The notes beneath the pieces are model-generated. The model worked only from the letters and a program-made list of their open reading frames with translations, was not told the origin of the DNA and did no database searches. DNA of 64,000 bases from NCBI GenBank assembly GCA_009103225.1, contig RHPI01002503.1, positions 935,585 to 999,584 of the forward strand, written 5' to 3'. Positions 1-64,000 of the stretch are shown here, one piece after another (within the stretch, counting starts at the first letter, position 1; each line of letters opens with the position of its first letter). Source of the stretch: Chlorokybus atmophyticus. Lineage: Eukaryota; Plantae; Mesostigma and Chlorokybus algae. The position numbers and the translations under genes were made by a program.

Positions 1-17
1 AGCTCATACAGTACAGG

Positions 18-146
18 AAAGGTCAACACGTCATCTGCGCAGCGCCCAAAGTCATTGAACACCACTTGAAAAAGGCTGGTGGAGGTGGCTTGCCTGTAGA
101 CCCATCAAAACTCATCTGGACACCTTACCAGCATCACGGCAACTAG
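18..146 (+). CDS. Probable last exon of an unknown gene extending beyond the window (...KGQHVICAAPKVIEHHLKKAGGGGLPVDPSKLIWTPYQHHGN*)
   Basis: AG acceptor (cagtacag|g), open frame to TAG at 144-146, TGTAA about 37 nt downstream; no family recognised. Confidence 0.35.
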   Translation, partial: KGQHVICAAPKVIEHHLKKAGGGGLPVDPSKLIWTPYQHHGN

Positions 147-923
147 ATGCTGTTGCTCTCTCAATGTATAACCTCGTGCATCTGTAACTATATTGTAATA
201 TACAAACCCCCATCATAACTGATATTACTACGTGTTTGCATCTGCTTGGTGCTTGGTCCCTGCTGTTTCACAGCATTAGTCCATGTTAGCGTGTGCTGGT
301 ACTCACACATGTGCTGCACTTATATGACATAAGTATTGATGTTACGTATTCAACGTGGCACTATTTGCGTTAGTCGTTAGCCAGTGGTGAACATAGACGG
401 CACTACATATTTCTGGTTTGTACAGTTATGTTTGCTGGGATGCGCTGTGCTTAATCTGCGAGATAATCTGTGACCTTGTCTATTGCATGGGGCTGTAAAC
501 TCTAGCCTGGTGAGATACATTTCCTATCTTCACCCAACTTGTCAACCCGGGCCTAACAAATACACAACCAGGAGGGCAGTACTTCATGTACATCAGTGTT
601 TAGAGTTTATAAAAATTCATTAGTACCTTGCATTTAACTTTGCAAAGCACATGCCATTGGTGGAACAGCTGTGTCATGCAACACTTCTCGCCGCACAGGA
701 TGCCCAACTCATTGTGCCCATCAACTGCAAGTGTCAACACCCTTTACGCAGACAACCTGCACAGCACTCTCGCCTTTGTGCCAGCACTTCAGCGCAAAAG
801 TTATACACAGCTTATATAACATGTTTTACCTACTCAACCCGCTTCACCACCATGTCATATATACACCAATTACAACAACCCAACATTACCCCCCTCACCC
901 GCATACTACACACAAGTACACGC

Positions 924-3550
924 TTAGTCGGGGTGGATCTCAGACAACAGGACGGGGCGTGCAGGGTCCCGTGACCCGAGGCGTTCAGCAACAAGCTCGA
1001 GGGCGCGGCGTTCGCGCGCGTCGAGGGCGAAACGGCGCGCCCCGTCCAGGCGGTAACGCCAGTGCTCCCCGCCGTTGACACCCCACCCGTTCCAGATACC
1101 CGGCTCGTGGTGCTGCAGACCAGCTGGCGAGGGGGATATGAACAGCGGCGCCGACAGCCTGCTCGACTGACCTGAAGGACATATCAGAGCATTGGTCAGT
1201 ACAGAGGGATGTCTCCAACACAACTCTATTGATGTGCGTTCGTGCATGCGTGTGCACACATGTCATGCGTACGTGTTTGCGTACCATCTGTAAGCAGCCT
1301 GATGCTCCAAGGCAGAGGCTCCCCGTTAGCGCCTTTGATAGCCTTCAGCTGCACTTCTAGCCACGGGCTTCCCTCCTCATCACAGAACTGTGCAGCATGG
1401 CCAACATGATCAGAATCACCCCAACAACACTTCTTTCAATCAACCATACCAACTTCTGCCCCCCACTCACCTTGTTTTCGATCTCGTGCACGACTTTGGG
1501 GTTCTCATTGAATTCGGCAAGAAAGCCCAGCAGGCTGGCAAAGCCAGGGAAGTGGCAGAGCGCAAGCTGGCGCGCCTCGGGGATCAGCAGACCGTACGAG
1601 CATGAAGCCGTGGTGGTCTCAGACCCAAAGTAGCACGACTTCAGCATACCTGAGGTTCAACACACATACTGTCAGCTTCGCATCAACCAACAAGTATACA
1701 ATCTCTCATGGAAGAGTGACAGCAAACACTTGCCTATGCGCCAGGTTGTGGCGGAGTCGTCGCAGTTGGTGGCAAGACGGCGCTTGGCTTCGGCCACCGC
1801 CTCGACCACATCGGGCGTGGGCACGATAGATGTGAGGTCACGGACGGACACTGTGGTTTGAGCCTGCGCACGGTCTACACACATGCAAACAAGTTAATAT
1901 ATGAGTGAATGCATGCACGTGTGCGTGTGTTGATGTGTGGAGCACACCAATACAATTCGTATGTAAGTACACATACCTATGGGGCCGAGACGGCGTGACT
2001 CATACTCCCACGCATGGTTGGTGACTTCGACGAGAAACTGCCATGATGGATCGGAGACGAGTGGGCCGTCTTGAAGGCGGTCGGGGAGGTGGACGTACAG
2101 GTCGTCATGCTCGTCCCACGCGGCGCACGGCACCACGCTCACTCGGTCCCATGACGTGTAGCACTTGAACTTCTCACGCTCCCACGCGGCGTAGAACCTG
2201 GCCCGCTCGAGCTCCGTGTCCCTTGGATCACTGCACGACACCAGGTGTGTTAGCTCCATGTGGTGCATGCGTGTGTGTGTGTGTGTGTGTGTGTGTTTTT
2301 GTGCATGTTATACAACACACTCTCATCAACCAATGTCTTCCTGTTGCTTGCCTACGGACGCGTAGGGGGACGCCTGTAGCAAGCGAGACGTCCTTGACGG
2401 CGTGTACGAGGCGGGCAAGGCGCTTCTTGTGGATGCGGAGCTGCTTGCGTGCAGCTTGCTGCGTAAGGTGTGATGTAGCCGGAGTGGGATCCATCTCACG
2501 GCCAAGCAACGAGGACACTGTTGCAATCTCCTCCTCAACCATAACCTCTCCGTTCACTGGCAAGGCAGGCAATAGGCAGCACTTGTTAGCAGCTCCAAAG
2601 CATGAAAGTAGTACAGATTGAACTGGCTGCAAGCCATTGTTGAAAGGCAACATTGCATGTGCACATGTGCATGAATCATTGTCACTGCACGTTCAGACGT
2701 GAGTGCATGTGTGTGCTTACACTAGTGCGCATGTTTGCGTGAATGTGTGCGTACGAGGGTGTCTTGTTGTATGTACCTGCTATGGCTGAGCCTGCCATCT
2801 GGAGTGTGCGTGCCGGCTGCGGTGTAGGGCTTGGGTCTTCAGCGGAGACGGCCAGGTAGGGTACGGCCAGGCCTACCCTCATGGCGCCGTCGGTATAGTG
2901 GCTCATCCGCACTCCACCCTGCTGCCGCCGCCCACTCTTCCTCCTGGAGGAGGACGCCGGCATGGCTGAGAAAAGGAAGTGAGCCGCCTCATCGCTCACG
3001 ACGCTACCACGCAACCGGCGGCGGCAGTCGCAGGGAGAGTAGGACGTGGACGCCTGAGGTAAGACCAACGACATCAACGACATGGACGACAACAAGGGTA
3101 AGCGTCACAACACAAGTTCAAGAAATAGCTGCATTCTCACCTTGAGCTGTAAGGCGCTGGCGGCCATAGCCGACGTCATGGCGACAAACAACACTGACGA
3201 CACCAACGCTGAAACTGTTTGCCTCTCTCTCTCTGGTTCCTGGTGCCTGCACCAACACAGACGCACACAGCAGTTGACCAAACTGCGCGAGGCGCTGGAG
3301 AAGGAGTAGGGGACAATCCCACTAAAGCAAGGCAAGCCAGAATGCACAGCAGGCTTGAATCACACAAGCTGAAGGCGACTGCAACCCCTTTTATCTCTCC
3401 TCTCAACTCTTACGTTTCCACAAAGACACGAGACGGCGCGGCTATCAGCCAAAGGCACTGCTTGCCTTCTTGTAAGTCGAGTCGAATGCTCTCCTGGGCG
3501 AAAAAGGCACAGCCTTTGCCCTTTAAGGCAGGCGCCGTCGGCGACGAGGC
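924..3550 (-). CDS. Unknown multi-exon protein-coding gene; exons about 3414-3550?, 3141-3250, 2777-3055, 2352-2559, 1977-2230, 1734-1874, 1471-1649, 924-1112; start codon not located
   Basis: Splice phases join into one open frame ending ...ENK/HHEPGIWNGWGVNGGEHWRYRLDG...SEIHPD*; two donors must be GC; no domain recognised. Confidence 0.6.
2271..2296 (+). repeat. (GT)13 microsatellite in an intron
   Basis: Seen directly. Confidence 0.95.
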
Positions 3551-3564
3551 GGGCGGATAGCGCA

Positions 3565-4489
3565 ATGCGCACTACAACACCGTCCGCGCCGCCCCTTCCT
3601 TCGACCTTGCTGACTGCCTGCCTGCTGCTGTGCCGCGCGTGTCAGACGGGCAGAGACCGTGGCAACATTGCTGACATCAGCAAACGACGACTTCAAGAGA
3701 ACTGTGTCAGTTTCACAACTGACAGGTTTATGAGAGACGTAACTTTTGGCAATCAACGCCATCTACTCATGAAGTGGTCTGTTGTTGGGGTATTTTGGTA
3801 TAGGAGGAAAGCAGGCGACTCGCACTGCGTGCATGAACTTTGTCAAAACTGTCATCAAGCTTCTCTCCTGTCATCATCCTTCAACGGCTTGCACTTTATC
3901 AGTTGTACCGTGGCCAAAGACTTTCTGCTCTCGACCAGCATTGCTGACGCCGCAAACATGCGTCATGGTACATGACCACGTCATGTTTGCGGGTATATTA
4001 CCAGGGTTAACGCAACTGTTGGTCATCTGCCCCACCCTGCGTGTCAGACCCAGACACTCTTGTGGTTGCTGCCGGGCTTTCCATTAATCCGTCGATACCG
4101 GCGACAGGACGATTTGCCAAATACCGCCAGAGGACCACGCTTTCTGGGCCCTTCGTTGCGGCGGTGCGCGGTATCTAGCGCGGAAACGAGACAATGTGTG
4201 GCGGTTAGCGGTTGTAGCAGATATTCATCTGACGGCTCAAGAGAGTGCCAGGCGACATCGGACGGAGGCGAAGTACTTGCGAGACGCAGCTTTGGAGAAC
4301 GCAGATATTGATATGCCGCGCGCTGCATCGCGACGCGCAGCCCCTGCGACTGTTCGCAGCCTGCGACTGTTCGGCACGTTTCATGAAAGGAATCGTCGTA
4401 CCTTGGCCGGGCAGCTTGTCCAGCTTGGACAAGTTATTGCGAGCCAACTTTTCAACGCGGTTTGGATTGTTGCGTGTGATGGAAAGTAG
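3565..4489 (+). CDS. Possible small unknown gene, divergent from the 924-3550 gene, with a hydrophobic N-terminus
   Basis: ATG at 3565 (MRTTTPSAPPLPSTLLTACLLLC); protein-like segments DPDTLVVAAGLSINP... and ADIHLTAQESARRH...; exon joins ambiguous. Confidence 0.25.
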
Positions 4490-4578
4490 GCTGAGGACAG
4501 TCCTCAGAGGACTCCAACATCTACCTTGCTTGGGATGCATGGGTTTTGTTTAACAGCGCGGACAACATGGAGCAGCGG

Positions 4579-4626
4579 CAACAATGACAACAACAACAAC
4601 TACAACAACAACAATAACAACAGCAA
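4579..4626 (+). repeat. Imperfect (CAA)n microsatellite
   Basis: Seen directly. Confidence 0.9.
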
Positions 4627-6267
4627 TGACCACGGCTCATTTTGCCGCCTAGCTTAAGGGCTGATTTGTATTGCATTCCGATGCATGCAAAGGTGAGCAA
4701 GAGTGCATGCAGTGGTACATGGGTGCAAACCTCGGCAGCAAGACATTGTTGGTACAATCAATGTTTGTGTAATTCATTATGTTATTTTCAGCATTTAATT
4801 TTGTGCAAACAATACCATTAGCGCAATATGCAAAAGATGCAATGTTATCACATGCATGGAAGGAGTGGGCACCAGCACCACGCACAGCACTGCCATGCAC
4901 AGCACTGCTACATTCTGTACTGCGCGCCCTGTGACCACGGCGCTCACCACTCTTTCGCTTTCCTTCCCCTTCAGGTTGCTACACTATCTCTGCCATCGCC
5001 TTGCTACCCACCGCATTTGCACGCACGCACGTAGGATAGTGGCTGAGCTAGTTGGTTTGCTTACAAACTTCACTCCCCGGTCAGAATTGTTGGTTGTCGT
5101 TGTCATGTGTCTCATTGACTCGCTGGTTGTTTGTGCATGTTATCTCATATCGTATGCATGCGATCAATAACAAGCAAATGATATACCAAGTGCACCCTGT
5201 GATTAGCAAAATGACCACCCAAATCAATGCTTGCATCATCACCACTTGCCACTATGCTGATATGTATTGGACTTGCTACTTTAAAACACATTGTTTTAAT
5301 TGATTTACACATTGAGGTGTAAGGTTAAACGTAAAAGGATGGTCACAGGAAAATGAAAAATATATTATTCTTGTATCGTGATCGTTTGGAACATGTGCAA
5401 ACACATTCAATATTGCTTAGATACGTCGTCTTGAATCTAGTTTGCTGCAAAGGCGTAAAGAGCTGAAAGAATATAGCATGTACATAACGAAACACGCGTT
5501 ACATTAATGACAAGCGTGGTATTGCAAATACCACAACAATATAACAATGTCATAGCACGCAGAATTCCATCACATGCATGTAGGGTGCTCCATTACCTGC
5601 TAAGCTTATGCATGCGCATTGCTTTGTGACCAACAGCTTCTTAGACCAGCATGGTCTTTAGCCACTGAGCCTTGACCACCATAATATCGTTGGATTGCAC
5701 AATGCATAAAAATGCGTGATATTTTCAAACATGGTTTGATGCTCATCACCGTGTCAAGCAATAATATGCGACATGGCCGACTGGCTGCAGCACACCCGAG
5801 CAGCCTAACCAAACCAGCACTCCCAAGTCGCAAGCGCGTCCTCTGCCGCAGATGAAGCCCGCTGCTAATCTGTCTGCCCCACCTACGGTCTTGTACTTGC
5901 ACTTGCATTTACGCCGACTAGCCTAGGGAAAGCCCCTGCAGCCGAGAGGTGGTGGTGTGGGAATAAAGTGTTGTGCTCTAGGTATTGTGCTTGTGCTTTG
6001 TGAGCTTGGCATAGCGTGTTGCACAATGTTTTCCTATACCCTAAGCATGCATCCGTAAGGTCGAGTATTCATAAGTTCTAGAGTATATACCAACCAGGCT
6101 CAGCCACCCATGGCAACTACCAGGCAAAACCATTCTGTGTCATGAAGCCTATCAACCCTGTATATTTTCTTTGGCATACTGCTGCGACACTCACCACGCA
6201 ACCTGCGACGAATACAGCTATGCAGCTTGTGACTTGCTGTGCACATTATCAACAAGAGTTGGGTCGC

Positions 6268-8595
6268 TCAGACAGACGAGTCGTGAGTTTCTCTATGCTG
6301 CTGTAGTTGTTGCTGCTGCTGCTGCTGCTGCTTCAGCGTCAACCCTTCCGTGCTGATGCCCATCAGCGGCTGCCCAGGCTCACTGTGCACATCATCCGAG
6401 CCAGCGGCCCAGTCATTGACCAACCCTGGCCAACAACGTAATAGCTCGTCACACAACCAAACAAAGCATGAGAGACATTGGTGCCAGCCCGTGCGCGTGC
6501 GCAATGCGCGTGCATGCGTGGGCGTGTAAGTGTGCGTGCGCACTTGTGCATGCCCACATGCGCGCATGCCCACATGTGCGCATGCGTGCATGCACTTTTG
6601 TGTAGGTCCATGGGTTTGTAAAAAGTAAACAACAACGTGTGTGTGCCTTCGTGTGCTTACCACTCAGGCCGTTGCGGGGGCGATGATGGAGGCGTGCCGA
6701 CACTCTTCTGGAGCGCTTTCTGCTGCGGAGGGAAGCGAACGAGAAGGCGCCGACAAACAGCGCGGCAATTCCGATCATGTGCCATATGAACGCGAGTATC
6801 ACCGTCGTCATGTACGGGTTGATCGGCACGTCGCCATAGTACTCAAAAAAGGCTATCTGCCAGAACCAGTTGCCCTGCAAGCGCACACCCGCTTGTGAGA
6901 CAACTGCACAACTTGTCGATTACTACAGTGTTATCTGACCATATGCACTCCTGCCTGAGTGACTACAGCATCGAATGAGCAATCCAACTAATGTATGACA
7001 TAATGGATGAACGAATGGATGGATGAATATTTAGGCAATGAATGCATAAGCAAATGAGGTCATGAGTGAATGGTGGGAATAAATAAAGGTGTTGTTGGTT
7101 GGCATGAGTGAACAGTTGGCAGGACACAACAGCATGGATGCGCTGATGATGGTTGCATCAAGCTCTCAACCTGCAGCATGACGGTGTACGTGAGCATCAC
7201 GGCGGCCCAGAAGCTGTGCGGCATGGCCGACAGCCACACGCCCGCAATCGTGCACGCGAAGATCGTCATCGACAGGAGCCAATGCTGCATGATGGCGTTC
7301 TCGGGCGTCCCGTGCGCTGCACACGCAAAAGAGCAAAGAAGTCACACTTAGTGTTAACGTGTTGAGAACCAAGCATGTGTGTTTGTTGCAAACAGTGCAG
7401 TGCAGCACATACGGACGTGCATGTAGAACAGCATGGCCTCCTGGAAGAAAGCGAGCGTGTAGAGTACAAACTCTGTCCGCTCGGGAAACAGCGTGCGGCC
7501 GACCGGCGTGCGCGCGGAGAGTATCGTCGCGCATGCGCCGAGGCCGAAGCCCGCATACCTGTGTGTTGGACAGATCATATGCTGCGATAATGCACACACT
7601 TGTAAACACATCCACGCAGGTGCACACCACAAGTGCAACAACATGGTCATGCGCAGCACCCACACAGTCTTAACGCGAGCACATAGGTGCTCCGCAAGCA
7701 TGTGCGACCACTTCACGCAAGCGCACGCATGGAGACATGCACGCACATGCATACATGCACGCACATACATGTGCAAGCGCATGCCCACATATGCAAGTGT
7801 GCACACGTGCGCGCACATGCACGCGCGAGAGACACCTTACATGGTTGTGTGTTGCAGGTTGTTGACCGATCGCAGTTCACCATCGTAGTAAGGCCGCCAG
7901 TGCGCCGCGGTCATCTCGATCATGATGCCGACGAGCGTCATGCCGGCGATGACGAGGGGCTCGAGCAGCGCGCTCCACGGCATGCGACCGTGCGCAAGGG
8001 CATCGCTGCTGCTGGACACGCAGCAAAACTTCCTGAGCAAACAACGTGGGCTGCGTGTTTGATGCAAAGCATGCTTACATGGTTGCAACACAACGTTTGA
8101 AAACACATACCAACACACGCATGCACACGCACATGCTCAAACACATGTACACGCAACCCTGCGCGTGCACGCACACATACATGTGCCAAGTGCGTAGGTG
8201 CTGGGAAAAACCCCAACAGCGAAACGCACAACATACAACTCAACCTTGGGGAGGTTGATGGTGAGGAGTTGGGCGACGTGCGCGAAGATCGCCGCAAGCT
8301 TCCAAACGGGAAGAAAGGGAACGGCCGCCCCGCAAAGGAGAACAGAGGCAGCGAAGCCCTTGATGCCGCTTGTGGTTTTCTACACACAAAGCACACATAC
8401 GAACATGATGTTTTTTTGGGGCTCTTCTGCATGTGATAATCATGTACATTGCTCACCTTGTGAGTGGTGCGAGTGTGCGCGCGGCGTGCAAGCGTGACAG
8501 GCAGCGCAGCCACCAAAGAGCCCACAAGATGAAGAACGTGCCCGGAATGATGTGGCCCCCAAAGCTGCCTGTGGGGGGCCGGCCTGGCGGCTTAC
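6268..8595 (-). CDS. TMEM45: TMEM45/DUF716-family multi-pass membrane protein; start exon probably further upstream (candidate ATG at 9013)
   Basis: Family motifs on phase-consistent exons: GSFGGHIIPGTFFILWALWW, LLEPLVIAGMTLVGIMIE, NNLQHTTMY, AFFQEAMLFYMH, QGNWFWQIAF. Confidence 0.85.
7590..7835. repeat. Alternating purine-pyrimidine (CA/TG/CG) low-complexity intron tract; similar tracts at about 6480-6600, 8100-8190 and 8600-8700
   Basis: Seen directly, e.g. gcacgcacatgcatacatgcacgcacatacatgtgc. Confidence 0.8.
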
Positions 8596-9780
8596 CTGCG
8601 CGCGTACATGTGGGTGTGTACGTGTGTACTTGCGTGTTTATCTATGTTATATGTTATATGTTTACGTGTGCGTGTGTACATGTGTATGGGTTTGTGTGCA
8701 AGAATGTGGCGAGCAGTCACTATTAGGAACTTGCTGCGTAGCGGCGTTATAACAGTGGAGACTTATAAGCTGCTGGTAGAGACAATCTGTCACATAGCAA
8801 AGGTCTTTGCTATGTGACATATGTGTGAGATTACAGCCTTAAGCACCATTGCAGCTACCTGGTGCAAACATGCAACTGTGGAGACGATGTTTCACACAGA
8901 TCGAATGAGTGCAACCGTGTCCATTGTCATCTGCTGAGAAAAGCACTCAAAACATGGCATGGTCTCATGCTGTCCCTACCTGTTGCGTCCACCTGCATGT
9001 CCATCTCCATCATCTTAAAACCGATCGGTTGTTCGTTGTTGTTCAATCAACCCCCTTCAATCTGTTCTTAAGCTGCCTCTGACGAAAGTCGTGTACACTC
9101 TACTACTCTGCTTACACACGCGCAAGAGACAATAGACTTGAACTCTATGGCGGCAAGTGCACGAACAGGTTAAGCGGCGTTGTAAAAGGGGGCTTATATT
9201 AATTGCAAGGCAGATGCAGAAAGGAGGGGCTTCGCCCTAAGCTTCTTTTTAGCACGCCGCCGCCGCCAACGACAACGACAACGACATCGGCGCCTTGGAC
9301 CGTCCAAGTTGGACGACTCCACCATTGGGCGGACGGCTCGCAACGTAATCGTTGCCACAGCGTAACTTGCTTACGTGTGCGGGCGTGCCAAAATGACGCA
9401 CTGTCAATACAGACAGAGACACCAATTGGTATCTTTCTTACATGCTGCAAAAGCGCATGCAGTTTACACATGACCATTATCTTGACGCAGCAACACGTGC
9501 GAGATTGTATACATAACTGATCAAGTTTCTGCGTAATTGTGCATGCATGTTGATGATTTGCACACACTTAGTGGAAAAGAGGCTTTTATGTACGGTGTAT
9601 ATAATAAACGTAGAAATATGCTACACACATTCAAGATACATCATACACCAACATCATGCTTATGATCCATCCCAATATTATGATGATACAGGGTGCAACT
9701 GCAATGCGATGAGATTTTATAAGCATGTATAAGCATCTCGAGCTAGCGCAAGCCCCCAAGATGTTGTGCTATGCTATGCT

Positions 9781-10021
9781 NNNNNNNNNNNNNNNNNNNN
9801 NNNNNNNNNNNNNNNNNNNNNNNNNNNNNNNNNNNNNNNNNNNNNNNNNNNNNNNNNNNNNNNNNNNNNNNNNNNNNNNNNNNNNNNNNNNNNNNNNNNN
9901 NNNNNNNNNNNNNNNNNNNNNNNNNNNNNNNNNNNNNNNNNNNNNNNNNNNNNNNNNNNNNNNNNNNNNNNNNNNNNNNNNNNNNNNNNNNNNNNNNNNN
10001 NNNNNNNNNNNNNNNNNNNNN
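9781..10021. other. Assembly gap (241 N)
   Basis: Run of N. Confidence 1.
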
Positions 10022-11561
10022 CCCTTCCATTTGGCAGACACCCACACCCACCGCAACAAATCTGATAAAGAGATGGTTGGGCATGTGTGCAACCAGCATA
10101 AAGCGCATGTGCAGGTGACTACCGTTGCCATGTATGCATACATGGATGGCTGACAGGGGGCAATACAGGTCAGGTCTGGTGGCATTTAACGAATAGCAGG
10201 CACATGACTTAGCTTGGTGGTCAAGTTGATAAGTTGTTGTGTTTGTAACACTGCATGTGCATGTAGGTTTGCATGTAGTAATTATCTCTTGCATTTTGTA
10301 CACATGCACAATACATAAACGAACAAGCAAAGCATTAATAATGCTGGAGGCGGGAGCACTGTCAAATCTTGATTGACTCTCCACCTCAAGCGATAAGTGT
10401 ATTACGATTGCACACATTGGTGACCTACAACACAATCATGCAATAATGTGGGTGCATTATTGCTTGATCGGATGGACGGGGCATGCATATGCTACTGTTC
10501 TGGTCCAAAGCACACACCATGCATGATGCGCTGCGTGATAAGGTGTACATGCCACTTGTGAAAACAAGTTAGAGTACCTAATGTACAAACGCTGCCTGGG
10601 AGGCTTTGCAAGTTGAAGCAGAGCCTCTCAAGTGCAGAGTCTGCTTTATTGCCCATCATCATGTTGTGAGAGTCACAGGGACATGGGTTTTATCAAGTGG
10701 CCTCGCATGCCCACCACAACCGACGCTTGCTTTTGTGCTGAGAAACCATATCATCATTACAACATGTGGCGCTCACCTGGGCGGGTGCACCTGCAGGAGC
10801 TGGCCAAATGCCAAAAATTGTATTGCCCACGTACTAGGAGACGAATTCATCCCCCTGCCGGCCAGAACCTTGGCACTCAAGGTGCCTCCTTCCTCTAAGC
10901 TGATCACAGATCGTGCACGTCATGTGGTCCAGCACAAGGGTCTGCCTGCTCCTCGGAGCTCCTTCACCTGCAGTTCTGCCTGCCCCTGTCCTTGTCTTGC
11001 CTGCCCAAACCCTTGCACTGCACATGGGAACCCAGCGCCCAAGTTCGAGTTGTTGGCTGGTTGGTTGGTTGGTTGGTAATAAGTGCTTTGCCCGTGTACT
11101 GTTGTTGCTGCTTGTTGGCCTACTCTCAATTCCATGCATTAAGCATGTACTTGACCAAGCCCAAATGAGCGCAAGTTGCTGCTGCCTGTGTAGTGACTCA
11201 ATTTGGCACCCAATTCACGGTGAGTAAATTACAACCGAGTACTTCTGGAAGTCTATGTGCATGCGGGCAATGAGCTTATGGCTGGAGGTCTAACCCTTGC
11301 CATTCTGCAATTCATTCCCCGCCATGCATTGGCATCCCACAACAAGGTTCAGGTTCACAGGATATGCCGACTGCTTCATGCTGTTGAGGGCTGCCGTCTC
11401 ACCAGATGGATACAACAGCCTTTCATGGAGCGGGGAGCTTCATCAATGGCGAAGAAGAACACAATTTCGCAGTATACCGGTACAATATCAACACCCACAA
11501 AGCTGATGCGTCCGACCATGCAAAACACCATTGGTTGCAGCAACTACTTGTGGCAAGACGT

Positions 11562-14500
11562 TCAAAACAGCTCAATGTACCGGTTTCCTATCGTGTCCCT
11601 GTTCTTCTTGCGCACGGCGTTGCGTGCCTCCTCTGCGCTGTCAAAAGTCACTGAGGCTTCACCACTAGGGCTGCCATCTGCCCGCGTGCGCAGCTTAATT
11701 GAATCCGGGATGACGGAAAAGTCTTTGAAGAACTCCATTATGTCGCTGACCTGGCATGTTCGCACACATGGAAATTAGCAAAGAAACAACCACAAGGCCA
11801 CAACTCTGTCTATCCTGCACAGCACGTTCATCATGCTGGTTGTCTGCTGCCATCTGGCTTTGTGAATTACCGTGCAACGGTAAGGTAGACCTCGCATGCG
11901 CACAGTGGCTTGAGACTCATCCATCCTTTGCGAGCCCCCTTGGTAACGCTGACCTCTCCCGCCTCCCTGGGGCCCCCAGGCCTGAGCAGCCATCTGCATT
12001 TGATACTGCGCCATGGCCGGATCTATCCCCATGGGCGTTGGCGGCATGCCCTGTGAACACGCCACACAGGTCATGCTTGTTGTCTTCTGATCAACTCGCG
12101 CAGTTATCAAGTACACATAACTCTGTCTACTATTGCAGCCATAGGCACCTGCTGCTGCATCATTATGACCATGTTTGGATCCATCACTGGCACCATCCCT
12201 GTTGCACCTATGGCCGCCAGCATCTCGCTGCAGACCACCAAAACTGGTGAGCCAGTAACTTCTGGCAAGCAAAAATATATGCGGGTGAAATAGGCACCTT
12301 TTTGAGGATCGAAAGATCTCCACATATCTTGACCCAACGTTCTTCCGGTCTCGTTCTCTCAAAGCACGCTGCAGGTACAAGAAATGTTACGGTATTTCCC
12401 ACAAAGACAACAATTTACTTGTAAAAATCTGGTAGCCAAACTTTCTGCCCTGCAACCATACCGCTGCTTCAGCCGGAGACACAAACTCTGCAAATGCTTC
12501 TCCCGTCGGTCTACCCTCGCCCCTCCCTTCATAACTGCTATACACCTGTAGGCAGGACCAGCGAGTTTGTTCAGGTGGCGCACTACAGTGTGTATGCTTT
12601 GCAGGCATAACAACACACACAGCACATTCACAGTTGTATGCAAGCTCGGCACAGCGTATTGTTGACAGCTCTGGAAGTACCGCGCGCAGGACGTGGTGAG
12701 CAACTTACCAACTGAATGCCATTCATCACGACGCCGTATCCCTCAAAAAACGCTGCCAGATCCATCTGCAAGGTCACGAGTATTTGAGCCACGTATCGTT
12801 GCAAACAACGACATCAGCAGGAACTGCAACTTACTAAGCACGATGTTTCTTTCACACAGACATGTTGTGAATCTCACAAAGTTTTTAATTGCATACCTCT
12901 GTTGCAGAGAATGGCAGTCCCCTCAGTTTGAGAACTGCGTTCTCCCCGCCAACCCCACTTACACCTGGTGCCATCATGCCTGGCCCCATTGCAGGTACCT
13001 GCAAGATGCCATCAAAAAAAAAGTGTTGCAGTTGAAGTTACAGCTGAAGTTAAGTTTTCCATATCGAAAATAGCAGCACATTGATGCCTCCTTCACTTGT
13101 TCGGACACTGCAAAACATGCAACAAGACAGATACTCAAAAGTGGGTTAACAAGTATACTCCCGGGCGTGACTTACACACCTGACCTGCACCATAAGTCAA
13201 CTGGCTAGCACCATAAGCAGCTGGTGCAGCCCCGCGCTGGCGCATCGCTTCAAGCATATCCCCTTTATTGCTTCTGAAAACCTCTATGTACCTCTGCAAT
13301 ACCAAGAGTGAGCATTTCTATCCACTCAACACAATGCTGATATTCGCACCAACCAGTTGTCCGACCAGGGCTGTGCAATAAAACAACACTGCTGAACCAC
13401 GAGTATTGCATGCAGCATCACTTACACTCCCAATGCGCTGCATGTGTCTAGACACACTGGCATGCGCGTGGTCTTCAGATGAAAACTCGACATATGCCTG
13501 ATAACAGCAGCAGCAGTGGTCAGTCCCGCCGGCATCACCCCTGCCAAGTGGTGAACACCAAGTACCACACGCACCTCCCCGCTAAATCTACCATCTGGTG
13601 TTGTGAGAAGGTAAATGCCATCTGGTACTATCTCCAGCCCCGAGAAAAAGTTGTAAACATCGGCGAGAGTTGCACTGGCAGAATCCCATCAGAATGAATC
13701 AGCAATTGCAGCATTGTGCGATAGAATTTGCATGGTGATGATGCAGACCACACACCTGTAGGGAAGACCCCGCATGCGCACTACACCTTCATAGGCAGGA
13801 TCAGGATGGCCTGCTGCCACATAGCCGGCAGCGGTGCTGCTTGAGGTGCTGACTGCTGCACCCGGCCGCGGTGAGTAACCTCCCCGCTTTGCCGCATGCT
13901 GTACGTTGGTTGAGAATAGGGTTATAATGGTTTCATCATCTTTTTGCAGTACTACATAAGCGAAAGGACATTGCAAACCTGCATGTCGCCATGTGAGCTG
14001 CGGAACACTTCAACATAACGGCGGCCCATCATCTGCCTGCAAGCACATTTTGCATATTGACTACTGGGGCAACACAGCTGCAAAAAGGAACACAGGCATT
14101 GGTTTAAACCTGTTTCTTTCAACTGCACTTGCGACATCCTGCTCGTTTGCAAACTCAACAAACGCCTCGCCAGTTGCACGACCTGTGACACATGGCCACC
14201 ATGTCACCTCAACCTGAACCTGATCCTGCAATATGCAATTAACAAGCACACAGTCACCTTGAGCAGTAACGCCTAAGATGATACCATTTGGCACTATCTC
14301 CAGCCCCTTGAAGAACTCCATGATGTCCTCCTCGGTCGCAGAGTAGGGCAAGCCTCTCAGCCGCACAACGTGAAGATGCCTGCTTGAACAAACAGAAGCG
14401 GTTGGCCACGAGTGCGTGTCTTGTTTATCCGACTTGCAGGTGTATTCTAAGTGAAATGTCAGGCGCGTTCAGTTGTCACAGCATTGCTCTTCACCTGTCA

Positions 14501-16488
14501 AATGACCCACGCCGGTCTGCACCGTTCATAGTGTACGTTTGAGGCAACCCAAACTTCTCTCGCGCAGCTAGCGCAGCAGATGTAGCAGCTGGGTCCATTT
14601 CCACGTCCTCTTTGTCGGGCCGCCGAAACACGTGGCCTGAATATTTCAAATATATGGTTACTGTCCATTCTTACCAAGTAGTAAGCATACTGGATCAAAC
14701 ACTGCAGCCACTGCCCTTTTGTTTACGCGCGTGCATGATGGTATGTGGGGGGGGGCGCGTTCAGTTGTCACAGCATTGCTCTTCACCTGTCAAATGACCC
14801 ACGCCGGTCTGCACCGTTCATAGTGTACGTTTGAGGCAACCCAAACTTCTCTCGCGCAGCTAGCGCAGCAGATGTAGCAGCTGGGTCCATTTCCACGTCC
14901 TCTTTGTCGGGCCGCCGAAACACGTGGCCTGAATATTTCAAATATATGGTTACTGTCCATTCTTACCAAGTAGTAAGCATACTGGATCAAACACTGCAGC
15001 CACTGCCCTTTTGTTTACGCGCGTGCATGATGGTATGTGGGGGGGGGCGCGTTCAGTTGTCACAGCATTGCTCTTCACCTGTCAAATGACCCACGCCGGT
15101 CTGCACCGTTCATAGTGTACGTTTGAGGCAACCCAAACTTCTCTCGCGCAGCTAGCGCAGCAGATGTAGCAGCTGGGTCCATTTCCACGTCCTCTTTGTC
15201 GGGCCGCCGNCCTTGCCATTGGCAATTAGCTTCTCATTTGGTTCGCTTGTGAGTCCCAGAACTGTAGCATGTCAAGGACCCCAGCAGATGCATTTGTGCA
15301 ACTGACAAAACGCATTGAGATGGATACACTCCAGCATAGCCTGCAGCGAGTTGACTTGCGGAGGAGCTTGCGGGTAGCATATCCTGAACTCCGCAATGAT
15401 GTTGATATACTGCCCATAATGAGGGGCCAGACTAATCTCTGCAGGAAAATGAAGATTAGAGAGGGGTAAAACTGGGTGCATGCATGCAGTCGTGACACAC
15501 TTCTTACACCACTGCTCAGACCTTTCCCAGATGCTTCCGGCCGAAGCAACTCGTGCATTGGTGCGGATGTGGCTGTGTCGCCGCACGGTGTCAGCAATGC
15601 AAAGAACAAAATCTTGCCACAATGATGCCAACGTATCAAGGAGCGCAGAGAGGCAATGTGCACAACATGCATATGCATGTGTCAACCACTGCTACGGTGA
15701 GCAATGCTGGCTCACTGCCGGCACACCTGTCGCGAGGCTGAAAGACTTTGGTCCGAAGCTGCTGTACAAGTAGTTGTCCAACTGCACAGCAACACGCATT
15801 CATTGTTAATATGCAGCACAACAAACCAGACATACATATGCAACAACCCTCCCCACTTACCTGCTGCACGGTTTCATGCAACGAGCCTGCATTCAGCAAT
15901 GCAGGATCTTGGGTCCGTATCCAATCCGGCCTCACTAAAAGCTGCTTCTGGTCGACCATAGATGCTGTCTGCATGTCCACAACGCCCCAAGAAACACACC
16001 CAATCTCGCGCAACCCCGTATCATCTTGAGTAGCCTCCAAGTCCAATACAACAATGTAGTCTGCAAGCAAGGTAACCCACATTGGTGCCATCATCGCAGA
16101 CAAGCCAGCGACCTGCCTGCAGCCTTCTGCTGTAAAAGATGACGAACGAGCAACTGACATGTGCAGTTCTTGCTGGTAAGACTGTTGTCACACAGCACAA
16201 TGCATGACCATCCCAAGCAAGAAAACATACAAGTCTCTCAGTGTCAACGCAAATAGCTGTCGCAAGCTGTTGGCAACAGCTGTAGCACCATGCGTCGCAT
16301 CGGGATTGACGCACAACACTTGTCTTGCCAGCTAACATGTCGCAAACCATGCTAATACACCGTAATCGTGCAACGTAGCGTTAACGGTAGTGTCAAGCAA
16401 CGCGACACAATGCACTGGCGAAGAATATGCTCGCACCTAATCCGGCCAAGTCCGCTGGCGCTCCGGCCACAGAGGCGGCCGCAGCCAT
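11562..16488 (-). CDS. ESRP/Fusilli-like RNA-binding protein: N-terminal DnaQ/DEDD-like exonuclease domain plus four quasi-RRMs (hnRNP F/H type)
   Basis: ATG 16488 (MAAAASVAGAPADLAGL) splices in phase to DYIVVLDLEAT...LLVRPD, then SFSLAT, LLRPEASGK, EFRICYP, GHVFRRPD. Four qRRMs begin RLRGLPYS, RMRGLPYS, KLRGLPFS and RMRGLPYR, each ending in an RY[IV]E[VIL]F motif. TGA at 11562. Confidence 0.85.
14462..15209. repeat. Tandem repeat, 292-bp unit, about 2.6 apparently identical copies (starts 14462, 14754, 15046), each carrying an exon of the ESRP-like gene; ends at a single N (15210)
   Basis: Direct comparison of the copies; exon 14495-14636 encodes GHVFRRPDKEDVEMDPAAT...RRGSFD. Confidence 0.95.
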
Positions 16489-16738
16489 GCTACCCGGCGG
16501 CGCACAGAAAGGCGGTGGAGCTACCTCACCGCATACGCTCCGTCCTCCTCAGGGGCGCCCGCCCCGCCCCTGCATGGCGCCAAGAGCACCGCCACCGCCG
16601 CCCAGCCTCCCGCCGCCGAGAGCTACTACACAGCCGTAGCTGCCCCTTACGATACCCGTTTTTTCGCCATGCAAAATACCCACCAACAAACAGAGAATAT
16701 CGGACTTGGTATCCAAATGGTAACTTACGCGATACTTG

Positions 16739-16746
16739 AAACCCTA
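16739..16746 (+). promoter_or_regulatory. Telo-box-like AAACCCTA in the divergent ESRP-like/Rab2 intergenic region; others at 24911, 25102 and 62083
   Basis: Exact motif seen; function inferred from land-plant telo-boxes. Confidence 0.35.
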
Positions 16747-17014
16747 GATACCAGCGGGGAAAACGGCCTTCCGTGGTGAAGTTGCCACCTCAGCTGACGC
16801 GTGGCAGTTGTGGGCGGGATCGGCGGCGTGGGCGGCGGCAAGGGCGGCGGAGAACGGCTTCTGGTTGGAAAGTTTGGTTCTGTTGAGGTGGCGCTTGGTG
16901 GAGGAGCCTTGCTTGGGGCATTCCTTGGACTGCTTGGCACCTGGGTGCGGGTACAGTCGTGCTGGGGTTTGAGGAGGTCGTCGTTCCCCCTACCCGGAGC
17001 CACCAGCGGCAGCC

Positions 17015-18668
<1,654 letters not shown>

Positions 18669-20755
18669 TCTTGTAGATAGTTATCTGTACATGTGTTTAG
18701 TTTCAAGTTCCAATGCCAACACCATGCATCTCCTCTGACATTCAACCCCCTGCTTGAGGTGGTAGTTCGCATCTTGCTTATCTGGAAGCTCAGGTAGATG
18801 ATGTCAGAGCACTTAGCGTAACTTGGCACGCATAACTTCTGCATACAGCAGTTTTATGCATTGTAGACAAGGTTTATTGATGCAACAACGCGTTTGTTTT
18901 CATGCCAGTGGTGGTGAACTGCAGATGTGGTTTGCTCCTGGGCGCATCCATTCCTTGGATGTCGTCCATGATTTCTTCAAAGGCGTTGTGCAGTGGGCAG
19001 GGGTGCCTGGATTGCACTTTGGTAGTTTGTTGCCATGCTACAGCACAGTGACTGAGATGTGGTGGTGAAATGGTGATGTGAAGTGGTGTGGTGCTTTGGT
19101 CATGTTATGTGGTGTGGTGCGTTGCTGGTGGTGGTGTGTCGTGTGTTGCTAGGTATGTTGACAGCGAGTGTACCCGGATTATATATTGTATGTCACATGT
19201 ATGCATGTAGAGTAATGTGGGTGATGTGCCAGAACTTGCTGTGAGGCCCTCCCATGAAAAACAGTACTGTACTCGCATGTTTTCTGATCACATACAATGA
19301 GAGCAACACGAGTGCAACGCCTTGGCCGTGTCTGTAAAGCACTCACCCTCGCCCAACGTACAGTAGCACAGCATCACATTGCACACCCGCCCTGCTCCTA
19401 CCTTTGCTGCCAGTTGCTGCTGTGCTACCTCTACATCCTCCACGCTCTCCTCGTGGGCCTCTGGCGTCTGTGCCTAGGTCTGCTTGCCCAACAACTCTGC
19501 CTGCTCCTCACCACCCCGTTGCATTTACTTAGTTACAGCACTTACTTAGTTACGAGCCGCTGTGGTTATAAATTGCCTTGTGCTTGTGTGCATGCTGGTG
19601 GACTATGTGCTTGAGTGTGCTTGAGTGTGCGTCTTGCATCAGATTCACGGACAGTCTATACAGTATTATTGATTGATGATGTCATTTCAGCAATGGCAAG
19701 TCACGTACTGTCTCTTGTGGCACTCTGAGCTGGCAGACGATGTGGTGCATGTGCACAAAGTGGTGTTGAGTACAGGGTGGTCCATCTCTCTCTCTCTCTT
19801 ATACATGAACCACATGCAAGGAGGAGGTCCATCACGCATGCTGAGAGAAGGCATCTGAACATGCGCTCTCTGTTGCTCTCTCATTACAAATACAGCCAAC
19901 GTGTGTGTTCATTCAGCTGCTTGCATGCCAGCGATGCACATATGCAACCATCCGCACACAACATGCGAAACAACACGTCACATATCCTATTTCAAGCATA
20001 CACTATGTTTTCACATTTTCTACTGCCAGGCTATCTGTCCACTCTCACTGCACTACCCCTAGCATGCACAGCCCCCAACCAGCAGTTGCTGTAATACCTG
20101 CGACAACATTGGTGAGTACACGTGTTGATAACGTAGTTGAAAGAAACATGTTCGTGCACGTCTCCGTTGTGCACAGCTGCCTCATACAGAGGTAAGTATG
20201 TGCCATTCAACTTGTTTGCGTCCATCTGCTCTTCAGTCCCGCAGCAACCAATTGTGCAGGCAAGCGTAAACTAAGCACTGGAAGGCACCGCATTGCAAAA
20301 GCTCGCCATGCAAGGTCGATTGACATAGTGTAGCATTTGACACTGCCTTTTGCTGTGAAGCTAGCCACTCACTCACTCACTCACTCCCGTGTGACCGTCT
20401 CAACTTTCTTCATAGAAATAGTTGTGATGACAATCAGTATGACCTGCGTTGGTTGCAGCGCAGAATAAGTGCTTGCACCTGTCTTCGCACGCGCCACCCG
20501 CACACGTTCTCCTGAGCTCAACATTAAGTAGCTGGCTTCTGCATGCAAGAGTGCCCGCCTTGCTGCCCCCATGCATTCAGCACTTGGACACTGGCCCCGG
20601 CTCTCAGTGAGGCTGCAGTGTCCATCTCTTCACCCCCAATTATGGCTTTATGTTGGAGACTGGCCTCAGGGGCACACATTGTGACTCACTTGCTGTGCAA
20701 TGCACAGTGTGCATGCACAACAAACTCAGCACGTACTGGGTAGTGAGGCGCAGTC

Positions 20756-22307
20756 ATGGCGAGGGCGGCGGCGGCGGCAGGGGCAGGGGCAGGGGCGCCG
20801 CTGGGGTGGCGAGCAAGGCTGGCGTGCGCGTGGTTCTTGCTAGATGGCGCCACGCACCTGGGGCTGGAGGGGCTCTACCTCCTGCTCGCCTTCCGAGGGG
20901 GCGCCGCCCACCCCCGACACGACTCCTGGCCTGCCGCCTTCCCATGGCGAGAATACGCCAAAGCAGACACCAGGTACGTTTGCATTCGCCGTCTTTGTGT
21001 TAACCGCAAGATCTGCTCAATGCATATGACCACAAGTGCATGTTGCTACAACTTCATCTTATCAACTGTGCCACCATGCTCAGACGTTCATTGCATGCTC
21101 ACATCCTTCCTTGCTTGCAGTACTATTTTGCATGCACGCTTGCTTTTGTACAATGTCTTGTGCAATTATGCACATGCTCGGAACACAACATCCGCACGTC
21201 ATGCTTGGTTGCATAGATCTCGCTGCCCTGCCCCTTAGTCTCTAGGTGAAGTACAGCACTTGCCCACAAGAAGAAGCATGCTGGCAAAACGTTTACTACT
21301 CCTGAACGCATCAACTTCCTGCTTAAACACCCACACACGTGCATGCGGCTTATCTGCTGCAGTCTCCCCATATGCCTCTGTCATGGGGTCCAACATTGTA
21401 TGAAGTGGAGTTCACGCACCAGTTTGTTTGTAGCCTCTGCGAACCTCTTCATTCACATCCCCTTGAAATGTTTTTGAATGCGCGCGTGCGTGTGTGCATT
21501 ATGCAGGTGGGGTGTGCGGGACCCGACAGTGATGTCATTGGAGCTGTTGACGGTGCTGCTCTACGGGCCACTATGCCTGTACACTGCCCACGCTGTTGCG
21601 CGCCGAAAACCGTACCGCCACTTTCTCACTGTCTGCATCTGCGTTGGGGTAAGGACGCTGTCACGCCGCATTGTCGCATGTTACTTAGTATAGAGTTGTG
21701 TCTGTATAGAGCTGTGTCTTAGAAAAACTCAAGCTCAAGCTGATCTGCATCCAGCATACTGCTATGGGGCAGTTTGCATCTCTGCTGAGGTCTGGAACAG
21801 TGTATGAAGCAGGCAGTGAGTAGACTCCCATACTGGTACGCATGTCCATGTGCACCCGCATGCACGTCAAAGCACACACCCACACAAGCTACACGTCAAT
21901 GTGCACATCCACGCATACGCGCGCACCCACACGCACACATGCCCACTCCTATCTGTAAGCAGGAGTTGTACGGTGGATGGATGACTTTCTGCCCAGAATG
22001 GTTGACGGGCTCACCGTCATTAGTCACATCCGACCCCGTTTATCTGTGGGTGTATCTGGTCTTCATGAACATGGTGTGGGTGGTCATCCCGGGCGCGCTG
22101 CTGGCTGACTCGGGCGCGAAGATCATTGACGCGTGCGAGAGAGCCAAAGTGGAGAGGTTCGATGATAACCCCAACTTGCCTGGCAAAGGCACTTGGCTGT
22201 ATCAAATAGTTTTTGTCACACTGGTAGCGTACGCTGTCCTTGTGCCTGTTGTACTCATTTACGCTAGTGCGGGTAAAGCTAGCAACAGCTCATTACACAT
22301 AGCCTGA
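20756..22307 (+). CDS. EBPL: Emopamil-binding protein-like (EXPERA domain, sterol delta8-delta7 isomerase family); exons 20756-20973, 21507-21648, 21963-22307
   Basis: WFLLDGATHLGLEG, WREYAKADTRW, SLELLTV, ELYGGWMTF, LWVYLVFMNMVWVVIP. Confidence 0.88.
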
Positions 22308-22368
22308 TGAAGATTATTATTAGACCAATGATAGAAATAGCAAAGGTTAACAACAGAAGGTATGTACG

Positions 22369-24394
22369 TCATGGGAGGTAGTCGTCGTCTCGGCATATTG
22401 GCGCGGTTATGCTTAGTGTCTCTGCGGCTTTGTCCCACTTCGCTGAGCCCCTTTTGCAGTCTACTTTGTGTGGCAGTGGCAACGATAATCGGCTGCACCA
22501 ATTACACAAACAGCTTGTAGTGAGCAGGAGAGCAGGTGAGATGTATGTGTATGTGTGCTACATAAGCAGTATGCAGGGCGTACTATGAGGGTGAGAGGAG
22601 CCGTAGGTGCGTGTCTGTGACATCCAAGTCAAGTTCCGACATCGCCTTTGTGCCCGGTAATGACAAGCGAACAAGTAACTCCTCACAACAGTGCGTCGAC
22701 GGGTCTTTACCAGCCTGCGCCAAAGTGCGTGTGTTTGAACAACACAAGCCAAACACATTTGCTGTGCTGTTGGGCGGCGCAGAAAAACTGACTGCGTGTG
22801 TGCGTGCATGCGCGCGCGCGCGCGCGCGTGAGCGCGCGTGTGCTTGTCTGCGTACCAGCCCTAGGTATGCGTCTTGAGCTGAAACCGCTTGCTTGTACAG
22901 GAACTCATACCTGCCGCGATGGCACATTGGTTTTGTTGCAACTCATGTGTGGTGCATGAGTAACGTGTGTGTGAGGAGGGGCAGAGGCTGATGAGCAAAT
23001 CAACCACCAGCAGGAGTGCAAAACTCAGAGGATGCGCATGCATCTGAATCACTGTATGGAGATTTTTGCTGCTTGAGCGCAGCAAAACTGCTCTCACTCT
23101 GAGACAACTGAACCACTCTATGCACAGCGTGCTGGTCCTGGACAACGTTACACGCTACCATTGTGAGCGAATCTACGCAAATGAACACACGGTGTTTGTT
23201 ACTCACTTTGGCCTGCGGCGGTCATCGTACTCGTCATCCACGTCAAGGCTGTCCGCGGGTACTTCCCCCTCATCCCAGATGTCCCTCGCCCCGAGCCTAC
23301 GCGCTGCACATACAACCCACTCTTTTGCACGTTGCTTGTTGTGGCAGTCTGTTCTCTTCCTTGAGCCACTCAAACATGCTGTTCCAAAGATGAAAAGTGT
23401 GCAACTGACCCTTGGGCAGCTCCTTCTTTGCGCGCGCTGCGGCCGCGGCTGGCGTTGGACCTGATGCAATGATTGTGGCTGGAGTGGGCTTGTCGTCCTG
23501 TCGTGCGTGTGTTCCACATTACTTGTTGCACAACTGTGTCAGTCACTCACTACGCTGCTGATAAGCTGTTGACGGGAGTGAAGTTTGCATGGAACAGTGT
23601 GCTAGCTCCGAGTGTGCGAACCGCGTTGGTTGTTTCACAACTGAACGAAGGGAGAAGGGTGGTTCATATGTGCACACAAGCGCGTGTGCACATATGGACA
23701 TACGTGCGTGTGCGTGTACATCTGTGCATGCGTGCGTGTGCTTGCACGTGTACGTTCGGGNNNNNNNNNNNNNNNNNNNNNNNNNNNNNNNNNNNNNNNN
23801 NNNNNNNNNNNNNNNNNNNNNNNNNNNNNNNNNNNNNNNNNNNNNNNNNNNNNNNNNNNNNNNNNNNNNNNNNNNNNNNNNNNNNNNNNNNNNNNNNNNN
23901 NNNNNNNNNNNNNNNNNNNNNNNNNNNNNNNNNNNNNNNNNNNNNNNNNNNNNNNNNNNNNNNNNNNNNNNNNNNNNNNNNNNNNNNNNNNNNNNNNNNN
24001 NNNNNNNNNNNNNNNNNNNNNNNNNNNNNNNNNNNNNNNNNNNNNNNNNNNNNNNNNNNNNNNNNNNNNNNNNNNNNNNNNNNNNNNNNNNNNNNNNNNN
24101 NNNNNNNNNNNNNNNNNNNNNNNNNNNNNNNNNNNNNNNNNNNNNNNNNNGCGGGGGGGCTGCGTGTCTGTGTCTGTGTTTGTGTCTCTATCTGTGCGTT
24201 CGTGCGTGCTATGTGACTGGCGATGGACCTTGATGTTGCAAAGTCCCCGTATGTGTCAGTCTCATGGATCGATTGCTTGATTGCCAGATACCCAAAAACA
24301 AAAGAACGCATTCCCCTACCAGATGATCTGATTGGTCATCGTGGCCTGGTGGCGCCAGAAGCTTTGCCAACGCTTCCACTGATGCAAAATCCAT
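22369..24394 (-). CDS. DNAAF6: Dynein axonemal assembly factor 6 (PIH1D3/Twister); spans an assembly gap
   Basis: MDFASVEALAKLL, DIWDEGEV, PKYEFLYKQAVSAQDAYLGL, KDPSTHCCEELLVRLSLP, ELDLDVTDTHL, YRLSLPLPHKVDCKRGSAKWD; downstream exon phases consistent. Confidence 0.9.
22795..22842. repeat. Intronic (TG)/(CG)n tract including about (CG)8
   Basis: Seen directly. Confidence 0.9.
23761..24150. other. Assembly gap (390 N)
   Basis: Run of N. Confidence 1.
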
Positions 24395-25448
24395 TATTGC
24401 CACCTCACCGACACACAAACGCACTACCTTGAGCTCAACTTCTCTGCCTACACACTGTGCAGTGTCCACTGCTCTGCTTACACACTCCCTTTGGGCAGGC
24501 GGTTGTTGACTCTCCACAACAACAAGTTGTTGTTGTGGAGAGTCAGCAAGCGTAACCCATACACACCCTGCATCGTAATGACGATACCTGTGGTCTCTAA
24601 GATACATCAGCGCGGGGGCGTGATACCCTTGCTCCGGTATCGGAACGTGCCGAATTATTGCAGCAGCCCATTGTCATGCATAGTGTCGCTGCGTCGCGTT
24701 ACATGACGCGTAGCGGACGGCGCTAACGGCGCTTTGACAATTCCACCGTTCGAGCAATACCGGTCACAACTCCGACAGCAAGCGAGGGCTGACCTGCCGA
24801 GGTGGCCAAAACTTCGGCTGACGAGTACTTATGACCGGTGGGTGTGCATGCCTAAATTGGTGCGCCGTTCGGTTGCAAGGGTGGTGGTTAAACTTGGCTA
24901 ACTACGGAATTAGGGTTTTGATACTGAGGCAGAGGCGGCCTCAGCTGCGGCAGTGGCGGCGGTGGTGGCGCGGAGGGGGGTGGGGACGCGGGCGGCGGCG
25001 GTTGTGGCTGCGGCTGCTGTGGAGGGGGAGGTGTGCCGTTGCCACCAAAGGGTTTTGCCTGCCCGCGCGAGCAGCTAGGCGTCGTAGAACACCGCTGTTG
25101 TTAGGGTTTGAGCGCTTGCCGCTGGGGATACCGCTCAGCTTGGAGGGCGGCTTTGAGGGGCGGCTCGCTCTCTTCCTCTCTCTTTGCTTACTTTTGTGGG
25201 CTTCTGAGGCCTGATTGCCGTTGACGGTATGCTCGGTGTCGGCGTGGGCGGCAGGGTTGTTCTTGTGGTCTGACGGCGAGGAGCGCCGGATCGGACGCCA
25301 TGGAAGCCAGCATTGCCCTTGTCCCGGCGCTGTGCCGCAACCTGGCAGGCTAGCACGCACTGAAGCAGGGTTATAGCACGGTGCTGCTGTACCAGCTGCG
25401 TCCGGCGGCTGTTTGCGAGATCAGCAGTTCAGTGCTCTTGACACTACC

Positions 25449-28009
<2,561 letters not shown>

Positions 28010-29766
28010 TGCCAGCACAGTTGTGCAATTGTACTTGCCGTGCAAAAACCTGCGCATGTTGCAAACCAAGTACAGATCACTTGCCATCCGTCCATGCATG
28101 GGAGAGGTCATTGTTCAAAGGAGGCCCTTGTATAGTTGGGTAGGTGGCGGTGGCTTATAGGCTCATGTTCTGTAGTATCAGTAATCAGCCAAGCCAGTCT
28201 TGTCTCAACACATGCCGCTCTGCCACGAATAGCGTTGCGTCAGATTTGGCGTGCATGTTGATATCCTGCTTCGATGACGCTGCCCAATCAGTCACGCACC
28301 TAGCAAGTTTGTCAATGGGCATTTGCGCTGCAACTCTGTGAGCTGGTCCAGTAGTCGTGTTGGACTGTGTGGCCTATGTTAGGGTTCCACTATGATTACG
28401 CTGCGACACTGCAGTTCTTGTGCATATTGTCTGATGCTGGCAGTAACAATGACCTGGATGGGTTGCCAACCACTCCAGCTTGCAAAACAGCAGGGGCTCT
28501 CTTATGCGACAGTGGCGCTGCTGCAGGTAACCATGAATGCAACACGTGCATGCATGACTAACAGGGGTCGTAGATGTAGACGTAGAGTAAGTAGCCTGGT
28601 GGTTGTATGTAGCAACGAGGTGAGTGTTTGCTGCAGAGTGCTGCATGCGTGATGTGGTCTAAATGGGCATACCCCTCTTGCATTTCCTTTACATACAAGT
28701 GTTGGCTGGCAGTGCTGCCACCATACCTTGCAATCCGCAATCCGCACTCGCCATCAGAAAACAGAGCAATGGCACAAAGACGTAACAGTTAAATAGCCAA
28801 AGGGCTATGCAAGGGGTCCAATGCAATGGCGGAATGATCAACGACAACTTCATTTCAACACGCGAGATGCAGTAGCTGTGCCTGCAGTGCAATCCTTGCA
28901 ACAACAGCATTAGCTTATGTGCAGATTACAACACAATAGCAACAACATGCTAAGGGGCTAGGTTCCTGTGCAAGTGCAAGTGCAAGGACAGGCGCGGACA
29001 GGGCAAGGCCAAAGGCAGGCTGAGGGGTTCCGCCCAAATATACCTGAGCGAAGCAGAGCAGGGATACATAACACACAAGACTTGCGTGTAGCATACCCCG
29101 AAGTGTAGGATTGAAAACCGTGCACAAGGCAGTAAGCAAGCAAGCAAGCAAAGCACAAGATTAAGTGGGAGCCAAGACAGAGTTAAACCTACTACTACAC
29201 CCTACACTCAACTAGACCCCGAACCCTCAAGTCGATGCAGTAGCAGGGTGGGACAGCTAGCAAGGCAGCAGTTGGACGACCTGCAGAATGTAGGGACATG
29301 CCAATTTCAAGAAACAACACGATACAGTTTACAATCCATTACGCAAGGTGACATGGAGTTCATACATCTGTTGGAAACCCAACCTTTTGTAAGGCCATCA
29401 TAAGGTGAGTCACAATAGGAAAGAGGTCACATGTCATGTCACAGTTAAGCTTGTGCTGCATATCAATAGGACATAACCATTCGTTAATGTTGCTAATGAG
29501 AGTTCATCAGCAACAACATTGAGGAATGAGTACTCAATGTGAGAGTATTTGTAAAAAGATCATACACATTGGTTGGGACTTGCATGTATGCATAGAGGTT
29601 TCGTCGTAACCAACGGCTACATTGCATATAACAAGAATTTACAGCACGTATTGCGTGGTTAGCATCATGATAAAACAAGAAACCCTTTGTAGCATATTGC
29701 GGATATATTTGCTATGCTTAATATCGTACATCGAGATCAACTGGTTGATTGCAATACCATGCTAAC

Positions 29767-29838
29767 CGTGCTCAATACCGCGTATACGGTACAAAATATG
29801 TAAATGTGCTCAATATCGTATATGCGGTACTGAGCACG
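29767..29838. repeat. 20-bp imperfect inverted repeat (2 mismatches) with a 32-nt spacer
   Basis: cgtgctcaataccgcgtata ... tatatgcggtactgagcacg. Confidence 0.75.
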
Positions 29839-31416
29839 ATCAGCAATGTAATGTACACAATCAACACGGTTAATGCGTTTTAAACACATACCACTTCATA
29901 TGCCAGTGCAAATGCGCATATAATTAATTTGGCTGATTGTGCAGACACGCTCACAATCAACACGAATGTGCACGCAGATGACAGCGCGCATGCATATACA
30001 CGCAATGACACAAGTGACTCCTTGCCAGGCCGTGACATCAAAGCACACGAGCGCACATATGAATGCGTTATGACACATCATACAATGCACATAAGCACAC
30101 ATGCATAAAACCCACATACTGTTGCTACTTAAGGTATGTCAACGGTATGATAGCTCGGCAGCTCACACCAACAATATATGATCAACGACTTACAAAGCTA
30201 GTGGTGCGGCTTTTGAAACTCTGCCGGCCGGCAACCCGTCGTCACACTCTTTTCAAGGGTCGGCGATAATGCCACGTGCGCCTAGGTTACGACTACACAT
30301 CACACTGTATGATAGGAAATGATGCCCTGAATATGATTATGCTATACTCATTGGTCGTTTCATCGATCTGTTTTCAGATTCATGCTAAAACCCGATCCGT
30401 GACATGTTACAATATTTTGTTATATGTTGCAATGTTTCGACATGTGTGTATATATGTCTTGCATATGTTTGGATATGTTGCTTGGTTGTATGCAGCGTCG
30501 GCAATGCGGTGGGTGGAAGGTCCTCGCCATCTTGTCGCGAGGTTTGTGTTGCTGTTGGCCTTGGTGTTGTATTCGTTTGCTTTGTTGTTTATATGTGCGT
30601 GGGCAAATGACGTTTTCGGGTGTGAGGAAGCCAGAGGTTGCATGTGTTGTGGGCGACACCTGTGTGAAAAGCAACGCAGAACTTTGGTGTGTCTCTAATA
30701 ATGCATATGTTGCCATCAATTGCGAGCCTTTCCATTTTTGCGACTACTTTGAAGCGTTCGGGCAAATGGCAAGTGTCTATGGTTGTGTTGACGCTGTGGA
30801 GTGTCTGCTCTGTCTGTTAGAGCGATATGTTGTCGTCATAAAGCGGTTTGCTGCTGAGCATTTTAATGTTCAAAACTTACCTTCAGAGGCGGAAATAAAC
30901 ATGCTTGTATAATTCTTACAAATGGCTTATACGGAGCTGCGAGAGCGCCGTGATATTTGGAAGCAGAAATTCCAGTTGTTGCGCATGGATGCATAAACCA
31001 AGCTTATGTAAATTCCCTGAATTGCATTGCGTCGATATAGATGTAGTGTATGGACCAATTAATTATGTTAATGGCTCTTTCATGTACGGTTGTTACTTGA
31101 GTCTGCGTAGCTGCATCTCATGTTGATGTGCTCAGCTTACTTATGTCTTATGAAAACGATGTTATGCAACACGAACACATGTGTTATGTACAAGTGTGCT
31201 ATGGCTACCCGAGTCACTATTGGCCATTTCATCAATATGACATTTGCAAGGTCAGTCACACTGCATTGTACATGTGCACACCGTCATTACAGACACACTA
31301 GCTGCCATAGCATCAGTCGTCATCTGGTGCGAGGGAAGTGCTTGCCCCCGGATGTTCTGGGTTGTGGTCCTGCGTCATTGGTCCAGGTCATCGTCATCGT
31401 CGTCGCTTAAGATCAT

Positions 31417-31671
31417 TTATTGGGGCTGCCCTGGTTGCGGTGGTTGATACAAAATGATCAGTCGGAAGCGGCGACAGACCGGGCACTCAACTTGAGGATG
31501 AGGACCGCTGCGCAGTTTGTGTAAACACTGCTTGCATAACGGATGCCCGCAACATGGCAGCAGCAGCATCTCTGCGAGGTTTTTCTTGTCGTAGCAGCAC
31601 ACACAAGGTAAATTGTTGGGTCGAGGAGAGTCGAGGGTCACACTGTCTCGGGCCGCTGCAGGGAAAGACAT
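31417..31671 (-). CDS. Small C3HC4 RING-finger ORF immediately 3' of the DNMT-gypsy pol
   Basis: CVCCYDKKNLAEMLLLPCCGHPLCKQCLHKLRSGPHPQVECPVC fits RING spacing; after the TAA an in-frame MILSDDDDDDLDQ follows. Confidence 0.65.
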   Translation of the reverse strand: MSFPAAARDSVTLDSPRPNNLPCVCCYDKKNLAEMLLLPCCGHPLCKQCLHKLRSGPHPQVECPVCRRFRLIILYQPPQPGQPQ

Positions 31672-31882
31672 GCTAGCCCTGCTGCTGCAATATGTTATAA
31701 CATGTAGCAAAAGTAAAACATAACCCAGCTCGTATGGCGAGGAGTGCTTGGTGGAGCTGCTCCGCTGTCGCTGAGTCACACGGACATGTGGAGGCGGCGT
31801 CCTCTTTTTAGTGTACATGCGTTGCTGTAGGACACACAGTCAACAAGCCACCCCCCCTGAGCTTCTGAGGAGGTTCCAGCTG

Positions 31883-33310
31883 TTAACGCAGGTGAGGAGG
31901 ACCGTTGGTGCGGCAATCGTCACACCAGTATTCCTCCATGGGTATTGCGTCCAATGGGGGCTCCAGACAGTAGCAATCCAGGCCCTTGTTGCAGCCATCG
32001 CAGAGCATCATGAGTGCGTTGTCGCCGGCACTGCCGCATCGTTCACAGCGTGTGCTGCGGGCGGGGTGAGGGTGCTGGATGCGCGCGAAGCCCGCTATGT
32101 AAGGAAGGTGACATGGCGCGCAGTTCACCATGGTGTCTTTCAACCTCTCGCCGTTCCGATCAAGGAGGTCCAGCACTCCTGTGGGGTACACCTTGAGTAT
32201 CTTGTAGACGGTGCGGCCCACGGAGGTGTCGAGCGTGTCCTTGGTGGCTGCCATGCGGTAGGCAAAGTCCTCTGCCTGAAACCGCCGTAGGCGCTCCGAG
32301 CGCGTGGGGAGCGGCTTCTACAACCTTGTAGAAGCCGTTCCGCACGCGCTCGTAGTGCAGGGTGTCGCGGTGATGTGCGATGCGCAGGCTGTTGAAGGCC
32401 ATCGGGACGGTGTGCTCGAACAGCGTGGCGCGTGTGGTAATGTCGTGGTGCATCCAATCGGGATCGTCGAGGTTGTTCACCACACGGTCTACTTCCTGCT
32501 GTGCACAAAAGGGAAGCAATGGCGGACGCCCAAATAGCAGGTAGTATGGGCTGTACTCGCGCAGAGCTGCCTGCTTTGACAATCGGTACCCAAGAGCCAC
32601 CCACGAAAGGTGGTCGCCCCTGGTGTTCTTCTCATACTCCAGCACGTATTTGCGGAGTGCCTTCTTAATAGTCTGTATCGTCCGCTCGGCGAGACCGTCG
32701 GCTTGAGGGTGGTCACGCAAAGTGCGGTGATGATCGATGTAGCATTTGTCCAGCAGGGTGTCGAACTCCCCTCTGAATTCCGTGCCCCGGTCGGTGACCC
32801 CAGCGCAGCTGCCGAACCGGTTGAGGACATGGGAGAAGAAGGCTTGAGACACCCTCCTGCTGCTCATGTCGGGTAATGGCACCAGCTCCACCCATTTGGA
32901 GCAGTGCTCGATCATGACCAGTATGTAGCGGTTGCCCCGTGTGGAGGGTGCCAAGTCTCTTAAGATGTCGTGACCCCAGCGATAGAACAGACCAAAGATG
33001 GGGAGTGGGTGCAAGGTGGCGCTGCGTGTGTTGAGGCTGGCGCGTACCATGTCACACTGCTAGCAGCGACTGATAAACCCCTGCACCTGTTTGAACAGCC
33101 CATATCACCAATATTGCGCCCTTACCAGGCTGACGGTACGCTTGACACCGAAATGTCCAAGCTCAGTGTGGAGGGCAGCGATGATGCCCTCGCGTGAGGC
33201 TGGTGTTGGCACCTCCTTGTCCTCGTCCTGGACGCGGCGATACACCTTGTCATCCGCCCAACGATAGTGGCGGGTGCGTTGACTGACACGATCTTTCTCT
33301 CGTGCACTCA
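31883..33310 (-). pseudogene. Integrase (HHCC and DDE core) with C-terminal PHD finger (31913-32047)
   Basis: LHTELGHFGVKRT...C*QC, TDRGTEF, HPQADGLAERTIQ; CERC...MLCDGCNKGLDCYCLEPPLDAIPMEEYWCDDC. Confidence 0.9.
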
Positions 33311-33479
33311 TGTTGGAGGGAAGCTAGCCACTTTGAAGGAAGGAGAGTGATGGCTTGTTCAATCATATGTCCTGCCTGGTGTCGTTGGGTGCCAGCTCGG
33401 TGTCGTCGACTTCGATGTCGATCGCGTGAACGTCCCTTAGGGGTGTGGTCACTGTGGGGCCGGTAGACTCAAGGGCTGG

Positions 33480-34900
33480 AATCTCCTTTGTCGTTGAGGT
33501 GGCGGTGGTATTGATCTGGCGCCCTGACCATACCGCGGCAACAGCAAACATAGCCGCCACGATGGGAGCTGCTGCTGCGGGGCCGAGCTCGTGCCGAGCT
33601 CCGGTTGCATTGCTGGTATTGCGGTGAGGGTTGCGACAGGCCATCAGCGTTCTGATTGGTGAGGCCGGCACGGTGGTTGATCTCGAAGTCATACTCCCGC
33701 AGCAACAGGGCCCCGCGAGCAGGTTTCCCTGTCAGATGTTGGTCATCAACCGCTTGAGTGGCTGATGATCGGTGATCAGCTGAAATTGTCGACCAAAAAG
33801 GAAAGGTCTGAGAAAGGAGATAGCCCACACTGCAGCGAGGCACTCCCCCTCACAGCTGCTGTAGTTGGCCTTAGCGCTGTTGTTGCCTCAGCTAGCATAC
33901 GACACCACCCGCTCCTTCTTGTTCTCATCGTGCTGAACAAGCACAGCCCCCATCCTAAGCTTGCTCCAGTTGATGTGGAGGATGAAGGGCTTGTTGTAGT
34001 CAGGACGTTGCAGGATGGGAGCAGTGGTGAGCCTGCCCTTTAGCTCCTCAAACGCCTGCTGTTGTGGCTCCTTCCACGCAAACTCCACTTCCTCTTCAGA
34101 AGCTCGTGAAGGGGTCGCGCGATCTTTGCGAAGTCCTTCACGAACCGGCGATGGTAGTTGGCCAGGCCTAGTAAGGCGCGCAGGCGCGTAAGGTTTGTCG
34201 GAGCAGGGATAGCCGCGAATGCCTCCACTTTTGCCTGCTGTACGCACTGTGGGGCACAATCATGTGCCCTAGGTAGGGTACCTTGCGAATGAATAAGGTG
34301 CACTTGTCGGGGTGTACTGTCATCCCTACCCCCTTGAGTCTCTCCAGCACTTCCTCGATGTACTGTAGGTGCTCTTCGTTGCTGCGGCTGAAGATGAGAA
34401 TGTCGTCAATGTAGCATCACGCAAAGTCCAGCCCCTATTAGGCTTTCTCCATGACGCGCTGGAACTTAGTAGGAGCATTCTTCAGTCCGAAGGGCATGAC
34501 CTTCCACTGGTACAGCTGCCGGTTGCCTCAAAAAGAGGTCTTGTGCTTGTCCTCCTCCTTAATGACGATCTGGTTGTACCCTTGTCGCATGTCCAGGATG
34601 CTAAAGACGGTACAGTCTCCTACATCATCAGAAATACCCTCTGCAGTAGGCATCGGATATCTGTCTTGTTTGGTTTTGTTGTTGAGGGAGCGATAGTCGC
34701 CGCACATACGCCGTTCTGTCTAGTTGCCTGCTGAATCCTTCTACAGGGGCATAATGATCGCGGCCGCAAAGTCCGATGTGAATTCCTCAATCAGGCATCT
34801 AGCAGAGCCTTGCACCTTTGCTCCACCAAGTCTTCTTCCAACTTGGAGAGTTGGTACTGTTGTCGAAACACCGGTTCGGTGTCCACCAACTCGATGTCCA
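33480..34900 (-). pseudogene. Reverse transcriptase and RNase H with stops and frameshifts
   Basis: RRMCGDYRSLN, ILDMRQGYNQI, VMPFGLKNAP, CYIDD (34402-34416), LLGLANYHRRFVKDF, LTTAPILQRPDYNKPF, ITDHQPL. Confidence 0.95.
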
Positions 34901-35179
34901 TTTAGTAAGCTGAGCAAACGCCCAATTCCTTCGCACAGAAGCTGAACTGACTCCTCCACTTGTTGAGGAGAGGGCCTCAAGTTGTTCTCGCGTTTGGCGT
35001 GTAGCCAGTGGTTCAATGGCATGGGACCAAGAGGTAGCGTTGGCGACTACTGAAATGTTGTCCATATGGGCGATTTCGAGGGCGGTGTGTGCCGCTTTGG
35101 TCTCTTGTATGCGGTCGGCCCACCCCCCCGCCAGGTGTTCGAGCTCCTGAAAGGACACATGGCGGTCTTTGAGAGCAAA

Positions 35180-36140
35180 GCATATTTCCAATAACCATGC
35201 CATGCTGTTCTGGTCCATGGCGCGTCCCAATAGCTGACGAAACTGATTGTCGGTCAGCGTGGAACCTGTGATACTACCTGGAGAGAATCCCATGACGCGA
35301 TCGTGCTCACGTGCATTGGGTTCCTCCAGTTGGCCTATGTTAGAATCCAACACCATGCCATCGCCGTGGTTGTGGAAGGCGTATGATCCTGGGTAAGACC
35401 CCAGAGTGGGGAGCGCACGATGTGGTTGACCAGACTGGTTGCACCTGTAAAAGTGCTGGTGATTGTGTCGGGTGACTGGTTGTGCTGTGCGCCCATGGTC
35501 CAGCATAGCGTCAACGGTGAGATCGCGTGGACGCCTGCTGTGCAGCTATTCAGCAGCAAAGAGATCCTCGATTGTAGCTAGGTTGGTCCACTTGGCGCGG
35601 ACGCAATGAGCATGGGAGCCATGCCGCGCTGCGTTGATTTTGAAAGAATGTCCCAGCGAGGATTGCGCCTGTCGAAAGCTGTTAGCCACGTGATGGCGCT
35701 CATCGTCTTCGAAGTGCACATTCTCAAGGATGTATCCCGGAGGCCTGAACAGCTGGTTGCTCTGCAGGATTTGATCACACGCATCAGTTCCCAAAACAAT
35801 CGTGAGCGAGGATCAGCGAGTCCTTGGCCGCTGCCTAATCTGGAGTGTCCTTGACACTCCCATCTTGCTATCAGCAGGTCGATGTTGCCCACCGCCAGGA
35901 GGTGATCCGCAGTGATTAAACGAATGTTCTGTGGCAGTGCCTTTTTACTGCCTTGCAGTGCCGATGGCGGCAGTCGCTGCAGGTAGCATTTGTGTAGGTG
36001 GCGCAGGTGGTGGCCCAGGGCAATCTGTGCGTGTGGATCAGGGTCACAGTAGAAGTACTTGGTGACCGTCGCGCCGGTATTGAGGACAGCGGCGAGGCCA
36101 CTACCTATTCCTCCAAATAGTTCCAACACGGTGATTCCTT
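35180..36140 (-). pseudogene. DNA (cytosine-5) methyltransferase domain embedded in pol
   Basis: Motif I VLELFGGIG, motif IV RWECQGHS (Cys at 35854-35856), motif VI ILENV, motif VIII AHCVRAKWTN, C-terminal EEPNAREHDRVMGF...LLGRAMD; one frameshift (about 35770) and one in-frame TAG (35546). Confidence 0.9.
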
Positions 36141-36469
36141 GTTGGCGACGGAATACGTGAAACTCCACTACTCCAGTAGCCACCTGGTGTTGCTGCTGGA
36201 CCGCAGCTTGGTTCTTGTAGAGAGGGAACCGTGAAGTGAGCTGTGGTCTAATCAGTAGTAGATATGCGACCACCTGTGCGGGCCAGCGGCGTTTCGCTGG
36301 TTTCTTGTGGGCCACTTCTTCGGTGGCATCTTCCTGAGCCTCGTCGTATGGGATAGGTGAGTCTTGGTTAGAGTTGTGGGTGACCACTGCAGATGATTTG
36401 TCAGTGGTTGTCGAACCCGACCTGTGGGTGGCTGTTGCGGCTGATCTATTAGTGGTTGTCGACAACAAC

Positions 36470-37066
36470 CTATAGGTGGGAGCGAGTGCGAGCCACGAGC
36501 TCGAGAGGCAGATATCCTTGAACCTCTCCATCCTCCCCATCCCCATGAGGACGAAACCATGCCTTCTCTGTCCAGCAATCTAGCCCCATGCCAATAGGGA
36601 AGTTGAAGGCCTGTCCAAACAACAGGTCGAAGGATCCTGCGTCGGTGACCACACACTTCTGTATAACCTCGGTACTGTGGGACGGGTCCACTCCTGTCAA
36701 GCAAATGCACTGGGCTTGCTTGGTGATGCCAATCTCCTTGTCGCGGCTGCCGGTTGCTATGTTGAGCACGTATGGGCACGGCATTAGCTCAGCGCTGGTG
36801 ATGCCAAGGTTGCGTGCGAGGTAACGTCCGATGATGACAGGCTGGGCTCCAGAGTCCAGCATCACCCGCTTGGGTGTTCGTCCATTGATAGTGACATGCT
36901 TGCCTTGGTTGGCGATTATGGCTGCGTTGGCGTGGATGCGCAGCCGCTTGAATTGTCGGTGTCGGTGTGTGCGTGGGGTGACTGCTGCTGCAATCTCATC
37001 CGGTGGCATCGAGCGCTGTGCGGCAAGCCCTTTGATCAGCTGGGTCTTGAGTGTCGAATGTATCAC
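36470..37066 (-). pseudogene. Retroviral-type aspartic protease
   Basis: VMLDSGAQPVIIG (DSG at 36848-36856) and SFDLLFG flap-like motif. Confidence 0.85.
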
Positions 37067-39169
37067 ATGTGTGATGCTTGTATCCGGTCAGCTTGCCCTC
37101 CACACAGGAGTCGGACGTCGAAGGTATGGGCTGAGCACGTGGACTCCGGACTTAGCAAGACGGTCAAGCCAGGACGGACTCCGGACCAGATGCTGAGTAG
37201 AGCGTTGGGAGAAACCACATAGCTTTGTGGATACGTAAGCTTAGTAGGCATGGCTTGTTGGAAAGCTCGAGTCGTGAGCTAAACATCGCAACTTAGAGCA
37301 CGTTAAAAGGCTGAGTATTGTGCACGCGGTGCTTGCAAATGTAGACGTGTGTAGAAACTAGCGGGGTATAAAATCCCTTGACTTGTATGACATTAATGGC
37401 AGTAGCAGTCATGCTCTTGTGTTGATGTTGTTGGCGTGTCACTTGCACGTGTGTATGCCAACATTGAGAACCTTTTTAACCGCGGCCTGGCCCGAACCGT
37501 CCTTGTCTTGGCTATTGATAAACACGCTGTGGCCTGGGTGCTGGCGGTGCTGCCTGTAGCTGCCCTGGTTGTGGTGCAGGGGGATTGCGCCCCTGTGTGG
37601 CTGGGGTTATTCCTGGCGGCGTAGCCAGTGGCTGTTGCGGAAACCCTGGAGGACAGGGTGTTTGTGGGCCCGCCTCCCGTGCAGCCTGCTCTTCCACTTA
37701 TGTCCAGCGTATTGCATGAGCTGCCTCTCTGACCAGTGTACCTTCCCATGTGGCTGTTGGGTTGTTAACCACGTCGCTCTAGCGGTGATTCTTACGCGTG
37801 GGCTGGAGATACACTGCGTGAAGGAGCCGCGCTCTTATATCGTGGGTGATGGTGGGAACCCTTAAGATCCCTGCCATGTAGGCATCTCATCTGCCATTGA
37901 CCACTCCCACCTCCAGCACCGTTGTTGCTCGCGCCCGCACAGTGAAATGAATCTCTGGCCATTGGACATGCTGCCCATAAGCAGCTGCGATGCGTCCGCG
38001 CTGCTTCCACCCCTGGCAACCTGAGTATGGCCTCTTGTGCTCCTTTTAAGGTGTCAGTGGCTGCCGAGGCAACCTCGTCTTATTGCCGTAGCGAGCGCCG
38101 GATGGCGTCCAACCAGAACAATCTGTTGTCGAAGGCGAACAGGGGGACTGCGGGGTGATTGGTGACTAGCCAAGTCACCAGTCTTGCTTGAGTTGCATTA
38201 CCACCTTCTCGCATCCCCAACATCCATCTAAGGCCGATGCCTTCTTGTCGGTGCAGCATGGTTGCTTGTCGCAACAGGGCAGTGCGAAATTGCTGTTCCC
38301 CAATTTAACCTGCTCCATCTCGTTGTGTCCACCCTTGCGGTGTGAGGTAGCCTCTCCCTTGATCACGTTGATTGTTAGGCAAGTCTTCTAACAAGGCGGG
38401 TAGCAGCGGGGCGATTACCCCCCTGGTTTGTTGGGCCAGCGCCCTCGTCTGGTCAATGTCGGGCCCACCAACGAGAGGTGTCGTACTACATGATGGGCCA
38501 GCGGCTGTGGGTTAAAGAACGCCAGTATGAGCAAGGGCGTGCGCTCTTGCGTTGATTGCTGCCGCTTGGTCCTGTCGCCAGGTGAACACCTGTTCCAACG
38601 CGGTGCGCTGATGAAGTCGAACGGTATTGAAGGGGCTCAGTGCTTCGTTGTCACCCAGAGGCATGTCGGCTGTATCAGCGATGTGCTGCTGTACGTTGGG
38701 TGGCCGGTCCCAATACGTGTCCAGTGGGCTAGGCTCAAAGGGTTTATGACGGACTGGTGCGGGTTGGTGTGGCGCCGTCTGCATGTCGTTATGCAGAGTT
38801 CAGAGCAGCTGCAGTGCCAACTCTAGTACAACAGGTGTTTTGACTACAAAGACACAGTCTCGCATGGGAGGTGCCGTGCCGGCGAGGATTTCATCCTCCA
38901 GTTGCCGCTGAGTTTAATCTAGCAGCGTGTGATATTCAGGCAGTGGGAAGACTCGGTCACTGCGTTCAACGCGTGTTGTGTGCTCCCCTCCGCGCCCAAA
39001 AGCAATGGTAGTGGGAGCTGCTCCACGCATGATGGTCTCCCAAGCACGCTCAGCTTGCTGACCTCGCGGGACAGCTTGAGTGACGTCGAGGGCGGGCAAT
39101 GTAGCTGCGCGTGTTGCTGTAGTGGCAGCAGGCTCGACGATGGCACTGCCGATGGTGGCGAGAGTGCCG

Positions 39170-41210
39170 CTCAATGGCGCGAGAGTGGTCTCAACTTGCT
39201 GCTTGCTGACACAGGTGGTCCTGCAGTTGAAGCGGGACCGGTGCGACCTATTGCTGCAGGGTCGGTGACAGCAGTGGCTGTTGCCGGCGTGCTCAGCAGT
39301 GTTGGCGTTACGGCGCTCACTGGTATACCAACTTCTGGTAAAATTGGACTAGTTGCTACTGATGTTGACGGAGTCGACGTCGTAGCCGGTGTAACTGTTG
39401 CTGCTGGTGCTGCACCACTGGTGGCTTTAGAGGAGGTAGCTGCTGACGATGTTGCGGTTTCCCCTCGAACTTGTCGGGATGGTTGAACACGCGACGGAGT
39501 GCTGGTGTCTCTCGTGCCCTTTTTAGCCATCAGTGCCCACTGGGCAGAGTAACAGGCGCGGTAGTCCTGCTCCTTGTCTTCCTCCAAGCGTGCCATACGC
39601 GCCATGAGGGCAGCCACATGGTCATCAGCTAGCGGGTTGGCTGGAGCAACAGCAGCAGCGCGCGGACGTCCTTCCAGTCCCTTGCGCTGAGGAGGGTGAT
39701 TCTTCCCCCAATAGCCTTGCTCTTCCTTGCGAGCGTTGGCGTAGCTGTTGTTGTTGTTATGGCCTCCGGTGTGATTGCTGTTGTAGCCACCAGAGTTGTT
39801 GCCGTTGTGGCCGCTAGTGTTGTTGCTGTTGTAGCTGTTGACGGGTCTCAACTCAGGGAACTTGAGCCAGCAGACTCCAAGTAGTCTGTCTTGTGACAGT
39901 AGTCGCAGACCAGAGTTGAGTACTTTTTGGTGCACTCCTTTTTATAATGCCCATGCCGTCCACAGTGATGACACAGCACAGGGGCAGGCAAAGCCGTATG
40001 TGCTGACCGTTTCCCTTCATCGCGTGCTGGTGGAGCGTCCCGGCCACGTTCGCGGCGAGAAGGCTCAACAGTCGTGCTGGCTACAAGCCGTGAGGCGCTG
40101 CGGTTGGTGTCAAGCACTGCCTTCTCATATACCAAGCGCTTATGGATGGCTTGTGCAGTCTCAAAAGCTTCCTTGAGCGTGTAGCCAAGGGGCCTGCTGT
40201 AGTTCAGGGTCAGGCGCGTCGACTCGCTTAGGGTGGCATCCAACTCATTGACATATACCACTGCAGCAGCCTTGTCACTGACGATCTTGTAGTCAGTGTC
40301 CTTCAACAGACCTTCCGGTCTAGAGTACAGGCGTACAGGGTCCTCATTGGGCTTGCGTCAGAACCGCCTCAACTCCTCCACTTTGCTAGTGGTCTGCGGT
40401 GGGAAGGTGCGACGACGTGCAGCGTATAGATCCTTGAGTGGAGAGTCAGCGATGGCAGCACCTACAGTGATGGCTGGTGCGCGCAGTGCAACAAACCCGA
40501 GGGTGAAAGCACTGCCTCCCGCACGAGAGCCAGGTGTTGCCAAAGGTAGGGGTGTGCCCACCTCAACGGCTGCAGTTCGTTGTGCTTCAAGGATGGCAGC
40601 AGAACGCTCCAGAATCCGGGCCCGTCGCGTGGCCGTCTTGATCTCAATCTCTGCAGGGGTCAGGTTGACAATCACCAACTCAGGTTCCTCCTCTGCTCTG
40701 TTAATGGCTGCCGCTATGGACAACCCGGTGATTGCAGCCGGAGTGGCAGGTGGAAAGACGGCTGCTGGACTGTGCAGTGATGCAGATGCTATGGTACTAA
40801 CAAGCTCGCCATAACCATCAACTCAATGCAGCAACAGACTTTCAGACATCATGTGCTTCATGGTCCAGATATTGAGCAGCAATATAAAAAGAGATCTCAT
40901 CTGATAGTCTTTGTTCTTCAGAGCCTTCTGTCGCATCATGGAGTGGAACTTGATGATGGATTCCTCCAGCGAGGTAGTGCAAGCACGTCCGGAGAAGCGT
41001 AGGGACGTGGTTGAGCTGGAAAACTCCATCTCATAGTCGTCACTGTCGGATGAGAGTGGGGAAGCTCGATGCCGTGGAGTGGACAGGGACGGAGTACAGT
41101 TGGAGACAGAATGTGAGCCTCTGCTGCTACGATCGTTGCTCCCGTCGCTGGTCCGCTCGTAGATGAGGTTGGGAGTTAGGCTCCAGCTGCTGAGGTCACC
41201 CTCGTTCATT
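39170..41210 (-). pseudogene. Gag-like region with two CCHC zinc knuckles and Asn- and Ser/Thr-rich tracts
   Basis: CHHCGRHGHYKKEC and a frameshifted CDYCHKT...VCW; LRRF*RKPNEDP gag-like segment. Confidence 0.75.
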
Positions 41211-41324
41211 GGAGAGAACGGGGTGGGCCTGCTTATACAGCTAGTCCAAAGGTGAAAGTGTATGCAGGGTGGAGTGTTGTGCTCTACTGCCTGTCTCGAT
41301 GCCGCTACCACTCACCACACTAGT

Positions 41325-41851
41325 TGTAACGGGAGCAATAATAATAGGGGTATTATTGCTACCTGAATAACACATTTTGTATGAATAAGTATTTAAATAT
41401 GCTTATTTATACCTCTTTTCTACGGTTCCTCGCTTATTAAAGGCTATGATGCTTTATCATAGCTTAAATAAGTCCCAATGGGTGTAGAACCGCTTATTCA
41501 AGCCTATTTAGTGTCACATTTGATATAATGTGATCACTATCTCGTTAGGTACCTTACGATAGGTATCTTTGGATAGGTACCTTATCGATAGGTACCTTAT
41601 CTGAGCTGTGATTGGCTCACGCTAGATTTCCTAACCTACCCTATCTGTAGGGTCGATGTCTAGTTGTGAGTTAATTATCGAGAGTTATATAGTTGATATA
41701 CTCTTGATATAAAAGGTCACATCAATCTGATGTGGGGACTTTCAGTTCTCTGCTCAGTGGCGGCCACGCCGTTGAAAGGCTTGTCATAGGCGGTGTGGGT
41801 GTTGGGGTAGAGGATTGAAGGGGCATCACCGGCGACGGTGGTGCTGTTACA
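41325..41851 (+). repeat. 5' LTR of the chromovirus
   Basis: Matches 47855-48381 except 3 substitutions by manual alignment. Confidence 0.98.
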
Positions 41852-41866
41852 TTGGTATCCAGGAGC
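41852..41866 (+). promoter_or_regulatory. Primer-binding site (TTGGTATCCAGGAGC), partly like initiator tRNA-Met
   Basis: Directly after the 5' LTR; TGGTATC core. Confidence 0.7.
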
Positions 41867-42789
41867 TGGGGGGTGACGTGGGTACTTATAGGGGGCGGCG
41901 ACCTGCTTTCGGCCAATCAGAAGGCGTCGGCGGCGGCCTCCTATTCGTCCACGCAGCCCAAGCTTCAAGTTCGCTTCCCTGCGCTACCTCCACGTTGAAG
42001 CCACCTATCAAAGAGGCGGCCTCTCCACGTGTGAGGTACCATCACACGTCGGTGACTTGCCTGCTTGCCTGCTTGTCAGCTGCTTGCCAGGTGCTTGCCA
42101 GGTGCACGTGTGTACTTTCATGCACATCACACAGTGGCTTGCCAGTGCACTATCATTGCTTGCAGTGATTGCCTGTCATTGCATGCGGTGATTGCGGCTT
42201 GCTAGTGTGCCATCACTGTTTGTCACACTTAGTGCACTGTCATTGCTTGCAGTGATTGCCTGTCATTGCATGCGGTGATTGCTTGTCATTGTGCTTGCCA
42301 GTGCATGTCACAGTTAGTCACCGTGCGGCTTGCCTGTTGCATGCCTGTGGCTTGCCTGTTGCATGCCTGTGACGTACCTGTGACCTGCCAGCGGCTTTGC
42401 CGGGTCGTTTGACCCGGGTCCGTAAGTTCCAAACCAAACTGTTCCCAAACCCTCCCCCTCTGGCTTCGGCCTGGAGATCGGGACTTGGTTAGGACAGTTG
42501 TGGGGAGGTTCTAGGACAATCTGTTCCCAAACCCTGTTAGTCTGAAACCCTCCCCCTCTGGCTTCGGCCTGGAGATTGGGACTTGGTTGAGGACAACACA
42601 GGGTTAGGACATTCTGGTCCCACTCAGACTTGTTCTGTTTGGTGACACTCCAGATCCAACCTTTCCTATTTTGGGACTGGTTTGGACTCTGTTTGGGACT
42701 TTTACAACTTGGGGTCATTTTGATCCTCTCGTTAAACCTGGTCCATTGGTGAGGTTCTCACCATCCCATTCTGCCTGTTTTGCAGGCAA

Positions 42790-43975
42790 ATGGAAGAAAA
42801 CTCGGTGCCCACCTCAAAAGGGGAGAGCTCAGAAAAAGAGCAACTTTCCCGTGAGGAGGAATTTCCATCCATGGAAGATATTCCGAATCCGGATGATGCA
42901 CCTGATGAGTCTCAAGCTGCTAAAGCTGCGGAAGCTTCAGTGGATGATAGATCACCTTCCATATTCCCTGCGTTTTCTATTCGCATGACACAGCAGGACT
43001 TGATGGAGCATTTTCTTAGCACCTATGATCAGGACCCTCGTGAGGCAATTGTCTCATTCGTGAACTTTCTCTTCCTATTGGCAGAAAAAGTTTCAAAGCT
43101 CACCACCTTTATGGGGCGAGATTGGGAGGGGCAGATGGGTGAAGGCAAACGTGTTCTGAATATGATCGAGCGTCTGCAGCGTGCTGACGGTGGTCCACCT
43201 GTTCAAGCACTTGCTCGTCCTGCCGAGTTTGTTCCCAACAAGCAAGCGGCCATCTTCGACTGGCTTGTGAAGTTGCGACACTATGTCAACTCCCTTCACA
43301 TTTTTAAGGAGGGGAAATTGCGTGTAGCTGAGTTGCTGATCCCAAACGATGCTTTGGCAGAGTGGTACCGCCGTAAGCTACGGGATACCAACCTCGGGCG
43401 GGAAGTAAATCAGTTGTGCTTGTTCATGGAGCAGCGCTATGGTGGCGCAGATCCTGCCCAGGTTGCTCGCAACCAGCTGCACAACCTGCGTCAGAACGGG
43501 CGTCCGGTTCAGCAGTATATCCAGGATTTTCAGTCGTTTGTCAGCAAGATCAATGCTGGCAAACTACCTATCAGTGATGCTGATCAGCTGGATATGTTCA
43601 GGCGTGGCTTGGACACAGATCTCGTGCAGCATGTGGCCGTCAACCCCGCGAGTTTGCAAGAGTGGNTAAGAGAGGGCCTCGACGGATTTACCAATGCTGA
43701 TGCAGATGGTTGCTGCTGTGGACAGTGTAAAACGCTCTCACGCCAACATGCAAACCACGGCAAAAGAGGCAGCCCCGGTTTCAGCTGCAAAGCGCCCGGC
43801 CACTGGCAACAAACCTTTTGTGAAAAAGGCGAAACCATCTCATCCTGCTGGCCCCTACAATGCGGCCAAATCCATCATCACTTGCAGTTTCTGCAAGAAG
43901 ACAGGTCATGGGGAGGCTACGTGCTATGCAAAACAGAATGCACAGAAGGCCAAGCAGCAGAGAGAAAAGAAATAG
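42790..43975 (+). CDS. gag: Chromovirus gag; apparent frame change next to the N at 43666; ends at TAG 43973-43975
   Basis: ARNQLHNLRQNGRPVQQYIQDF retrotransposon-gag motif; CSFCKKTGHGEATC zinc knuckle in the post-N frame. Confidence 0.85.
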
Positions 43976-46900
43976 GAATTGTCCGTGGTTGGTAGCTTAG
44001 TCGAGCAGAACGACTTTAAAAACTCTGTACTTCTTGATAAAGTTTCCTCTCTTTGCGATGTATCAGATGTATGGACTGATATGAGCACACCACCTGTGTT
44101 GAGAAATGCAAACGGTTGTGTTTTAATCAATGTTCCATTCTCTGAATTAGTAACTGCTGTTAAGCACTTACACGAGTTGCAATTACAACATGCTATCACT
44201 GCATGTGTAGTTATCCCTCGATATCATGGCCCGTGGTCGCGATTGTTGAAAGGGGGAGAAGTAATCATGCAACTCTCACGCAAAGATACAGGAGCTTCAC
44301 CATTGCAAGTGATCTTTATCAAGTCTGCTACCAATCACGGCACTCCGATATTAGCTACATTTGATGGTCACTCAGTGCCACTCAAATGGAGATTTGAGAG
44401 TCAACTTATGGGTACACCATGTACAGCATTGATTGATACTGGTGCAAACCATAACTTTGTTGAACATGCTTGGGTGAAACGTAATAACATTCCTTTCACA
44501 CCAGTCACGTCATATGTACGTGCTGCTGGTTCCACTCTCAATGCAATGGGAGAGGTAAAAGGGCGTTTTGTTATTAATGGCCATATAACCCGACCAGCCT
44601 TCATCGTGGTGGATATTGGTATCCCCGGGGTGGATGTTGTTTTAGGGGAACAATGGCACACTGAAGCAGGTTTACAATTAGACTCTCGAGCCAATACGTG
44701 CACCCTTCGTAAAGGGAAACGTAGGATGACTTTAACAGCATCTGTACTCGCACGTATACCACGCGATAATGTTTCGCTCCTCTCTGCTATGCAATTGAAA
44801 CGTTGCATGCGTAAACGTGAGGAAGTATACTTACTGCACTTACGACAGGTGGAAACACCTGCTGAACAGGCTATCAGTGACCCTGTGGTGCAGTCACTTA
44901 CGGAACAATACGCAGATGTATTTCAGGATGAACTCCCAGAGTTGCCTCCCGATCGAAACATACATCATACCATTCCGTTAGAGGAGGGGGCAAAGCCACC
45001 TTGGCGGCCTATATACAGGCTAAGTCCCTTAGAACACGCGGAGATGGAAAAACAGCTCAAAGAGTTATTGGACAAAGGTTTAATAACAAAGAGCATATCT
45101 CCTTTTGGTGCACCAATTTTGTTTGTGCCCAAAAAGAATGGCAAGCTACGCATGTGTATTGATTACCGTGCGTTGAACAAGGTCACTGTGAAAAACAGAT
45201 ACCCTTTGCCTCGGATTGATGATTTGTTTGATAAGCTGTCAGGTGCAACAGTGTTCAGCACGCTGGATTTGACCAGTGGTTATCATCAAATCAAAATCCA
45301 CCCGTCGGATATACAAAAAACTGCATTTCGCACCCCACTAGGACACTTTGAGTATAAAGTGTTACCATTTGGGTTAACAAATGCACCGGCTACATTTCAG
45401 ACAGCAATGAACGCGGTATTTGCTGATGAATTGTACAAGTTTGTACTGGTATATCTAGACGACATTATTGTGTTCAGCAAAACCCGGGAGGACCACCACA
45501 GGCATGTGGAATTGGTTCTAGCTAAGTTACGCGAACACAAATTCTATGCCAACCTGTCCAAATGCAACTTTGCAAAGGATGAACTACCCTTTTTAGGGCA
45601 TGTGATTGGCAAAGAAGGATTGAAACCAGATCCTCAAAAGGTGTGTGCGGTAAAGGATTGGCCACCACCCAAGGATGTACATCAGTTACGTGCTTTCTTG
45701 GGGCTAGCCAATTATTTCCGCAAGTTCATGCGAGCATATTCTGGCATGGCAAACCCTTTAACATCTTTACTAAGAAAAGATGTTAAATTTGTGTGGACGG
45801 AGGCACACGAGGTTGCTTTTACACGCATTAAAGATGCATTAACACAAGCCCCTGTGTTAGCCTTCCCCGACCACACCAAGCCTTTTGTGGTGATCAGTGA
45901 TGCTTCCACCATTGGGTGTGGGGCAGTCCTTCTACAAGATGACAGACCATGTGCATATGAAAGCAGAAAGTTCATTCCTGCTGAACGTAATTACACAACC
46001 ACTGAGCAGGAATTGCTCGGGGTGGTGCACGCGCTGCGCACATGGCGTTGCTACTTGGAAGGGGTGGAGTTTTCAGTGATTACTGATCACAACCCGCTCA
46101 CATTCTTTCATACGCAACAAAATCTGTCGAGGCGGCAAGCTAGGTGGAATGAATTCATTTCTCGTTTCACTTTCACTTGGCAATACCGTCCGGGTCGCAC
46201 CAATGTGGCGGATCCACTAAGTCGCAGCCCTGCTCTTTTGGCACTTACGCGCTCTCGAAGTACGCGTAATGTACAACAGCCTGAAGATCCTTTCTTAAAG
46301 GAAGTGTCCGCAGGTTATAACTCAGATGATTGGTTTAGCAGTCAAACCAACTTGCAACAGCTTACTGCTGTTAGCAATCTGTGGTATAAAGGGGAGCAGT
46401 TGGCAATTCCCAACTCGGGCGACTTGCGTAAGCAATGCTTACATTCAGTGCATGACCCGCCGTATGCTGGGCATTTGGGGAAACACAAAACACTCAAATC
46501 TGCGCAACAGTTATACTGGTGGCCGTCAATGTCAGCTGACGTGGATCAATATGTTCGCACATGTGACGTGTGTCAACGTAATAAGCCACTACGACAAAAA
46601 CAAGCGGGATTGCTTAAACCATTGGCAATTCCAGAACAAAAGTGGGATAGTGTCAGTATGGATTTGATTACTGACCTACCTGAAACAGCAGCTAAATACA
46701 CTGCTATTGTGGTTTTTGTCGACCGTTTGACTAAAATGGTGCATTTTGCCCCGTGTTGCACAACTGTAAGTGCACGGGACTTGGCACACTTATTTGTGTC
46801 CACGGTCTTTCGCGTTCACGGTATACCGCGTGAACTTGTCACAGATCGTGATCCTCGTTTTGTCTCCAAGTTTTGGCGAGAAGTCTGTGAATTGTTGGGG

Positions 46901-47707
46901 GTAAAACAAAGCATGTCGACTGCTTTCCACCCGCAAACGGACGGTCAAACTGAGCGAGCAAATCAAATACTGGAAGAAATGCTTCGCCACTATGTGGCTC
47001 CTAATCATGCTGATTGGGACAGGTACTTGCCAATGGCAGAGTTCGCTGTGAACAACGCGTGGCAAGAAAGTGTAAAGGAAACCCCATTTTTCTTAAATTA
47101 TGGGATTCGCCCAAACACACCAGCGTCATTGCGTGTACCTCGCAATGCCCTGACTGTGCCAGCGGCAAAGGAATTTGCCACTAATATGCAAGAAAATTTG
47201 GCTCGAGCCAAGCTGTGTCTGTCAGAAGCACAGGACAGGCAAAAAGCTTATGCTGATACACATCGAAAAATGGCCACTTTCGATGTCGGCGATAAAGTTT
47301 TGCTTAATGCAAAAAACATAACCATCAAAGGTACGGGTGCTCGCAAGTTGCTGCCCCGATGGTTAGGTCCTTTCTCTATCACTGATAGAGTTGGTACGCA
47401 CGCTTATCGACTGCAATTGCCCCCAAGTGTGCGTATACACAACGTGTTTCATGTAAACTTGTTGAAACCTTACCGCTCAGACGGTAGAACACAGCCTCCA
47501 CCACCGCCAGTTGAGGTGGACAGCGAGCTCGAATACGAGGTGGAAGCTATATTGAACCATAAGCTAAATGGTCGAGGACGCGCAACTCGCTATTTGGTGA
47601 AATGGAAAGGGTATGGCCCGGAACATAACAGTTGGGAGCCCGACAGGCATCTTACGCACTGCCGCGAGTTGCTTCGAGCTTATTGGGATTCATGTCCTGT
47701 CCCATAA
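43976..47707 (+). CDS. pol: Chromovirus pol: MTase-like segment, protease, RT, RNase H, integrase, chromodomain
   Basis: LIDTGA, YLDD, SDAS, TDH, HDPPYAGH...CDVC, TDRDPRF, QTDGQTE, GPF, and YEVEAILNH...YLVKWKGYGPEHNSWEP. Confidence 0.98.
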   Translation, partial: ELSVVGSLVEQNDFKNSVLLDKVSSLCDVSDVWTDMSTPPVLRNANGCVLINVPFSELVTAVKHLHELQLQHAITACVVIPRYHGPWSRLLKGGEVIMQLSRKDTGASPLQVIFIKSATNHGTPILATFDGHSVPLKWRFESQLMGTPCTALIDTGANHNFVEHAWVKRNNIPFTPVTSYVRAAGSTLNAMGEVKGRFVINGHITRPAFIVVDIGIPGVDVVLGEQWHTEAGLQLDSRANTCTLRKGKRRMTLTASVLARIPRDNVSLLSAMQLKRCMRKREEVYLLHLRQVETPAEQAISDPVVQSLTEQYADVFQDELPELPPDRNIHHTIPLEEGAKPPWRPIYRLSPLEHAEMEKQLKELLDKGLITKSISPFGAPILFVPKKNGKLRMCIDYRALNKVTVKNRYPLPRIDDLFDKLSGATVFSTLDLTSGYHQIKIHPSDIQKTAFRTPLGHFEYKVLPFGLTNAPATFQTAMNAVFADELYKFVLVYLDDIIVFSKTREDHHRHVELVLAKLREHKFYANLSKCNFAKDELPFLGHVIGKEGLKPDPQKVCAVKDWPPPKDVHQLRAFLGLANYFRKFMRAYSGMANPLTSLLRKDVKFVWTEAHEVAFTRIKDALTQAPVLAFPDHTKPFVVISDASTIGCGAVLLQDDRPCAYESRKFIPAERNYTTTEQELLGVVHALRTWRCYLEGVEFSVITDHNPLTFFHTQQNLSRRQARWNEFISRFTFTWQYRPGRTNVADPLSRSPALLALTRSRSTRNVQQPEDPFLKEVSAGYNSDDWFSSQTNLQQLTAVSNLWYKGEQLAIPNSGDLRKQCLHSVHDPPYAGHLGKHKTLKSAQQLYWWPSMSADVDQYVRTCDVCQRNKPLRQKQAGLLKPLAIPEQKWDSVSMDLITDLPETAAKYTAIVVFVDRLTKMVHFAPCCTTVSARDLAHLFVSTVFRVHGIPRELVTDRDPRFVSKFWREVCELLGVKQSMSTAFHPQTDGQTERANQILEEMLRHYVAPNHADWDRYLPMAEFAVNNAWQESVKETPFFLNYGIRPNTPASLRVPRNALTVPAAKEFATNMQENLARAKLCLSEAQDRQKAYADTHRKMATFDVGDKVLLNAKNITIKGTGARKLLPRWLGPFSITDRVGTHAYRLQLPPSVRIHNVFHVNLLKPYRSDGRTQPPPPPVEVDSELEYEVEAILNHKLNGRGRATRYLVKWKGYGPEHNSWEPDRHLTHCRELLRAYWDSCPVP

Positions 47708-47841
47708 ACTGTGGGCTTGGTTTTATGACAGACTGGCAGTGCAGTTTCATTACCACCCTGTCATTTCCTGCTATCTCACTGGTTACAATTACTCGAAATC
47801 AAGCCTGATCAACTTGAGTTCAACGAGGACGTTGAAAACCT

Positions 47842-47854
47842 AAGTGGGGGGGAA
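47842..47854 (+). promoter_or_regulatory. Polypurine tract
   Basis: AAGTGGGGGGGAA directly before the 3' LTR. Confidence 0.9.
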
Positions 47855-48381
47855 TGTAACGGGAGCAATAATAATAGGGGTATTATTGCTACCTGAATAA
47901 CACATTTTGTATGAATAAGTATTTAAATATGCTTATTTATACCTCTTTTCTACGGTTCCTCGCTTATTAAAGGCTATGATGCTTTATCATAGCTTAAATA
48001 AGTCCCAATGGGTGTAGAACCGCTTATTCAAGCCTATTTAGTGTCACATTTGATATAATGTGATCACTATCTCGTTAGGTACCATACGATAGGTATCTTT
48101 GGATAGGTACCTTATCGATAGGTACCTTATCTGAGCTGTGATTGGCTCACGCTAGATTTCCTAACCTACCCTATCTGTAGGGTCAATGTCTAGTTGTGAG
48201 TTAATTATCGAGAGTTATATAGTTGATATACTCTTGATATAAAAGGTCACATCAATCTGATGTGGGGACTTTCAGTTCTCTGCTCAGTGGCGGCCACGCC
48301 GTCGAAAGGCTTGTCATAGGCGGTGTGGGTGTTGGGGTAGAGGATTGAAGGGGCATCACCGGCGACGGTGGTGCTGTTACA
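47855..48381 (+). repeat. 3' LTR of the chromovirus
   Basis: Matches the 5' LTR. Confidence 0.98.
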
Positions 48382-49009
48382 CTAGTGCTAGTGTGCGCAT
48401 TATGTAATGACAGGGATAACGAATGCACAGGAATGTGTCCCCAGATACAAACTGCACTATTCGATGCAGATTGCAACGCACTCCCTTGAGCAAAGAGGGT
48501 GACACTGTGAGTCAACAAGCCACTACCATAGGTAGTGCTGTTTCCACAGTTCTTTGCATGAGCGGACAATGTGTTACACTGTTAAGTGAGGTGAATGAGC
48601 AAGCAACACGTGGATAATATGCCCTGACTGATGCCAACAAACACACTGCAACCAGGCACACCAAGCTCACAGCAATGACAAGCACGATGCATACACAAGC
48701 ATGCACAGGCTCTCACACAGTGAAGGGGTTCTTGGTAACCGGGATGGCGTGTTCGCAAAGTACGTTGTTTCACAAGCTCTTAGCTTTTTCACTCACAATG
48801 TCACCAGCTGATCCGTTGAACACTGTAACTACTTATACAAGTTACATCATGACTTTAGAACATATGTTAACGGTCATATCGAGGCTATTTTCACAGCAAT
48901 TGTCACTCGATGTAGAACACAACTTATAACTGAACTCTAAATTGAACAGCTACGTGCGGTGCCTATGTAGGCTATAGTCGTGAGCTACTCTGGAGTTATG
49001 ACCTAGCTA

Positions 49010-49760
49010 TTGGTCAGTGACGCGCGCGCGTTGGTATGCTGGTAGGCCGGGCGATGGTTTCGATGTAGACATGCCCGATGAAGGCTGGTATGTGTGGGCA
49101 CTAGGCATGACAAAGTTTAGCTTTCTGGCCTTGCCCTTGTACTCCTTGCGCACGTACAATTGCCACTCTTCAATGGTTGCGGCATCTCTTAACATTGCAG
49201 CCACTCGGTTTAAGTATTTGCACATTTTCTTTCACAGAGGCTGGCAGTCAGTGCATACGGTAGCGAGGGACATCTTGCTGTTTTACCTACATACCTGATC
49301 TGCCCACAGAAACTCTTCCACCAAGTACTTGTAGGAAGCTTGTAGCTAGTCCTCAGTCTCCCGAGTGCAGTCTGGTATTCCTCAAACACTATGCCGGGCG
49401 GTTCGATAACCTCGCAAAACCTCCAAAATGCGTCTCTTAAGCCGAGTGTTGGTATTAAATCCGCAATCTGGACACGGGCTTGGTCGAGACACCAGCAGAG
49501 TGCATTGATAATATGCATAGTGTTTTGCAGCGTTGTTGCTCGCACCTTTTTTGCTTGTTTTATGGTTGCCTGCATGCCGTTGCGTAAAGCCTGTAAATCA
49601 TTGACTTGCTGCTATTGTTGTTGCATCTGATGCTGTGCGGCCAACATGTCGTGGTTGATCTTTGTCAGTTGCTGGTGCAGGTTGTTGATCGACTGTGTTG
49701 ATCTGCGTCTTGCAAGCTCTGTGTTAGGTGTGCGTGATCATTAATGGTCGTCTCGACGGT
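49010..49760 (-). pseudogene. Degenerate unknown ORF with a coiled-coil-like N-terminal part, probably TE-derived
   Basis: SINNLHQQLTKINHDMLAAQHQMQQQ*QQVNDLQALRNGMQATIKQAKK...RDAFWRFCEVIEPPG...EEWQLYVRKEYKG, with a stop and a frameshift. Confidence 0.35.
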
Positions 49761-50428
49761 GGTCTTTGATTCTTGCACCCTGCTGTTCAACTATGCAATG
49801 CAATTACGGGCTGAGGTCCTATGCATTGATGCCACTTGTTGGTTTTGTTTGCTGGCTGCCTTCTGCTGTTTCTGATGTAGTCTGGATTGCTGGGATTGCT
49901 GGCGTAGACCCGCAATCAGAACCTGGTGATGCTCTTGCAATGTCTTGTTGTCGTGTGTCAGCTTGTTATCTGCCACAGCAGCAACAAGTGAGATATTGCT
50001 CCTGTGATAGACAAGCTTTCTGGGTGGCAACTTACTTGCCAGTTTGAGCGATATATTTGCTTGGTGAGCTTGTGGAGCATTACCGTGATGCCGTATATCA
50101 TATGATTGCTGCTTTGAAGCAAGCAAGAGAATTTAGATTAGATTAGGTTCCACCTAGTTAAGGTTCCACCTAATTAAGCAGGGGTCAATAATCGCAGATG
50201 TGTAGTTGATTAGTAGCTAGCAGCGTACCTGTTTCCTCATCCACAACATATGACGCCGTTGTGAAAGCTCCCAGTGGCTTGCGACCGCGCTTGCGTGGTG
50301 TCAGCGTCACTGGACCTGTAGGTCATGCTGCATGCACTAGCGATATTACTTGCATGTGTGTATTCGGTTATCATGTTGCATGCAGTTAACACTAGTATAC
50401 CCTGAGGTGCTGGTAGTGCCAGGATTGG

Positions 50429-51420
50429 TGTAACGGGAGCAATCATAATAGGGGTATTATTGCTACTTAAATAACACATTCTGTATGAATAAGTATTTAA
50501 TTATGACTTATTTATACCTCTTATTTATACCTCTACGGTTCCTCGCTTATCAAAGGCTATGATGCTTTATCATAGCTTAAATAAGTCCCAATGGGTGTAG
50601 AACCGCTTATTCAAGCCTATTTAATATCACATTTGATAAAATGTGATTACTATCTCGTTGGGTACCTTACGATGGGTATCTTTCAATAGGTACCTTATCG
50701 TAGGTACCTTATCTGAGCTGTGATTGGCTCACGCTAGATTTCCTAACTACCCTATCTGTAGGGTCGATGTTTAGATGTGAGTTGATTATCGAGAGGTGTA
50801 TATTTAATATACTCTTGATATAAAAGGTCGCAAACTGATGTGACCTCACTTTCAGTTCTCTGCTCAGTGGCGGCCACGCCGCTGAAAGGCTTGTTATAGG
50901 CGGTGTAGGTGTTGGGGTAGAGGATTGAAGGGGCATCACCGGCGACGGTGGTGCTGTTACATTAGTATCCAAGAGCTGGGGGGTGACGTGAGGACTTATA
51001 TATGGCGGCAACCTGCTTCCGGCCAATCAGAAGGCGGTGGCGGCAGCCTCCCATTCGTCCACGTGCCCTCAAGTTTAAGTTTGCTTCCCTGCGCTACCTT
51101 CACGTCTCAAAAGCCATCAAAGAGGCGGCGTGTAAAGTACCCCCTGTACACAGCTTGCCTGCTTGCTAGTGCACGTGTGTGTGGGGATTTCATTTCATTT
51201 TCATGCACACATCCGTGACTGCTTGCCAACTGCTTCCTTGCTTGCTTGCCAGCTGCTTGCCGGTGCATGTGTGTGCATGTGGCTTGCACATCATGCAGTG
51301 ATTGCCACTTGCTTGCCTGTTGCTTGCCTGCTTACACAGCTGCTTGCCAGCGCATGCGTGCCATACATCACTGCTTGTCATTGTACTTGCCAGTGCCTGT
51401 CACAGTTGGTCACTGTACGG
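50429..51420 (+). mobile_element. Older truncated copy of the same chromovirus family (LTR 50429-50961, PBS and part of the leader)
   Basis: TGTAACGGGAGC...GTGCTGTTACA, roughly 90% identical to the young LTRs by eye; followed by TAGTATCCAAGAGC and leader-like sequence. Confidence 0.93.
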
Positions 51421-52249
51421 CACGCCGGCGTTGTCGCAGGACCACAGTTACTTTGCAGACAGAGCACGCCCAAACGCCCTTGCTGATTCCGCTGCTGGTG
51501 CGTTGCATGGTCCCAGGTTTGTCATTGAGCAGATGAGAGTTTAACTTGTTGAAAATGGCTTGAGTGTCGAAGTCCATGCTGCAGAAACAAAGCAACGGTA
51601 GCAAGTTTTGGCATCTCTGCTTAGGATAGTATGATGCTGACGACAACAGCATTGCACATGCTATGAAACTTTAGGTCATATACCTGGAAGTCACGAATTA
51701 ACCGGAGGAAGATGAGGTTGACGCTCTCACAAGCGCCTGGGGCGAAAGTAAGATGTGCTACCGGGAACCAATAACAGAGACCAGCAATGGGGAAAGATAT
51801 ATATGCTCTGTGTACATGAAATGATGAGCGCATGATCACACGGTTACCAATCTCAAAGCAACTGTCATCATTTGCCTTTCTATTCACTGCAAATTACAAA
51901 ACTTGACGGATTCAACCATGATTAGCTGCTTGCAGATTTGCTAACATGTATCAAAAACAGTAGTGGCACACAAATAAGATACTTTATATTTATTCGCGGC
52001 ATGGGATCTTACTATTCACATGCCGGAAGAGACGCATGCTGTGTTAAGGTCGTACACTGGCAGGAATATATGTACCATTTGTCGCGAACCTACATTACAG
52101 ACTTCAGTCCATTTAATATGGTACAATACAATCGCAATATCTCCATATTAATGCATATGCAAGTGTATAGAGTAAATTGCACATACATGTAGACTTATGC
52201 TCTTGTATGCAAACATATGCCCTATCGTGTGACAAGATCACGTAACTGC

Positions 52250-55200
52250 TGCCACCTTACTTGTAGGTACTCCACAGAACAGGTGCCGCTTCTCGTGGTC
52301 AGGCATTCGCGTCACGCTTAGCAGCGACCGGTTGGTTACACATGATAGTGCCACATACCACAGTCCTCGTGTAGAAGCATTCTACATATGCACCAGAGTA
52401 TGATGTGCTAAAGTGGGACCCTGGGTTTTGTGAACGGTCATGGCAGAAGCCAATTGCAATGAAAATGCATTGTAACAAGTCTTGCCTTGAAAAGTGGTGT
52501 ATTTGTGTGTTGTGCCGCACAGTGCGTCAAACCCATATCATCTTTCATGTAGTCCTCACTGTCACAAAAATACTTGTAGAAACGAAATTAATCCTGTATC
52601 GCTATTGCTACAGCGCCATTGGCAGCTCCATCACTTAACCTCATATTTTTCAATGTCAGCACCTGCTGCAACATGGGGCAACAAGTTACATTTGGGTTTA
52701 TGTAACCACTCTTGTAATTCTGGCACTGCTACAGCGTCGGTATGAATTTGCAGCTGTTGTACCTGTGACTCTGAGAATTGCTTTTGCAAAACCAAATCAT
52801 TAAACAGTAAAACATCCTGTACATGGGAACATAACACCGTAGTGTTTGTGGGAATACTACTCAACACGCAGCGAGACACAAAACATATGCCAAGTACCGA
52901 TTGGTTTTTTTGCTGATGTGGGAACAAAAGAACAAATATTGGCCAACAAACATACAAATTCAGAGTCTGCAACATGGCGCATAGATACTGCGAGTTCATG
53001 TTGAACGCGAATAGACAACCATTGAGATTAAAAAATGTGGCACCTGTTATAAACTTGATTGTTGTCCTCGGTACGATGATGGCAGATTGCAGGGAGTTCA
53101 TTATAATTGTTCACAAGTATCACAACCACTTTCGTCCAAATTTCAATTTCATGAACTTACTGTAAACGTAAACACACAAGATTAAGGAATTACCCGATCA
53201 TCATGGAGAATTTATCAATAACAAACACATGACACGATGCCAGTTGCTTGCATACGTGATGTGTTGCACAATGATACGACAGGAATTGGCCGTTCACAGG
53301 AATGGCAAAATGGGTATGTGCAATTTGTGCATACGGATGTAATCGTATAGCAGCTGCTCCCATTGTAGCACTGGGCAAAACTGGTAGATCTGATGAGCGT
53401 AGCTGATGCGTAATGTGTTTGCTAAGATAGGTTTTGTCAGGACCTGGACAGCCAGAAATAATTTGCAGACTAATTGTTTGTGTGCAAATGCGTATGCGGT
53501 TGCTGATGATTTGTTGTTCTGATGTTAAAGAGCACACCAAAATATTAGCAAACTTCTAAAGGTCACATGCATTTATAACATACTCAACAAGGTTCTTGCT
53601 CCAGTGACTATCTGTCACACCTAAAACATTGAAATGTGCCACCCCACATCAGTTACAACACTGGATGTTATGGTACAACATTGCGATTACAATTTCGCGG
53701 CCAACAGTACTCATACCTGCGCGATTTGCTATTGAAATTGAGCTTTTGTTCAATGTGGACTTGGTACGGGGAAACCCATGTTGCACTGTTGACTGTATGA
53801 ACGACAACCCATCCCAACATCACGGCATTTGTGCATTTGTTTGCGCACAACATACTCATGCAGTATCTTCAATGCATCACTATGAACACTTATTTGTTAG
53901 TGTTCTTCATCATAGTCGCCCGGGATAAACGCTACTATTTCATTACAAACAGGTTCAACATCTTTTGGGTGCAACCACAACATGATATGTGCGTACAATG
54001 AACCTTGATGTTGTGTTTTATATGTGATGACATGGTGCATGACACGGCCGAGAATGTCACACTTTTTTATGTACTCTGTGAAAAAGGTTGTAACATGATG
54101 GTGAAACAAAAATGCGCACTCGATTGGGGCATCTCACTAGAACAATGACGGCGAGATTGTGTGCATGACATCTTGTAACATTAAAATCTTTGAAAACTTG
54201 GTACTGGACACTTCATCAGCATTCATTATAACACATAAAGTGGGCATGTCAGAATGCTGAACCATATACAGATCACTACGTTGCTGATGATGCCAACTGA
54301 GAGATCCCATTACATCACTTGGCACTCGATACTTGACAATGTATTTGATTGCGTCGTCGATGCTAGCGCCAGGGTGTTTGTGTATGTACTTTTGTAAATA
54401 TTCTTTGATTGCCACTACGCAACATTTTTAACCATGGTATAAACTGTCGAACATGATACATTAGCAACAAATAAGATTTGTACAAGGTGAATAGTAAAAA
54501 GCTTTGCATACAGCAAAGCATGAGATAATCAGTCAGCCTTTGATACACATTACCATCAAAAAATCCACGCCCGATAGGAAAAGCATGAGAAACAAAGCAA
54601 TTTCAATGGTGACATCATTAATATCGTACTCACCATCCGACTGTGCTTGCAACACAAGTTCAATGAGGAAATCACGTGAATGCAGATAATAACATGCAAT
54701 ACAACATCTACGTTAATTTGGGAGTTGCTGCAAACATGTATGAATAACAGCGTGGTCACAATGTAATGATGCGCATTGCTATCGACAGTGTTGATGGGGT
54801 TGCGTTTATGGTGACGTGAATATATATTCTGCATGACAGCTGAACCAACAATTGGGATACCACTTGCACCCAATGGTTGCTCTATTAACGTACTGTGTTT
54901 ATGAATGAATGGATTGGTTCTGATGAGAGCTAGCAATTTACGGACACTTTCGCGAGATGAATGTGCAGACTTTGTGCAGACACATCGGATGTGTCGCAGG
55001 ATATGAAAGGGCCATTCACCATATTCCACCGCTAAAGAGTACTAGATGCAAATGCGTAAGGATCATATAAATCGCGTAACGCAATGGATGCGTGCAACAC
55101 AAAAGCAACCGAACATCCATGGGACATGACTTTAACACCTTACGAATATAAACAACGCTGTGAAATGCTAGATAGTTTGCCTCTAGTAGAACCCGCACGA

Positions 55201-55560
55201 TATTGACAACATATGACGTATTCGTTGTGATGCCGGGTGTAAGCTGCCATAAACTTATTGGCAATTTTGTAAGTTGACAAAGACGTTGATGGCCGCATAG
55301 GTGATGCATCGGGAGAGTTAAACTGTACGACCCCACACATGGCGCAGCATTGCATTTTTAAAACAAATTCGCGTTGTACACATTGCCACACGGGCGGCCA
55401 TTGGTCGCACTGCAATTAAAGCTCATATTGCGTGTCCAAGTTGATGTGCCTAGCAGACGACATGATGTGACACTTGAAAAATCGAGTGGCTCACCGACAA
55501 TCAAGGCCCAATCGCTTCACCGTTTTCATTCACTGATCAAGTGCTGGACAAGGGTCCTTG
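52250..55560 (-). mobile_element. Decayed Helitron (Rep/HUH plus PIF1 helicase); ends not identified
   Basis: GSLSWHHQQRSDLYMV...PTLCVIMNADE; LGRVMHHVITYKTQHQGSLYAHIMLWL (HUH-like, about 53970-54020); SGCPGPDKTYL...ATMGAAA...VIDKFSM; SLQLASAMTVHKTQG...WYVALS (about 52345-52460). Confidence 0.85.
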
Positions 55561-56593
55561 CTCGTCGCCTTTTATGGCCGTGGCTGCCGCCGCTCTAAGC
55601 ACAGGAGACGGTTTTTGACATTATATGTAAAATCAGTAAAGTGCTTTGAAGTCAATCAATTAATTTAATACCATACACAAAAAGTGGCGCAATCGTTCCG
55701 CCGCAGTGCATTAATTTGAACGAACCATAAACCAGGCGGTAGCGTCGTTAAAAACGCAGTCGCCGAGCGCTGCGTAAAAAGCGCAAAAAATCTTTAGCGC
55801 GACACGACAATGACGAACGACAACGGTGCGTTACATGTCGCGCGCAGTGGCAGGCAGCAACTTAGTTACGCGTCAAAACGCGTCTCCATCGGTACGAGGT
55901 TGAAGACACCCCATACCCCCAAAGAGTCTTTGAAACTATCCTGCTAACAACAAACACACCCTATCCGTTAAAACGAGCTCTTATGTAATAGATTAATTTC
56001 GTTTGGCCATCCGGCTATACATCAGCTAAACCACAACCCACACAACTTACACACATACATAAGCAATAACATGATGCCCTGCCCTGCCCTCCGCCTAGCC
56101 TGCTAGTTGGTACTTAGTGTCGTTAATGCTAGCAGTCCTTGCCAAGTGCTACTCTGGGCCCCCACCCAAATGTTGCATGTATTTATGCGTGTGTGCTTGT
56201 GCTTGTCCATTTGCATTTGCATTTGCATTTGCATCTATTTCCTTTTTGATGATGGTGATGATGACAGTGATATCCGATGAATAGAGACACTTAAAATCTA
56301 CAACACAATTTCAATTTCATCATGCATGGTGACTTAGCGTGTCGGTGCAAATAGCACCGACACAAGGGCGCGCGTACACCAGCATACACGCACACGTACG
56401 TACATGTACCCCCAGGCGGCGCACGCTTACCGGTACTGGAGCGCCGCCTATGTTCCATGCACGTTGAACTAACGGCGGGTGTATAGGTCGACGTTGTGGC
56501 GGTGGGCATTGGCGTTGGTGGTGGTGTCAGTGTTGGTGTTGGTGGTGTGCGGTGGCGTGGCGTAGCATAGGTAGGGCTGGGGCGGGCGGCGAC

Positions 56594-58766
56594 ATGGCGG
56601 TGCCGGCGGCGCACCCGGCGCACACGTCCGTCCACAACGACGCCGCCGCCGCCGGTAGGGAAGGAGGGGGGGATGCGCCGCTGGAGACAGGGAAACTTGC
56701 GAAGCTCTTAGCTGCAGCAGACCGCAGGGTATGTGTCGCAAATATGTCTGGCATGGGTATATATACAAACGTACGCATCACCCTACACATACACATTTGC
56801 GCGTGGCAAATCATACCGCTTTTTGCCGCAGTTGAGCCTGGGGCTGCTATTGGCAGCAGCCATCGATTGTAAGCTCAATGCGCGACACACTGTGCGCACT
56901 CTTGCAGCCTCTTCCCTTGTCCTAGATATTGTGACAATTAGGCAATGCCACAAGCAGCCTACTCCTCATATGTGGCTTACCATTGTTCTCACCTGTGAGT
57001 ACGCATGTTGACACGCATGATGGGGATTGTGAGTGACCAATACAAACTTGCATTGAAGGAAGAAAATGCACAAGAATTCGTTGGTATTCACAAGAGAAAA
57101 TCACTTGAATGCCAGTGGAGGGCGTGCACATGCATTTTTACACGAAGCAAGAAAGCTTTGCAGTTTTATGCAATGAGCCACCCCTGCCTTTACTTATTCT
57201 CGTTATTCTCGTATGTAGATTCGTGACAAAGCAATCCAAGCGGTGACGCTGTGGTTGACCCGCCATCACGGCGTCACGAGCGCGGATGTGGCCAAACTCT
57301 GGCGCGGCCTCTTTTACTGCATGTGGCACTCTGACAAACAACCCGTGCAGGTGACTATGCCAAAATATTCTCCGCTCATGTGTTGGTATGTTACACGTGT
57401 TGCCCAAAAGGCTGCAACAATGCAGGCAGTGCTTGCTGAGAGGATTGCGGCGTTGGTTCATGACTTGCCGCTGCCGCTGGCGGCGCTCTATTTTGAGGGC
57501 TTCATGGCAACAATGCATCGCGAATGGGCAGGCATCGACCGTCTCCGTCTCGACAAGTTTTACATGCTTGTGAGGCTCTCCCTTCAACACATGCAGAGGT
57601 ATGATGCTAGTAACATGCTACTGTCGTTTGTGCCTGATCGATACATATGACACAATCACAACATCACGTTGATGTTGTATTTGCGTAGGTATGTGGCGAC
57701 TCACAGTTGGCACGCAAAGGCCCTTAAAGCTTTCACCAACCCATTGAGGCACACGCTGTTGGACGACATACATCCGTGCCAGGGTTTGAACCTGCACATA
57801 GCAGACCTTTATGTGGACACGTTGACCTCGCAAGAAGAACACAACTTGTCACCCCCACCCCCACAAGCCCTCTTATCCTTACTTGAACCCTTTCTTGAAG
57901 TGGTTACAAAGTCAACCAACAAGACGCTCGTCACGCGCGTGTCCGAGAGCGTGTTCACAACGCTTCTGCCGAGCAGGTTGACCGTACAGAATTTGGCCAA
58001 CAACATACCTGTTGCGCAGCTCACGCATCGGTTGTTTAATCATGCCTCTGCCCCGGGCGTGTCCCAACGCAACCGCAAGGCTCTATATGAGTTGCACGCT
58101 AGGTACAAAGCCGAGAAGGTCCCATCAACATCATTACCAACCAGCAACGGGAGTGTTGAGGCAGCAGCCGACGCCAAAGTGGCAATCAAGAAAAAGCAGA
58201 AGAACAAGAAGTTGGCTTCGAGTCCAATGGACCAACAGAGAACCCCCACCCAGCAGGCTTCTCCCCCCACTCCCATGCTCACGGCCTCAGCGGGCCACAC
58301 GCCGGGCGCGGGCAAACAGCACAAGAACAAGAAGAGTCTCCCCTTTTCAGACAAGGAGCGTGATCAGGGCAACGGTGTGGACGACACTCCAAGCGCGTCG
58401 GGTAGGAAAGAGGAAGATTGCGTGGCAGCCACCACCACTCCCGGCACGAGCGGCGGCAGCAACAACAGCAAAGGCAAGCACGTGAGGTTTGCGCTGAAGA
58501 GGAACCAAACTTTCCGGTTGGGAATGTCCACCACGCCGAGGAAAACACCTCCCCCATCCGCGGTCTTGGGAGGCACGCCCAAGGGGTCTGCCCTCAAGAA
58601 GGTGTCCAAGTTCCCGGACGCCACTCCTGCCACCCCCGCGTCACTCAAAAAACAGAAGAACAAGAACATCAACAAGAAGAAACGAGCCAGAGAGTCTACT
58701 TCCGGCACGCCCGGAGGCCGAGTCACACCCATGGCAAAACGACCCAAGGCGTCTGATTTCTTCTGA
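56594..58766 (+). CDS. RRP1: Ribosomal RNA processing protein 1 (Nop52 domain) with a Lys-rich C-terminus
   Basis: LAKLLAAADRRIRDKAI, KLWRGLFYCMWHSDKQPVQ, TMHREWAGIDRLRLDKFYMLVR. Confidence 0.93.
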
Positions 58767-59790
58767 TGCTGGCCATTGAAGCCTTTCGTTTTGTTGCAGA
58801 GAGTTTTGCTATAGCAAAATTGACTTGGGTCACTCGACCCAACTCTATGCCCCGATAGCACAACGCACCTCGAGGTTCAGGTCTGGCTACCATACAAGCA
58901 CTATAACTGCACTGTATACTGTATAACTGCACTGTATAGTGTAAGTTGAGATGAAGCAGCAGTACTGAAGGTTTACTATTGCTAGCCGTGCCATGCAGTC
59001 AAAGTTTGGCAAAAGCAAACTGAGATCAATGTGCGTACTGCTGCACATGCGACCAATGTATCATATGTACAAACAATGCGAAACGGAGATGTGCGCGTAT
59101 ACATGGCTGAGCTGGCATGCACAACTACACGGTGCAGCTGGGAAGTGTCAGGTTTCTAGCTATACGGTCTATTACCTACTTGCATTGCGCTTCGTGCACT
59201 TGCGTTGCACGAAGAGCAATGCAAGTAGGTGGCAGACCGTTTGTACATAGTGTTGACATATCTGAGTACAGAACTGCGGACCAGCAAGCTGCCGTTGTGC
59301 ACCAATTGTATATGCATTGGAAGCAGTGAACCTGGTTCTTGCGCTTGCATGTTGTCATGCAGGTGTGCCTTGAAGCGCCTCCACTTTTGTGAGGGCACAA
59401 TGGCATACTTTGTTCCGTTGAAAACATGCAGTTGTCTCAACGCTACTGCGTGTCCTCAGAGGCATGACAATGCTAGATTAACAAGCTCGAAGTCTCTGTT
59501 GTTGTTCGGATGTGAGGTTGCTACTATTGACAGATGTAGTCATATCCAGTCAAAAACGCAACCACCATTGCAGCAAACCCCCACGTGGGCAGTACATGGT
59601 AAATTGCTATTTGCTATACCCGGTAACACACTGCTGCCACATGATGATGCTCAGCCAATGTTCATTGCACGCAAGCCACCGCTTGAGACAGGCCACTATT
59701 GCACACTTTACATGGACCTAACTGCTGATTGTCGCTAACATAACATTCCAAAGACCTGAAGCAGGACAGTCTGCACAAGTCCTCGCGGCG

Positions 59791-60636
59791 TCAAAGCCGG
59801 GCATGTTCAGGCAACTGCGCGGCCTGCTTGGGTTGCAACATTGGAAGCGAGCCCACGAGACGGTACAGCAGCCTGCACATGGCTTTGCCTGCGTTTCCTA
59901 TCGCCTGGACAGTGAGAAGCGGCCTGCTGCCGCCATTGACATAAGCAATGTACAGAAACGCATCATGCAGCTCGCCATGGACAGTGTAGAAACCACGAAG
60001 GCGTCTCAATTTGGTGAAGCCCAGCTTGTGGTATAGCGCCTGCGCTGCCAGGTTGTAGCAAATGACGTGCAGGTACACTGCTCGGCAATTACTCAGTGCC
60101 TGTGCATGCTCGGTGACTTTCTGCACCAACATGGATGCCAGCCCGCGGTGTCGGAAAGAGTGCAACACTCCCAGTGTCAGAATGTATACGAGCCTTCGGT
60201 CTTCACGCAAAACAGACGCGAGCTCAAACCCTAGCACGTCCGCATCGCTTGCATCAGAAGCCTTGACCACACGGGCCGTCACAAAGCTGACCAGAACACC
60301 ATCCTCAACTTTGATGCCGGCCAATGCATCTGCATCGCGCGTGTCTGCATGCGTTGCCACACCTGCCCAAGAGATGATGCCACGCGTGTTCACAGCTGAG
60401 ACGTAGAAGGACTCTTCGTAGTCGATGGGGAACATCGCGCGGTGGCATTGCTTGAGAGCGTGAAAGTCGGATGGTTTAAGCGGCCGAAACTTGATTGAGG
60501 TTTCACAGACTGACGGGTTACACACTGCGTTGGCATTATCAAGCCCGCGTGGCGACACAGGAGGTAACAGCATCCCGTCGTCCTTGGTTGGTGTCTTTGC
60601 GATGACAACTGCATCCATTATAGCCTGATTGTCCAT
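59791..60636 (-). CDS. NAA60: N-alpha-acetyltransferase 60 (NatF/MCC1-like GNAT), intronless, 281 aa
   Basis: FRPLKPSD, FPIDYEESFY, LVYILTLGVLHSFRHRGLAS, AVYLHVICYNLAAQALY, FYTVHGELHDAFLYIAYVNGG. Confidence 0.92.
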   Translation of the reverse strand: MDNQAIMDAVVIAKTPTKDDGMLLPPVSPRGLDNANAVCNPSVCETSIKFRPLKPSDFHALKQCHRAMFPIDYEESFYVSAVNTRGIISWAGVATHADTRDADALAGIKVEDGVLVSFVTARVVKASDASDADVLGFELASVLREDRRLVYILTLGVLHSFRHRGLASMLVQKVTEHAQALSNCRAVYLHVICYNLAAQALYHKLGFTKLRRLRGFYTVHGELHDAFLYIAYVNGGSRPLLTVQAIGNAGKAMCRLLYRLVGSLPMLQPKQAAQLPEHARL

Positions 60637-60689
60637 TCATTGCATGCACGTGGCAGCTGGACACCAACGCTTGGCTTGCTGCCACACTG

Positions 60690-61327
60690 CTACACTTTGA
60701 GCCCCGTTGCCTGCTGCTCTGTAGCAACCACGTCCAATGCTCTTGCAAGCTTCGCACTATCCTTTTCTATGGCTTTCAGCCAGTTTTCGAAATCGCCAAA
60801 GTCCTGAATAAGTTTCACATATATTCCTCAACAACTTGCCAGCGTCAAAATATATATATATATAGCAGTAGCACAGCAGCCTTGCACTGCTTTAGCACAA
60901 CCGGCACCATATTCTGCTTGTGTGAATGGGTGCACGCACTGTTGTTTTTAACAACTTGCGTACCAACCTTCAGAGCAGCGTCCAGTGAGGTCAGCAGAGT
61001 CTGACCGCTTGCCGTGTGCTTAACAAAGGCGTTGGCAGCACCGTGGAGAGAGCGCGTCTCAGCCTGCACAAGTGGTGTCCGTTGTTGCATCATATGGCGC
61101 ATGGGAAAGCAAGCGTCGTCAAGTGTCCAACAGAAACATACCTCTAGACGACGCTGAAGCAGGAAGCAGTTTGCCACACCAGAGTTCACAGCGTCGACAC
61201 AACTTTCGCAGAAGGCACCTGCCATAGCCCCGGCGACACGCCTTGCCTGGTCTGCAAAGTGTGGTTCAGTTGCCAACGACGAAGGAAACCGTAGATCAAT
61301 CGAACACTCAGCTGTCCTCCGCGACAT
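60690..61327 (-). CDS. BLOC1S1: BLOC-1 subunit 1 (BLOS1/GCN5L1); exons 61142-61251 (or to 61327), 60968-61063, 60690-60803; start uncertain
   Basis: VDAVNSGVANCFLLQRRLE/AETRSLHGAANAFVKHT...LDAALK/DFGDFENWLKAIEKD, phase-consistent. Confidence 0.85.
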
Positions 61328-62136
61328 CACATCCTCAGAAACAACACTTGAAGTGACATAGCTTGCGCTCTGAAGCAAGCGACCTCAGCTGGGCTGGGAT
61401 TGCTTCAGAAACCTCTAGTACTCCTGGCAAATCTAAACCAAGCAAACTCAGTTGTTTGCCTCCACCGCAACAACAACCTAACCCTCAATAACAGATCAAT
61501 GGATGGAGATTGCGTTTTGAAGCAATTGCCCAGCTGTGATCGCCTCTCTATAACTCCATGCTGCAACACATGGCCAGTTGCTCTGCAGCAAGGTAAGCGA
61601 TCCGGCTGGGATCGCTTGCCTTGCTGCAGAGCAAGGACTCCATCACTCTGTGGCAAATCCACGGCGACACTGCCTGCTGGCATTCCAGCACATGTCGTCG
61701 CTTCAAGAGCCAACAATGACTTGACGATGACTGCGCTGCTTATTGTTGAGCAGTGCGGCACACACGCGTGTAGCGCACTGACCATTGTTGTCCTTGAGGG
61801 CCAGCTGCCGGTGCGCATGCTCTCGCAGAAGCGCCGCAAACATCACACATGAAGCGCTCCCTAGCAACCAGCAACTCAGACAAGCAGGCCCGGCAGGCCG
61901 TGAGGCTCACAGGCGGCCCCCCGCAGCTAAGCTTGCAACGCAGCTGCCACATTCAAACTTGCAACCGATCAAACACAGTCAGCTGCAGCGACGTGGTGCA
62001 CGCTGCAAACCTCATAAGTTGGGCGCAGCCGGGCATCACTAGCTCCTGCGAAAGTGAGCAGATTTGCATGCTAAGCAGGCATTAGGGTTTCAGCTGTGGC
62101 GGTGGCGGCGGTGAGGGTGTCGTTGTTGTAGGGCAG

Positions 62137-64000
62137 ATGGCGGGAGCCATGGCAGAGGCTGTTGCAATGGAGGCGTCAGTTTCTGAAGTACCTGTCGCAG
62201 ATGCTGGCGACGCTGCGGCCGCAGCCGCCACCACTGCGGCACCAATTGACGTCTCATACGCCGCGCAGGGTGCGGAAGCTCAAAGCTATGCTGGTAAGAG
62301 TTGAATGTGTGTAACAGTCACTGCTGTGTCAGTTGAACGACAACTGGGGCTCGTGCGAGTACTGAAGCAGTTGCATTGTCAGCAAACCTTGCAAGTCACG
62401 CTGGCAAATCAACAACCAACACTGCCTGCATGTCCATGCACGCATTGCAGTTCTTCAACTTCACACAGCGTTATCAAGAACAACATTCCGTGTTGCAAGA
62501 CTGTGTCGTTGTGATTCACTTACATGGTTCTTTGATCTGCACAGCACAAGCCACTACTGCAGCTGCCACTGAGCCGGAGCCAACTCAGTTATCTGAATAT
62601 GATCAGTACTGGAACGTTGTGAAAGCAAATCCCGCAGACTTCAACACTTGGACACAGCTCATTGCTGTTGCTGAGCGGACGGTATGCCGGCTGTTCTCTA
62701 GCTAGTTATTCTTGCATTGTCTCGTCGTGCAGTCGCTTGATAGTTGTATCTACAGGGCGAGCTGGAAAAGATACGCGCAGTATTTGACGCATTCTTTGTG
62801 GACTACCCTCTCTGCTATGGCTACTGGAAGAAGTATGCGGATCATGAGTTGCACTTGGGTGCTCCAGACACTTCCGTGGGCTTGGCAAGGGCAGTTTACG
62901 AGCGTGCAGTGGTTGCGGTCGCGCACAGTGTGGATATCTGGACGCATTATTGCACCTTCCTGCTGGAAAAATCCGAAAACCAGGATGAGATCCGCAGGTA
63001 CGGAAGCCAGCTCATCTGGTAGCCAGTGGTGTTTGAGTCTAGGTGCATGCTTCCCCAACTGATCCGACTCACTTTGTTTTGAGCCTCTGAGATCGTGAAC
63101 GCAAGGGGGCATTACCTGCTACATACGGAGGCCTGTTCATCTTGCACCCAATCACAGTTTTGCATGCTCATGCGTCAAAGCATTGTTGGTGCTGCAAGCA
63201 TTGTTGGGCGTGTCCTGCCGTTGTCGGTAGATAACAACCATGAGGCTCGCATGCAAGCGGTCATGATGTTGGAGTGACGATGCCATTGGGCACATATGTG
63301 CAGACACATCTTCCCCTTGAGCACGTCCTGTCTCGAGAACCTTAGGGTTAACTGATGGAAGGTACCGTTTCTCGGTGAAGCCTTCGGTGTAAACCCTTTT
63401 GGCGAGCAGGCGTTGCATTCTCATGGCATGGCCATGAGGCAGGTTACCTGAATCATGGTGCTAATGTCTGTCTTTGCGTCCACGCAGTGCATTTGAGAAG
63501 GCGGCTGAAGTCATTGGCACGGACTATGTGTCACATATGTTTTGGGATAAGTACCTGGAGTACGTATTTTCGACGCAAGACTACCGGAGAGCAGCGGCAG
63601 TGTACACGCAGATCCTGCATATCCCTCTGCAGCAGCTGGATAGATACTGGACCAGGTAATACTGTGACCTTGCTATCTGCTTGCAGTGCAGGCTACGTGT
63701 GGCCAGAAGCTAACAATCTGTACCTGATTGGCAGCCTCAAGCAGTTCGCAACTTCCCGACCCTTGGAAGAGTTGCAAACGGCTGAGGAAGTTGCAGAGGC
63801 TGCAACAGCTGCTGCAGAAGTTGCTCCTTTTGAAGCGACAGCAGAGCTTACAGCTGACAACTCTGAAGTTGCTGATGGTGAAGCAGCAGCTGATGGTGCG
63901 ATTGCATCCAGTGCAAAGCCTTCTGAGCTGACAGACAAGGACAAATGGCTTGCTGTACGGGAAGCTATCTACCTGGCAACAAAGCAGGAGGATGCCAATA
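62137..64000 (+). CDS. PRP39: Pre-mRNA processing factor 39 (HAT repeats), 5' part, truncated by the window end
   Basis: YWNVVKANPADFNTWTQLI, IRAVFDAFFVDYPLCYGYWKKYADHE, VYERAVVAVAHSVDIWTHYC, FEKAAEVIGTDYVSHMFWDKYLEY. Confidence 0.95.

Follow-up and report, generated by a model that had tools for sequence, protein, structure and literature searches.

The locus on the minus strand of this Chlorokybus atmophyticus contig encodes, with a probability that we put at about 0.78, an orthologue of ESRP/Fusilli, in which an inactive-looking ERI-like N-terminal domain (N-domain) precedes four quasi-RRMs (qRRMs) of the G-tract type. ESRP has been studied as an epithelium-specific splicing regulator of animals. 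The first-pass annotation of the window (the whole stretch of DNA analyzed, 64,000 nt) had proposed an ESRP/Fusilli-type protein in an alga, and profile matches bear this out, both for an ESRP-like DnaQ-fold N-domain and for qRRMs of the hnRNP F/H type. The motifs that it quoted (VVLDLEAT, LLVRPD, SFSLAT, LLRPEAS, EFRICYP, and GHVFRRPD) all lie in the minus-strand translation where it had placed them.

Gene structure, transcripts, and a probable assembly error

The locus corresponds to the public Chlorokybus gene model Chrsp44S05910 (jgi/Chlat1), whose stored protein is P0001 (Table 1). The gene is real and expressed: three contigs of 2589, 2508, and 2367 nt (X1–X3), from three public runs in two studies, each touch all of its exons, and the transcript extends from ~16591 to ~11206 on the minus strand. 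Because all exons are present in single contig molecules, the exonuclease-like and RRM exons belong to one transcript, as had been assumed in the first-pass annotation. The runs are stored as contigs and their RNA nature was guessed; every listed contig joint reads CT..AC, i.e., GT..AG on the minus strand, and since these introns are absent from the contigs, the contigs come from spliced RNA. All 20 introns of the exon model are short and GT..AG, and the frame is open over 709 codons. The coordinates of X1 equal the exact sum of the exons (103 nt 5'UTR, 2130 nt CDS, and 356 nt 3'UTR), and as X1 covers exactly 64 nt of the bin 16343-16500, the exon 1 donor lies at 16437. The strain represented by X3 differs from the reference gene by 24 synonymous and four non-synonymous changes, the latter all in linkers; the changes within exon 2 are all synonymous. 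This comparison indicates purifying selection on the gene.

The middle of the gene is disturbed by a single-N gap and an adjoining tandem array. The contigs supply 23 coding nt for the gap (between 14637 or 14929 and 15211) and keep the frame. Each contig holds one copy of the array, at 14786-14929 in X1 and X3 and at 14494-14637 in X2, and the array is probably an artefact of assembly or gap closing. The other single-N gap in the window (43666), checked for a systematic artefact, showed no matching repeat. P0001 agrees with our exon model except in the middle, where exon 6 is skipped and exon 7 is present twice; the public model is wrong there because of this repeat-plus-gap assembly error. 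A transcript-corrected model, with X at the gap, served for the frame check, the local alignment, and the tree.

Table 1. Features of the Chlorokybus ESRP/Fusilli-type locus, in window coordinates.
Feature	Position	Strand	Sequence	Remarks
ESRP/Fusilli-type gene, whole CDS	11562..16488	-		21 exons, ~709 aa; ATG 16488-16486, stop 11564-11562; contigs X1-X3
Exon 1, coding part (aa 1-17)	16437..16488	-		donor GTGCGA
Exon 2 (aa 18-84), N-domain start	15861..16060	-	VVLDLEAT then LLVRPD	100% match to P0001 residues 18-84
Exon 3 (aa 85-102), strand toward ExoII position	15727..15781	-	LDNYLYSSFGPKSFSLAT	contigs and exon model
Exon 4 (aa 103-119), Pro replaces ExoII Asp	15522..15572	-	ATSAPMHELLRPEASGK	contigs and alignment
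Exon 5 (aa 120-156)	15328..15438	-	EISLAPHYGQYINIIAEFRICYPQAPPQVNSLQAMLE	contigs and exon model
Exon 6, assembled part (aa 157-173)	15211..15261	-	FLGLTSEPNEKLIANGK	last 23 nt absent from assembly; X3 joint 15259-15328
Single-N assembly gap	15210..15210	.		conceals 23 nt of exon 6 (~8 codons) and 5' part of next intron
292-bp tandem array, 2.6 copies, 100% identical	14462..15209	.		abuts gap; unit is exon 7 plus intron pieces
Exon 7 (aa 182-228), N-domain end and linker	14495..14637	-	GHVFRRPDKEDVEMDP...	contigs and exon model
qRRM1 (aa 229-313)	13979..14379	-	VVRLRGLPYSATEEDIMEFF ... GRATGEAFVEF ... RRYVEVFRSS	exons 14258-14379, 14110-14182, 13979-14036
Linker and qRRM2 (aa 314-456)	13180..13898	-		exons 13756-13898, 13575-13674, 13426-13497, 13180-13293
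qRRM3 (aa 457-560)	12298..12998	-		exons 12897-12998, 12709-12765, 12462-12545, 12298-12368
Met/Gln/Gly-rich linker and qRRM4 first strand (aa 561-647)	11871..12227	-		exons 12149-12227, 11871-12050
Last coding exon (aa 648-709), most of qRRM4	11565..11750	-	...GNRYIELF then stop	Pfam RRM_1 E 6.6e-9, exon alone

The four qRRMs and their predicted role

Pfam finds four RRM_1 stretches in P0001 (E 1.1e-42), in agreement with the four qRRMs originally counted. Among solved structures these match hnRNP H/F best (3.5e-41), followed by Glorund, GRSF1, and ESRP1 (~1e-16), and they carry the three hnRNP F/H loop signatures, RGLP-aromatic, GR-x-S/T-GEA-aromatic-V, and RY-I/V-E-hydrophobic-F. They belong to the same quasi-RRM class as those of hnRNP F/H, GRSF1, and Drosophila Glorund; these proteins have three qRRMs and lack an exonuclease-like N-domain, whereas the Chlorokybus protein has four qRRMs after an ERI-like domain of ~190 aa. 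The Chlorokybus qRRMs are collinear with those of arthropod Fusilli, and the fourth is 52% identical (E 7e-20) to the C-terminal RRM of Daphnia Fusilli, with which it shares the ending RYIELF. The earlier count of three qRRMs for animal ESRP is right for mammalian ESRP1, which unlike the Chlorokybus protein has no fourth RRM, but fails for Daphnia Fusilli and hemichordate ESRP, which have the same fourth, C-terminal RRM. A set of four is thus no distinction from animal ESRP; four RRMs are also found in the Cyanophora-like, Parvularia, Pelomyxa, and Paratrimastix members of the family.

With RNA specificity and splicing role carried over from animal hnRNP F/H and ESRP, the four qRRMs would most likely clamp G-tracts or GU-rich single-stranded RNA, and the protein would regulate the splicing or processing of pre-mRNA in the nucleus. 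The epithelial role of animal ESRP cannot apply to Chlorokybus, a small sarcinoid alga. A tentative alternative is that the protein is a general G-tract binder of the hnRNP F/H type, like Glorund or GRSF1, acting in constitutive RNA processing, G-quadruplex handling, or cytoplasmic control and not as an ESRP-like regulator of alternative splicing. The qRRM matches to hnRNP H/F, far better than those to the RRMs of ESRP1, would fit this role, as would the plant hnRNP F/H-like proteins that are nearest over the RRM part; nothing observed speaks directly against it, since the architecture is of the ESRP/Fusilli type but does not by itself fix a cellular role. This alternative concerns the role alone and overlaps with the reading of the locus as an ESRP/Fusilli orthologue.

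Homology and catalytic residues of the N-domain

Profile comparisons show homology of the N-domain to its counterpart in human ESRP1 and a more distant homology to the DEDDh exoribonucleases ERI1/2/3 and CRN-4. In phmmer searches of the PDB, residues 1-160 of P0001 gave a single match, human ESRP1 7WRN (E 1.8e-5), and residues 1-205 of the Mesostigma protein P0002 gave the same one (3e-5); single-sequence Chlorokybus searches of the PDB did not reach the ERI proteins, and exon 2 alone had no match there. A profile of non-animal N-domains ranked 7WRN (2.9e-30) above ERI2 (6.6e-25), ERI1 (1.2e-24), ERI3 (5.6e-24), and CRN-4 (1e-16), the lead of ESRP1 over ERI1-3 being only ~18 bits. The full-length profile reached ESRP1/2 and Fusilli at E 1e-74 to 1e-97 with query coverage mostly of 89-94%, and the Chlorokybus N-domain (~190 aa) aligns with that of ESRP over its full length. 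Pfam returned RRM_1 only, and no N-domain match, for single exons and nothing for P0001:1-160 and P0002:1-200; RNase_T appeared weakly in nine of the 17 N-domains scanned. Searching the representative set exhaustively with the 67 aa of exon 2 yielded four matches, namely its own model, Mesostigma, and two weak ones. Word searches gave no match besides Mesostigma itself with the Mesostigma N-domain, and nothing at E<=1e-5 with an N-domain-only alignment aimed at ERI1-3. The AF2 model of the N-domain of the Mesostigma orthologue has a pLDDT of 83, and Foldseek placed ERI3, ESRP1 7WRN, ERI2, ERI1, and CRN-4 at the top of its matches (TM 0.65-0.70 for the ERI type); on the evidence of this folded orthologue, the Chlorokybus N-domain is predicted to adopt an ERI/ESRP1 fold. 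The 7WRN structure comprises the ESRP1 N-domain plus qRRM1; our literature search found no paper on it.

Catalytic positions were mapped by HMMER alignment to ERI1 (1W0H) and then read on a MAFFT alignment. The Chlorokybus N-domain has two of the five DEDDh residues, the Asp and Glu of ExoI (D-x-E; codons 16043-16041 and 16037-16035 in exon 2), and has Pro at the position of the ExoII Asp, so that the reported retention of ExoI and loss of the ExoII Asp both hold against ERI1. The suggestion that ExoIII might lie in the gap does not: translated by hand, the gap reads VIARLQAD, which belongs to the helix after ExoIII and is not H-x4-D, and ExoIII is absent. In an alignment that here crosses a deletion and these eight hand-translated residues, the ExoIII His position falls in the deletion, the Asp position is Lys, and the loop is shortened. 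Neither ExoIII residue is kept in any of the 18 aligned family members, protist and animal. Both ExoI residues are kept only by Chlorokybus and Chromera among the aligned members and are lost in all six animal members aligned; Mesostigma has H-x-E, with His at the Asp position, and which of the former catalytic residues survive differs from one non-animal lineage to the next.

We infer that the Chlorokybus N-domain is a pseudo-nuclease. Without an Asp at ExoII, and without the general-base His and the Asp of ExoIII, two-metal 3'-5' hydrolysis should not work, and the domain would more likely be a structural, protein-binding, or RNA-binding module, as assumed for ESRP. It shares with animal ESRP1/ESRP2 and Fusilli the succession of an ERI1-like N-domain, degenerate at ExoII and ExoIII, and qRRMs, and differs from them in an overall identity of 27-32%, in keeping the ExoI Asp and Glu, and in its shorter ExoIII loop. 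With ERI1 (3'hExo), ERI2, ERI3, and CRN-4 it shares the fold and profile homology (E ~1e-24 over ~190 residues), and with ERI1-type nucleases the ExoI D-x-E-A-T; the missing ExoII Asp and ExoIII His and Asp, the fusion to four qRRMs, and the failure of single-sequence searches to find ERI place it outside the active ERI enzyme family.

Because the ExoI D-x-E is present in two Chlorokybus strains, unchanged between them, and in Chromera, some metal-dependent function may remain. We nevertheless consider it improbable, judging from the residues, that the Asp/Glu pair confers residual metal-dependent activity, whether slow or alternatively wired 3'-end trimming or RNA 3'-end capture. We think it just as improbable that the N-domain is an active or alternatively wired 3'-5' exoribonuclease, tethered to G-rich RNA by the qRRMs and functionally intermediate between ERI1 and ESRP. 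The intact ExoI pair in both strains, the ~1e-24 matches of the non-animal profile to ERI1-3, and a His and a Glu two to three residues past the ExoII position (SAPMHE) are consistent with activity, whereas the loss of three of the five DEDDh residues, the shortened ExoIII loop, the His for the ExoI Asp in Mesostigma, the closest relative, and the absence of ExoIII throughout the family argue against it. Were residual activity real, the protein would be a living functional intermediate on the way from ERI-type nucleases to the inert ESRP domain, and its four qRRMs would guide it to G-tracts. The first-pass suggestion of an ancestral form linking ERI1 and ESRP overstates the case, given ExoIII kept in 0 of 18, two of five catalytic residues, and H-x-E in Mesostigma.

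Distribution and origin of the family

Proteins joining the N-domain to qRRMs were found in Amoebozoa, Metamonada, Alveolata, Holomycota, a probable glaucophyte, and basal streptophytes. Besides animals, the fused architecture is seen in Pelomyxa schiedti and Paratrimastix pyriformis ('ESRP2'), Parvularia (Nk52_evm46s554), Chromera velia (A0A0G4HBR1), and Mesostigma (Mv06498), mostly with four RRM_1 as in Chlorokybus. The architecture probably dates back to the earliest eukaryotes, given its occurrence in a nucleariid, an alveolate, Amoebozoa, Metamonada, basal streptophytes, and a probable glaucophyte, and the ESRP-type family looks ancestral to eukaryotes. A pre-metazoan origin of ESRP has already been published on the basis of choanoflagellates (PMC5703972); our literature search found nothing on non-holozoan ESRP. 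The Chlorokybus protein belongs to an old and widespread eukaryotic family of pseudo-nucleases that has been retained patchily, and it is no alga-specific novelty. It leaves views on how any system works unchanged; the locus and its relatives can help annotation and frame the question of what role the conserved pseudo-nuclease domain plays. The Mesostigma gene model ends in a Q-run, and the qRRMs of this protein may number three or four.

In the qRRM tree, Chlorokybus and Mesostigma are basal in the streptophyte clade, with moderate SH-aLRT values of 83-88 from a quick search. In the RRM region, the closest relatives are plant hnRNP F/H-like proteins, for example those of Riccia (R1flu_006055), Calypogeia, Adiantum, Ceratopteris, and Spirogloea (SM000232S07929), at 45-49% identity to the Mesostigma query. 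These land-plant and zygnematophyte proteins, of 440-516 aa, begin at qRRM1; no sampled gene model of either group has the N-domain, which within streptophytes is retained in the two earliest-branching algal classes. This pattern suggests ESRP-family orthology for the plant hnRNP F/H-like proteins, with loss of their N-domain once Chlorokybus and Mesostigma had diverged.

The recurrence of the fusion also bears on whether gene prediction or chimeric contigs merged two neighboring genes, one ERI-like and one hnRNP F/H-like, a reading that we rejected as very improbable. The annotated model is indeed wrong in the middle, the gap and repeat sit exactly between the gene halves, and the RNA nature of the runs is only guessed; against this, three contigs from two studies bridge the N-domain/RRM junction in a single open frame preserved by the 23 missing nt, the contigs lack the GT..AG introns and hence derive from spliced RNA, and the same fusion is found in Mesostigma, Parvularia, Pelomyxa, Paratrimastix, Chromera, and animals. 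Contamination or recent horizontal transfer from an animal or protist, to which a family best known in animals and missing in full-length form from sampled land plants might point, was rejected as highly unlikely, since the gene adjoins host genes in the 64-kb algal contig and has 20 short GT..AG introns, its transcripts occur in independent Chlorokybus samples including a strain ~1.4% divergent, its qRRMs cluster with Mesostigma and land-plant proteins and not with animals, and its identity to animal ESRP is only 27-32%.

Transcripts and the corrected gene model

The minus strand of the locus translates into many short open stretches, which contain every motif quoted in the first-pass annotation (VVLDLEAT, LLVRPD, SFSLAT, LLRPEAS, EFRICYP and GHVFRRPD) together with four copies of a RGLP ... 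GEAxV ... RYIEVF pattern; single exon pieces matched only RRM_1 in Pfam. In a run index, four runs from one organism contained 9-32% of the sampled words, about one third being expected from exons alone. When the contigs from public runs were aligned to 11500-16500 of the window, single contigs covered the whole locus in pieces (X1, 2589 nt; X2, 2508 nt; X3, 2367 nt), and all listed joints read CT..AC on the plus strand, that is, GT..AG for a minus-strand gene. The contigs skip 20 canonical introns and thus derive from spliced RNA, which for the runs themselves would otherwise be a guess. With the joints normalised to GT..AG, the model consists of 21 exons whose joined sequence is open over 709 codons, and its exons agree with the X1 coordinates to the nucleotide (exon 2 at 156-355, exon 11 at 1043-1185, last exon from 2047), X1 comprising 103 nt of 5'UTR, 2130 nt of coding sequence and 356 nt of 3'UTR. 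Because the contigs span all exons in one open frame, the exonuclease-like and quasi-RRM (qRRM) exons lie on one mRNA, as the annotation had proposed, and not on separate transcripts.

Features of the locus and its surroundings (window positions)
Feature	Position	Strand	Remark
ESRP-like gene	16488-11562	-	ATG at 16488, stop at 11562-11564
Tandem repeat, 292 bp	14462-15209		2.6 copies, 100% identity; ends exactly at the single N
Single-N gap	15210		adjoins the 292-bp repeat
Repeated exon, copy in X1 and X3	14786-14929	-	one copy per contig
Repeated exon, identical copy in X2	14494-14637	-	one copy per contig
Exon skipped in P0001	15211-15261	-	
Other N runs	9781-10021; 23761-24150		241 nt; 390 nt
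Other single N	43666		
Rab2-type small GTPase gene	17015-17620	+	start ~17015
Possible shared promoter region	16500-16999		GC 0.62

The contigs each supply 23 nt between the repeated exon and 15211 for which the assembly has no sequence, and by hand translation these read in frame as V-I-A-R-L-Q-A-D, giving ...AMLEFLGLTSEPNEKLIANGK-VIARLQAD-GHVFRRPD... across the gap. The ExoIII motif, which had been suspected to lie there, is therefore not hidden by it. The genomic sequence before the repeated exon ends in the acceptor TATTCAG, so the gap also conceals the start of an intron. The copies are perfectly identical, they run right up to a gap, and the end of an exon is missing, all of which makes an assembly artefact likely; no similar repeat pattern was found at the other single-N gap. 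The annotated model P0001 (726 aa), which exon 2 retrieved at 100% identity in an exhaustive search (source name jgi/Chlat1/6352/Chrsp44S05910, which identifies the window as Chlorokybus atmophyticus), skips one exon and reads the repeated exon twice. The next match was P0002, Mesostigma viride Mv06498. All database, fold and profile searches were run with single exons or with P0001 and P0002 as annotated; the corrected model, 23 nt of which are absent from the assembly, served in local scripts only, with X at the gap. The other N runs and the second single N show that the contig is a scaffold in which several gaps are still open, and gene models crossing them may need the same transcript check.

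X3 carries the same organism label and differs from the window gene by about 1.4% (30 substitutions and one inserted base in the 3'UTR), an indication that one name covers distinct strains or cryptic species. Of the 28 coding differences, 24 are synonymous and the four replacements (aa 215, 326, 468 and 630) are confined to linkers, so purifying selection appears to act on both halves of the protein. On the opposite strand, the Rab2-type gene begins only some 430 bp away from where the ESRP-like transcript is inferred to start (~16591); the two form a divergent pair that may have a promoter region in common.

Fold and catalytic residues of the N-terminal domain

When residues 1-160 of P0001 were compared with all solved structures, a single chain was matched, human ESRP1 (7WRN, E 1.8e-5), and the Mesostigma domain likewise found only 7WRN (3e-5). 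The original ESRP/Fusilli-type identification was right. A full-length profile of the two sequences retrieved the ESRP1, ESRP2 and Fusilli proteins of a wide range of animals (E 1e-74 to 1e-97, query coverage mostly 89-94%), and it also found collinear proteins in Parvularia (Nk52), Pelomyxa, Paratrimastix, Chromera and several environmental sequences, as well as a tig00000229 protein that we take, from its naming style only, to be from Cyanophora ("Cyanophora-like"). The Pelomyxa and Paratrimastix proteins are named ESRP2 at NCBI. A profile built from ten non-animal N-terminal domains only matched 7WRN at 2.9e-30, ERI2 at 6.6e-25, ERI1 at 1.2e-24 and ERI3 at 5.6e-24, preferring ESRP1 over ERI1-3 by about 18 bits, with weaker matches to CRN-4 (1e-16) and the PolC exonuclease (1.7e-8). 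The Mesostigma domain was also modelled with AlphaFold2 (pLDDT 83, pTM 0.78), and the model was closest to ERI3, ESRP1 7WRN, ERI2, ERI1 and CRN-4, followed by RNase T and TREX. These structure, profile and fold matches place the predicted domain in the DEDDh fold and the ERI clade, with the ESRP N-terminal domain closest.

The first-pass annotation had noted the intact acidic ExoI residues and suggested a possible ancestral form between ERI1-like nucleases and ESRP. We fixed the five catalytic positions by HMMER alignment of the family profile with ERI1 1W0H (D-F-E in IIDFEAT, the Asp of GSWD, and the His and second Asp of HCGLDD), which we take to be D134, E136, D234, H293 and D298 of 3'hExo, and read the residues on a MAFFT alignment of 18 N-terminal domains.

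Residues at the five catalytic positions
Member	ExoI Asp	ExoI Glu	ExoII Asp	ExoIII His	ExoIII Asp
Chlorokybus	Asp, kept (VVLDLEAT)	Glu, kept (VVLDLEAT)	Pro, lost (ATSAPMH)	within deletion, loop shortened	Lys, lost
Mesostigma	His	Glu	Ile		
Cyanophora-like	Asp	Asp	Asp		
Parvularia	Asp	Ala	Asp		
Chromera	Asp	Glu	Lys		

The alignment confirms both the retained ExoI pair and the absent ExoII Asp that had been noticed in the alga. The His and Asp of ExoIII are gone from all 18 aligned members, those of protists as well as those of animals, whereas the surviving ExoI and ExoII carboxylates differ from member to member. With its ExoII and ExoIII residues lost, the algal protein is most unlikely to be an active-like intermediate. 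The pattern is most simply explained by a domain that was inactive before these lineages diverged and whose leftover acidic residues have since decayed at different rates, in which case the intact ExoI of Chlorokybus would be a relic or a structural feature and not evidence of activity; residual activity is very improbable.

Quasi-RRM layout and placement within the family

Among solved structures, residues 245-726 of P0001 best matched the qRRMs of hnRNP H and F (3.5e-41), then Glorund, GRSF1, ESRP1, RBM12 and RBM19. P0001 has four RRM_1 stretches, and the four qRRMs, once taken as a special feature, are shared with the Cyanophora-like, Parvularia, Pelomyxa and Paratrimastix proteins. In Daphnia Fusilli and a hemichordate ESRP, too, the chain ends in a C-terminal RRM; the last coding exon in the window matches that of Fusilli at 52% identity (E 7e-20), above Fusilli RRMs 1-3, and both proteins end at RYIELF, whereas mammalian ESRP1 gives only three RRM matches. 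The fourth RRM common to Fusilli, the hemichordate ESRP and the protist members argues that the four-qRRM layout is ancestral and the vertebrate three-RRM form derived.

Two side observations concern this region. Further matches of the fourth qRRM (E about 1e-16 to 1e-17) are RRM proteins within solved ribosome structures, namely PDB 9g6k chain Lz (mL182) and PDB 9i05 chain Xk, which suggests recruitment of qRRM-like proteins to a ribosomal role. P0002 ends in a poly-Gln run (…QQQQQQQVGL) where Chlorokybus continues into a linker and the fourth qRRM, and this gene model may be truncated at its C-terminus.

The qRRM region was placed by a quick maximum-likelihood search on 27 rows and 472 columns, with all rows kept. 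In the resulting tree, animal ESRPs form one clade (100) adjoining Pelomyxa and a Trinity-assembled relative (94), and two glaucophyte-like rows fall together (99). Within a streptophyte group (83), Chlorokybus branches first and Mesostigma next (87), followed by Spirogloea, two liverworts and two ferns, which form a clade with good support (99); a Dionaea row sits on a long branch and is loosely placed. The locus is a basal-streptophyte member of the known, ancient ESRP/Fusilli family; the literature searched yielded no paper describing the 7WRN structure or an algal protein of the ESRP type. What it adds is a corrected gene model and, for plant hnRNP F/H-like proteins, a modest point about their evolution. 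The Spirogloea, liverwort and fern members (440-516 aa) begin directly at qRRM1, and from these gene models only we infer that the lineage leading to Zygnematophyceae and land plants lost the N-terminal domain. Published work already dates the family to before the metazoans, on choanoflagellate evidence, and describes a Ciona isoform without the exonuclease domain (Burguera et al., PMC5703972). Six proteins of land plants and Spirogloea (P0007, P0008, P0010, P0013, P0015 and P0018) are hnRNP F/H-like, lack the ERI-like N-terminal domain and are the closest relatives of the algal qRRM part; they may be N-terminally truncated ESRP-family orthologues.
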